From assembly GCA_054600435.1 (NCBI GenBank), contig BAAIJX010000009.1, forward strand, positions 62,001-126,000: a stretch of DNA of 64,000 nt, in the 5' to 3' direction. Position 1 is the stretch's first letter. Every line of letters begins with the position of its first letter. Below the pieces are notes generated by a model. It did no database searches. It was not told the DNA's origin and worked only from the letters and a program-made list of their open reading frames with translations. The position numbers were made by a program, and so were the translations under genes. Of this stretch, positions 1 to 64,000 are shown piece by piece. This DNA is from Neophaeotheca triangularis (lineage: Eukaryota).

Positions 1-1897
1 CCACGTACCTGCTGTACACTGGAGTGTACCTAGGTGGGTAGGTGTAGGTATGTATTAATAACCTGCAAAGCCCGTCGCCGCCGACGACACTACCTACACT
101 TTACTACTACTGGCGAGACAACCTGACAGTAGTAGTACCTACCGGTACCTAAGGCTTATCTACCTTACCTACCTGGTATAAGTAAGTAAGTACTACTGAC
201 TGCCAACTGGCACCCGGTGGAGGGAGCCCGGTGGGGCTTCCACAAATGTAATCACGTGATAAGGAAGGTACTGATGCCGGAAGAGCTGTGGCCAGCTCAA
301 AGTCTTGGCGCGTATCTTTTCTACAAAGCCCGATCGGCTTGGAGCTTCCAACTTTCTCTTCACCATCAACACCACCAACAACACCACGTCTCACGCAACT
401 CGATAGCTCCACCAGGGAGCTTGAACGCGGGCTCCTACACACGACATGTAGGCATTCACAGGTAAGTCCTATTCACCGCGCTCATCCACCCAGCACCACC
501 ACCTCTTGAAAGATGACAATCACATAATCATGTCTTCTTTTCCCAACTGAGTCGACCTTGAAGAAATCAGCCTTTCCGTCCACCTTCGCACGGTGGATGT
601 AATACTTGCCAGTAGCTTTGTCTGACATGACATCTTTGCAACGCAATACGTTCAAACAAAATGCTTTGTAAGCTCATCGCTGACCCCTTCGAAGATAGGT
701 AACCACAAATATACTGCGCTTGCGTTTGCTCGCCTTGCGTGCATGCACGTGCTGTTCGATAGACATGGTTTTTCGGTCCTGAGACCGAAACAACTGAGCA
801 TTGCCGTTCTTTGTGCTGGCCTCTCCCGAGTTATTGCTAGACAACAGGGAGGTCAGAAGGACACAAGGTTAGTACCCTTCTCTCCCTACATCTACCACGT
901 TCCCGCTGGGATGATGAAAACCTTTTCCACATTCGCAGTTTCCACGCGAGCCGTCGTCTTAGAACCTAAATAGACGGCATCATGGGCGCCAAATCTTCCT
1001 TGGATGTCTGACCTACACCCAGCCAACCTGCATTACACAAACACCGAGACTCATCTGCGAGAGCCTTGCTAATAAATCATGTTGCAGGTACCCCCGTCAA
1101 TCCTCGAATCCTTCGAAGTCGTACCTTCAAGTCGTAGATACCTTCATGTGTCGTGAGCGCGTGTGCCGCGATTGGCTGTTCCTTCAGTTGGGGAGAAGTA
1201 ACAACACAATCTCGCTTTAGAGCCTGATGTTCAAGAGATGGTCGACCTCTCGTCATACGTAGTTGGGAACAATGATAACATATCGTCCTGTACAAGTCCT
1301 TCGTCCCTGTTTTCTCAGTGTTGCTGCGTCTTCGCCAACTCCTCGAGTGAGACGTGCTGGCTGTGCCTAGGTATTGTTCAATCACAATGACACCTCTCGT
1401 GCCTCGAATCTAAAGTCTTACGAAAGCCTCGCTTGAGCAAATACCGTTCAGGCCTTTCACAGGTTGGACTTCGATTCGGACGCGTATTTGCTTGTCGTCA
1501 TGCATGTGACGTATCGATCCAATGTTAGGGTCCGAGTTGGTGAAGCTGAGCGAGATTGACTGGAATACAGCACCTTTCCGGTCAGTCTCGCTCGAACTTA
1601 CTAAAGTGGTTTTCAGATCCAATTGCATTGTCTTGTACTGCACTCCCAGCTTCGCATTTAAATATTCTCAGTGCCTTGTTGCCGCCAGCTCAAGCTCCCG
1701 TTTGTTAAGGTACCCGTGGACGTTTTTGTTCGAAGCGACTAGCTGACATGGCCCCGCATTTGCGCATGTGAAAGTCGATGTCACACTTTCATCGCATCAC
1801 GTACCACCCTCGATGTCCGTCTTTTCCTTTTCCTAGGTTGCGACAAGAACCAAAAATGACCGCGAAGGCACAACCATAACCGATTCAACTAGCAGTC

Positions 1898-3604
1898 ATG
1901 CCTGGCTCATCCCCGCTAAAGGTCAGCTTGCCACAGCTGAGCAGCCACAGTCGCAGAAGCAAGTCTGTCAGCAAACAACAGCTCCTCTTCCAGTCTCTCG
2001 ACATATTCCGCAATCTGTTATTGGTGCTCTTCCTATTCCGTTACACGCGAAAAGCCTGGATCCATTTACGAGGCTATGGACCGATTGGATCAATAGTAGG
2101 CCTCTACACGACACTCTACCGCCAGGCATACACCCTATTCCTCAAGCTGCCCTTTGTCCAGTCCAAGGTTCGCGCGGATGTTACTAAAGCTCTGTCAGAG
2201 CTCGAGGAGAAGCTGGTACCGTCTGGCGCTGAAGTGACGCACTACACTGCTTTACCGGCGGCGGGATGGGGCCCAGAGCAGATACGAGCGGAGTTGCAGA
2301 AGATGGGGGACATGAAGCATACCTCTTGGGAGACGGGCAGGGTGTCAGGAGCTGTATACCATGGCGGGACTGAGCTCTCGGATCTACAAGCAGAGGCGTT
2401 CAAGAAGTTTGGGGTCTCTAACCCTCTCCACCCTGATGTCTTCCCGGCCATTCGAAAGATGGAAGCGGAGGTGGTTGCTATGGTACTCGCTCTGTTCAAC
2501 GCTCCACCAGACACTGGCGCAGGCGTATCGACATCTGGGGGCACGGAGAGCATCATCATGGCGGTGCTCGCAGCTCGCCAAAAGGGATACTACGAGCGCA
2601 GTATTCGCGAGCCGGAAATGATACTTCCATCAACAGCACACACGGCCTTCCGCAAGGCAGCCGAGTACTTCAACATCCGCGTCCACCTCGTCCCATGTCC
2701 GCATCCTAGTTACCGCGCTTCCGTCTCCCATGTCGCCAAATTAATCAACAGCAACACTGTTCTCCTCGTTGGCTCTGCTCCGAACTTTCCACATGGCATC
2801 GTCGATGATATCCCTGCTTTATCAAACCTAGCCCTCAAACACCGCCTCCCACTGCACGTTGACTGCTGCTTGGGCTCCTTCATTATGCCCTTCCTCGCCC
2901 GCGCCGGCTTCCCCTCTCCGGCATTCGACTTCTCCGTCCCAGGCGTCACCAGCATCTCCGTAGATACCCACAAATACGGTTTCGCCCCTAAAGGCAACAG
3001 TGTGGTCCTCTACCGCTCCTCTGCGCTGCGCAAATATCAATACTACATATGCGCCGACTGGAGCGGGGGCGTATACGCGTCTCCTTCAATGGCCGGCTCA
3101 AGGCCAGGCGCACTGATAGCAGGCTGCTGGGCGTCCATGATGCACGTAGGCGAAAACGGGTACCTGGACACGTGCCTGAAAATCGTCGGCGCGGCCAAGC
3201 ACCTCGAGTCGGCTCTGCGCACGTCGCCAAAACTCAAACACAGCGTTGCCGTTGTCGGGAAACCCGTCTCGAGCGTCGTGGCTTTCCGCTCGCCAGCGAC
3301 GAACGCGGATCCCGCTTTTGCCGTCAACATGTACGATGTTGCTGATGGCATGAGCGCCAAGGGGTGGCATTTGAATGCGCTGCAGGATCCCCCGGCGATA
3401 CATGTTGCTGTTACGCTGCCGATTGTGAGTGCTGTTGAGGACATGATTAGGGATCTGGAGGAGGTGGTTGAGGGGTTGGCTGGAAGGGCTAGTGAGGCCA
3501 AGGGCGATGCCGCGGCGCTTTATGGTGTCGCGGGGTCTTTGCCTGACAAGTCAATCGTGAGGGAGTTGGCCGGAGGTTTCTTGGATACGTTGTATAAGGC
3601 TTGA
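1898..3604 (+). CDS. DPL1: Sphingosine-1-phosphate (dihydrosphingosine phosphate) lyase, PLP-dependent, 568 aa, intronless
   Basis: GRVSGAVYHG, SNPLHPDVFP, TSGGTESI, LHVDCCLGSF, ISVDTHKYGFAPKG (PLP lysine), AGSRPG, GWHLNALQDPPAIH motifs; N-terminal hydrophobic anchor. Confidence 0.95.
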   Translation: MPGSSPLKVSLPQLSSHSRRSKSVSKQQLLFQSLDIFRNLLLVLFLFRYTRKAWIHLRGYGPIGSIVGLYTTLYRQAYTLFLKLPFVQSKVRADVTKALSELEEKLVPSGAEVTHYTALPAAGWGPEQIRAELQKMGDMKHTSWETGRVSGAVYHGGTELSDLQAEAFKKFGVSNPLHPDVFPAIRKMEAEVVAMVLALFNAPPDTGAGVSTSGGTESIIMAVLAARQKGYYERSIREPEMILPSTAHTAFRKAAEYFNIRVHLVPCPHPSYRASVSHVAKLINSNTVLLVGSAPNFPHGIVDDIPALSNLALKHRLPLHVDCCLGSFIMPFLARAGFPSPAFDFSVPGVTSISVDTHKYGFAPKGNSVVLYRSSALRKYQYYICADWSGGVYASPSMAGSRPGALIAGCWASMMHVGENGYLDTCLKIVGAAKHLESALRTSPKLKHSVAVVGKPVSSVVAFRSPATNADPAFAVNMYDVADGMSAKGWHLNALQDPPAIHVAVTLPIVSAVEDMIRDLEEVVEGLAGRASEAKGDAAALYGVAGSLPDKSIVRELAGGFLDTLYKA

Positions 3605-4091
3605 AGGGTGCATTTGGGAGTCACTCCGGGAAACCAACAGTGAGAGTGTTCAGGGGATTTCAGCGAGATATCAGTGACGGGCGTTCTAGCAAACAGACCA
3701 GAGAGTTGCCGTAGTCTCGGCATGGAATCACCATTTTTTAGTGTACAGTTAGCTGTGCTCAATGTGCTCAAAAGTTCATCTCTTCACCGGATCATCGCCA
3801 TGGTATCTCGGGCTGGGTTCGAAACGGCCTTGGAGGACAAACAGTAGGGTGAAGCTCGGACCATGTGTGAGTCGGCTGGAACGGGCAAGCTTCCAAGCTC
3901 CTGCCGACCGCAGCTGTCTCGATACACCCATACCTCGCCTGCCAGTTCCAGGTGACTTCACCTCCGCCTCTACGATCACTTGCCACACTTCCTCCAGCAG
4001 CAGTTTGACAACCGTGGATAGTGCTGCAGTTAGCCCACTACCCTTTCATACACCTTCCTCACCCCGGCAGTAGGCGCCAGCAACCGCAGCG

Positions 4092-5935
4092 ATGGCTGGA
4101 GACCAGACAGTGGACCCCAGGATGATGAGCGTCCAACCTAGAATACGCTACAACACCGTTGGCGGTGTCAACGGGCCTTTGGTTGTCCTCGAGAATGTAC
4201 GTGCAGAAATATACGTTTGGGAAGAACGAGTTGCGGAACATACGCTGAGACTCTGCACAGGTCAAATTCCCGCGGTTCAACGAGATCGTCACCCTTACCC
4301 TTCCCGATGGCACGGAGAGGTCTGGTCAGGTGCTAGAGGCAAGAGGTATGGAGTTTAAAGGAAGAATACGGGAGTAACACCTGAACTTGATACTGACAGC
4401 AAGTAGGAAGCCGTGCCGTTGTGCAGGTCTTCGAAGGGACGACGGGCATCGATGTCAAGAGGGTGCGCATGACCGTCCTACCCGTGGAGCACAAATATGG
4501 TGACTAACTAGAGCAGACCAAAGTCGAGTTTACAGGCCACAGCTTGAAGCTCGGTGTCTCCGAAGACATGTTGGGACGTACATTCGACGGTTCAGGTCGC
4601 GCCATCGACAAGGGCCCCAAGGTGCTCGCCGAAGACTACCTTGATATTAACGGGTCCCCCATCAACCCCTACTCTCGCGTCTACCCCGAAGAAATGATCT
4701 CCACCGGTATCTCGGCCATCGACACCATGAACTCGGTCGCGCGTGGCCAAAAGATTCCCATCTTCTCCGCCGCCGGTCTACCTCACAACGAGATTGCCGC
4801 GCAGATTTGTCGACAGGCTGGTTTGGTACAGCAGCAGCAGAGCAAGCAGATGAACAAAGGCACGCATGATAACCATGAGGACAACTTCTCGATTGTGTTC
4901 GGTGCTATGGGTGTCAACTTGGAGACCGCCCGTTTCTTCACCAAGGACTTCGAGGAGAACGGCAGTATGGAGCGTACCACTCTGTTCCTGAACTTGGCCA
5001 ACGACCCAACGTAAGTCATTTACGTCTCCATTCAGGCGGTCTCCTTCTCTAACACGCCTACAGCATCGAGCGTATCATCACTCCACGTCTGGCTCTTACG
5101 ACGGCCGAGTACTACGCCTACCAGCTCGAGAAGCACGTGCTGGTCATTCTTACAGACTTGTCTTCCTACTGTGATGCTCTTCGTGAAGTGTCAGCAGCAA
5201 GAGAAGAAGTGCCCGGTCGTCGTGGCTACCCCGGTTACATGTACACGGATTTGTCCACCATCTACGAACGTGCCGGACGTGTGCAAGGTCGCAACGGCTC
5301 GATCACGCAGATTCCCATCTTGACCATGCCAAACGAGGGTGAGTTGCTTACTATTCAAACGCTTCCTAGATGTACCGTCGCTGACAGTGTAACTCTCAGA
5401 CATCACCCACCCTATCCCTGATTTGACTGGCTACATCACCGAAGGCCAAATCTTCGTCGACCGCCAACTTGACAACAAGGGTATCTATCCACCCATTAAC
5501 GTTCTGCCCTCCCTCTCCCGCCTGATGAAGTCCGCCATCGGTGAAGGCCACACGCGCAAAGACCACTCGGACGTGTCCAACCAACTCTACGCCAAATACG
5601 CCATCGGCCGCGACGCTGCCTCGATGAAAGCCGTCGTGGGAGAGGAAGCGCTCAGCAACGAGGACAAGCTCTCGCTCGAATTCTTGGAGAAGTTCGAGAA
5701 GACGTACATCAACCAGGGCGCGTACGAGAAGCGGAATATTTTCGACGGCCTCGACCAGGCTTGGGAGCTACTGAGAATCTACCCCAAGGAGCTGTTGAAC
5801 AGAATTCCCAAGAAGGTTTTGGACCAGTATTACCAGAGGCAGCCCAAGGAGGGTGGCAACAAGGATACCAGGGATGGGGCCGATCAGCAGAATGGGCAGC
5901 CGAACGGGGACAGCGGGAACTTGATCGATGCTTAG
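4092..5935 (+). CDS. VMA2: Vacuolar H+-ATPase V1 subunit B; exons 4092-4196, 4261-4345, 4407-4462, 4517-5010, 5064-5338, 5400-5935
   Basis: [80 protein letters not shown]; five GT-AG introns join the pieces in frame. Confidence 0.97.
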
Positions 5936-6969
5936 GTATTCAATTAAGAAGGCTTGATGAGATGCTAGTGTGGGGGGATGTTGGAGGAGAAGATGCGGCG
6001 AGCAGCGCGGTGGTGCTTGTTTCAATGGTCTCGTGCGGGCGCGTTGCGGTGTGTAGATATTCGCTGCATTTCGACATGCTGGGTGTATCTTGCTAATTCT
6101 GTTTCGTGCTTTTTTGTGAAGCGTTCGTCCGCATTGTTCATTTGGTGCAAAGTGCATGTCTCTGCATCCTCCTCGCCCATCTTTTCCAGCCTTGTGCCTT
6201 CGCAATCTAGCAATAATAAATTACCCAAACATCCTGAGAAACGATGAACCGGCGACTGAGTTTTCTTCGAGGCCGAGATGGATGGCCTTGTGTTACTTAC
6301 GAGGCAAGCATTTCACTTCACCTTCGCCCATGCCATCACTACTAGTAGCCGAGCCAGTGGCTCGACTTTCTCGGAGTAGGTACCGACCAAATCCGATACA
6401 CCCAACCGCGAACAAAACCACCGTCAATCCTTTCAAGCCCTTCAACAGAGACGGAGGCGGAGCGGCGCGATTAGCTAGATTCTCCGGCAACGCTCACGCA
6501 CGTCTCGCGGGCTCCCAAGTCCCCCAAAGATGTCTTGGATTCGTGCCTGGGGAAGTCGTCTGCGTCCTGAGTCTTTGTCGGGTTTCTACGGGCTTTGCGT
6601 GGAGCGAGCTGGAAGACCTCTCTCTCGCAGTCTCTGCTTAGAATGGCGTTTGCATGGATGCTCTAAAGGAGCGCAAGTGACGGGAGTTTCTCGGGCAATG
6701 TAGGATGCACATACTGTGTACGAGCCTTAGGAGTGTATTGTGGGTAGAGTGCGCCGTCTTGAGCATTCAGCAGAGACGCACTGGAGTTGGCGAAAGCTTT
6801 TGGAAAACGGGCAATTCATTGCAACGACGGGTTCCAGATATCACATTGCATTCTCCGCCTGTATATCTACACACAATACGCTTTCTCCGTATACCACCAC
6901 CATCGTCTTCAGAACTTCCCTTTCGCCCCTTTCCCCACCCGTGCTCCTTCAAGCCTCTCTCGGTATCGT

Positions 6970-7559
6970 CTACTGATCCAACCTGGCCGGGAAAGTCCCG
7001 TTCTCCCTCTGGTCGTCCCACCTCTCGCACCACGAGCTCGGGCACAGGGAACGGTACGCGAGGTAAAACTGCCACAACACACGACACGATCAGCAACCGC
7101 ATTCCGCTTAGTACTTTCCCGTCGGGATCAAGAAGGGAGGGATGGCGTTTGTCGTACCTGACGGCAAGGCTTGAAGTCCTCGCCCTTGGCCAGGATGCAC
7201 TTGTGGTAGTCGACGTAGTTTTGCCAGCAGTGCTTGGTTTGGTTCTGGTTCGGGAAGCGGGCATCGAAGCCTGTGGGTCGAGGCGGTGGCGCCTGGGAGT
7301 CAGTTTTGGGTTGTTTCTCCTCCTCCTCCTCCTCCTGCTGCTCGCCGCGCCACTCGGGCTGGGGATTGGGTCGTTGCTTCGGGGGTGATCCGGCTGCAAG
7401 AGGTTAGACAGACGTACCGGCTGTAGTGTTCGGTTAGCTTGAGGTCCTAGTCAAAGAGTAGCCATTTGTCGAATTGTCTCTTCGATTGCGGTGCAAGGGC
7501 TGGGACATACCAGTTACGAACTTGAAGGGCATGGTAACGCGCTCCTCATCGTCGGACAT
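6970..7559 (-). CDS. COX12: Cytochrome c oxidase subunit 6B; exons 7559-7511, 7420-7418 (3-nt microexon), 7270-7158, 7068-6970
   Basis: Not in the ORF track. Spliced product [87 protein letters not shown], with the [14 protein letters not shown] motif and twin Cys pattern of COX6B; canonical donors, branch points and acceptors. Confidence 0.95.
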
Positions 7560-7911
7560 GGTTGCGGTGTTGGTTGAGTGTGGTAGTAGGGTGATGTTGT
7601 TGAGCGGCGGGATAGAAGAAGTGTCTGCGCAATTGCAATGCTTGAGTTGGCCGGCGACGAGATGAGGTCGTCGACTTCGCTCGGGATTGAAGTCGCTTGG
7701 AGATTGGGAAGCTCTCGGAAGTTGCCGCGAGCACCAAGACGTCTCCGCAGCAAGCTCGCAGTAACACCACCAGCCAGCCAGCCAGCACCACGGGCCAACC
7801 TCACTTCACCACCCAATTACCGCTAGCAGAAGCATTACTGCAACTGCAACTGCAACAGGCACATCTCCACTCCACCCAACACTGCTGTGTCAGCACATAC
7901 ACCTCGCCATC
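7560..7911. promoter_or_regulatory. Probable bidirectional promoter (352 bp between divergent ATGs)
   Basis: COX12 ATG at 7559 (-) and ATG at 7912 (+) are head-to-head; inferred from geometry only. Confidence 0.55.
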
Positions 7912-8435
7912 ATGCAGTCTACACGCTTCCTCGCGACCAACATGCTGCGCGCGCAGGCTCCGCTCAGGATGCAGGCCACCAAGGCAGCTCCTATGCTCCG
8001 GATGCAGCCCACGAGGGGTCTGAGGATGCAGGCTTCCCCCAAGATGAAGATGCCCGTGCCAGTGAGTAGACCCAAGCCACGCTGAACCATTACGCTCGTC
8101 AGAGACCCGCCTTTACTGACCCCCAAGCGCAGAAAGAAGAGCACTCCGGTATGTCCGCCTTCTCCCACCCCCGAGCCCAATGCCCAAAACACACAACAAT
8201 CGCAGCACCTATCCAACAATACCCGAGTTATCTCACACCAAATCACTAATCTCGTCCATCCATAGCCCACACCATCTCCCAACGCCTCCGCACCCTGAAG
8301 AAGATCCCCCCGGAGTTGGTGCCCCTCGGCGTCGTCCTGGCCATCGCCCTCATCATGGCCGGCTACAGCATGATTCGCAAGTTCTACACCGACGGCACTT
8401 TGAGATTGACCAGACAGGGCAAGAGACACGACTAG
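7912..8435 (+). CDS. Small mitochondrial membrane protein, NDUFA4/MLRQ (B12D)-like; exons 7912-8061, 8133-8148, 8266-8435
   Basis: Not in the ORF track. Arg-rich, acid-free presequence-like exon 1, then KEEHSAHTISQRLRTLKKIPPELVPLGVVLAIALIMAGYSMIRKFYTDGTLRLTRQGKRHD with one TM helix; GTGAGT and GTATGT donors, ACTGAC/ACTAAT branch points. Family call from recalled PELxPL...D.xLRL pattern. Confidence 0.8.
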
Positions 8436-9064
8436 GAGAGAAGCGGTTGAAAGAACGAACGGGAGGCTTGTATCAGTGGCTGGCATCGGGTTGTGGAAGA
8501 CAGACTGGACTAGCGGAACACGGACAACGGGTGATTGTGGATCGAAGGGGGTGTATATATCTCGTGGCGAACTAGGCAGATCCTATTACCTTTGTTTCCA
8601 ATGATGATTGCGACTTTCGCGTTTTTCATGAACGACCTGATGACCGTACCCACGCACCTCGGAGCACAGACTTGGGTATAATCGCCGGCTTTGGCTTTTG
8701 CTCTAAGATTTGCCGTTGGCATATCTCTGCGCCAATGGCAGATGCGGGTAGCATCTACTACTAGGCGATTGAACACGGAGTTACACTACTAAAATAGACT
8801 GGCCGAGGACATTCATAGCCCCACGGTCCTGCGACTGTCGGTGGCATCCCACCGAGTCCACCTCATCCTTGCGCGTATCTACCCAGCCATAGCTCACATT
8901 GGCCAAACCTGTCATGATCTGTATCGTTTCAGGTAATCTAGTTGGAAGACATTCAGCTCAGCCGGAATCGGGCTTACCTAGCATGTACCGGTAGAAGTCG
9001 ATGGTTGCAAGAGACCAAAGTCTTCGCCATCTTCGGTACCGCTAACATCCGCAAAGCCATGTAG

Positions 9065-10828
9065 TCACGAGCTCTGCACCCCGACACCTGCTACCTTCCT
9101 ACCCTCCACAAATTGCACCGGCGCCGTGTAGTGCTGTCGACCATGTACGAGGTACACCGCCACCGCGAGAATCATCACCGCAACCCAGACGACGGGTCCC
9201 CAGTTCGCCGTGCTAGCATCGATGGGGATATAGCTGGGGAAGCAGCTGAAGACGATAACGACGCCGGAGTAGAAGAAGGCGAACGCATTGATCGCGAGTC
9301 CGTACTTGCCCAAACTCCAGCGAGCGGGCGGGAGCGGCTCGCGCTTGATGCGTTTGAGTAGCACGCAGCCGATGGAGATCATGTAGGTGCTCAGCAAGCC
9401 CAGTAGCGAAATGGAGACCACGATATTGAAAGCCAGGACACTGCCGAAGTTGATGAAGCTGAGTAGGATGCAGGCGATGGATGTGGCGTAGACGGAGTTG
9501 AAGGGGATGTTCCATTTGGGATCCATACGACCCATCCAGGAAGAGAAGGGGAGGCCGCGGTCTCGGGAGAAGGCCCAGACTTCGCGGGCGCAGGCTGCAA
9601 GCGCTGTGATGTTTCCTACGTAGATCAGGATGAAGAGGATGACGTTGAGGGTTATTGAGAGGGTGGGCGAGCCAGTGTTGTTAAAGAGAATCAAGTAGGG
9701 GATATCGCTAGCAACCTACGAGTACGTTAGCAATCCGTCTTTCAATGCTGGAAGTCTTGACTCACCACTGCATCAATAGGCCCAATGCAGAACAACATTG
9801 TGATGAGCATGATGAAGCCCAAGAATACGTTGCCAACGAATGAGTACCACATGCAACGCGGCACTGTTATGCTGGCATTCTCGACCTCTTCGGAGATGTG
9901 GACTACGCTGTCAGACCCTAAGCAACTGTAAATTACAGTGATTTGCGAGATGAGGTATCCGGGGCCCGGGCTCCAGCCGCCGCTCCATTCGAAGGAGGTG
10001 AAGACCTCAGAAGGGCTCTTCTTGGGACATAAGACCCACAGAGGGATCAGTACGATAAAGAAGCCCGCGATATGACCGATGAGGGACACTGTTTCGAGCA
10101 TAGGAAGCGCTTTCGCCCCCCAAGTATTGGCCAGAATGGTAATGCCAATGAAAGCCAGCATGAGTAACACGTACTGCCAGTTGCCGAATAAGAAGTCCGG
10201 GCGAGTCACCATGACCATTGCCTCTATCTGCGTAGTCACGACGAAAACGCCACTCGCTACGCTTGCTAGCCAGCCGAGCGTGCTCATCCAACCCGAAGCA
10301 TACGATAATAGTCGCTGGGACGATGGAGGCGCAAACTCCGATACCCAGTCTGGAGCCTCTGTCAGCGTGCTGCTTGGTCTGCGGAAAAGAATGACGAAAC
10401 GCACGATATTGGCCCCCAGTGGTGGGAGCCATACTGGTCATTTCGGCCAGCGAAGCTACAATTGTGGAGTAACATGTCACAGTTGTGATGAAGCACCAGA
10501 AGAGGCCGCCGAAGCCGCCGTTAGCAAAGCCAACGGAGAGGCTGACTAGAACAAACTCCCAGGTGGCCATGTAGATGGAGACGAAGCCCAGGGTCGAGAT
10601 GAAATTGAAGTTGCGCTTGAACTCCTGCTTCTTGCCCAGCCGCCTCATATCGCGGAGATCGTGATCCAGATCTGCCCATTGCTCGTCTTCGCGATAGTCT
10701 GAGTTGTCTGTGTCCACGATTGGCTTGTCTTTCCGAGTTTCGGAGATCTTGTAGGTGGTATTCTTCATCTCGATGCTTTCGCCAGCGGCCTCTGGATCCC
10801 GTTTTCTGAAAGTTGAACTTGATGCCAT
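9065..10828 (-). CDS. APC-superfamily amino acid permease (GABA/choline transporter-like); introns 10404-10350 and 9765-9716
   Basis: LGKKQEFKRNF, SLAEMTSMAPTTGGQYHWVSEFAP, GSDSVVHISEEV, REVWAFSRDRGLPFS; many TM segments; two canonical introns join three ORF pieces in frame. Confidence 0.92.
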
Positions 10829-12227
10829 AATTGCCTTATCATGAGGAGCCAGCAACCTTTTCGAGAAAGAAAAGAGCGAGAGGGAGATACAGGAACAAAA
10901 AAGGTCGCTGACCGAAAGCGACGAGATAACTATGAGCAACTACTGTAATTGCATGGCGCACGCCAGGAAGTCCAGACCAAACTAGCAGGCATGGTATGCA
11001 GCTATCGCTGATCACTCTGCCATTGTCACCTGGCAGCGAGTGGGTGTGTTGTCGAGTCTGTGTCGGATACTGCTACAAGTTTGTTGGAAGGTCGATAGCA
11101 TGAGATGCTACTGAAAATTGTTGGTATCAGCTGAATGGGTTACGATTGACATGAGTTGGAGGGCCGTCAGTCGAAGAGTCGGGAACATCGCCCTGACTGA
11201 AGTCTGCAGACTTGCAAGCTATCTGGAGCTTGGGCCCGTGACACCCCTGCTCTTGCGCATCTATAGTTGTCGAGGTATGGGTATCTGTTCTATGCAAATG
11301 AAGAAATTGGCCGGGTGAGACCAGATGTCGAGTTTTATCATCAAAAGGGCCGGCGTTTAAAGGGTCGACAGCGCAATACAAGTAAGCCCTTCCAAGTTCT
11401 TGTGTGGCGCAAAAGCACCAGTACTCAAGGTAGGATGAGGATAATGGGCACAGAGTATGTGTGAACAAGAGAGTCGAAGAGATGGAAACACAACCGTCAG
11501 ACTGCTATCAAGTCAGTGCAACTGTATGTATACGAAACGGGTCAGATTCGCGGTCGGGACCAGAACCTCGTTAGCTTCGCGAGGGTGTCGTCCGCAGTTG
11601 TCACTACCCGAGGCCATGTATACTGCCTTCAGGATTTCAAGTAGCCAAAAAAACCACCAAGGGCCGTTGTCGTTCTAAAGATGCCTCGTGCGGGGCCATA
11701 AGAGCCCAAACGTGGGCGGCCTCTCGAATGACAGTGAGGCGAGCTACAGAGCTGATGCTAATTGGGCGTGGGCTTGCCGCGCACAATGGGGCTGTGTACT
11801 GAAGAGCCAACAGAAAGAAGCGTGCGGATAGTTCGCACTGGCCTGAAAAGGCAACCATATAAGCGAACGTATATATAGCAAGTAGGAGAAACTTTCCGTC
11901 GTTACTGCTGCTTTTTCCTCTTGGTGATCGGGCTTCAAACCCTTAACATTGCTCGCCCTTGCGATTTGGTAAGACGATCGTATGACAATTGCACAGAAGA
12001 TGTCAAGACCTCATGAGTCCTCTGCAAACATCGCACCCAGGCCCACATACCGTCCAGTACTTCTTCGCGCCGAGCCCTGCTGGAAACGTACAAGAGAAAC
12101 ATGAAGCGCTCCCTTGCTCAACGGACAACTTCGTTGGTCGAATAGTGTGGCCGAAAACGCTATCAGAAATCACTGCCAGCTCAATCATGATCGGTATCTT
12201 GCTCAGCTGAAGTTCGGACTCGAAGCA

Positions 12228-13118
12228 TCAACGGTCCCCACGTCGCCTTGCTGGATTATTGACGGTGCGACGCTCCCGACGAGGCTCCGTAGTCATCACA
12301 TACGGCTGGTCAGTCTCGCCCAGCCTACCGAACTTACGAAGCTCCTGGTACTGCGGCTCGGTGATGAGTCGATTCGCCCACAAGTGTCGCGATAGGCTCG
12401 AGTCGGCACGGTTGGTGGTGTCAACCTCTTCGGCAAAACTATGAGAGCTCGCGATGTGCGCGTTACGTGCCGTCCAGGCTTCGTTGCCACTATCCGCATG
12501 AAAAACTGCCGGGCAAGCTTGGAACGGGCAATGGATATTCGTCGGCAAAATGTGCCTGAAATGGATCGTCCGCGTATGCAAGTCCCATTCACCGAGGTCG
12601 CTGAAGAGGTCGCGACAGTTCAGGAAGTGGCAAGCACAAGCAAGGCCGGACTCCTGCTGCTGGCTAGGCTGATGGAGAACACCCTGCTCATCCTCTTCGA
12701 GCAAACTGCGTTGATAGAGGGAACTGACCCGACTAGTGTGTGCCGATGGAGCGTACGACAATGTCGATGTGGAACCCAGAGTTCGTAGACGACTTGATGG
12801 TGTGGGGCTAGTCTCTGAAGGGCTGCGACTGCTAGTCCCCAGTTCCATGGACGACGTGACCGAATCCCGCCTTGTGGAAATGGCTCTTGGCACCCGATTG
12901 TCGGTTACTGATTCTGACCCACGATGAAGCGAATATTCCGGATATCCGGGATGGTAGTTGTCCCTATCCCAGCCATGGATCATGAGTTCGATTGTTCGCG
13001 GGAACAAACTGGGTTGTCGCGGCACACGCGCCACACGAGGCTGCCCTGATGCGTTGGCAGTCCTCGGGCCAAGACCCGACTCATTCGAGGAGTCGTTGCC
13101 GGACTCTGAGGAAGGCAT
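12228..13118 (-). CDS. Hypothetical protein (296 aa) with two degenerate C2H2-like zinc fingers
   Basis: ATG-started ORF; CHFLNC-x12-H-x4-H and CPFQAC...HIASSH patterns; Ser-rich N-terminus. Confidence 0.7.
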   Translation of the reverse strand: MPSSESGNDSSNESGLGPRTANASGQPRVARVPRQPSLFPRTIELMIHGWDRDNYHPGYPEYSLHRGSESVTDNRVPRAISTRRDSVTSSMELGTSSRSPSETSPTPSSRLRTLGSTSTLSYAPSAHTSRVSSLYQRSLLEEDEQGVLHQPSQQQESGLACACHFLNCRDLFSDLGEWDLHTRTIHFRHILPTNIHCPFQACPAVFHADSGNEAWTARNAHIASSHSFAEEVDTTNRADSSLSRHLWANRLITEPQYQELRKFGRLGETDQPYVMTTEPRRERRTVNNPARRRGDR

Positions 13119-16100
13119 CGTGCCTGTGGCTGATCACTAATTGCCCGTAAAACATTAGCTTCCTCGAATTTGTGAAAGACATGGAAAGGGTCGATACAGT
13201 GCAAATAAAGGGGACCATAGACAAACTTTGAAACGACTGTGATGTGCGCGTGACCAACGTGGCTCGCGACGCATGAAAGACCCCCGTCGTCTACGTCGAC
13301 GACATACGGAAGGAGTCGGAGCATGACTGGCCGAGACTTTCGACCCGGTTTGATGGTCCAAAGAACCATCAAGCGCCGGCGCCTGCCTTTTGCGCGGGCA
13401 GCAGGGACGATTCCCAAGCCGTGAACTCGCTATACACATTGCGCATGGAAGCCCCTTGAGCAGATCGCACTACGCTGTGAGAGTTGTGCGCGACCCAGGA
13501 GCTTTGGATCACGGTCATTTTGAGAGAGGACAAAGTATCTGTCGAGTCAAATGAGCGACAAGGCAGTGTGGTAACACAGCATTCTCTAGGATTCTCGTGG
13601 GGATATTCTTCCATGCATCTCAGTTGCATAAAGGCTCGCAAAATCTCCGTATCAAACAAGGGTGGCTACGGTTATACCGCTAATTCGATCGGTCTCCGGC
13701 TTCCTGATAGTAGAGTAATTCTGGACATGAGACACCAGGCGCGAAGCGTCGATCTCTCAATACCATCGATAGCCCCCGCAAGCGACAGGCGCGGGCTTTT
13801 GGCGACATTCGCTGGGAGCTCACCGGTCAACAATGCAGGTCAGCGCGGGATGATGCGCCGAGCTTGGGGGATGGTTGGTAGTCTGCCCGAAATTGTGCTT
13901 GATGTACAATTGTACGCGCAGTTTGGCGAATCGATATTGGAGAGATGCAAAGATTGAATGGGTCGTGGATAGTGCAAGAAGGCGACTAAAGAGGCTGAAC
14001 AAGACGAGGTGAAGTCAAGGGCTCTCTTTGTACGTGCTTTGACACTAGACCGGATTGAGCGAGAATGTGTGTATCAGACATAACCTGAGAAGATACAGTA
14101 TGTGGTGGGCATCATTCGATTCGAAAAGATACCTATGAATTACGAACTACCAGGGGACTCGCTGCCCTATGCCGCTTGCCAAAGGAGCGCCAAATTCATG
14201 CAGAGTCGAGTGTCGACCCTTGAGCAATACTGCATGGAATTACTACCCACAGCTGGCTTCGACAATTGACCTGGCCGAAAGGTCATGGACAGCAAGAGAT
14301 ACCTCAAGTAATCATGTTCCGATAGGGTTGATCCAGCCCGAGCTGGCACATTCCCATAATAGAATGCCATATATAGATATATGTGTGTGTGTCGGCTTAC
14401 GAGTGCTTCCAGTCCACCCTTTGTTCCTACGCCCATCCACGCCGGTTGCTCGTAGATTGACTGGCTGGTGCTTTAGATATATGCTCGTGTACGAATCCTT
14501 TTTCGAATTCATGCAGCATCCGCAAGCAAGGCTCTCTGCTTCTGTTGCGGACCTGTGTTTCCACAGTAGCGAGCAAATGTTCATCTTTTTCATCTCACGA
14601 CCTTCTTCTTTTCGTCCGCCCGAGGTGTTGTTGTCTGTCCTCGATCGTCACCTAGAGCTACCGTCTCATCTGACTCGCTTGACCTGACGAGGCCTGGTCC
14701 TCGGATGGACATTCCAGACACCGAATTCCAAGGGACGCCCAGGGCTCGTGGCTGCTCGAAGATGAGCTGATCTCCCACAGCCTACGACAGAAGCAGTGTT
14801 CGCCGTACTCGCCTTATTGCGAGCTTGTTGCTGAATGTACATGGGAAGCACATTGTATTCGGCGTACGTCGTGATTCCATCGAGGCTGTTTCGTGTGTCG
14901 GATGGAAGCCATGTTCTCGTCACGCTGATAAATCTACTTAGCAAAAGTACTCGTAACATTGTCTATACCACTCTTCATTCGCTTGATACTTGGGTATCAG
15001 TTTGGCCGATATCGTCATGGCTAATGTTATACCAAGATATCTTGATTGTGTCAGCCGGACAGCCACCAGAAAAAGAAATCCAAGGTACCTGTCTCGTCTG
15101 GAGTCAGGCCGAAGAAGCGATGCTTGGCTTGGCAGAGTTCTGGGTAACTTTCACATGCCAGTTGGGACGACTTCACATGCTTCAACTCCCAACGTCCTGC
15201 AGCTCAAGGAATACGCCTGGCTGCCTCTCTGTACACGACTACACCTCACTTGATGCTGCTCTGTCTAGCGAAACATTGCCCGAGCATTTTGCAGACCTTG
15301 CGCGAAGAAGACAAGGCACATTGGCTCATTTCGGACATCACTCACCGTCGCATTTTCCGCCCACGCTTCGAGTCCTGAGCATCATACCGCCCGGCTCAAA
15401 AAAGATCCCAATCGCCGATTCTCCCCCCTTGGGACTTGCTCTTCGATAAGCAGTCTCGACGCATAACGCAGGCCTTTGAGAAGAAAGATTTGAGAAGCAG
15501 AATCAAGCGCAGAAATATCGCAACGTCAATCAGCGACGTTGTAGTAGCGGAGACGGAATACCCAGGCCTTTCCCGTTCCTGGTAATTTCAGAGTGCAGTC
15601 CGCAAGTATTTGCGTCATTCTGTAGAAGTACGCCCTTCCGTATTTGCAGGTGCCAGGGACATCAGCCGAACAGCGCAATAGAAAATTGCCCTTCATCGCG
15701 GCGAAAGAGAAACACACGTCGGCAAGACACTGGCCGAACTCGGGGAGCGCAACATCGCTGGACAGCTGTAAAGATACCGCCGGCACTCAGAACGAGTCGA
15801 ACGCTGTAGTTGGAAGGCCACATCCTTCGAGGTACTCGGTCGATTACCCGTGAAATTCCGACGTCGTGAAGCTGGAGTTTGGTAGAGCACAAGCCGGGAA
15901 TATCGAGAGGACGACATCGCACCCCTTGATATTGCCGCGATAGAAAGATCTGTCGTCTCGAAAGAGCTTGTATGAGAACATGACAGAGCCTTTGCCGATA
16001 TATCAGAAGCCTGCACGACCTCCTAATCGACTACACCGATAAATCCGCCGTGTACCAACCAGCGCCCCGCGGAGCAGCGAAAAAAGACGACCAACGGCGA

Positions 16101-17867
16101 TTGAGCCCATTGATTCCTGCAAAATACTTGCAGATACGATGGGGATGGATGACATGGCCTCGGAAGGCCAGCTGCTGCCATTCGGTTGTAAGTAGCTCCT
16201 TTTCTTTCCATCGGGTGCGTGGACAGTAGCGCCAGAAGCATACCTGCAGTGGTCAGCTCGTGCTTTCCATTTCACATTGTTGGGGGCGCGAGCGTGGGGT
16301 GATGAGGGCCTGCGGGTTCTCAGTCCTCGACAAGTGCAAGGAAATGACAGCACCAACTCTGCCATGCTGTCGACTCAACGCTGTCCGATGACCCTGTCTG
16401 TTTGGTCGAAGGACTGGGCAGCTGTACTTTATTGTCCAGGCCGCGTCAACTGCTTGCGCACTTGACTCGACGTGAATGCTGCGTTGCTGTGGAAGCTACC
16501 TCGGCGTCAACTGCCAAGACTTACCTGAGGTATACTCGCTTACACTTCTCAGTCAACTTCCAAGCGTACGACGACCCAGACCTTACCTCCCAATTCTATC
16601 CCTCAGACCCTGGAAGTATCTTGTCGACCCAAGACAATACCTCTCTCCAACACTTCTTTGACACCCACGGCTTCAATAGCGCTGCCACCGGCGTGAATGA
16701 GACTTCATCCCAAAACGGAAGCCTGAACTTCCCCGTGAATCCTGATTTTGCCGGCCACGGCAATAGGTACTTATTTCTCCGCTCCACACCAAGATACCTG
16801 CAACCTAGCTTACACCTTCATAGATTCGACAACCCTTCTCTCTCCCATAACCTTCCACCACATCCTCCCTTTACCAACCTCGAGCGAGCCGAACGAAGTT
16901 CAGAACCCGAACGGTTAGTATATGCCCCTTCTTACCACGTGTTCCCCAGCCTTGCGCGGTCTACTCAAAGCGTATGGAAAGTGCAGCTGGCCTTCCCCAT
17001 ACCTCGAATACCAAACGTATACAGTAGCTGACGTGACAAGACGGCTTTCAACCCCTGCGGCAAAGAACAGCCAACCAATACCTCTTCAGGCTCCCCCTGG
17101 AATACCAGCGCGACCAGAAATACCACCTCACACCGGTGAGCCTCCTTTGAAGAAGGCCCGCACATCGGCTACGGCGCGGTAAGTTCCACCCCAACGTCAT
17201 CTCGACCTCCGTGAATGCCAAACCTCACTTGGCTGCAACGTCACTTAGCACGAGCCAAAAGGGGAACAATCTCATGCGTCCCGGTTCTCGGGCCGAGCTA
17301 GCCCCGTGGTCAGGCGCTCTTTAGCAAACCTCACCGTGCTAACTTACTTCTCCTATAGAACTTCTCTCCAGCCTCCCACAAACTACTCCCCCACTACCTA
17401 CCCTCCGACAAACCGCCCTTCTACCCACCAAAGACAAGACCACCATCAAACAACATCACCCACTACCGAGACGTAAGTACACCTCCCTATATACCTTGTG
17501 GCCTGTGCAATACCATGAACTTGCACTCGATGTACGCGACAACGATTTCTGCAACCCGCGACAACTTCACGACTCGAAGCCGAATCTGCGATGCTTTCTT
17601 ACTGCGAGAACACGTATTCACACCGTGTACTGGCTCGCCAGCTCTACTGCAAGACTCCTCTTAGCCGGGATCTTGAACATACGCGTTACTAAGAGGAAAG
17701 CCGGCATAACGCGGGCTTCAAAGCGCATTTACGTGCCTTGTCTACCTACTAGAGGCCGCCCGGACCTATATCACATGCGCTACTTGTTTATAAAGAAAGA
17801 AGTTGAAGTTCGTACTCTTATACTAACAAACTTGGTTAGTAGTCTTAATTCACCAACGAAAACAAAC

Positions 17868-19448
17868 ATGGCTCGAGCCCCGAACTTTAGCGGCTACGGC
17901 GACGGTAGCAACAAGGACGAGGACATGTTCAAAAACGACTTCGAAAACGTCGATTTCGGTGCTGGCAACGGTTACTCGGACAGGCGCTTTGCCAACCCTG
18001 CTATGCCCCCCGCTACTCAAGCCACCCAACTGGGGAACATGCGTGGTGGGTCCGAGACCTTCAACTCCCGTGAGCAGAACACCTCGGGCGAGACCACGGA
18101 TGCCGCCAACATCTTGACGGACCTTCGCCAAGCCGGTTCTGCCCCTGTCGCTCCCATGGGAAGCAGCGTCGGCGGACAGCAGTACGATGGTCAGCATCAG
18201 GGTGGATACCAATACGGCGGACAGCAGCAAGGTGGTGTTCAATACGGTATGCATTTTCATCAAGGTGGGTACCAGTACGGTGCGCAAGGACCCGTGATGC
18301 TTGGGAATGGTACGTGGCAGCAAGGGCACACCTACGCGCAAGCACACCCTACGGCAGCTGGCAACCACTACGGTCTTCCGGGCATGCCTAGGAGCTTCGC
18401 GACTACGAGTTCGACCGAGTTCTCCCACGGGTTGCCAAGTGGAAGCGGGAATGGGGACCAGAACCTTCCCTCCGGATACTACCACACTGCTGCACCGACC
18501 CATCAACCCCTCATCCACCATACACAACCAGTGGCACGCAGTTTTGCGTTTGGCACCGACACTTCCTTCGGCGAGGGTGGATACCGCGGAAGCACGGCTT
18601 ACGACGAAGAAGAGAAGGCGCACAACCTCCAGTCCGTTCCACTTGCTGACCGCCTTTCAGCCCAGCCATTCGGCATGCAACCGGAAGAGCAGACGCAACA
18701 GCCTGCCGACACCATGGGAATGCAAGGCTCTTTCGGTCAGGATGAGCGCCCCGTCCCAGGTTCGTACCAAGACCTCCGCCGTCGCTCCGGTACCGAAAAC
18801 GGTGCCTCCGGCCGCAGGAAGGAGGGCACCAAGAAGTCCCGCAAGACCCAGGATGCAGCCGCTGATGGAGTTGACTTCGCCGACGACGTCTCGATGGATG
18901 AGGAGGCCCCGAAGTCGCCATCGCCCACCGAGGATTTCTCCCACATCAAGCACCCCACCTTGCTCGGTCTCGCTCCAACCCGAAAGAAGGCTGCGCCAAA
19001 GCCAAAGAAGAAGAAGATTAGCAAAGCCGGTAGAGGCTCGCCCAGGACGAAGCTTACAGCAGAGCAAAAGAGAGCTAATCATACCAAATCAGAGCAGGAA
19101 AGGAGGGCCACCAAGGACAAGATGTTGAAGATCATGAAGACTCAGGTGCCAGTCCTTGAGGGCGGCAAGAGCGGACACTCTCAGGCCGAGGCGCTCGACG
19201 ACGGTGCCAACTACTTTGAGGCTACGATGCAGACCAACGACCGCCTTGAGCAGTTCCTCAACTCCGTGGCGCCCGCTCCTCGTGCCGACGCGTCCATGGG
19301 ACAGCACGCCGTCGATCCAGCCCTCGCGCCGTCCGGCCCACCCGCTCAAGGTCCTTCTGCCCCCTTTGGCAACGACGACGGGGAGGCTGACGAGAGCAAC
19401 GATGAGGATGACGAGGATGTCGAGGGTGGCTACTACGGCCGTCACTGA
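17868..19448 (+). CDS. bHLH transcription factor (Ino2/Ino4-like); minimal model from ATG 17868, possibly extended by upstream exons to about 16553
   Basis: Basic region RTKLTAEQKRANHTKSEQERR, helix-loop VPVL...SQAEAL, Lys-rich NLS, acidic tail; AAAC-ATG-G start just after TACTAAC...TAG acceptor (17821-17839). Confidence 0.8.
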   Translation: MARAPNFSGYGDGSNKDEDMFKNDFENVDFGAGNGYSDRRFANPAMPPATQATQLGNMRGGSETFNSREQNTSGETTDAANILTDLRQAGSAPVAPMGSSVGGQQYDGQHQGGYQYGGQQQGGVQYGMHFHQGGYQYGAQGPVMLGNGTWQQGHTYAQAHPTAAGNHYGLPGMPRSFATTSSTEFSHGLPSGSGNGDQNLPSGYYHTAAPTHQPLIHHTQPVARSFAFGTDTSFGEGGYRGSTAYDEEEKAHNLQSVPLADRLSAQPFGMQPEEQTQQPADTMGMQGSFGQDERPVPGSYQDLRRRSGTENGASGRRKEGTKKSRKTQDAAADGVDFADDVSMDEEAPKSPSPTEDFSHIKHPTLLGLAPTRKKAAPKPKKKKISKAGRGSPRTKLTAEQKRANHTKSEQERRATKDKMLKIMKTQVPVLEGGKSGHSQAEALDDGANYFEATMQTNDRLEQFLNSVAPAPRADASMGQHAVDPALAPSGPPAQGPSAPFGNDDGEADESNDEDDEDVEGGYYGRH

Positions 19449-19731
19449 GCATCACCACCCCACCCCACCCGACACACAACGTCTTGAGGCGTGAACAAGC
19501 GCTTCGACCTTGGTCGACTACTACACAAACACGATCACTACACCATGGAGCGATACATGCACAGACGGATGGATTGGCTGTTTTCTTCGGGATTTGAGGA
19601 GTTTTTTTTTAAGGATATACCCGGGGGCGTGGAGATTTCTGACAAGGCGGAATGGAAGGTGGAAGGGGTTTTTCCTTGTTGCGGGAGGATGAGACTGTGC
19701 ATGCTCGGGCTTGTTTTCTCATGCGGTTGCG

Positions 19732-19943
19732 GATCCCATTCGGCAAAGAGTGTGGGTCGACTAGTAGTGCTCCCTGCGGGCAACGAACGTCTTCCCCTGC
19801 TCCTGCCAATGGTTGCTTATCACAAATTTCCCAAGAGGAGAGATCCCATTCGGCACAGGGTCTGGCTAGTAGTGCTCCTCGTGGGCAACGAAAGTCTTTC
19901 CCTAGTCCTGCCAATGGTTGCTTGTTACATATTTCAAAAGGAG
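19732..19943. repeat. Imperfect direct tandem duplication, period 110 bp
   Basis: GATCCCATTCGGCA...CTAGTAGTGCTCC...GGGCAACGAA...TCCTGCCAATGGTTGCTT occurs from 19732 and again from 19842. Confidence 0.85.
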
Positions 19944-20623
19944 TGCTATCATGGTGGTTGAACCTCGGACGGGCAGGCTGCTTCTCGCGAGGCGGCTTGT
20001 GGCTAGTAGAGGGGCTCCCACTGTTGATATGCTACTCATAAATACCTGCTCATCAAATGGAACTGTGTTTCCACCAAACTTTAGTGTTTCTCGCTCGTAC
20101 GAGCTTTGGGAACGGATTCTTTTCTTTTCTTTTCAAGCTTCTGTGCTTTTGTACCTTGGACAGCCGGTGGATGGAAATAGTACGTTGATATGTTTTGTCA
20201 CTGCTTGCACACTGTACGTTGGGCTCGCGGCCAATTATTGCGCTTCCTAGAGCCTTTCTGTCTGACTCTATACAAATGCAGTCTTAAAACTCGTTCTTGC
20301 GTACTAGGAGGTAGTATCCACGGGCATACTCAGGGGTTTACCGAAGAGCTCATCGCAAGCGGAGCTTCGATCACCGAATGGTCACTGCGAGATCGGATCG
20401 AATCGACATCGCATCTGAGATGACGTCGTCGGATCGAAGCAAGATCGATTTCCAGGAACGAAGACGAAGGCGAGACGAAACTCGATTTTGAATGCGCTTT
20501 TGATAACGTTAAGTTATCCACGCGTCTACACTTTTCCTCCCACGGCGCGTGTCGTTTGCTACTGCTCAGTAAGGAAAACATTCCAGCAGACACCCTCCAA
20601 CACACGCCAAACACTCCCTTTAC

Positions 20624-23272
20624 ATGCTTAGCCTTACCCATCGCAACACCTTCCTGATCGCAACAAGATCGTTACCCAGATCCCACCGCGCCAGTCCTCG
20701 ATTACCTTTAATCAGCCTCATCACCATGGCGCCCAAGAGGAAGCTCTCCGGCACGACAGCGGCCATGGACATGCAACAGCAACAACAGCCCAAAGGCGGC
20801 AGCATGGGCCCGCCGCCACCGCTGAAGAAACGCGCTTCCTCGCGTCTCAATGGCGTCAATGCTACGACCGCGAACCCGGATGTCAATACTGATATCAAGG
20901 ACGCTCCGAATGCTACCAGGGCTTCTCCCGATAGTGATGTTAATGATGAGATTGTGCCTGGGCCTGTGGATGGGGTCAATGGCATTAAAGAGGAGAGTCC
21001 GCTTAGTGATGCGCCAGATATTGTTGCTGAGCCTGTAGTCAAGATGAACGGAAAGGGAAGGAAGGCGAAGGCTGCGGAAGAGGTCAAGGCGGCGGAGGAT
21101 AAGGTTGGGGCTGTTGTTGATGCCGCTGCGAACGGAGATGGTCAGGCTGTGAAGAAGGGAAGGGGCAAAAGGGCGCAGGTTAAGCAGGAACAGGCGGAGG
21201 ATGCGCCGGCTGCTGTTGAGCCTGCTAAGAAAGTTGCGCCGCCGAAGAAGAGCACTGATCAGGCTGCGGATCCCGAGGTTGAGGGTGAGGAGGAAGCGGA
21301 TGAGGAGGAGATTCAGGAGGCTTTATCTCGGCCGCCTCCTGTGAACAGCGACTACTTGCCTCTGCCGTGGAAAGGTCGGTTAGGTTACGCGTGTCTCAAC
21401 ACGTACCTTCGCCAGTCGAACCCACCCGTCTTTTCCTCCCGCACATGTCGTATAGCGTCAATTCTCGAGCATCGCCATCCTTTACGCGATCCGTCTCAGC
21501 CGGAGCACGCCACCAAGAACAGGCCTGACAAGACGAAGCCGGCGGATGTGGAACTCGGAAAGCGTTACGTCGAGTCGATCTGCCTGGCTAATGTTTACGA
21601 TATCAACAAGATGATTCGCTGGAACGATCGGTACAACATCAAGTTTTTGCGGCTCTCATCCGAGATGTTCCCTTTTGCCTCACACCCGGAATATGGTTAT
21701 AAGCTTACACCTTTCGCCAGTGAAGCTCTCGCGGAAGCTGGCAAAACGATTGCAAAATACGGTCATCGGGTTACTACGCACCCTGGGCAGTTTACGCAGC
21801 TAGGAAGCCCCCGAAAGCAGGTCATTGACAATGCTTTGCGGGATCTGTCCTACCACGACGAGATGCTAAGTTTGCTGAAGCTGCCAGAACAATTGGACAA
21901 AGACGCCGTGATGATCATGCATATGGGAGGGCTTTTTGACGGCAAAGAGGCCACGCTTGATCGTTTTAGGGAAAATTACAAGGACCTCCCGCAATCGATC
22001 AAGAACCGCTTGGTACTCGAGAACGACGATGTGATCTGGACCGTACACGACTTGCTCCCCATCTGCGAAGAGCTGAACATCCCATTCGTGCTCGACTATC
22101 ACCACCACAACATCATGTTCGACAGCGACAAGATCCGCGAAGGCACAAAAGACATCATGGACCTTTACCCACGCATCAAAGCCACCTGGGACCGCAAAGG
22201 CATCACGCAGAAAATGCACTACTCGGAGCCCACACCCCCAGCCATCACAGGCCGACAGCGGCGAAAACACAACCCCCGTCCCGCAACCCTACCCCCCTGC
22301 ACCCCAGACATGGACCTAATGATCGAAGCCAAAGACAAAGAACAAGCCGTCTTCGAGCTAATGAAAACCTTCAAACTCCCCGGCCACGACACTTTTAACG
22401 ACATCCTGCCCTACACACGCCGCGACGACAACAAATCCATCCTCGCCGCCGCCAACAAGAAGAAAACCCCCGCGCCGTCTTCGAAAAAGGGCAAAAGCAA
22501 GAAATCCGTCAAATCCGAGGAAACCGACGACACGGACGCTTCCGTCGCCACGGCCGACACAGCCACCGAGCCCGCCCTCATCCCCGACGACGACGTCGGC
22601 ATGGGTGGCCCCGAAGGCCGCGTCTACTGGCCTCCGGGCATGGAAGAGTGGCTGCGGCCGAAAAAGCGCGAGGTCAAGAAGAAGGAACCCGCAGCGGCGG
22701 GGAAGAGCGCCGCGCAGATTAAGAAGGAGGCTACGGAAGCTTATCAGGCGCTGGAGGCGCGGAAAGCTGCTGAGGCCAATGGTGGGGCTAAGGAGGAGGG
22801 GGTGAGTAGTGAGAGTGATGCCGATGCTACGCCGGCTACGAAGAAGGCTAAGGCGGCTATGAGGAAGAAGGATCGGGCTGATAAGGCGAAGGCGGTGGAG
22901 AAGGCGGCGATGGCTGATGCGAAGGCGGCGGCGAAGAAGGAGGCGGGGGCAGGCGGTGGTGGTGGGAAGGGCGGTACTGGGGCTGCGAAGAAGGGGAGAG
23001 CGAAGAAGCAGCAGCAGGTTGAGGAGGAGGAGGAGGAGAAGGCGGCGCCTACGCCTAGTGCGAGTGATGAGGAAGAGGATGCGGAAATGGAGCTTGATGA
23101 CGATGACGAAGAGGAGGACGATAAACCGCTCACGTCTGCGAAGAGGCGGGCGAATGTTGGTGGTGCCGCTGCTGCCAATGGCGCTGGTGGTAGAAGAAGC
23201 GGTGGCAGGGCGGCCAAGGCAAAGGCTGTCAACTATCAAGACGATGGGGACGAGGAGATGGATGAGGAGTAG
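20624..23272 (+). CDS. uve1: UV-damage endonuclease (UVDE/Uve1/MUS-18 family), intronless; second in-frame ATG at 20726
   Basis: PWKGRLGYACLNTYLR, FSSRTCR, LRLSSEMFPFASH, THPGQFTQLGSPR, RLVLENDD, VLDYHHH, QKMHYSE, DLMIEAKDKEQAV. Confidence 0.95.
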   Translation: MLSLTHRNTFLIATRSLPRSHRASPRLPLISLITMAPKRKLSGTTAAMDMQQQQQPKGGSMGPPPPLKKRASSRLNGVNATTANPDVNTDIKDAPNATRASPDSDVNDEIVPGPVDGVNGIKEESPLSDAPDIVAEPVVKMNGKGRKAKAAEEVKAAEDKVGAVVDAAANGDGQAVKKGRGKRAQVKQEQAEDAPAAVEPAKKVAPPKKSTDQAADPEVEGEEEADEEEIQEALSRPPPVNSDYLPLPWKGRLGYACLNTYLRQSNPPVFSSRTCRIASILEHRHPLRDPSQPEHATKNRPDKTKPADVELGKRYVESICLANVYDINKMIRWNDRYNIKFLRLSSEMFPFASHPEYGYKLTPFASEALAEAGKTIAKYGHRVTTHPGQFTQLGSPRKQVIDNALRDLSYHDEMLSLLKLPEQLDKDAVMIMHMGGLFDGKEATLDRFRENYKDLPQSIKNRLVLENDDVIWTVHDLLPICEELNIPFVLDYHHHNIMFDSDKIREGTKDIMDLYPRIKATWDRKGITQKMHYSEPTPPAITGRQRRKHNPRPATLPPCTPDMDLMIEAKDKEQAVFELMKTFKLPGHDTFNDILPYTRRDDNKSILAAANKKKTPAPSSKKGKSKKSVKSEETDDTDASVATADTATEPALIPDDDVGMGGPEGRVYWPPGMEEWLRPKKREVKKKEPAAAGKSAAQIKKEATEAYQALEARKAAEANGGAKEEGVSSESDADATPATKKAKAAMRKKDRADKAKAVEKAAMADAKAAAKKEAGAGGGGGKGGTGAAKKGRAKKQQQVEEEEEEKAAPTPSASDEEEDAEMELDDDDEEEDDKPLTSAKRRANVGGAAAANGAGGRRSGGRAAKAKAVNYQDDGDEEMDEE

Positions 23273-24683
23273 TGGGGCGAGCTCCCCCTGTAAGGACTTG
23301 TTGCCGACTCAATATCGACTAGCCATTGACCGCCGTCCGAGTGCTCGGTACCGTTGACACGAACGGCAAGAGATGAGAACTTCGTTTGACTTACGTGTTG
23401 AAGGCTGTAAAGATGGAAACAACGCCAGAGACCGTGCGTAGACTCCTCAATCCTGCATTTACATTAGCCTTCCGCAAAGGAAAATGTTTCTTACATCTTA
23501 GGAGACTCTGCAGACACGATCAAAGCTAACCGATTAGAAGGCATCCGCAAATCATGGCGGTAGGTGATTCCCATACGTGACCAATTTCCCTGCCTATCGC
23601 TATTTAGTTCTTGGGTGGATGCAGAATTTAGTCTCGCCTGCCCGGGTTCTAGGTCCCCGGAAACAGGAGTCCGTCTTTGCAACGCTTAAACAGAAAAGCC
23701 GATGACTGGTACAACGAAGGATGAGCGCGCAGGTGAGCACGCAGGTGAGACTCTTTGCTATGTCTTTATCCTTGTCCCTTTCTTTTCTTCCCCTCGCCCC
23801 CCTCCCCCCCTCTCCCGTTCCTCTCCCGCGACACTGTCCTCTTCCGTTCTCGTTGTCTTCCTCGAGAAACATCCACAATCCAAGACTATATCCTAGAACC
23901 AGCGCAAAGACCCTTAAAACACGGCACACCGCAACTAGGGCGTTCTCACCGAAGCCAGGGGAATCAAATACGGCGAACAGAACGCCACCATAGGCACCCA
24001 AGACCCGAGTACATTGGTCTCCTATAGCGATGTGGAATACAGCTTCCCAGCGGCTCGCCTCTCTACTCCCAACCGGCTCGACTTCTCACAGTGACCCGGG
24101 GAACTCTCCAGCCTCAAGCCCGACGTAGTCGCCGAGACCATCACTCACGTCTGTAATAGAGGTAGACGGGGCAGGCAAGAGTACTTGTGTCCTCGGTCAA
24201 CAGTACGACCTGTGAGGAGGGCCCTGTAGTCACAACAAGTAGCCCGAGAGATATGTACAACGAACGTTAGGCTATTCGTATGTACCTAGAGATATATATG
24301 TACATACATATATCCTTCAGGACGGGATGACCTAGGTTTATTAAGCTTTCGTCGCGCATGTTGCTCAGGCTGGCTTGAGGCATATGACGGGTGAAATTCA
24401 TGAAGATCTCGATAGAGTAGCAGCCGGGAGAGCCAGATGATTCACTCGTAGCAGCATCAGGGGGGAGGAGTCAGGACGGTCACGTTCAGCTTCACCCCCA
24501 ATAGGCGTCCAAACACGAATCTCAAGAGACGAAACATTTGCCCTTTACTCTGGTCATAAAGCGTTCATACCATCATACTGGAGACCAGTTGGAAAATACC
24601 TAATTCAAAGCCCGAAGCTGAAAACCCCAGCGCAGCCACTAGCGAATCCAACTCACGAAGATGAAAACTCAAAGAGATCCCCC

Positions 24684-27600
24684 TCATCTCCTACGCCGAT
24701 GGCCCCTCTCCTCCTCGGCCCGATCTCCACCCATTAAATCCCCAGCTAGATTTCTAAACAAACTGCCCGCCGTGCCTTTGCCCTGCAAAATCTCCTGCAA
24801 TTTCTCCATTAGCGGATCGCCACCTCCGGCTTCAGGTCGGCGATTGCCATGTTCGTCGAAACGTGGAGGGAGTTCTTCGACAGTGCCGTCGGAGTCATTG
24901 TCGAGGTCATTGGAAGAGGCGGGGGGTTGGGAGCGTGAACGGCGGTGGCGGTGTTTGCCGGCCGGGGAGTCTGAGGGGGATTCCGAGTCGTGGCGGCGGT
25001 GGCGTCGTCTTCTTCGTCTCCGGCGGCGAGTGCGCTCGGGGTCTCCTTCTTCGTCTTCTTCGTCGCGAAGTCTGCTCTTGTCGTTGCTGCTCGTGTGACT
25101 ATCGTTTCTTTCCGGCCTGTCGTCTTCGTGACGTACTCTTCGCCGTCGTTGTTCAGGTGAACGTGCAGTGTTACCATCTAAGTTGAAGCGTACTCTGCTC
25201 GTGGAACGCGCGCGTGGTGGGGTCTCTAGACCATCTACGCAGGCAAAGGTGGCTAGGTTAGCTTATGTTCTGCTTCTGCGGGAACGGGCGACATACCCGC
25301 AGGATGCTGAGTCTGTCGCCGTTGATCCGGTGAGCTACTCACATTCTCGGGATCCCTACCGCCGCGGCCTCTGCGAGCATCGTCTGCGAATCGAGGGTCG
25401 CCGGCATAGGTTTCGCCGCCTGGGTAAGGTGCACCAAGGTTTGCATCGTAATCGTCACCCCAACCATCTCGAGTGTGAGGGTCCCGAGTTGCACCTGCGA
25501 AGGCGGGTTGTGGTGTGTGAGTTGCTCCTGGAGGGTAGTCGGCCGGGTTGTACGGTGGGTATGGTTGGTTGTCAACAGCCTGCATTGGCGGGTATGGCTC
25601 CCCTCCCGTAGGAGGCGGCGGGAAGTAGTTGCCTCCAGGATATTGCTGTTGTTGATACGCTGGGTCTGGTCCTGGTGGTGGTGGATCATAAGCGCCTGGG
25701 GAATCATCGTGGTAACGATCGCGGTCACGAGGGCGACGGCTCCGGCTGCGGCTCCGGCTGCGGCTGCGGCTACGACTGCGACTTAGACTCCGACTACGGC
25801 GATCATCATCGTCGGCACCTGCTATCGTGTTAGTGCACTCCTCCATTGGCATCGCGAATGATTGGCTTGTACCTTGTTCAGCCTTCTTACGCTCTCTACG
25901 CTTGCCGACCTGATGCGCTGCAACCGCGGCAACACCGGCAGCACCGGCAGCTTGAGCAAGGCCCTTGGCCCGCGACTTCGACCTGCTTCTACTTCTGCTA
26001 CCCCTCTTACGGGTGTCAGGGCTGCTGCTGCTTGATCGCCCGCGATGGCGTCTTTGATAGGTAGCTGGCTCTTCGTCCGAATAGTAGCCGCGTGGTTCGT
26101 CCGGATAGATAGGATCAGCGCCATATGCTACTAAACCACGCTCGTTAGACCCTCGCCATTCCTCTACAGGGTAGGGCGGGACGGACCTACTTCGGGACCT
26201 GCTTCTGCTCCGTAGTCTGTCTCTGACGCGGCTCTGTCCTCTCGCCACCTCCTTGCCTTCCTTGTTTTGCTTGTGCTTTTCGTAAAGTCCGGCGAGTGCG
26301 GCACCACCCAGGCCTGCTGCTGCTATTGGAGCACCTTGCCGGACTCGGCTCTTGCTACGATCTCGAGATTTGCCTCCTCTACTACGAGAGCGGACCTTCT
26401 TCCAGATTCCAGCGGCGGCAGCAGAAGCCAGTCCAGCCTGAGCGATGCGACGGTTGCGATGATCTGGCTCCAGAGCGGTGTCACTGCGGGCTTCAGATAT
26501 CGAGTCCGTCGCGGGAATGCTAGATGCACGCCGAACACTAGATCTGCGTCTGCGTGATCTACTTCTGCGGTCGTGCACGACGACTTGCTCTGGCTGTTGC
26601 TGTTTGTTGCCGCGGTTCTTCAAAGCGTAGCCTGCAAGCGCACCCACAGCGGCGACAGCAGCCACGCCACCGAGCTGCTTGAGGCGAGTGTTGGACTCAG
26701 ACCTGGCCCGCGAGCGTGAGCGCGATCTATAAGGCCGTCTTGATCGCCTCGATCGCCTGTCGTCGAATTCAGAACTCCTAGACCTGCTCCTGGAGCCTCC
26801 GCGGCGCCAACTCTTCGCTCGGTGTATTACTTCCGCTCCGAGGGCACCGACGGCTGCACCCTTGAGTGCTTCACGGCCTCTACCTCCACTTGATTGACCC
26901 TGCCTATTGCGATGATTGTTGAAAATTGCAGCGCCAGCAGCGCCGGTGAGAGCGCCGGCGGCCAAGTTGCGCTTGTGATGCCCTTCATGGGAACGGGAAC
27001 GGGATCGTGAGCGCGAACCACCGTCAACGTAGCGTTCACGACGAATGTACTCGTAGCTGTCGTCGCTTTCATACCCCCTTTGCGAGGCACTATCACGCGG
27101 ATCGACATCGCGGCGATCAACTTCGCGAATCCTGCGTTCGTAGTAATAGTCCTCTTCCGGTGGTGCCTGGGGAGCGGGTGGAGGCGGCTCCTCACGCCTC
27201 GTCATTTGGCGATCTTCGCGTACTTCTTCACGGTCGACCATGTCGTAGTGTGGCTCGTCACGGCGCAAAATAATGGGGTCCCTACGCTCCTCTCTGATAA
27301 TGATGGGTTGCGGCGCATCTTGACGGATGATGATTGGCTGCGGTGACGGTTGAGGCTGAGCGAAGTACTCGGTGCTCTTGCTATACCTCTGTATATCGTA
27401 CGGTGCTTCCTGCTGCCTGCGAGGTGGGGAGAAGTCTCGTTCGCGTTCAAATCGATACTCGCGATAATGATCATGGTCGCCAGAATGGTATTCCGATCTA
27501 GCGGGTGGATACTCCGATCTCGCAGGAGGATACTCGGATCTGGCGGGCGGAGGATACCTGTCGCGTTCTTGCTCACTGCTGCGGTCGACGGATCTGAAGT

Positions 27601-27862
27601 GAATGTCGCGACGAGGCTGATCGCGCTCACGGTCGGAATAACGCTCATAGCGGTCGTCGTAGCGGTCGTCGTAACGGTCGCGTTGGGGTGCTTCTCCCTC
27701 ACTCCTCCGTATCACGATTTGCTTGTCTGCTGTGTCGTCTTCTCTCTCCCAAGCGCGGTCGCTGGTGCGATCGGGCACTGTGTAGCGCTTGACGGTTGTG
27801 TAAGCGCGGCGCGAGTCGCCATAGTCGTCGCGATAGCGGTCACCTCCGCCTCGGACGGACAT
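24684..27862 (-). CDS. Arg/Ser- and Pro-rich fungal protein (DUF3824-like); introns 25872-25819 and 25296-25235
   Basis: 869-aa ORF with RS repeats, Ala/Gly hydrophobic repeats and YPGGNYFPPPP/YNPADY; GTATGT (25296)...GCTAAC...TAG (25235) intron joins an open last exon ending DSDGTVEELPPRFDEHG...RRR-TGA at 24684. Family name from recall. Confidence 0.75.
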
Positions 27863-29934
27863 GTTGGTGGTGGTTCCTCAGGTGTGGGGGATGAGTTTTT
27901 GGATATTCGGTCGGTTTTGGGTGGAAATATGGTAGTGGTGAAGTGTTGGTGTTGGTGGTTGTGGTCGTGGTAATAGTGGGATGCCTGTGACAGGTAGTGG
28001 GGCAGATGTAGCCGCCTAATCCAACCTTGGAAGTGAGGTCGAGGAGGTCGATGCTGATGACGACGGCCGGGTAAACATCGGCCGACTGCGGGACGACGAC
28101 CACAGCTGCTATTACCTCCACCTAATACCTAGTGGTACCCGATGCCCAATGTGATGCTGTGATGCTCTTCAAGCGAGGCAAGCGGTGAGTCGACAAGAAA
28201 GAAGGTGGTGTGCAAAACATGAAGATGCGAAAAGGTCGAGACGGCGGAAGACGGCGGGGGTGGAAGAAGAATGGGTGAGACAAGGCGGCGCAAGACCGAA
28301 AGCCTGATTCACCTGCTGCTGCTGCTGTTAGGCTCTCTCTCGCTCTCTCTCGCCCGCGCCCTCTTCACAGCCCTCCAGATTTCCCCAGTTGCCTTCTGCA
28401 CACTGACGTCGCTTCATCCATCAAGCCAAACCGGATGGGCAGACTTTACCCTCAAGGCGAACTCCTCTCAGAACCACCGCACAGTCTTCCATTCCGCGAC
28501 TTCCGAGTGAAATGTACGTGGCTAATAAAAGACAACGGAAACATCGCCTCAGCCTCCGCTACAAGCCCCCCACCGACGAAATCATCCAGGATCCCATCGA
28601 CTCGGTCTCCACGAAAAGCATGCATCTCAACCAGAGCAGCGCGAGCATAGCAGCAGTGAAACCGCAGATCATGAACCGCAGTGAGGGATACAGAAACGCA
28701 TGCATTGCTCAAAGGGCGTCTCGGGTGAAAATAAAACGTCCTCGCTGCAATCGTCGTCCGAGGCTAGCTAAGAAAGCGACCCCTGCGACCTTGTCTCGCT
28801 CGTCACCTAGGTGAGGAAGCTGTTCCATCAGAACAAGAACTACAAGCCCAGGACGCGATCCAATCCACTGCCCCAAGAACATACGCATGGGTTCTTCCTC
28901 CCAGCGACAATGCAAGCGCCCGTCCGTGCCTGGACGCGGGGTTCTAAGACGATCCCAATGCAATGCGATGCGGGCGATGTGGGTGGGGTGATACAACGTT
29001 GACCCCATTCCGTGCCAGTGCAGCAGTTGTGTGTGTGGCACCGCAGACGCAGCCCTTCTTCCCCAGCTCGGTGCGCATGCATCAGCGCATACGGGCAAGC
29101 TTATGTCTGACCTCGAAGGCCGAGACTCGAGATGACACTATTGCTAGCTACTCTTAGGACATGTGAGAGATCGTTGGAACCATAGTTTTGAGAGAAGAAC
29201 CATCGTGTACAAACCGCAGTCGTGTCTGCTAGCGTTAGACTACCTGTAGTAGCGAAGTCGAAGACTGCTCCAGCGCTTTCACGCCATAGCCTAGCCCATG
29301 CCTGAATTAAGTATACCTCCCTCGAGCAAGGATTTTTGCCCAGCCGAAACATCATCGTTCAATGGAAGCCCTTCCCCCATCTTGAATCGCAAAAGCCACA
29401 AAACCCAATCGCCCGCCATTCATGCCCACGGAGAAAATGCCAAACCGAGAATGTAGGCAGCGGCCCAAGTGCAAACGGCGAGATTCCCCGCCTGTAACAA
29501 ACCGAAACCTTCCGCCAATTGCGGTGTCGACGCCCATGAGCCTCGTAGGATTCGCCTCCCGGGAACGGATAAGAGGCAAGAGTCCCCGTCCGTTCAACCA
29601 TACGCCTTCTGCGCCTGCCTTCTCGCAGTCGCAATGTGCGTGTGGTGTGCAAGGGGAATTCGTCGCGGGAGAAACCGTCTTCTCGTCTCTTGTCGGGGGG
29701 AAAAGAAAAGGTAGGAGCGAATCGAGACCGCCGCTGATGTATGTGCAAAGAAGTTGCCCCCGAATATCGTACCTGTACGCTGTGTCCTGTATACCCGTAT
29801 GTGCAGAAGAAAAGATAGCCGTTCAAGGATGAACCACCGCCGTCCGCTAGGCGCCACATGTCGTTGTCGCCGTGAAATCGCCATCGTAGTGGAAAGTGCT
29901 GCCGAATGGACTAGCCACGCGGTTGGAGTCGGGA

Positions 29935-31638
29935 CTAAGTCACGAGGAAATCCCAACCCCTCTTTGCAATAATTGCCTCCCAGTCCCACGTCTCCTCGTC
30001 GCGGCCCTGATCCATCATCTGCCACAGCTGCTCAACAATCTGCCGCGCGTACTTGATATTACCTAGACTGCTCCAGTCCTGCAAGCGCTCGAAAGCGCGC
30101 TGTATCTCTGGGCGCTGCTCGGGCTCAAAAGCCGCGCAGCCTAGAATAAACAGCGGCATGAGCAGTATACTCTGCGTGCTGCCGTCGTCGGTGTCTGGGA
30201 GCATGCGCAGGTATTGCAAACCTTCGTCGACGGCTTGCTTGAAAGAGTCGGAAGCTCGTGATGGCTGGATGGTGCGGTGGAGGTAGATGAAAGTGCATTG
30301 GCGGTAGAGCAAGGAGGCGGGGTATCTAGGTGAGTCGGTTGGGTGGATGCAAGTCCAGTTGCGCAAAGCGTTATCGATGGCGAAAGCGTCGGTGATAATT
30401 TGCTCGTCCCACCAGTTGGCGTTGCGTTGGTCGCGACGCTGGCGGATCTGGTCGCGGAGCCGGCGGATGCGGCTGATGAAGCCGAAGAGGCCGTCGAGGA
30501 CGCCCAGGAGGGTACCGGCTTGGGGTTGGATCATGTATTCCGGGAGCTTGAAGTCTTCCATGAGTGCTATGCTGCGGTGGTCGAGCGGGTTGTGGAGAGA
30601 GGTTATGGACGAGCTGTAGTCGTGGTAAAGGAGGAATTCAAGGATGAATTGGCGGAGCTGTTCGTTGGGAAAAGTGCGTTTGTTGGTGGTGAGCATTTCT
30701 TTCATAGCATTGAGGTGGAAGCGGTAGCTGCCGGTGAGATCCCCGGCGCAGACAGTCTGTAAGCAAAGCACCAAGGTCTGGGCGATTGAAGGGTCGCTCA
30801 TGGTGGCCACGACATTGTCCTCGGTTGGCGATGTCGCCGCTGTAGAAGCAATGTCTTGCTGAAGTAATCGCATGGCTTTGCTGCTGTGAATCTCTTGTCG
30901 TTGTTCCCATTCCCAGTTCGGCATCGATTCTTTTGCAATTAGACAGCTGCCGGATAGGTACAGCAGGCTGTGCATGAGGCCTGCATGAGACATTGCCATT
31001 GGCACTATGATATCGAGGAATGGGTTGTGGTGATCGTTCAGCGACAGCACCTTGCTGACCTGACAGGTAAAGTGCTGGAAGAACAACTGATCGATGGTCC
31101 CTTCAACACCATCCACAAGCTGTGGAAGCTCGGGAGGTATACTGAAGGAATTGGTGCGGATTGTGAGAGTCCTCTGTTTGCCGCTCCTCCACGGTTGCTT
31201 GGCCTCGTAGCCATCACATACCACATTGTTCTTCTCACAGTTCATACAAGAAGGCTTGGCTTCATCGCACTTCTTCTTTCGTCGACGACATGTACCACAG
31301 CCGGTCTTTGATCTTGCATGAGAGGCCTTTTTCTGTTCCACTATCGGATGTTTTCTGGGTCGACCCCTCTTCCTAGGCGGTGCTGGTATGAGTGCCTCTT
31401 CGCCTACGATATTTGGTTTGGAATCGTCAAGCTCGGGGATCGTCTGCTCTTCAAACTGTTCAATCTTCGGGGCGATAGAGGCGGCATCTTCTTCGCTGTC
31501 GGGCGTTATAACACTATCGTGAGAGTAGTCGGGGGACGAACTCGAAGCCGAAGCCGAGGAGTAATGCGAGCTGGATAAGGTGCTTCGTCTTCGCGCAAGT
31601 GCGTAGGGCTCTGAAGACGATGTGTTTGGCGAGTTCAT
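29935..31638 (-). CDS. Zn(II)2Cys6 transcription factor with AT-hook and C-terminal fungal-specific TF domain
   Basis: RKRGRPRK AT-hook; RSKTGCGTCRRRKKKCDEAKPSCMNCEKNNVVC zinc cluster; PLFILGCAAF near C-terminus; likely ATG at 31638 (ORF track begins at an upstream TTG). Confidence 0.92.
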   Translation of the reverse strand: MNSPNTSSSEPYALARRRSTLSSSHYSSASASSSSPDYSHDSVITPDSEEDAASIAPKIEQFEEQTIPELDDSKPNIVGEEALIPAPPRKRGRPRKHPIVEQKKASHARSKTGCGTCRRRKKKCDEAKPSCMNCEKNNVVCDGYEAKQPWRSGKQRTLTIRTNSFSIPPELPQLVDGVEGTIDQLFFQHFTCQVSKVLSLNDHHNPFLDIIVPMAMSHAGLMHSLLYLSGSCLIAKESMPNWEWEQRQEIHSSKAMRLLQQDIASTAATSPTEDNVVATMSDPSIAQTLVLCLQTVCAGDLTGSYRFHLNAMKEMLTTNKRTFPNEQLRQFILEFLLYHDYSSSITSLHNPLDHRSIALMEDFKLPEYMIQPQAGTLLGVLDGLFGFISRIRRLRDQIRQRRDQRNANWWDEQIITDAFAIDNALRNWTCIHPTDSPRYPASLLYRQCTFIYLHRTIQPSRASDSFKQAVDEGLQYLRMLPDTDDGSTQSILLMPLFILGCAAFEPEQRPEIQRAFERLQDWSSLGNIKYARQIVEQLWQMMDQGRDEETWDWEAIIAKRGWDFLVT

Positions 31639-34600
31639 GATGACGGGCGGACAAGCTCGCAAGGTTTGGCGGGAATAGAGTGTGGTGGTAGCTTTGGTGC
31701 GGACCGTTCCCAGCCAGGATGCGCCAGACGGTATCTGACTATCTGTGCTGTGCTCGTAGATGATGAAGGCGATACGGTATACCTCGTTACTTGACAACCA
31801 TGGATATCCTAGGATTAGAAGAACAGCTATCTCCCAGCCCAAGAAGCGCAACTACGAATGGGCTCCCGTATGGCGAGACCATGGGCGCGGGTCGAGTAGG
31901 GTAGCTCCTAGGACTTGAACGTTTTTTGGCAATAATCCCTCCTAGGAGGTAAGGAATGGACCGACTGACGATGCAGGCAGGAAGTCAAAGTTTGGAGGCC
32001 CCACATGAGATAGATGGAGGGCAGTGTGCCAGTGCGGCAGAAGTGTAGATTACTAGTAGATAATAGAGCAAGGCTGCAAGACAACCTAAGTGAATTAATG
32101 CGGAGTCCCACAATCCTTGCACGGCGGGCATTCATTATTATTAGGTACAGTACCTTACTGTATCAAATTCAGGCCGTGTCAAAGACCGCTGCTCGGCCAG
32201 TGCCGGACTACTAACTAGTGGGTGCAGGTCTCCAATACTTGCCTACAGCCTAAGGTAGGTAGGACTTGGTAGGTAGGTAGGCTCGAGACAGGCCGGTCGT
32301 CTGCAGGTGGGTGGGATACATGTACTGTACATACGTACGAGTCAGCTTCTGAAGCGCGGCTGTCTGTGATGAGAAGACCAAGGTACAGCAAGGCACCTCC
32401 TATGTAGATACCTTAGGTAGGTCCTGTACGATGACGAGCAGAGGATGAGCGGCGGCTGAAGATGGACATGGATTGGCATTATTTCAAAACGCTGATCTCA
32501 CGTGGTCACGAGCGTGCCGTAAGCGATAAGTAAGTAGTGGGCTGTACCTTATAGGTAGCTCGAGGATGTGATTAATGGTGTGCTGGTGTGCTGGTGTGCT
32601 GAGATGAGGGCCCCCGGAAAGATTGGTGGGAGCGGAGCCTGGAGGTCAAAGGACCCTGGTCACCAGCGAGCGTCACGTAGCGACCCGTGATGCATGACCC
32701 CCCCTTCCCTGCTCTACTACTACTGTTTGATCTTCGTGACATTGAACCCTACCTATCTACCTTAGGTACTGTCCCTACACCCTCGGCATGCATTGCATGA
32801 CTCTGACATCGATTCTTAACCCTGTATCCAATAACCCCCCGGGTCATTTGTCTTGATAGAAGATGGATGCCTTTGAGGAAACCGGGCAGCACATCGCCAT
32901 AGTCATCATGGGAAAACGAGGGAACTACAAGGTAAATGCGAAGAGTGTGAGTGGCGTCCTGCTGCAACTCTTACCACGCTATCGTTGGAATGCATTGGAT
33001 CAAAAGCTCGGGTCTAGTCGTCTGTTGGACTGTGCCGCATGCGGGCGAGATTTCCTTGAATGCCATGACTCGCCCCTTGACAATTGTACGCGCTTTTGCT
33101 AGGTGTCAACCGGGTTCAGCTCGGTCTGGAAAACGATGCTACTATCTACAGTCGTGAGTCGTTAGTCGTGAGTCGTGACGAGGATCGACAGGATGTAGAG
33201 ACTACCTTATGTAGAGACTACTCTTCAGAGCTCCCTCCCGAGTAGCGCCGTACCTCGTGGCCTACCGTTAGGTAGGTTTTCGTCGGGCACGGCTTCACTT
33301 CCTGAAGAAGATTTTAACTTTCGACTTCGACCTTACCGACGTCCAGCAGAGGCCCACAGCAACGACCCACACATTGAGTGATGGCTCCCGCTTCGGCACG
33401 TTCCTCAGCTTGATTGGGTTGCTGCCCGTGATCGTTGATGCTTGATGAAACGTGACCAGTGAACCACCATGCGATTCATCATTATTATTATTTATTGCGG
33501 ACAGCGGCGCCTGCGAACCAGTGGCGTTTGCAAATCCTAAGCACGCTCAGCACGTCAGTCAAATCATGCTAACCCTGGCCTGCATCAATCTCTATCCACG
33601 CTGAGGCTTTTGCTACGCTGCTGATGTCGTGCATCTCTCAGGTCACTCGCGCCGCACAGCAGAAACGGCCGTCGTGAGACGATCCAATGACCCGAGCTAG
33701 AGACGTATCAAGTCGCACGTACCCTCGCTCACGATCCTATAGGTACATACGTGGAGAAGACCGAGCATTGTCCAGATAACGGCTAGCCGGGTCGAAGTAC
33801 CTGAGTATCTGTCCAAGTGCGAATGGGCAGCATTAACACTTTGGGTACGAATGCACATACCTTCGCATTTGCCACTTATTATTCCATGAACCTTTGCTCT
33901 CTTACTCATTGTCGTCGACTCTTGGCCGTTATGCGGTCCCCGGTCGAGACTCTGGTCGCACGGCATGAACGCCGACGGAGCGCAGCAGGTCCCGCACTTG
34001 GGTGATTGTGATGAACCATCGATCATTCCGTTGTCTTTTCAATGCGCTGCCTCCACCCACACCTTGCCAAGGGTCCCGACCAATGACCCAATCGCTCGGT
34101 AAAAGTGATTGACTCGCTAAACTGCATATTGTCGGGTTACCGCTTAGGGGATGATAGCCTGCACTTCTCGCAATATGCTGTCGTCTCGAGTACTACTAGT
34201 GGTCGTCTTGCAGTAGTTACTTCGCAGAAACAAGCAAGAGGTGAAATAGGTCGACCCAGACATATCCCCTCCAAGACAGCAAAATGTAGCGACTGCCCAG
34301 TGCCCTCATTCCAACGTACCTGGTCGATGACGCATCCAAGGCCTCGCTTCATGTCGATATCAGTCGGTCGTGTCACAGATCAGCTGGACGCGGTACTGCG
34401 CCTAAGCGAGCAGCAGGAGCGGGCTATTTGGTCGTTTGATTAGGGAGTAAGGCGTAGCTCGGTGGAAGATACGTAGTAGGTACGCCCCGAGTCGCATGCT
34501 GTTATCGACGCGGCATTTTCCAGAATTCTTCTCGTAGAGAAAGAGAAAACCACTCAGAAGCTAGGTATACATAACAAGCAAGAGGCGGTGTACTCCCATT

Positions 34601-35020
34601 TACAAGGTAATCACCGATGAAGCCAGACACTTTTGACTCCGAAGAAGTCCGTAGAGAACCTGCTTCCACGTGGAGGAGCGAGACGGACGAACGGTGTTTG
34701 TCACGAGGCACCTATGCCACGCGAGTGAGACCGAGGTCAACAACGGAGGAGGCCTAAGAGCAAACGAGGTCATGAATAGAACTAGCTGCGGTAACGTCTC
34801 TTTTTGGGTGTTGCATCCGGAGTTGTCCTGTATTTGATGGGAGGCGATGGCTTGGAGGTATTCCTTCTGACCAAGATGTCGAATGACTGGGCAAAGCGTA
34901 CGGCCTCGCTGCCCGCGTGCCGTCTGTTGAGACGTAGCGGCCTAGGGTATGACCCGTTTCCCTCGCTGTCGAAGTGGTAGCCACTTGCGGAGGTTTTCAG
35001 AAAGGTAGGTATCCAGGTAA

Positions 35021-35064
35021 GGGCCTGTTCGCAGTTGGGGTTTAGGACCACGGTGGTCATGGTC
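35021..35064 (+). repeat. Left terminal inverted repeat of the PIF/Harbinger element
   Basis: GGGCCTGTTCGCAGTTGGGGTTTAGGACCACGGTGGTCATGGTC; 41/44 match to the reverse complement of 54888-54931. Confidence 0.93.
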
Positions 35065-35265
35065 TCGGACCATAGTCACGGTCAGTGTCATGGTTTATAG
35101 CTCTATAGTACTGTTCGCAGTAGTCGGTCCGGCTCTAGTGGCTCTATCGGTACGTACGGAGGTACATAGGTACCTCCGTCTTAGACGCATCTACTATAGT
35201 ATGTAATAAGCTATACATGTTTTATTAGTTAGAAGCCCTTAAATCAACTCTTAACACTACTCTTA

Positions 35266-35356
35266 CTACTGTCTTAGATCTACCTCTTATACCGCTATCC
35301 TCGATCCTACTACTATCTTAGATCTACCTCTTATACCGCTATCCTCGATCCTACTA
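35266..35356. repeat. 44-bp direct tandem duplication inside the Harbinger element
   Basis: TCTTAGATCTACCTCTTATACCGCTATCCTCGATCCTACTA twice, period 44. Confidence 0.85.
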
Positions 35357-35364
35357 GTATAGCT

Positions 35365-35670
35365 ATGTCTAAAGAGGAGAAGAACGCGCGCCGGAGGGAG
35401 CTTAGGGCTATAAAAAAGCGTACAATTAACGACTTTAGAGGTAACGAAGCGGGTACTAAAGACAGTTAAAGCAAAAGGGCTAAGAAGGGCTATTTCTAGT
35501 AGTCATAAGAGTAGATATAGACTATGCTTAATAAGCTCCTATAGGTTACTCGTACTAGTAGTAGAGGTGACTACTATTTATATAAATAGAGCGAGTAGTA
35601 GAGGCTAGTAGAGGCCCTCTATATATAACATAGTATAGATATTAACTAGGAGTAGTATCGCTCTAAACTA
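35365..35670 (+). pseudogene. RIP-degraded Myb/SANT-like ORF1 of the Harbinger element
   Basis: ATG 35365; restoring TAG/TAA to TGG/CAG gives W-SQEQIQTMLxKLL...K-SEW-RLVEAL...W-EQCRSKL, the spacing of Harbinger Myb/SANT domains; reconstruction is inferential. Confidence 0.55.
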
Positions 35671-37309
35671 TTGTCGAGTAGCGAGAACACTCGTGAAGCT
35701 AGGAGACCAGTTTTACTCGGGGAGGTATTATTCATAACGGTTACAAACAATGTAGCGGGATTAGGAATTAGGTATAGTCGAGGATTAGGGATTGTTCGTA
35801 ACGGTTACGAATAATGCGTCGGGGTTAGAAATCGGTTAGGTTAGTCATAGTGTATAGAGGCTAATTTAATCAGTCGTAATTCATTCCGTGTGTCTATCTA
35901 GGTAGGTAGGTAGGTGTCTAAGATATAAGTGCTAGTATAGGGGGAGGTATAGGTATATGAAGGGGGTAATAACAAAGTAAATACCGTAAAACTAGTACGC
36001 CTATAAATGCAGTACGGGAGTTACCACGACACTATTGGTATACAAGACAATTTAGAGGTAGTAGAAGGCCTACTTAAGACGGCTCTTAGGGTAGGGGAGG
36101 AGTCCTAAAGGGGTACTAATCCGGTTAGAGGCTAAGGAGGACTATTACTTTAGTATATAGACGGATTATAGGAGGTTTAGGAGGAGGTTACCGCCTTTCT
36201 TTAAGGAGCTCTTAGAACTATTAGGCAATAAGTTACCGTAAGGTAATTTTACCTTATTAATTAACGACCTCGGAGACGAGCTTTTTCTACTATCTATTAA
36301 AGAAGGTCGCGCTATTACGCTAGTAGATAAGTAGGAGCTAGGGTAGGAGCTAGTAGATAAACTAGACTAGGAGCCGCTAGAGTAGGAGCTAGTAACGAAT
36401 AACGACGCCGCTATTAGGAGTAATATAGAGCTAACCGAGCGGGAGTAGTTACCGTAAATGACATAGTACGACAGTATAGGTCAGTATGTGTAGTATGTAA
36501 AAGATGGATAAGCTATCTATATAAAGCTATAGCTAGAAGTATACTCTCTCCCCTCTAAGCTAGGAAGCTACTCCTATACTAAGGGAACTCCTACTATAAC
36601 AGTAAAAGCGTGCCCCTATAGTAGTCCGTACCTCGTTAGTTACGCTACCTATAACTCCTACTTATTCGTTAATACCGAGTAGAGGGGGTTAGGCTATTTA
36701 GACAACTAAGAAGAAGGTTACTATAGTAGAGGTTATCGCTAATTTAGCCTCTTAGACTATAGAAGGGTTTACATGTCTTAGCTAGTAGTTTGTAGAGCTT
36801 AAGGTACTACTTACTACTAAGGTAATAACACGGTTAAAGGCCTTACCTTACTTCTAAGCGCTAAGTCTTACCTACCGAGTTATAGCCTTCCGCATTATCG
36901 TAAACGAGATAGTAGCTACTACCTTCTTACCCCCTATTACTAAAGAGGAAGTAGTCGAATTGCTCCGTACCGAGTTTATAGAGCGTAGTATATAGTTACT
37001 ATAGGAGGAGTCTATTAGTAAGGCCGTAGTAGGAGTAGTTAAAGGTAGTATATAAGAAGAAGGTCGAGGAGTAGAGGAAGAAGGTATATTTAGTATTAGT
37101 AAGGTTAAGGGCTTTACTACCTTAGGCATATATTAAAGAAGTAGTAAGATATAGCTACGACTATCTACTATACTAATAAAACGTAAGCTAAGGCGATAGA
37201 CGAGGCTATACTCTTATGCCTCTATAAAACATAAGCTAGTTATATAACCTTTAGATGTCCCTTCTAGACTTTATCCCCTTTAGACATACCTTCGTATAGT
37301 ATGCTCCTA

Positions 37310-38153
37310 GTAATAACTAGCCCTAGCATAAGAGGCCTCTTTGTATATCGATAATACTAGCGCTACATCTACTAAGTAATACGGTTACGCCGCGTAGTAA
37401 CAATAGGACTCTTATAAGCACTAGAGGGCCGTCTAGTATAGCTATCTTCGTCGGTTTTAGGCGTTAGGGGTAGTACCTCCTTATATGCTAGTTAGCTATA
37501 CGAGTTTATAAAGTTATAAAGGCCGTAGAGCGTATATACTAGTATTACCTATACCTTAATCAAATACCCTTACCTAGGGCTATATTTTAAGATCTTAAAA
37601 CGAGCCTTAAGTACACTAAACACCCTCTTAACGATGTTCCGGAGCTACGTATAGCGTAGGTTAAATAGCTCCTCTAGAGTCTCTAGTTTTACTTACGACT
37701 TATACTACTCCTTAAGGTAATACCGCGTCTTTAAGTAGGGTATTAAGAGCGTCTTATCCGTAGCCGTATACCCTATATCTACGAGCTAGTATACCCTCTT
37801 AGGGGTCTTAAACCCCTTTACCTTAGCTATATTTAGCACTATACTGTTATTCGTAGAGCCCTCCTACCCTAGTAAGACATATATAAAGTTTATATCGAAA
37901 TCTACTACTACTAGCACGTTCTACGATATAAACCCCTTCCGGTTACGCTAGGGCCCTTATATATTAGCTAGTATTATAGTAGGAATATACGAGCTATTAA
38001 GAGCACTAATATACCCTCTAAAGAATAGCTAGACCTTCTTATTACTATAGATCTATAGCGGAGTAGTAGCGGTTATAGGTAGTAGAGTCTTTACCTTATA
38101 CCGCTATACGAGAGCAAGTAATACTACCTTAATAAACCTATAGAGACTAGTAG
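37310..38153 (-). pseudogene. Harbinger (DDE_Tnp_4/HARBI1-like) transposase, catalytic C-terminal part, RIP-degraded
   Basis: Reads GYISALNSSYIP (GCIGALDGSHIP-like), *RNRKGFIS*NVL, YVLLG*EGS, LVDIGY, LFNLRY..LRNIVKRVFSVLKARFKIL, IT**M*R*Y; end coordinate approximate. Confidence 0.88.
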
Positions 38154-38376
38154 TGTCACGACCGCGGCGCTAGCGGGACATCGGCGGCCCTAGCTATAGA
38201 GCAGCTTAGGAGTGCTAAGCGTACATACTACGAAAGTATATAAGATAGCTAATAGTGAAGTCTCCTGTCTACTATCGAATAGTTTCTATATTAAAGGACT
38301 ATTACTATTATTACCATTATTACGCTCCGCCCTCGCTCCGCCGTAATCCTAACCGAGTTATAGTCTCGGTCTTACA
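38154..38376 (+). repeat. 5' LTR of copy A (223 bp)
   Basis: TGTCACG...CTTACA; TATATAAG at 38237; four homologous copies in the window. Confidence 0.95.
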
Positions 38377-38425
38377 ATTCTATTCGATCTTAGAACCTTT
38401 TTAGGTTAAGATTCGCTCGGACATC

Positions 38426-41400
38426 ATAGCACTATCGCGCTCGCTACGCCCTTAGGTCGACGACGCTAACCTAGTAGACTCCCCTAACACTATAACCGGA
38501 GTCAACACCCTATAAGAATAAGAAGAGGCGGCGACGGACCAATACACGGTCCTTACTACCGCTATTGCGGAACTCCGACAGCAATTAGTAGAGCGCATAG
38601 CGCCTATTTAGCGAGCTACCGATAGAGCGATAGTCCCCCGCGACGAGTCCGAAAGAGGACATATCGAACCGGAGGACCTAGTAGATATTACCCCTACCCT
38701 AATAGCACGTAAGTAGATAGTAGACGAAGATCTACCTACCGGCGTAACGATAAAGGAGCGAAAGTCTTACATCGATGTCGAGAAAGCTTTTCGCTCGGCC
38801 GAACTAACGGTTTATAGGAGTTATCCTAACCTCCCGAAAGCATAGATGTTTATCTAGTAATGCGAGCGTGTGTTTAAGACGCACCCTTATGTTTACTTTT
38901 ATTAGTACGAGCGTGTCTAGTATACCGCAGGCCGCCTATATAGCCGCGTCGGCTAGAACTAGGAGAGTAAAGAATCATGACTCGAACGCGAAGAGATGAA
39001 ATGGCCTATGTTTAAAGAATAGCTACTAGATTAGATCCTCGACCCCGAAAACCGCGCTATGAATATAGCGTTCCGAGGTTTTAGACATGTTTAGGGAGCG
39101 ACCTAATCTATTTACGACTACCTCTCGTATGTCGAAGACTCCCTCCGCGAGGCCGATATCGCCCTACTACTAGAGTATATACTCCTTACCCTCGTTAAGA
39201 CGGGGCTATAGGAAAATCTTAAGGCTAAGCTAAATGCTTAGCTAACGGTGCTAGACAACCGGCATAACCTCGTCGCGCTTTACACGTATCTCGACGATAC
39301 TAGTCGCGGCGGCTAGGACGCTAGAGGCGAGACGGCAGACAGGCTACGTAAGACTAACTTAAGAGGTTTCGGCTATAAGAAAAGAGAACAAAACTAGAGC
39401 ATAAGCGATAACAACTCTAAACCGCGCTACTAGCGTACTAATAGAACACCGGCGACCGGTATAAACTACATAGGTACGACCTACGGTAGCGAACGAAACA
39501 ATAAAGCCCTCGAAGAAAACCTTTGTTTTAAGTACGGCAATAAAGGCCACTAGCAAGAAAATTGCTAAAAGGGAAAAGCTTAGCTCTAGGTCATTTAATT
39601 ATTAGCCTTAAGGGCTTAGGGTAGTAAGTAGGCAGTACGTTAACAGAGCGCCTATAGGCTATCGTAAAGATATACGATCGTACCTGCGATAGGCTACGCT
39701 TCGAGGCCCGCGGGCTTATCGACACGGGAGCGCATTATAATGTCATCTTAGAAGACATCGCAGTCTAGTATAACCTACTAATAAAGGGTAACCGGATTCG
39801 TAGGCTATAGGCCTTTAGTAACGTCGAAGCCCTAATAGTAAGCCGATATCGACTCTATACTAAAGTCGCTAATTTAGACAGTATAGTCTAAACCATCCTA
39901 TAGATGTTCGAAGTAGTAAACTAGAAGGATTACGAAATGATTCTTAGAATACCTTAGATCCGATCTACGAAAGTATAGCTTAACTTCGCGTCGCCGCTAG
40001 TATAGTGGCGCTACGGCGGCGTATATAATAAAGAAGAAGTCGAAATTATCGAGGCCGAAGAACTAGCCCGAGATATTGATAGTAGAGCATCTACCCTCGC
40101 TATTAGCGTAGAAGACCTATGTAGGACCCTAGTAGAGCTACGGGTACCCGAGTAGTTAGCAGAATATGCCGAGGTATTTAAATCGGAGAAGGCGAAAGAG
40201 TTACCTCTACATACACTTTACGACTACTATGTCGAACTAGTCGAGGGAAAAAACCCTCCTAGTAGACCGATCTATCTATGTTCCGAGCTAGAGCTCGAAG
40301 AAATGTAGTCGTAGATTAATAACCTACTCGTAATAGACCGTATTAAGCCTAGCACTAGCCCCGCCGGCGTACCGTTACTATTCGTTAAGAAGAAAAACGG
40401 CAAACTTCGTATATACGTCGATTACCGCAGCTTAAACGAAATCACTATTAAGAACAAGTACCCTTTACCGCTTATTAGTGAACTCTTAGATAGAGTCCGC
40501 GGGTTAACGTGGTTTTCGAAAATCGATTTAGTCGAGGCATACTACCGTTTACGCGTTGCCTAAGGCGACGAGTAGAAGACGGCGTTCCGCTATTAGTACG
40601 GCCATTTCTAATATAAGGTTATGCCTTTCGGACTCGCTAATATACTAGCGTCGTTTTAGGCCTTTATTAATAAGGTGCTCATAGAGCTAGTTAACCACTA
40701 CTACGTAGTATACATAGATAACGTTCTCATCTATTCCCGCACTAAAGCAGAACACCGCGAACATATTCGAGCGGTCTACTGTTAGCTCGCTAATGCTAAG
40801 CTATATACTAGTCTTAAGAAATGCGAGTTCATAGTCCGAGAGATTAGATTCCTCGGTTTCGTTATCAACTCTACTAGAGTAGCGATAGAGCCCCTACGGG
40901 TAGCTATAGTACAAGATTAGCTAATGCTAAAGTCCTTAAAAGAACTCTAAGTATTCCTAGGATTCGCGAATTTCTATTATCGCTTCATCGAGGGATATAT
41001 AAAGATTACTACTCCCCTTACGGACCGCCTATAGTATAGTAGCGGTAAATGGTAGATACTAGGTAAAGATACCTAAAAATCCTTTAAAAGGTTAAAGCAT
41101 AGCTTTATTTTAGCACTAGTGCTATAGCACTTTAACGCTATGCTAGAGACCTACCTTAAGACCGATACATTAGGATACACATTAGGAGGTATACTCGCGT
41201 AGAAGCACTTAGACACGCTATAGCATCTAGTCGCATATTACTCTAAGAAGCTTAAAGGGCCGGAGTTGCGATATCTAGTGCACGATTAGGAACTACTCGC
41301 TATCGTCGAGGCGATGCGCTAATAGTAGTACTACATATTGTCGGCTAAGAGCAAAGTTTAGGTACTTATAGATCACAATAGTCTAAAGTACTTCCTATCG

Positions 41401-43476
41401 ATAAAGAAATTGTTAGGCCGCTAAGCGCGCGCCGCGGAAGAGCTATCGCAATACGACATCGAGATCACATACTGTAAAGGTAAATCAAACCCTAGAGTAG
41501 ACGGGCTCTCGCGCCGTCCTAATATAGAGGCTAATAGACAATTAAGTAGGGCGGAAATACTACCTATACTAACTAGGCTTTTCGCTCCCCTAGCGGGCCC
41601 CTATAAGGCCGCCGAAATTCCGGCGAGTAGCCGCACGATAGCCGCTAAAGATAGAGTAGAGATCCTATCTATGTCGCTAAGGTACGTAGCGCTAGTAAAC
41701 TACTAGGCGTTAGCCGCCTCGCTAGTAGGCTACACGATAGCTACTAGAGATACTAGTCCTCTAAACAATAAGCTTTAGAGTAATGATACTATACACACTA
41801 AGCGAACGCTCTAAGGGGGAGGTAAACTAAACCTGACTAGCTCTATCGCTATAGTAGCGCCGACCTATTATAACCCTATAGGTAAGTAGCTAGGTATACT
41901 CGCTATTACCGAGCTAGACATTAGAGAGCCTAATATAGCGGTAGACTAAATCGACCTTAGAGCGGATATATTACGTATATAGTAGGGAGACCCCTTTACT
42001 AAACACATTTATAAAGAGATCGACGAGGGACAGTACTATAGAGACGCTAACGGCGCCGCGCCTATATAGTCGGTTAGTTTTACAGGACTTCTTAAGATTA
42101 ATAGAAAGGTGTATATGCTGCTAGTAGAAAGCCTATAGGCTACCGTGCTAAGCTACTACTACGAGGACCTATTAGTAGGACACCTAGGAGTAGGGAAGAC
42201 TAAAGCCGTTTTCTATAAGGAGTTTTAGTAGTCTAAGTAGACTAAGGATGTCGAAGAGTATATCCTTAGGTATAACACCTGCTAAAGACATAAGTCGCGC
42301 CGCTACCGGCCCTACGGCGCATTATAATTGCTAAGGGTTCTAGGTGCTAATAAGATCTTCTAGCATTAGTCTATAGACATAGTGGTTAAGTTGCCTGTCG
42401 TAGAGATATATAAGGGTGAAATAGTCGATTCTATATTAGTTATTGTTAACTGCTTCTTAAAGTTCGCGAGGTATATCCCTATTAGCGAAGCGATAGGGGC
42501 CCGCTAGCTAGCCGATATTTTCGAGCACGAAGTTCTTATAAAGTTTAGTAAGCCGAAATCGATTATAACTAATAGAGGTAGTATATTTACCTCTACATTT
42601 TAGATAGAGCTCCTTCGGTATTAGAAAACCGAGCGCAAGTTATCGACGGTATACTACCCTTAGTCCGACAGGTAGACGGAGAGGCAAAACCAAACAATAG
42701 AATAGTATCTACGATGTTTTGTTAACTTTGCATAAATAGATTAGCCTTATTACCTCGTATAGGCTAAATTCGCCTACAATAATAGCGTAAGCGCGTTAAC
42801 GAAAGTGTCGCCGTTCTTTACTATCTATAGGGCGGAGCCCTAACGGCCTAGCGGCGTTACGGATAATGCCGTCGGAGAGGGAGGTAGCGAACCGACAATC
42901 CCCGACCTCTAAGAAAGAACCGAAAACTAGAAAGCAATTCGCGAGGTTATCGAGGATAACATTCGGCACGCTATCGGCAAGTAGGCAGAATACCACGACC
43001 GAAAACACGATCCTATAGTATTTAGTGTTAATAACAAGGTTCTTATTTCCGCGAAAAACCTGAAAACGTTAAGACTAACTAAAAAGTACTCCTCGCATTA
43101 TGTAGGGCCCTTTCGAGTTATAGTAAGGGTTAGAAAACAAGTATACTAATTAGCCCTACCTCTATACCTTAGAAAGATCTATAACGTCTTCTACGTCTCC
43201 CTCCTCGAACCGTACTACTAACGCGCCGACTTCGTACTACCGGTAGAGCGAGAAGTCGACGGAGGTAATGAATAGGTTATCGATGAAATAACGGCATCCG
43301 GTCTTGACGATAACGGTAACAAGACGTACTATATTCTTTAGAGAGATTAGCCGATAGAAGAGGGAACCTAGGAGAAAGAGAAGCATCTAAATAACGCGAA
43401 AGAAGCGATCGTAGACTTCGAGTAACACTAGCGGACCTACGGTAGCGCGAAAAAGAAGCGTAGAAAGAAAACATAA
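38426..43476 (+). pseudogene. gag-pol of copy A, many RIP stop codons
   Basis: Zn knuckle LCFKYGNKGH*QENC, protease LIDTGA, RT (FVKKKNGKLR.YVDYR.LN, MPFGL, YIDN for YIDD), RNase H, integrase, GPF motif, chromodomain. Confidence 0.92.
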
Positions 43477-43595
43477 AGCCCGAAGAAAAAGAATGTCGAG
43501 AATACATAGCTAGGGAAAAAGAAGAAAACTGCAGGAAAAGGACATAGTACACAAGCTTCTTAATTAATAGCTACTACGGACGGGCTAGCGACGGG

Positions 43596-43818
43596 TATTA
43601 CGACCGTAGCGCTAGTAGGACATCGGCGGCCTAAGCTACGGAGCAGCTCGGGAGTACTAAGCGCATATACTACGAAAGTATATAAGATAGCTAACAGTAA
43701 AGTCTCCTGTCTACTATCGAATAGTTTCTATATTAAAGGACTGTTACTATTATTACTATTATTACGCTCCGCCCTCGCTCCGCCGTAATCCTAACCGAGT
43801 TATAGTCTCGGTCTTATA
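43596..43818 (+). repeat. 5' LTR of copy B
   Basis: TATTACG...CTTATA, RIP version of TGTCACG...CTTACA, 223 bp. Confidence 0.93.
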
Positions 43819-43867
43819 ATTCTATTCGATCTTAGAACCTTTTTAGGTTAAGATTCGCTCGGGCATC

Positions 43868-46800
43868 ATAGCACTATTACGCTCGCTACGCCCTCGGGTC
43901 GACGACGCTAACCTAGCGGACTCCCCTAACACTATAACCAGAGTTAATACCCTATAAGAATAAGAAGAGGCGGCGACAGACTAATACACGGTCCTTACTA
44001 CCGCTATTACGGAACTCCGATAGCAATTAGTAGAGCGTATAGCGCCTATTTAGCGAGCCGCTAATAGAGCGACGGTCCCCCGCGACAAGTCCGAAAGAGG
44101 ACATATCGAACCGGAGGACCCGGCGGACATTACCCCTACCCTAGTAGTATATAAGTAGACGGTAGACGAAGATCTACCCACTAGCGTAACGATAAAGGAG
44201 CGAAAGTCTTATATCGATATCGAGAAAGCTTTTCGCTCGGCCGAACTAACGGTTTATAGGAGTTATCCTAACCTCCCGAAAGTATAGACGTTCATCTAGT
44301 AATACGAGCGTATGTTTAAGACGTACCCTTATATTTACTTTTATTAGTACGAGCGTGTCTAGTATGCTACGGGCCGCCTATACGGCCGCGTCGGCTAGAA
44401 CTAGGAGAGTAAAGAATCACGACTCGAACGCGAAGAGATGAAATAGCCTATATTTAAAGAATAGCTACTAGATTAGATCCTCGACCCCGAAAACCGCGCT
44501 ATAAATATAGCGTTCCGAGGTTTTAGACACGTTTAGGGAGCGACCTAATCTATTTACGACTACCTCTCGTATATCGAAGACTCCCTCCGCGAGGCCGACG
44601 TCGCCCTACTACTAGAGCATATACTCCTTACCCTCGTTAAGACAGGTCTATAGGAAAATCTTAAGGCTAAGCTAAATGCTTAGCCGACGGTACTAGACAA
44701 CCGGTATAACCTCGTCGCGCTTTACACGCGCCTCGACGATGCTAGCCGCGGCGGCTAGGACGCTAGAGGCGAGACGGCGGACAGGCTATACAAGACCGAC
44801 TTAAGAGGTTTCGGCTACAAGAAAAGAGAACAAAACCAGAGTATAAGCGATAACAACTCTAAACCGCGCCGCTAGCGCACTAATAGAACACTAGCGACTA
44901 GTATAAACCGCATAGGTATAACCTATAGTAGCGAACGAAACAATAAAGCCCTCGAAGAAAACCTTTATTTTAAGTGCGGCAACAAAGGCTACTAGTAAGA
45001 AAATTGCCGAAAGGGAAAAGCTTAGCCCTAGGTCATTTAATTATTAGCCTTAAGGGCTTAGGGCGGTAAGTAGGCGGTACGTTAATAGAGCGCCTATAGG
45101 CTATCGTAAAGATATACGATCGTACCCGCGATAGGCTACGCTTTAAGGCCCGCGGGCTTATCGATACGGGAGCGCATTACAATGTTATCTCGGAAGACAT
45201 CGCAGTCCGGTATAACCTACTAATAAAGGGTGACCGGATTCGTAGGCTACGGGCCTTTAGCGACGTCGAAGCCCTAATAGTAAGCCGATGTCGACTCTAT
45301 ACTAAAGTCGCTAATTCAGATAGTATGGTTCAAACTATCCCGTAGATGTTCGAAGTAGTAAACTAGAAGGATTACGAAATGATTCTTAGAATGCCTTAGA
45401 TCCGATCCGCGAAAGCATAGCTTAACTTCGCATCGCCACTAGTGTAGTAGCGCTACGGCGGCATATATAATAAAGAAGAAGTCGAAATTATCGAGGCCGA
45501 AGAACTAGCCCGAGATATTAACAGTAAAGCATCTATCCTCGCCGTTAGCGTAGAAGACCTACGCGGGACCCCGGTAGAGCTATAGGTGCCTAAGTAGTTA
45601 GCGGAATACGCTAAGGTGTTTAAATCGGAGAAGGCGAAAGAGTTACCTCTACATACACTTCATAACCACTATATCGAACTAGTCGAGGGAAAAAACCCTC
45701 CTAGTAGACCGATCTATCTATATTCCGAGCTAGAGCTCGAAGAAATATAGTCGCAGATTAATAACCTACTCGTAACGGACCGCATTAAGCCTAGCACTAG
45801 CCCTACCGGTACACCGTTACTATTCGTTAAGAAGAAAAACGGCAAACTTCGTATATGCGTCGATTACTGCAGCTTAAACGAAATCACTATTAAGAATAAG
45901 CACCCTTTACCGCTTATTAGTAAACTCTTAGACAGAGTCCGCGGATTAACGTGGTCTTCGAAAATCGATTTAGTCGAGGCATACTACTATTTACGCATCG
46001 CCCGGGGCGACAAGTAGAAGACGGCGTTCTACTATCGGTATAGCCATTTTCAATATAAGGTTATGCCTTTCGGACTCGCTAATATATTAGCATCGTTTTA
46101 GGCCTTTATTAATAAGGTGCTTATAGAGCTTATTAACCACTACTACGTAGTATACATAGATAATGTTCTCATCTATTCCCGTATAGAAGTAGAACACTAC
46201 GAACACGTTCGAGCGGTCTGCCGTCGGCTCGCCGACGCTAAGCTATATACTAGCCTCGAGAAATACGAGTTCATAGTCCGAGAAATTAGATTCCTCGGTT
46301 TCGTTATTAACTCTACCGGAGTAGCGATAGAGCCCCTACGGATAGCCGTAGTATAAGATTAGCTAATACTAAAGTCCTTAAAAGAACTCTAAGTGTTCCT
46401 AGGATTCGCGAATTTCTATCGTCGCTTTATCGAGGGATATATAAAGATTACTACTCCCCTTACGGACTGCCTACGGTATAGCGGTAGTAAATAGCAGCTA
46501 CTAGGTAAAGATGCCTAAAAATCCTTTAAAAGGTTAAAGTATAGCTTCATTTCAGCACTAGTGCTACGGCACTTTAACGCTACGCTAGAGACCCGCCTTA
46601 AGACCGATATATTAGGATACGTATTAGGAGGCATACTCGCGTAGAAGCACTCGGACACGCTATAGCATCTAGTTATATATTACTCTAAGAAGCTTAAAGG
46701 GCTAGAGTTACGATATCTAGTGCACGATTAGGAACTACTCGCTATCGTCGAGGCGACGCGCTAATGGCGGCACTACATATTGTCGGCTAAGAGCAAAGTT

Positions 46801-48918
46801 TAGGTGCTTATAGATCACAATAATCTAAAGTACTTCCTATCGACAAAGAAATTGTTAGGCCGCTAAGCGCGCGCTACGGAAGAGCTGTCGTAATACGACA
46901 TCGAGATCACATACTATAAAGGTAAATTAAACCCCGGAGCAGACGGGCTCTCGCGCCGTCCTAATATAGAGGCTAATAGACAATTAAGTAGGGCGGAAAT
47001 ACTACCTATACTAACTAGGCTTTTCGCTCCCCTAGCGGGCCCCTATAAGGCCGCTAAAGTTCCGGCGAGTAGCCGCACGATAGCCGCCGAAGATAGAGTA
47101 GAGATCCTGTCTATATCGCCGGGGTATGTAGCGCCGGTAAACTACTAGGCGTTAGCCGCCTCGCCGGCGGGCTATACGATAGCTACCGGAGACACCGGTC
47201 CTCTAAACAATAAGCTTTAGAGTAATGATACTATATACACTAAGCGAACGCTCTAAGGGGGAGGTAAACTAAACCCGACTAGCTCTGTCGCTATAGTAGC
47301 GCCGACCTATTATAACCCCGTAGGTAAGTAGCTAGGTATACTCGCTATTACCGAGCTAGACATTAGAGAGCCTAACGTAGTAGTAGACCGAATCGACCTT
47401 AGAGCGGATATGTTGCGTATATAGTAGGGAGACCCCTTTACTAAACGCATTCGTAAAGAGATCGACGAGGGATAGTACCGCGGAGACGCTAACGGCGCCG
47501 CGCCTACGTGGTCGGTTAGTTTTATAGGACTTCTTAAGATTAATAGAAAGGTATATATACCGCTAGTAGAAAGCCTACGGGCCGCCGTGCTAAGCTACTA
47601 CTACGAGGACCTATTAGTAGGACACCTAGGAGTAGGGAAGACTAAAGCCGTTTTCTACAAGGAGTTTTAGTAGTCTAAGTAGACTAAGGATGTCGAAGAG
47701 TATACTCTTAGGTATAACACCTGCTAAAGACATAAGTCGCGCCGCTACTAGCCCTACGGCGCATTGTAATCGCTAAGGGTTCTGGGTGCTAATAAGATCT
47801 TCTAGTATTAGTCTATAGACATAGTAGTTAAGTTGCCTATCGTAGAGACATATAAGGGTAAAATAGTCGATTCTGTATTAGTTATTATTAACCGCTTCTT
47901 AAAGTTCGCGAGGTATATCCCTATTAGTGAAGCGATAGGGGCCTACTAGCTAGCCGATATTTTCGAGCACGAAATTCTTATAAAGTTTAGTAAGCTGAAA
48001 TCGATTGTAACTAATAGAGGCAGTATATTCACCTCTACGTTTTAGACGGAGCTCCTTCGGTATTAGAAAACCGAGCGCAAGTTATCGACAGCATACTACC
48101 CTTAGTCTAATAGGTAGACGGAGAGGTAAAACCAAATAATAGAATAGTATCTACGATGTTTTATTAACTTTGTATAAACAGATTAGCCTTATTACCTCGT
48201 ATAGGCTGAATTCGCCCACAATAACAGCATAAACACATCGACAAAAGTATCGCCGTTCTTTACTATCTATAGGGCGGAGCCTTAACGGCCCGGTAGTGTT
48301 ACGGATAACGCCGTTAGAGAGGGAGGCAGCGAACCGACAATCCCCGACCTCTAAGAAAGAACCGAAAACTAGAAAGCAATTTGCGAGGTCGTTAAGGACA
48401 ACATTCGGCACGCCGTTAGCAAGTAGGCGGAATACTACGACCGAAAACACGATCCTATAGTATTTAGTGTCGATGACGAGGTTCTTATTTCCGCGAAAAA
48501 CCTGAAAACATTAAGACTAACTAAAAAGTACTCCTCGCGTTATATAGGGCCCTTTCGAGTTATAGTAAGGGTCGGAAAACAAGCATACTGATTAGCCCTA
48601 CCTCTATACCTTAGAAAGATCTATAACGTCTTCTACGTCTCTCTCCTCGAGCCGTACTACTAACGCGCCGACTTCGAACTACTAGCGGAGCGAGAAGTCG
48701 ATAGAGGCGGCGAATAGGTTGTCGACGAAATAACGGCATCTAGTCTCGACGACGACGGCGATAAGATATACTAGGTTCTTTAGAAAGATTAGCTAATAGA
48801 AGAGGGTACCTAGGAGAAAGAGAAGCATCTAAACAACGCGAAAGAAGCGATAGTAGACTTCGAGTAACACTAGTAGACCTATAGCGGCGCGAAGAAGAAA
48901 TAAGGGAAGAAAGCATAA
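43868..48918 (+). pseudogene. gag-pol of copy B, many RIP stop codons
   Basis: Colinear with copy A at a constant 5442-bp offset; RT fragment visible in ORF 46117-46356 (YVVYIDNVLIYS...FLGFVI). Confidence 0.92.
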
Positions 48919-49080
48919 AGGCTAGAGAAAGAGAGTGCCGAGAATACATAGGCAGGACAAAAGAAGAAAACTGCAGGAAAAGGACGTAGTACATAAGCTT
49001 CTTAATCAATAGCTACTACGGACGGGCTAGCGACGGGACAACGGCGCTTATAGAGAGTACGCAATTAATCAAATAAACGC

Positions 49081-50412
49081 TTAAGCCCTAGTGTCTAACT
49101 CCTTCGCAACCTTAGTAATATTAGCCTATAGCTAATCTTTGGCACTAGTAGACTTCTCCGTATTCTCCCCTACCGACAGAGCGGCGTCGTCCCTATAGCG
49201 TATCCTAAGAAAACCTAAGAGACTAGAAGGCTTCTTTAGAGCCTTATCCTCCTTATTATCCGACTCCGACGAAGAAGAAGACACCTCTAGCGGCGTACTA
49301 GCGTCGTCCCTACTACTCTTCCGAACTAGACCCTTAGTATCTATCGCTAGTACCTTTAGAGCTACTACTAGCGCCGGCGCATTAACGGTCTTATCGTAAG
49401 GCGGCGACTTACTAAGACTAGGCGTATCGCGTACCGGCGAAGAAGAAGGCGCGGCGCGACGGCGGCTAGACATCTCATTAATAAGCACGGACATTTCTAT
49501 ATAGTAGACGGCGACAAGTCTCTCGACAGTATTAGTGACGATCGTAGCGAAGTCGCGAGTTTAATCTGTGATTAGGCGTGCTATATCGTGCGGAGTCAAG
49601 ATCTTATCGTTATTAGGACCGGAACGACGAAGGCCCCCCGTTAGGATAACGGCGCGGTTGTTCTTATAGAAGTACTAGGAGACCTTAGCGTCGACTTCTA
49701 AGACCTTAAGGTGTATTAGCGAATCGGCGTCGGAACTACCGGTACGGTTAGCGCGATAGAGTATAGCCGTATGGTTTATCTAGACACGGTAGAGGCGCTA
49801 GCTAGCGAGGTTAGGAATAATCTGAAGAAACGTTAGTGAAAACTCGTAACGATAACAGAGCTATAGTAGGCTTACCTCGATACACGATTGCTTCGCGTTA
49901 AAGTAGGTGTTATATACTAATCCGGTTGCGGAAGGCACTATCTTACATAGCGGGATAAAGTCGATAGACCTATCGAGAACGTTACTTAAGAGCTCCTTAA
50001 TATAGCGCGAACAACAAGGGCGATTAACATCGATAGGAGTAAGCTCCTTACCCTTATTAATGTCGGCGAAGCGACGGAACGCCGGCATATCCTTATTAGA
50101 CCTACTCTCCTCACTATCATTACCCTTAGCACGCTTACGTTTCGAGCCCGTACCCTTAACGGCCGTAGCGCGCTTCGTACTAACACCCTCCGACTTTAAA
50201 CCCTTCTTAGTAGACTTCGACTCGTTAACCAAATCCTTTAACTCCTCCTCTATAAAGCTGCTAGCGGCGATCCGATAGCGGCCCTTAGTTATAAAGACTC
50301 CCTTAGCGATAATCGCCCTATCTATAGTAAAGGCACCCTTACTATTAACGGCTATAGCGCTAACGCTATAGTCGACTAGCGCCTTCGGACGCTTACTAAT
50401 ATGCGGAGGCAT
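49081..50412 (-). pseudogene. Antisense, spliced extra gene of copy B (426 codons; exons 50412-49876, 49821-49081), Cys-cluster protein of unknown function
   Basis: ORFs 49861-50412 and 49132-49494 are in one frame across a GTAAGC...CTAAC...CAG intron (49875-49822); internal stops are RIP-type TAG/TAA. Confidence 0.8.
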
Positions 50413-51127
50413 AATAGAACGGCGGCGGAGTAATAAAGGCAGTGAATAAAGCTAGCGAAAAAGGGCGATAGCGAGATCGCGAAAAAAGTAGTCGATAAAG
50501 AAGGGAAGAAGGTATTAGAGGTACGAGGAGCGCCTTTTTGTTAAACCGCGCTAGGTAAGGTTTTCGAAAGGTCATTAGAAGCAGGTAACAATAGGAAACT
50601 AGGTGAGGTTAGTTTTATTGTTAAAGAACAATAGGAACCGTATATAGACTAATAGTGGCGCGCAAACAAAGAACTAAAGTTTACTTACCGATAAAGAAGG
50701 TCACCTTATTAAAAGGCAGACTAGTATGCCGAAGGGACTATGACGGAGTAGAAGCTATTATTATTATTATAGTTAAAAGGAGGAAGTCTTCGAAAGAGAA
50801 GTAACCGGTAGGTCACCTCTACGTAATTATAGCGTAATCACGCTAAGGCTCTACTAGTAATTACCGCTCCGCTAGATCACTACTACGTAGCCGTTAATAC
50901 CGCTTATCGCGACGATAACGCACCTTGCCGTAGCGAACTCAGGTTTAGGGTGAATTTACTCTAGGGACCCGATAGTATAATAGCGGTATATAGTATTACT
51001 CTTTTCCTTAGTAAAGACACTACCGAGGTTTTTAACGAGGATGCTAAAGTCCGCGCTATGACGGGGTCTCGCATAACTATACTTATAAGTGCTAGCTCGA
51101 GGACGAGCTACTAGAGAGGGAGGCAAT

Positions 51128-51350
51128 TATCACGACCGCGGCGCTAGTAAGACATTAGCGGCCTAAGCTGCGGAGTAGCTCGGGAGTGCTAAGCGCACAT
51201 ACTACGAAAGTATATAAGATGGCTAATAGTGAAGTCTCCTATCTACCATTGAATAGTTTCTATATTAAAGGACTATTACTGTTATTACCATTATTACGCT
51301 CCGCCCTCGCTCTACCGTGATCCTGACCGAGTTATAGTCTCGGTCTTACA
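51128..51350 (+). repeat. 3' LTR of copy B
   Basis: Preceded by PPT AGAGAGGGAGGCAAT; ends CTTACA; 223 bp. Confidence 0.94.
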
Positions 51351-51398
51351 ATAGGACAACGGCGCTTATAGAGAGTGCGTAAATGATTAGACAAACGC

Positions 51399-52757
51399 TT
51401 AAGCCCTAGTGTCTAACTCCTTCGTAACATTAGCAATATTAGCCTATAGCTAATCTTCGGCACTAATAGACTTCTCCGTATTCTCTCCTGCCGACGGAGC
51501 GTTATCGTTCCTACTACTTATCTAAAACAAACCCTTAACCTCCGTCACACGCCTAGGAGCCACTACCGGTACCGCGGGAGCCTCGTCCTCCTAATCCGAC
51601 TCTAATAAAGAAGAATAATCCTCGTTAGAAGACACCTCTAGTAGTATACCGGCGTCGTCCCTACTACTCCTCCGAACCGGAGCCCTAGACATCGACATTA
51701 GCGCCTTAAGGGCCTCTACTAGTACACCGACGGTCTTATCGCAAGGCAGCGACACACTAACACTAGGAGTCGCGCGTAGCGGCGAAGAAGAAGACGCGGC
51801 GCGACGGCGGCTAGACATCTCGTTAATAAGTATAGACATTTCCGTACGGTAGATAGCGACAAGCCTCTCGACGGTAGCGGTAACGATCGTAGCGAAGTCG
51901 CGAGTTTGATCCGTAATTAGGCATGCCATGTCGTGCGGAGTCAAGATCTTATCGTTATTAGGACCGGAACGACGAAGGCCCCCTATTAGGATAATGGCGC
52001 GGTTATTCTTATAGAAGTACTAGGAGACCTTAGCGTTAACTTCTAAGACCTTAAGGTATATTAGCGAACCGGCGCTACTACTACTAGCGCGATTAGCATA
52101 ATAGAGTATAGCGGCATGGTTTATCTAGACATAGTAGCTACACTAGCTCGCGAGGTTAGGAACGATCTAAAAAGGCATTAGTAAGAACTCGTAACGACGA
52201 CGGAGTAATAGCAGGCTTACCTCGAGGTAGGACTGCTTTACATCCTAATAGGTGTTGTATACCGATCCGGTCGCGGAAGACACTATCTAGTATAGCGGGA
52301 CGAAGTCGACGGACCTAGCGAGAATGTTACTTAAGAGCTCCTTAATGTAACGCGAATAACGAGGGCGATTAACGTTAGGAGGATCGAGCTCTATACCCTT
52401 ATCGATGTTAGCGAGACGACGGAATACCGGTATATCCTCCTCGGAACCACTCTCCTCCCTATTATCACCTATAGCACGCTTACGTTTCGAGCCCGTACCC
52501 TTAGCGGCCGTAGTGCGCTTCGTACCGACACCCTCCGACTTTAAACCCTTCTTAGTAGACTTCGACTCGTCGACTAGATCCTTTAACTCCTCTTCCGTGA
52601 AGCTACTAGCGTCGATCCGATAGTAGCCCTTAGTTATAAAGACTCCCTTAGCGACAATCGCCCTATCTATAGTAAAGGTACCCTTACTATTAACGGCTAT
52701 AGCGCTAACGCTATAGTCGACTAGCGCCTTCGCACGCTTACTAACACGTAGAGGCAT
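51399..52757 (-). pseudogene. Antisense, spliced extra gene of copy A (435 codons; exons 52757-52221, 52166-51399)
   Basis: Homologue of 49081-50412; same 54-nt intron GTAAGC...CTAAT...TAG (52220-52167); ORFs 52287-52778 and 51591-51944 are its remnants. Confidence 0.8.
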
Positions 52758-53473
52758 AATAGAACGGCGGTAGAGCAATAAAGGTAGTAAATAAAGCTAG
52801 CGAAAAAAAGGCGATAGCGAGATCGCGAAAAAAGTGGTCGATAAAGAAGGGAAGAAGGTATTAGAGGTACGAGGAGCGCCTTTTTGTTAAACCGCGCTAG
52901 GTAAGGTTTTCGAAAAGTTACTAGAAGCAGGTAACAATAGGAAACTAGGTGAGGTTAGTTTTATTGTTAAAGAACAATAGGAACCGTATACGGACTAATA
53001 GTGGCGCGTATATAAAGAACTGAAGTTTACTTACTAATAAAGAAGGTCACCTTGTTAAAAGGCAGACTAGCGCGCTAAAGGGACTACGATAGAGTAAAGG
53101 CTGTTATTGTTATTGTGGTTAGAAGGAGGAAGTCTTCGAAAGAGAAGCGGCCGGTAGGTCACCTCCGCGTAATTATAGCGTAATCACGCTAAGGCTCCGC
53201 TAGTAATTACCGCTCCGCTAGATCACTACTATATAGCTGTTAATACCGCTTATCGCGACGATAATGCACCTCGCTATAGCAAACTTAGGTTTGAGGTGAA
53301 TCTACTCTAGGGACCTAATAGTGCGACAGCGCTATACGGTATTACTCTTTTCCTTAGTAGAGACACTACCGAGGTTTTTAACGAGGATACTAACATATAC
53401 GCTATACCGGGGTCTCGCATAACTATGCTTATAAGTACTAGCTCGAGGACGAGCTACCGGAGAGGGAGGCAAT

Positions 53474-53696
53474 TGTCATAACCGCGGCGCTAGTAGGACA
53501 TCGGCGGCCCTAGCTATAGAGCAGCTTAGGAGTACTAAGCGCATATACTACGAAAGTATATAAGATAGCTAATAGTAAAGTCTCCTATCTACTATCGAAT
53601 AGTTTCTATATTAAAGGACTATTACTATTATTACTATTATTACGCTCCGCCCTCGCTCCGCTATAATCCTGACTAAGTTATAGTCTTAGTCTTATA
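53474..53696 (+). repeat. 3' LTR of copy A
   Basis: TGTCATA...CTTATA, 223 bp, followed by AGTAG TSD. Confidence 0.94.
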
Positions 53697-53701
53697 AGTA
53701 G

Positions 53702-54053
53702 GTAAGTGCTAGTATAGACCCTAGAGGCTTACTCCCCTAGTATATATATCTAAAAAGATTACTACCTTCTCTAATACTTTAACTTAGTAACTATCCTTAA
53801 GACTAAAGTCGCTTACTAGCTTATCTACTAACTATATAAAGCTCCCTCTTATTATACGAGTAACCTCCTTATACCTCTAGTCGTTATTTAGTACTAGCTA
53901 GGTCTCTATTACCCCCTAGCTAAGCTCTAGAACTAGAGTTTATTAGGGCCCTTATAGTATATAGTACCGTATAAGGAAGGTAATAAGCTCCTCTATAACC
54001 TCTATATTAGCCTCTATCTAAGCGATAAGGAGCTTATCGAGCAGTTTTTTTAT
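53702..54053 (-). pseudogene. Harbinger transposase, N-terminal part, RIP-degraded
   Basis: EVTRIIRGSFI*LVDKL...LKDS...LEKVVIFL resembles the RM...F..L...EKV.IFL N-terminal segment of HARBI1-like transposases and runs into the AGTAG TSD; start approximate. Confidence 0.65.
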
Positions 54054-54165
54054 AAGAGTAACGCGTATAGTAAAAGTAGTATAGTAAAAGTAAAATGTCT
54101 AGTAATAGACGGAGCTATATACACTTTCTAAAAATACGAACAAGACACGAAATGTCGCGTACGAG

Positions 54166-54231
54166 CTATAGGATTATAGGACTATAGGACTATAGGACTA
54201 TAAAATACACCTCTAGGGGTGTATTTTATAG
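54166..54231. repeat. (CTATAGGA)n array followed by a 34-bp near-perfect palindrome
   Basis: About four 8-mers, then CTATAAAATACACC-TCTAGG-GGTGTATTTTATAG (54198-54231). Confidence 0.85.
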
Positions 54232-54425
54232 CTCTAAAAAAGACTACGGTCCTATAGCTTTAGGACTATATAGTGCTATACCGGAGCTACTATACTACTA
54301 CGAATAGCTAGAGCTACCGAAGCTAGGACCGCTAAGGTACCCCTAAGGTACCTCTAATTCACTAATTAGTAGCGAGCCGTAGTCCTAGGACTAGGGATGT
54401 TGATTTCGATGACCTTTCGATTTTA

Positions 54426-54870
54426 TGGTCAGACCATTAACCATTGACCATTGACTATTAACCTTTGACTATTAAGCTTTGACCATAGAATGACGTCACT
54501 TAAATACTTTGGTAGCTACTAAAGTTGTCTAACATTTTCTAAGATATGCTTTAAGCCTCTTAAGTCCTTTATAAAAAATGTCGAAACTATGTCTAGACCT
54601 CGAGTTTTTGTTAGGGGATATCCTACGCACGACTTAGGCGCAATTTTTGTTAGCGATAAGCGTTTATGTTAGGTATAAGGTGTTAACACAATTGAAGTCA
54701 ATAACCCAAAGTCTAACCCTAACACACATGCGACCCAAACTCTAACCCTTAGTACCCTGAATTAGGATCACGTGAAAGGGTCCAAGCTTGAATGGTCATC
54801 GGCCAAATCGCTCAATGGTCAGACCATTGACCATTGACCAATGACCAATGACCAATGACCATTGACCATT
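54426..54870. repeat. Two subterminal arrays of TGACCAW heptamers (about 54426-54486 and 54815-54870)
   Basis: TGGTCAGACCATT(G/A)ACCATTGACC... repeated; the inner array carries more transitions than the outer. Confidence 0.8.
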
Positions 54871-54887
54871 CCAACATCCCTACCCAG

Positions 54888-54931
54888 GACCATGACCTCC
54901 GTGGTCCCAAAACCCAACTGCGAACAGGCCC
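54888..54931 (-). repeat. Right terminal inverted repeat of the PIF/Harbinger element
   Basis: GACCATGACCTCCGTGGTCCCAAAACCCAACTGCGAACAGGCCC then TAA. Confidence 0.93.
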
Positions 54932-55769
54932 TAAGTCCGTCATGACCTTGAGGGTGAGGTCATTTTTGGGTTTCGATCGCACAGATCGTGCCTTCACTCG
55001 ACAATCTGTCAGCTAAGCAACTCGAGAGAGCGCATTAGACCCCACACCATGTCTGAGCGGCAAGGTAGGCCGGCGAGATTGACAGCAACAGTCTCAAAAG
55101 TCTGTTTAACATCACAGAGGGGGAGCAACGGCTGGATGCAACAAAGTAATGTTCCCTTCATCAGACATAGACATAGACACACACTCACTCCTTGATACCG
55201 TAGCACACTAGTGCAAATGTCTTTACAAGGTCAATGGAGATTTAAGCACGCGGATTTCAGCCGGGCCACCTAGAGTACTAGGCTTGGACGGTAAAGTAAC
55301 CTACCCAGAGGCTTTAGCAATGAAACGACCCTAGAACAGAATGGCATAACGAATGAAGAACGCAAGTAGGTGGGTATCTCGTTCAGCTAAGTCGTCATTC
55401 GTTCTATCGTGCGAGAGATGAAGGGAGGGAATCGTGGCTGAGCACCTTGAACGGCCCTTAAAGACTGCCGTAGAGCGCCGGCGATGACCTTGGAAGGACC
55501 GGTTCGTTGGGCGCTGAGGGACCATTGAACGGGCTTGGCTCTTTCGGGAGACGCCAGGGGGATATGCAGATCTTCGTACCACTGTTGGCAAGGCTAATAG
55601 TCCTTGTCGGAAAGTTTCAGCCGTATCTTCCTATAGGCCATTGCTGTTGCTGTGTCGTTCGCGATTGCATTCTCCAGTGGAATCAATGCGACCAAATTAT
55701 CGCCGTACTCGCGGGGTCCGCTCATAACTCGATGCTGCTCGATTATCAAACCCTGCGTGCTGTTTCCCC

Positions 55770-56504
55770 TCAACTAGCCACAGCGCCAGACATACCGTCT
55801 TCCCCATCCACGTCCATGACGTCGCTTTCGGAAGCCATGCCATCTTGCAAGCGGTAGCCGGAAAGATTGCGCGAGGCTTCTGAGCCAGTATCGGCCACCC
55901 CTGGCGAGGTCCTCGACCCCCCCTTCCTGGGCCCGCGCACGCGTCTCCTAAGCCGACGCCTAGTCCCCTCCAAATCCTGGTCAGGCAAGGCGTCCGGGTT
56001 TGTAGTATCACTCATCGCATCCGTCGTCACACTCTGGCTGTGCGAACGCTTAAAAAGTCGAGAACCCTGCCTCCGCGCCGCGTGCCGCTCTTTGCGCCTC
56101 CTTTCCGTCTCCCTCTCCTCGTCCGCGCAGTGCAAACGTGACATGTGCCGCGACAGTCCCCCTTCCATCTCACTGCGATCCGAGTCCGTGGCGTCGTCAT
56201 CCTCTAAGCCACTAGCGCCAGACATTTCCTCCAGTTCTTCCGGGTACACGACGTCGAGGTCTGTTAGGTAGCCGACGTCGCCTTCCACTAGCTCTTCCAC
56301 TTTGACACTGTCTTCAGCCAGCCGTTTGGCAGCTTTCTTTGCAGGACTGCTCGTTTCGGCTGGATGAATGGAGGAGGCGGGGGAGTCGGATCGCTCGAGT
56401 CTTCGCTTCTGGTTTCGCGCGGGTGTATGGGGTGGGGTCGCGGGCGCTGTGCTTGAAAGACTCGTTTCAGACGTAGGACCCGAGCCTGGAAATAGTCCGG
56501 CCAT
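55770..56504 (-). CDS. Hypothetical protein, 244 aa, charged and low complexity
   Basis: ATG-started intronless ORF with coding-like composition (acidic tract, basic RRRLRRRVRGP segment); no family recognised. Confidence 0.7.
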   Translation of the reverse strand: MAGLFPGSGPTSETSLSSTAPATPPHTPARNQKRRLERSDSPASSIHPAETSSPAKKAAKRLAEDSVKVEELVEGDVGYLTDLDVVYPEELEEMSGASGLEDDDATDSDRSEMEGGLSRHMSRLHCADEERETERRRKERHAARRQGSRLFKRSHSQSVTTDAMSDTTNPDALPDQDLEGTRRRLRRRVRGPRKGGSRTSPGVADTGSEASRNLSGYRLQDGMASESDVMDVDGEDGMSGAVAS

Positions 56505-57656
56505 TGCGCTTGGAGACTAGAACGTCCTTTGTCTATCGCCTTTTCCCGCTCCGGCGCAAAATCGAGCTCTTGACCTAGGTTTTCTCAGCGCAAGTCGATG
56601 GGAGTATATCGGTGCAAGACTGGGCTATGATGTCGCTTGACGATGTGATTTTGCGATCGTAGACCTTCCGATAACATTGTCATGAGTGTTGTGTGGATGA
56701 TGGGCCAACACTGCGGTCGTGAGTATTGAAGTTCACTGGAAAGAGATCGCCACCACGTTAGGAAGATTACGAAAGGGTGAAGGGAATGGTGTCGCTTCTG
56801 CTCAGGCAGCACTGGAGACAATGTATTTGTGCCCGTAAGGTCTCTAAGGAGGTGGGAAGGTCCCTTGCTTGGGCAGCAATAAAAAGACAATTGATGTACC
56901 CTGCCGATCGCTGCAAGCACTAGCCGGGCGTGTGCGTATGACTGTTTACGCCGTGCTCGCGGCTATGGCAATTTTTCCAAGTTGCGGGAGTGACTACAAA
57001 TGTGAAAGAGTAGAGGTAAAAGAAAGACGTCGGACAGAATGGTAAGATCGTTGCGTACGAGCAACGGAGAAGGTCGGGCGGGTCCGGCCTGTTCAATCAA
57101 TGCGTGTGATGGAAGCTGCGTTTACATGGTAGTGTGAGCCGAGAGGTGTCAGTAGGTAGTGATGGCACTCGGCACAGGTTGTCTTTTAGATGATCTTGTG
57201 AGATGGCTTCTTTTGGGTCGCGATGCCTGCGAGGAAACGCCAGAAAGTCACTGAGGCATTCAACAGTGTCGGGCGAGTGAGGGCTGTGGGCTGTGGTGTC
57301 TCGACAAGATTAATAGTTATCGAGGTTGTGGTACTACATAACTTAAGTTCGGTCCTCTATCGCTTATCAGCACGTGACTGGCGAGTCAAATTGCTTGGCA
57401 TGAATTAACGGACAGGACAGCTGCTACGTAGCCAGGAAGCGCGGCCAGAAACAGCTGTACAGGGAGCTCCGGTATACCACAACAACAACATCGGCACCCA
57501 CCTCTCACACCATTTCGCTCAGCTCACGGCATTTAAGCGACGATACCAACTTCTTTTGCTCGCCTCTCTGGGATCCCTTGTTCACCGCGGTCCACCCTTG
57601 GTATTCGGCGACATCAGCCAATGCCTGGAGCGCCAGCTCCCTCTCCTTAGCCCAGC

Positions 57657-60600
57657 ATGAGCCAAACTACCTCGCCGAATATGCTCACAAAGTTCGAATC
57701 CAAGTCCTCTCGAGCAAAGGGCATTGCCTTTCATCCCAAACGACCATGGATTCTTGTAGCCCTTCACTCCTCCACCATCCAGCTATGGGACTACCGTATG
57801 GGGACCCTGATAGACCGCTTCGAGGAGCACGACGGTCCCGTCCGCGGCGTCGACTTCCATAAGACCCAACCATTATTTGTCTCTGGTGGTGATGACTACA
57901 AGATCAAGGTCTGGTCGTACCAAACCAGGAGATGTCTGTTCACTCTCAACGGCCATTTGGATTACGTGCGAACCGTCTTCTTCCACCACGAATTGCCATG
58001 GATTTTGAGCAGTAGTGACGATCAGACTATCAGGATATGGAACTGGCAGAACAGGTCTTTGAGTGAGTTATAAGAGGGTGCTGACACATTGAAGCTCATG
58101 CTGACTTGCATCAGTCTGCACAATGACCGGCCACAACCACTATACCATGTGCGCGCAGTTCCACCCCAAGGAGGATCTCATCGTCTCCGCATCTTTGGAT
58201 CAGTCGGTAAGAGTGTGGGACATCTCAGGCTTGAGGAAAAAGCACTCGGCGCCCACGTCCATGACTTTTGAGGACCAGATGGCGCGCGCCAACTCCCAAC
58301 AGGCAGACATGTTCGGAAACACGGACGCGGTGGTAAAGTTTGTGCTTGAGGGTCACGACAGAGGTGTAAATTGGGTTGCTTTCCACCCCACACTTCCGTT
58401 GATCGTGTCCGCTGGGGATGATAGACTGGTCAAACTATGGCGCATGAGCGAGACCAAGGCGTGGGAGGTCGACACTTGCAGGGGACACTTCCAGAACGCC
58501 TCGGCATGCCTGTTTCACCCTCACCAGGACCTCTTGCTGTCAGTCGGAGAGGATAAAACAATCAGAGTGTGGGACCTCAACAAGCGGACATCGGTGCAAT
58601 CATTCAAGCGGGAGAACGATCGATTCTGGGTAATTGCTGCGCACCCTGAAATTAACCTTTTCGCTGCTGGTCACGACAATGGAGTCATGGTGTTTAAGCT
58701 CGAACGTGAGCGTCCCGCGTCTGCGGTTCACCAAAACCAGCTGTTTTACATCAACAAGGAAAAGCATGTCCGTTCGTACGACTTCTCCAAGAACGTGGAG
58801 AGCCCTTCCATGCTATCTTTGAGGAAACTCGGAAGTCCCTGGGTCCCACCACGAACCATGTCCTACAACCCCGCCGAACGAGCGGTTCTCGTCACTTCTC
58901 CAACCGACAATGGTGTTTACGAGCTCATCAGTCTGCCACGCGAAGCCTCAGGTGCTGTGGAGCCCACAAATACGATGCGTGGCACGGGCACATCTGCTGT
59001 CTTTGTCGCGCGGAATCGTTTCGCCGTCTTCAACCAAAGTAACCAGCAGATCGACATCAAAGACCTCTCCAACTCTACTACGAAAACGATGAAACCTCCC
59101 GTTGGCACTACAGACATGACTTATGGCGGGCCTGGATGTCTACTGCTGATAACTCCCGCAACCGTCTACCTGTACGACATTCAACAGAAGAAGCAACTCG
59201 CCGAACTTGCCGTAGCAGGCGTCAAGTATGTCGTATGGTCTGGAGACGGCCTACACGCGGCTTTGTTGAGCAAGCACAACGTGACCATCGTGAACAAGTC
59301 GCTCGAACAAATCAGCACGCTGCACGAGACAATCCGGATCAAGAGTGCGACCTGGGACGACGCTGGCGTGCTCTTGTATTCCACTCTCAACCACATCAAG
59401 TACACTCTTATGAATGGCGACAACGGGATCGTGCGAACGCTTGAGCACACTGTCTACTTGATGAGAGTCAAGGGTAGGAGTGTATACTGTCTCGATCGAG
59501 CGGCAAAGCCCAAGGTGTTGACCATCGATCCAACTGAATACCGTTTCAAGTTGGCACTGGTGAAGAGGCATTACGACGAGATGCTGAACATCATCAAGAC
59601 TTCCAGCTTGGTCGGTCAAAGCATCATTTCCTACCTGCAGAAGAAGGGCTACCCAGAGATTGCGCTTCAATTCGTTCAAGATCCCCAGACTAGGTTTGAG
59701 CTGGCAATTGAGTGCGGTAACCTTGACGTAGCGGTCGAAATGGCGAAGGAACTTGATAGGCCGAAACTATGGCAGAGGCTCAGCAATGAAGCCTTAGCAC
59801 ATGGCAACCACCAAGTTGTCGAGTCCACATACCAGAAAATGCGCAACTTCGACAAGCTATCTTTCCTCTACCTTACCACGGGAGATGAGTCGAAGCTGCA
59901 ACGAATGGCCAAGATCGCGGAGCACAGGGGTGACATCACGAGCAGGTTCCAGAATTCCCTCTACTTGGGAGATGCCAAGGACAGAATTGAGATGCTGAAG
60001 GAGGTCGACCAATATCCCTTGGCTTACCTTACCGCGAAGTCAAACGGCATGGAGGATGAATGCCAGGAGATCCTCGATGCGAGTGGTCTGACCGAAGACC
60101 AGCTCACACTGCCTGTCATGGGCAAACCGCACGCACCACCAAAGACCATTGTACCTACATACAAAGCGAACTGGCCGAGCAAATCTACAGGCGCTACCTC
60201 GTTCGAAAAGGCACTTCTTGCAGGTGGAGATGATACTGCTGTTCCTGATACGAATGGATATGGCGAAGAAGACCTGCTTGCAGAAGAGGAAGCGCCGCAG
60301 CGTAACGGCATCATGGAAGATGGCGAAGACGAAGACGCCGCTGGCTGGGACATGGGCGACGACGTCGTAGCGGACGTAGAAGAGGACCTTGTTGACGTCG
60401 GTGCCGCCGAGGCTGGCCCCGGTAGCAGCGAAGCAGACTTATGGACCCGCAACTCGCCACTAGCAGCAGACCACGCAGCAGCCGGCTCATTCGACTCAGC
60501 CATGAATCTGCTGAACCGACAAATAGGCGCCGTCAACTTCGAACCTCTCGAACCGCGCTTCATGGAAATATACAGCGCCTCCAGAACATACCTCCCCGCC

Positions 60601-61439
60601 AACGCGAGCATGGCTCCCTTGGTCAACTACGTCCGCAGGACTCTCAACGAAACCGACAGCCGCAAGATCCTTCCCCTAATCCCGCGAGACCTCGAGTCCG
60701 TCCAGACCGGCGAATTGACTGCAGGCAAAAATGCCATGAAAGCCAACAAGCTTGAAGACGGCGTTGTCGCTTTCAAAGCCGTCCTGCGCCTTCTCATGGT
60801 CAACGCCGTTTCCTCGCCCTCACAACTGGTGGAAGCCCAAGACGCTGTTCAGACCGCCGCACAATACGTTCTCGCCATGTCTATCGAACTGGAGCGCAGA
60901 GCAATCGTAGGCGGTACCACTGATCTGAGCTCCTACGGCGAAGACGTCAAGAAGCGCGTTCTCGAACTCAGCGCCTACTTCACAGTCCCCGGCATGGACC
61001 CCCAGCACCAGACCCTCGCCTTATTCTCCGCCATGAACTTCGCCAACAAGAACAAGCAACTTGGCAGCGCTCTTGGATTCGCCAACGCGCTGATCGAAAA
61101 GGGCACAAACGCCAAATTCAAGGAAAACGTAAGTATCCGCCTGCCACTCCCCACCTCTTCAAAACCATGACACTGAACATATCTAATCCGCACCAGGCCC
61201 GAAAGATCAAATCCATCACCGAGCGCGCCCCCAACGACGCCGTGGACATCGAATTCGACACTTTCGGCGGTTTCGCCATCTGCGCATCCTCGTACACGCC
61301 CATTTACGACGGTGACAACAGCGCTGTCTGCCCCTTTGATGGTGTTAAGTACCACGCCCGCTTCAAGGGCACCGTGTGCAAGGTCTGCGAGGTCTGTGCT
61401 GTCGGTGCTGGCGCTAGTGGATTCAGGCTTATGGTATGA
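57657..61439 (+). CDS. COP1: Coatomer subunit alpha; exons 57657-58062, 58115-61128, 61197-61439
   Basis: [25 protein letters not shown]40 repeats, [24 protein letters not shown]-terminal Cys cluster; GTGAGT and GTAAGT introns restore frame. Confidence 0.97.
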
Positions 61440-62054
61440 GTTGGGATGTCGACTGCGTGAATGGAAGGGAAAACTATTACCGCTTGACCGTTTGTCTGAG
61501 AAGGCAGAGTAGAGTGCGCTTTATGCTGTGGCAGATGCTTATTTTTCAAGAAGGTGCAAAAAGGGGCGTTATTTTGGGAGTCTTTGTCAGCGTCAAAGTT
61601 AGAGTTAGGCCGTGTAGCGAAAGGATGGTAAAGCATATGGTATTCCAGTCTGTTCAAAGGAGCGATTGTCGTCTGCGCGACTGTTTCACAACATTTCTCT
61701 CGAGCAGCGTAGCCGTCGGTCCTCACGGCCAGGGCTTGCTCGCTCGTGCATCTACTCGTCCCCATTTGCACTACTCGCCCAGTAAAGAGGCCGTCCGTGA
61801 CTACTGACCCACCTGATACATGACCACACACTCGGGGTTCAGGATCGAGGCCTAAAAAACTTCCATCCCGCTCAGAGGGGTCCAGACTGACCGACTAGGT
61901 CATTTCCACTTCATACCCGTGTTTGCCAGTTCCATACCGCAAGGTGGAAACAAAGGGCTTTGTGCAGCTAACTCAACATCAGCGTCCGGAATATGCATGC
62001 ACATGTCAAAGCACGTTCTCTGGAAGCAACCCACTGCCCTTTCTCTCTCTTCCT

Positions 62055-62080
62055 TCTCTCTCTCTCTCTCTCTCTCTCTC
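62055..62080. repeat. (TC)13 microsatellite
   Basis: Direct reading. Confidence 0.9.
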
Positions 62081-63024
62081 GCTCTCCCCATTCGCATCTA
62101 CCTACCTATAACGTCGAAATGACTTTAGAGCAGAACAACACTATCCTCAACACCAAGCTCGCGACTTCTGACACCTAAGCGCTCGCGCTCGGATCCACCC
62201 GAGGGCGGCGATGGGGACAACGACCTCGGTTAACACTGGGTCTGGTAACCGCGAGTTGGCGGAGAGCAGAAGCGCAGAGATGGCGAGTAGGGGAAGCAAG
62301 AGCGCGTGCCAGACGGGAGAGGGGGGGTGGGGGAGTCTCGTCACAGCTAGCCTCCCTATTTTTCTTTCCCCCTTTGCTCTGCGCCGCCGGGGCGGTGGAA
62401 TTGTTATCCTCGGAGCAGTGTCTAGCCTCTCTGCTATCTTAGACTGGCACCTAGCGGAACTGCTAGCACGCGGTTCCGTGGCAGGGAAGGGGTGGCGAGT
62501 AAGCGACGATTAGTACGTGAAACCGCTAGCCGGCTAGATAAAAGACGGATACCTAAGGAGAGTAGAATTCACGCATGCATCGCATCAACTCATCAGCGCA
62601 ATCGACGAACGGCGATATGAGAAGAGAAAAAAAAAAAAAAAACTGCAATAGGTATCACAAAAGCAAGCGGGAAATCATGAACCCCAAACTCAAACCCAAA
62701 CAAGCCCAAAGCAAAGCACAGCAAAGCACACCAAATGCATTCCAAGTCAAATCGTGAGCCAAAGGCCAAGTTAAAGCGGCATAGAAGAACGCTCCGCTCG
62801 CAAAACAGACCAGAAGTATAGCTCACGATTCCCGCCCAGAGCCCCTGTCTCTCCTTGATCCTTGTGCAGTCGCGCGTGGACTCGGGTCTTCATCATCAAT
62901 TGGCATTGTTATGACAGTACGCGAGCGTGCCGTGCCGTGCCGTAAACAGCATCATTCCTCGGGTTGTGCTTTCTGGAAATCTCGCTCCTCAATCCGTCAG
63001 TCATAGCGTCAACATAACCACGTG

Positions 63025-63064
63025 CCATCCCATCCCATCCCATCCCATCCCATCCCATCCCATC
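63025..63064. repeat. (CCATC)8 microsatellite
   Basis: Direct reading. Confidence 0.9.
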
Positions 63065-63572
63065 TCCCATCTCCCATCTCATCACAATCCCACCAATCTC
63101 TTCATCGTCATCAATCATTTATAGTGCGTCGTTCAAAAGAGGGGGAAAACAATGGCCCTCATCCAGAAAGCGGAAGAACAAGTAAAGCAAAAAGGTGGTA
63201 TCGCTAAATCCGGTCAAAACTCCTCAAGAACGCCTGCTGTGAGTGGGGTCGTAACGGGGCGCTACGCTGAAAAGAAAATGTATCCGGCCGTGGGGGGTTG
63301 GGCAGTGGAAAACAGCTGTTGTGGACGTGCTTCCTTTCGTTGCTGGTGGTGTTACTGGTGCTGTTGCCGTTTGAGATATTCGTGTTGTGGAGTCTGTGGT
63401 GTTGTTGAGGTGGAGTTGTCTCTGCGTCATGGCTCAAAAGTGCGTAAAGTCGTATGGCTCCTTGTCCTCTACGCTCCAGCACTATGGGTCGTGCGCAGTC
63501 GAAGTCCTCACGCTGTGTTTGTGCTGTGGTATACATGACCCCCATGATTTCGTAGACCATCGTGGATGCCTA

Positions 63573-64000
63573 CTAAGACCTATGCTCCACCGCCCTCCCC
63601 TCACTAGTGGCAACCGCGACCAGCGCTTCCAACCTCCCCATATCATGGCTTTCTTGGGAATCATGATGATGAGCATGCTGATGCTGATACCGCTCGGGTG
63701 CCTGCGCGTACCCGTTCGCGAATCGTGGGTCATGGCCCGCTTGAAGCGCATACGTTTGCTGCGGTTGTGCCTGTGGGTGGTGGGGATGGTGATGTGGATG
63801 CTGGTACTGCGGGTGTGGGTAGTAGTAGGGTGGTGGATGTTGGTGGTGATGGGGGGATGGCGCTTGCTGCTGTTGCGTGAGGTACGTCTGATAGCCCGAG
63901 TCAGCTCGCACTACGGCTTCGGGTTTTGGGACTGCTACTGCCGCTGCCGCCGTTGTCTGGGGGGCTGAGGTGGTGAAGTATACCTTTTGCTGCTGCTCGT
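63573..64000 (-). CDS. 3' end of a gene entering from beyond the window; Gln/His/Pro-rich C-terminus, possibly a transcription factor
   Basis: Frame open from 63998 to the stop at 63573; ends MGRLEALVAVATSEGRAVEHRS. Confidence 0.65.
   Translation of the reverse strand, partial: EQQQKVYFTTSAPQTTAAAAVAVPKPEAVVRADSGYQTYLTQQQQAPSPHHHQHPPPYYYPHPQYQHPHHHPHHPQAQPQQTYALQAGHDPRFANGYAQAPERYQHQHAHHHDSQESHDMGRLEALVAVATSEGRAVEHRS

Follow-up and report, generated by a model that had tools for sequence, protein, structure and literature searches.

An antisense open reading frame between pol and the 3' LTR of a RIP-damaged, chromovirus-like Ty3/Gypsy element in Neophaeotheca triangularis

Introduction

The closest described counterpart of the locus analyzed here is brtn, an antisense gene in the chromodomain-bearing fungal element Boty, published by Zhao et al. 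in 2011 (Virology 417:248) and summarized in the available text of four citing papers (PMC8365987, PMC7264820, PMC4227169, PMC5987419), which give Botrytis cinerea and Sclerotinia as hosts of Boty-like elements with brtn. In excerpts of these papers, Boty is grouped among elements with an antisense open reading frame (ORF) between pol and the 3' LTR (PMC7264820), its pol is described as carrying a chromodomain (PMC4227169) and further additional ORFs are remarked upon for BcGypsy families (PMC8365987). The Boty/brtn line and this BcGypsy remark (PMC8365987) were the only fungal examples in the portions of the literature returned by our search. The premise of the original prediction for this locus, that canonical fungal chromoviruses encode gag and pol only, was thus incomplete, at least according to the accessible parts of PMC8365987, PMC7264820 and PMC4227169.

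Outside fungi, maize Grande, rice RIRE2 and Silene Retand are reported to carry antisense ORFs in the stretch from pol to the 3' LTR, the Retand ORF with a TRP28 domain; these ORFs are present in most family copies, and a nuclear or DNA-binding, regulatory role has been suggested for them (PMC7264820, PMC11963269, available sections). HTLV and STLV also carry antisense genes (PMC11963269, available section). As far as these partial sources go, antisense genes in the interval between pol and the 3' LTR have already been published for Boty and for plants, which limits the novelty of a further case.

Here, we analyze a stretch of 64,000 nucleotides from Neophaeotheca triangularis (GCA_054600435.1, contig BAAIJX010000009.1, positions 62,001 to 126,000), referred to as the window, to which all coordinates refer. 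It contains two copies of an element with an ORF antisense to gag-pol. We consider it likely that the interval downstream of pol holds a genuine accessory gene, encoded on the opposite strand and converging on pol, whose six-cysteine pattern is most likely a product of RIP and whose intron is unproven.

Two nested copies of a Ty3/Gypsy element

Self-BLAST and inspection of the junctions resolved an outer element, A (38154-43595 and 51356-53696), into which an inner element, B (43596-51350), is inserted (Table 1). The two halves of the target duplication flanking B differ by two RIP-type transitions (ACGGG to ATAGG) and correspond to a simple nested insertion; a tandem array of the form LTR-gagpol-LTR-gagpol-X-LTR-X-LTR was rejected.

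Both copies share the order LTR, gag-pol, ORF, polypurine tract, LTR. The LTRs are 223 bp long, and both their TG..CA ends and the 5-bp target duplications are in keeping with a Ty3/Gypsy element. Pfam identified RVT_1 (E 9e-24 and 7e-29), RT_RNaseH, Integrase_H2C2 and SH3_Tf2-1 in one frame in both copies, giving the Ty3/Gypsy pol order of reverse transcriptase, RNase H and integrase. The gag frame of A lies one base to the right of its pol frame and includes a CCHC-like knuckle recognized by eye. A chromodomain-like C-terminus of pol, with stops at expected Trp positions, was likewise recognized by eye; Pfam Chromo was not reported at E<=5 for the 212 codons at the end of pol in the two copies. 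The first stop past this stretch, common to both copies, is the likely end of pol (~48867 in B). The element family is Ty3/Gypsy and chromovirus-like.

Table 1 Features of the two nested elements and contigs spanning the pol-to-ORF junction
Feature	Coordinates	Strand	Description
A target duplication	38149-38153 and 53697-53701		AGTAG, 5 bp, both copies identical
A 5' LTR	38154..38376	+	223 bp, TGTCAC...TTACA
A gag + pol	38379..43595	+	RIP-degraded; ends where B inserted
B target duplication	43591-43595 and 51351-51355		5 bp; ACGGG (first), ATAGG (second, after B 3' LTR)
B 5' LTR	43596..43818	+	
B gag + pol	43821..48867	+	Pfam domains as in A
Junction-spanning contig, X3 record 22	48663-49273		
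Junction-spanning contig, X4 record 27	48876-49128		
B antisense ORF (P0003)	50412..49135	-	426 codons, 5 RIP-type stops; terminal stop 49132-49134
54-nt intron-like stretch, B	49822..49875	-	GTAAGC..CTAAC..CAG
Cys/Tyr pattern, residues 133-177	49882..50016	-	earlier interpreted as a zinc cluster
KRKRAK basic patch, residues 91-96	50125..50142	-	candidate nuclear localization signal
Non-coding stretch, antisense ATG to polypurine tract	50413..51107	-	candidate antisense promoter and putative 3' untranslated region of the sense RNA
B polypurine tract	51108..51127	+	GAGAGGGAGG; adjoins B 3' LTR
B 3' LTR	51128..51350	+	
A antisense ORF (P0002)	52757..51453	-	435 codons, 8 RIP-type stops
54-nt intron-like stretch, A	52220..52167	-	GTAAGC..CTAAT, YAG end (CAG/TAG)
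A polypurine tract	53454-53473		GAGAGGGAGG, identical to that of B
A 3' LTR	53474..53696	+	

RIP damage in the element block

The element block carries strong RIP signatures, with TA/AT at 1.9-2.1 compared with 0.69-0.77 in the flanks and (CA+TG)/(AC+GT) at 0.32-0.35 compared with 1.14-1.17. Sites mutated in one of the two copies comprise 230/380 CpA, 447/1416 CpG, 42/1154 CpT and 39/828 CpC. Since RIP targets CpA as well as CpG here, Arg codons (CGY) can be converted to Cys (TGY) and further to Tyr (TAY), a route observed at 9 codons when A and B are compared. RIP has killed the two copies in the window, and RIP marks were found on all copies seen.

An antisense reading frame in both copies

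The ~2.2 kb between the end of pol and the 3' LTR (~48867 to 51128 in B) contain a minus-strand frame in each copy, and the originally predicted frame coordinates were confirmed. This frame holds only the few stops listed in Table 1, compared with 18-64 in the five other frames, and after a two-copy de-RIP, in which the un-mutated base was taken at each site, 4 stops remained compared with 14-52. All stops in the ORF are TAA or TAG and most correspond to Gln in other copies; the four left after de-RIP are Gln in P0004, a Logan protein that is open over 283 codons. A further sequence, P0006, is open across residues 278-389. An ancestral ORF of ~430 codons existed.

The lack of a homologue, fold or selection signal (see below) would also be expected of a chance open frame in AT-rich RIP'd DNA that is not a gene, but the density of stops in the other five frames, counted per ~430 codons, and the fact that the ORF is open or its stops are explained by RIP in the 5 aligned ORF sequences, which come from at least 4 copies, render this hardly credible.

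The ORF was also found beyond the window. Contigs from two other studies, diverged by ~8% from the window sequence, span the pol-to-ORF junction at 49036, which shows that the ORF belongs to the element family and upholds the proposal of an antisense third gene of the element. In addition, the X1 set of 1968 contigs covers 30/30 bins, those of gag-pol as well as those of the ORF. The ORF is present in both window copies, in the junction contigs of the 2 further studies and in one 4151-nt contig, and across two subtypes it appears to be a constant component of the element.

The Cys/Tyr pattern and the intron-like stretch

The original prediction described a basic KRKRAK patch followed by a Cys/Tyr pattern, which it read, together with a 54-nt intron, as a spliced gene for a candidate Zn2Cys6-like nuclear regulator whose Cys codons had been turned into Tyr by RIP. 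Both sequence features are present in B, where the pattern runs C134-S-R-Y137-x18-C156-x10-Y167-N-T-Y170-x6-C177. Basic character at KRKRAK is retained in 4/4 covering copies, but A does not share the Cys pattern and has R133, Y134, Y156 and Y177 at the same sites. Canonical Zn2Cys6 clusters (PF00172) are spaced C-x2-C-x6-C-x5-12-C-x2-C-x6-8-C. The second half of the B pattern would match this with a canonical C-x2-C-x6-C if Y167 and Y170 were once Cys, a change that is of RIP type (TGY to TAY) and, read on the opposite strand, falls in the CpA context that RIP prefers; Cys134, Cys156 and Cys177 are present in B, and residue 156 is a Cys in P0005 as well. Of the six cysteines, three are hypothetical, however, residues 137, 167 and 170 being Tyr in all covering copies (4, 3 and 3, respectively), and the first loop is x18 rather than x6. 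B alone has Cys at 4 positions in this region, among them residue 133, which is Arg in the 3 other copies covering it and in B demonstrably goes back to Arg, and Arg is also present in 10/28 Cys/Tyr alignment columns. Given the Arg to Cys to Tyr changes at 9 codons, the Cys residues of B may themselves be RIP products. Residues 93-179, with 13 transversions, moreover rank with the parts of the ORF that vary most between the two copies, and Pfam, including Zn_clus, returned no match at E<=10 for the 5 ORF sequences, in a search weakened by RIP damage. The six-cysteine pattern is therefore most likely a RIP product derived from Arg codons and not a zinc cluster, as judged from these alignments.

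The intron fares little better. Its signals are indeed conserved in both copies, and GTAAGC, CTAAC and CAG lie at typical fungal distances in B. In the RIP'd block, however, CTAAY and YAG follow 12/20 GTAAGY sites at distances fit for an intron, among them 7/11 sites on the sense strand, all within gag-pol, compared with 1/26 GTAAGY sites in 34 kb of non-RIP'd DNA. The motif is thus at chance level for RIP'd DNA, and the 54-nt stretch keeps the frame of the ORF and is open in P0004, so that the sequence evidence leans against an intron. Taken together, a spliced gene for a zinc-cluster DNA-binding regulator appears very improbable.

Searches for relatives and a fold

A homologue search returned 1 match among 7999 scored candidates and 2 among 716 shorter candidates, all three from Logan contigs and belonging to this element family. 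A HMMER profile searched against 1.84 billion representative proteins recovered only the two short fragments among these three. The ORF proteins had no Pfam match at E<=0.01 or at the relaxed threshold of E<=10, where TRP28 (PF04195) was likewise unmatched for all 5 ORF sequences. Among PDB sequences, only 2 chains (eS21) were hit at E 0.47-0.5, which we take as noise, and the ESM Atlas gave no usable match for the ORF protein. In JGI metagenomes, protein patterns matched 186 stretches, 0 of them relatives, and a purine/pyrimidine-tolerant DNA pattern had 0 matches. AlphaFold2 run on the 5-row alignment produced an unusable model (mean pLDDT 28.3, pTM 0.19). By these searches of Pfam, PDB, ESM Atlas, the HMMER protein set and JGI metagenomes, the ORF protein appears to be an orphan.

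Divergence between the two copies

Comparison of A and B by transversions gave 52/1272 for the ORF, 12/5214 for gag-pol and 5/715 for the upstream non-coding stretch (50413-51127). The ORF rate is 18x that of gag-pol, and the excess is significant against both gag-pol (Fisher p 2e-26) and the upstream non-coding DNA (p 4e-6). ORF transversions are evenly spread over codon positions (16/20/16) and comprise 46 non-synonymous and 6 synonymous changes; with an expected ratio of 4.42, this corresponds to an omega of ~1.7 (one-sided p 0.13), compared with 0.37 for pol. A signal of purifying selection is thus absent from the ORF in this transversion-only comparison of A and B. Two calmer blocks, residues 1-92 and 226-325, together hold 5 transversions in 576 nt, all non-synonymous, at approximately the rate of the neutral proxies, and a decaying passenger would give much the same picture.

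The reading frame has nevertheless been kept. None of the 5 ORF sequences, which represent two subtypes separated by 4% transversions, contains a frameshift or a non-RIP stop. The ORFs of A and B have lengths that are a net 27 nt, or 9 codons, apart and end in a common C-terminus in the same frame, and all four indels in the MAFFT alignment (6, 15, 6 and 12 nt), whose tail is uncertain, are multiples of three. The original prediction had named a dN/dS of about 1 together with frameshifts among un-RIPed copies as one pattern that would speak against it; in the RIP'd copies A and B, the ratio of ~1.7 is not different from 1, while frameshifts are absent. Synonymous ORF transversions (6/~236 sites) also exceed those of the neutral proxies (9/~1387; p 0.014), an indication of ORF lineages that are older or recombinant and yet kept their frame open.

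These observations bear directly on whether the ORF could be a passenger, captured or arisen once and since passed on within the family, with no role in the life of the element and open only by recent descent. Such an ORF could show the omega and the transversion rate seen here, and could be without homologues in protein libraries and metagenomes and without a fold predicted by AlphaFold2; it would not readily account for an intact frame across two subtypes, for indels in multiples of three or for the synonymous excess. We therefore regard a passenger as unlikely, though deserving of serious weight.

Discussion

To our knowledge, little is understood of the accessory genes that LTR retrotransposons carry, and we know of no antisense one with known function. 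If the interval downstream of pol does contain an accessory gene, as we consider likely, it would be transcribed either from a promoter of its own in the ~700 bp between ATG and polypurine tract or from the 3' LTR. Its product would be a basic protein of ~47 kDa, as estimated from 426 codons, that is probably largely disordered and probably nuclear, the latter given the KRKRAK patch and the many Arg codons present before RIP. The protein would influence expression of the element itself or silencing by the host, and the antisense gene would evolve much faster than gag-pol.

Its fast evolution makes the ORF a candidate for host-element conflict. We hypothesize that it could encode an Arg-rich nuclear regulator engaged in an arms race with the host silencing machinery, a speculative proposal with a slim chance of being correct. 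An arms race would explain why no other part of the element evolves as fast as the ORF (omega at least 1, transversion rate 18x that of gag-pol), why its frame was kept in two subtypes and why it has no detectable relatives. If true, the ORF would be the equivalent, in a fungus, of antisense and accessory proteins known from complex retroviruses. The window itself gives no functional handle, because its two copies are defunct and their protein appears to be an orphan.

The locus also holds a lesson for the annotation of RIP'd DNA, in which Cys/Tyr patterns can arise from Arg codons and intron-like signals from TA enrichment. Neither should be called as a motif in such DNA unless un-RIPed copies are at hand.

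Retroviral antisense genes, among them HBZ and ASP, resemble the ORF in being protein-coding, located on the strand opposite gag-pol and close to the 3' LTR of a retroelement. They have no sequence relation to it and are transcribed from the 3' LTR, which is one candidate start of transcription for the ORF as well.

The layout of the element appears to match that of Boty with brtn and of the plant elements Grande, RIRE2 and Retand, as described in the available parts of the literature. Lying antisense to gag-pol and between the 3' LTR and pol, this ORF has the position that defines an aORF-3R (PMC7264820), and the ORFs of the three plant elements agree with it in position and orientation. In contrast to the chromovirus-like element described here, Grande, RIRE2 and Retand belong to non-chromovirus lineages, and the TRP28 domain of Retand has no match in our ORF. 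An aORF-3R is further expected to be conserved like the other proteins of its element, and the plant antisense ORFs are reported, in the accessible text, to be approximately so; the ORF here is not, since it evolves far faster than gag-pol, with transversions and omega above those of gag-pol and pol, respectively.

Like the element of N. triangularis, Boty belongs to the fungal Ty3/Gypsy elements and carries an additional coding sequence in antisense to gag-pol, the likeness being one of layout. The element described here differs from it in residing in a host with ~54% GC in genes and in being heavily RIP'd. As a second fungal example, unrelated in sequence to brtn as far as is visible, it would suggest that antisense genes have been favored repeatedly at this place downstream of pol.

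Nested organization of the repeat block

The low-GC block at 34-56 kb of the window (39-47% GC vs about 54% around it) contains a 223-bp LTR present four times (starts at 38154, 43596, 51128 and 53474), a duplicated 5.4-kb unit (91% identical) and a duplicated 2.3-kb unit (84% identical), as seen by self-BLAST of the window. A tandem-array reading of these repeats was ruled out by the junctions, which reveal a simple nested insertion of one Ty3/Gypsy element (B) into another of the same family (A). The target duplication of A reads AGTAG at both ends (38149-38153, 53697-53701), while that of B reads ACGGG (43591-43595) and ATAGG (51351-51355), representing the same five bases with two RIP-type transitions. 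The unbroken pre-insertion target can be read within B at 49033-49037. B interrupts A in the gap separating pol from the antisense ORF, whose 3' ends face each other there. Self-insertion would fit heterochromatin targeting via a chromodomain integrase.

Both elements share the order LTR, gag, pol, a stretch of about 2.2 kb as originally predicted, polypurine tract (GAGAGGGAGG) and LTR. Pfam identified reverse transcriptase, RNase H, integrase zinc-binding and Tf2-type SH3 domains in one plus-strand frame in A and B. A chromodomain-like stretch at the pol C-terminus is visible by eye, but is not reported by Pfam even at E<=5, and assignment of the family to the chromoviruses is therefore only likely. 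By eye, gag with its CCHC-like knuckle lies one base to the right of the pol frame (43823-45250 vs 43822 onward), so that pol would be read after a -1 shift. Directly adjoining the left end of the retrotransposon is a RIP-degraded, minus-strand remnant of a DDE_Tnp_4 (PIF/Harbinger-type) transposase at about 37578-37941 (Pfam E 4e-11); together with the retrotransposons, it makes the block a small transposon graveyard. Self-BLAST also revealed a directly repeated sequence in a GC-normal gene region at 19732-19943, its two adjacent units of about 109 nt sharing 81% identity.

Elements, antisense ORFs and bridging contigs (window positions)
Feature	Coordinates	Strand	Remarks
Element A (outer)	38154-43595 + 51356-53696	plus (gag-pol)	self-BLAST and junctions
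Element B (inner, complete copy inserted in A)	43596-51350	plus (gag-pol)	self-BLAST and junctions
Antisense ORF of B	50412..49135	minus	426 codons, 5 internal stops
Antisense ORF of A	52757..51453	minus	435 codons, 8 internal stops
Bridging contig, run X3, record 22	48663-49273		air-metagenome run
Bridging contig, run X4, record 27	48876-49128		run with second organism label

An antisense accessory ORF, probably family-wide

The antisense accessory ORF is real and probably family-wide in this RIP-killed fungal Gypsy element. The predicted minus-strand frames were recovered at full length in both copies, and their few internal stops, every one TAA or TAG, compare with 18-64 in the five other frames. 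When the un-mutated base of each A/B pair is chosen, stops fall to 4 vs 14-52 in the other frames. All four residual stops correspond to Gln in P0004, a 283-residue protein of the same ORF family from a Logan contig, and two further fragments from one 4151-nt contig, P0005 and P0006, cover residues 1-156 and 278-389. The scarcity of stops, the Gln residues of P0004 and this additional coverage lend good support to an ancestral ORF of about 430 codons.

Contigs from X3 and X4, each about 8% divergent from the window, bridge the pol-to-ORF junction at 49036 and so place the ORF within the element itself; X2 supplies a third bridging contig, but one near-identical to the window and of no independent weight. 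In a fourth run (X1), possibly of the source organism, 1968 contigs aligned across all 30 bins, covering both gag-pol and the ORF, and their differences from the window were, among those listed, almost all transitions. The element occurs in two air-metagenome runs, near-identical in X2, including the nested junction, and as an approximately 8% different copy in X3.

The proposed 54-nt intron is unproven. GTAAGC, CTAAC or CTAAT, and CAG or TAG are indeed present in A and B at typical fungal distances, but the stretch is not distinguishable from 18 ordinary codons: its length is a multiple of three, and it is in frame and free of stops in P0004. Intron-like patterns occur at 12 of 20 GTAAGY sites in the RIP'd block vs 1 of 26 in normal DNA. 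RIP greatly enriches the sequence in TA: each strand has 79-85 occurrences of CTAAY over 15.5 kb of RIP'd DNA, vs 25-30 over 34 kb of normal DNA. On the sense strand of the block, 7 of 11 GTAAGY sites are intron-like, all within gag-pol, where introns are not expected. In principle, retrotransposition would indeed spare an intron on the antisense strand; applying this to the present ORF would be a guess.

RIP and the cysteine pattern

RIP is evident from TA/AT ratios of 1.9-2.1 in the block vs 0.69-0.77 in the flanks and (CA+TG)/(AC+GT) ratios of 0.32-0.35 vs 1.14-1.17. Within 38154-53696, 230/380 CpA and 447/1416 CpG sites were mutated, compared with 4-5% of CpT and CpC. As RIP acted on CpG as well as CpA, Arg CGY codons decay to Cys, His and Tyr, with Cys TGY standing between Arg CGY and Tyr TAY.

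The original prediction had read a six-Cys zinc cluster into the pattern C134-S-R-Y-x18-C156-x10-Y-N-T-Y-x6-C177, correctly reasoning that a single G-to-A change turns a Cys codon into a Tyr codon. The pattern exists in B only. Residues 133 and 134, both Cys in B, are Arg and Tyr, respectively, in A, P0004 and P0005; residue 156 is Cys in B and P0005 and Tyr in A and P0004; residue 177 is Cys in B and Tyr in A and P0004; residues 137, 167 and 170 are Tyr in every covering copy. The Arg/Cys/Tyr series is seen between A and B at nine codons (45, 133, 186, 187, 206, 209, 220, 279, 304), and Arg also occurs in 10 of 28 Cys/Tyr-holding columns of the five-sequence alignment, which suggests that the Cys codons of B are no less likely to derive from Arg codons caught midway through mutation than to be ancestral. 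Further, the x18 first loop is outside canonical Zn2Cys6 spacing, Pfam yields no match and the region ranks among the two most variable stretches of the protein. A zinc cluster is thus highly improbable, and the pattern is most likely a RIP artefact.

Pfam searches of five ORF sequences returned no families at E<=10, a PDB sequence search returned only two chains at E of about 0.5 and the ESM Atlas no usable match. A HMMER profile searched against 1.84 billion representatives recovered only the family's own two fragments, and no relative was found in JGI metagenomes via protein patterns or a transition-tolerant DNA pattern. AlphaFold2, given a shallow alignment of the ORF proteins, reached a pLDDT of 28, too low for a useful fold search. 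A KRKRAK-type patch (residues 91-96) is conserved and Arg codons were numerous before RIP. As a best guess, the ORF would encode a basic protein that enters the nucleus and influences either expression of the element itself or silencing.

Apparent rapid evolution of the antisense ORF

A and B arose by separate insertion events, so the differences between them that are not of RIP type carry information. Transversions number 52/1272 in the ORF, 12/5214 in gag-pol and 5/715 in the non-coding stretch from the ORF ATG to the LTR (50413-51127; Fisher p 2e-26 for ORF vs gag-pol and 4e-6 for ORF vs non-coding). Within the pol-LTR interval, this stretch is thus conserved better than the ORF, and it may contain cis-acting signals. 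ORF transversions cluster at residues 93-225 and from residue 326 onwards, in the tail, are even across codon positions (16/20/16) and comprise 46 non-synonymous and 6 synonymous changes (expected ratio 4.4). The transversion-based omega is about 1.7, not significantly above 1 (p 0.13), vs 0.37 for pol. The synonymous transversion rate of the ORF exceeds that of neutral proxies (p 0.014), which hints that the two ORF subtypes, A-like (A, P0005, P0006) and B-like (B, P0004), predate the remainder of the elements, with recombination perhaps having joined them.

The frame is kept between A and B, with a net length difference of 27 nt, a common C-terminus and four indels of 6, 15, 6 and 12 nt (MAFFT; alignment of the tail is uncertain). 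Such a pattern would suit a rapidly evolving accessory protein and, with a poorer fit, a passenger sequence that has so far stayed unbroken. Fast evolution is the ORF's only mildly surprising feature.

Relation to known antisense genes

The premise that fungal chromoviruses encode gag and pol only is contradicted by brtn, reported as an extra antisense gene of Boty-like elements, which have a chromodomain in pol, in Botrytis cinerea (and Sclerotinia) (Zhao et al. 2011, via PMC8365987, PMC7264820, PMC4227169). A BRTN-like transcript is also reported from Monilinia (PMC5987419). The likeness between brtn and the A/B-family ORF is one of published layout, and any homology between them is hypothetical. 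The plant elements Grande, RIRE2 and Retand share the layout of the A/B elements, whereas the TRP28 domain of Retand ORFs is absent from the A/B-family ORF by Pfam. The A/B-family antisense ORF is a further example of an already known type of antisense gene.
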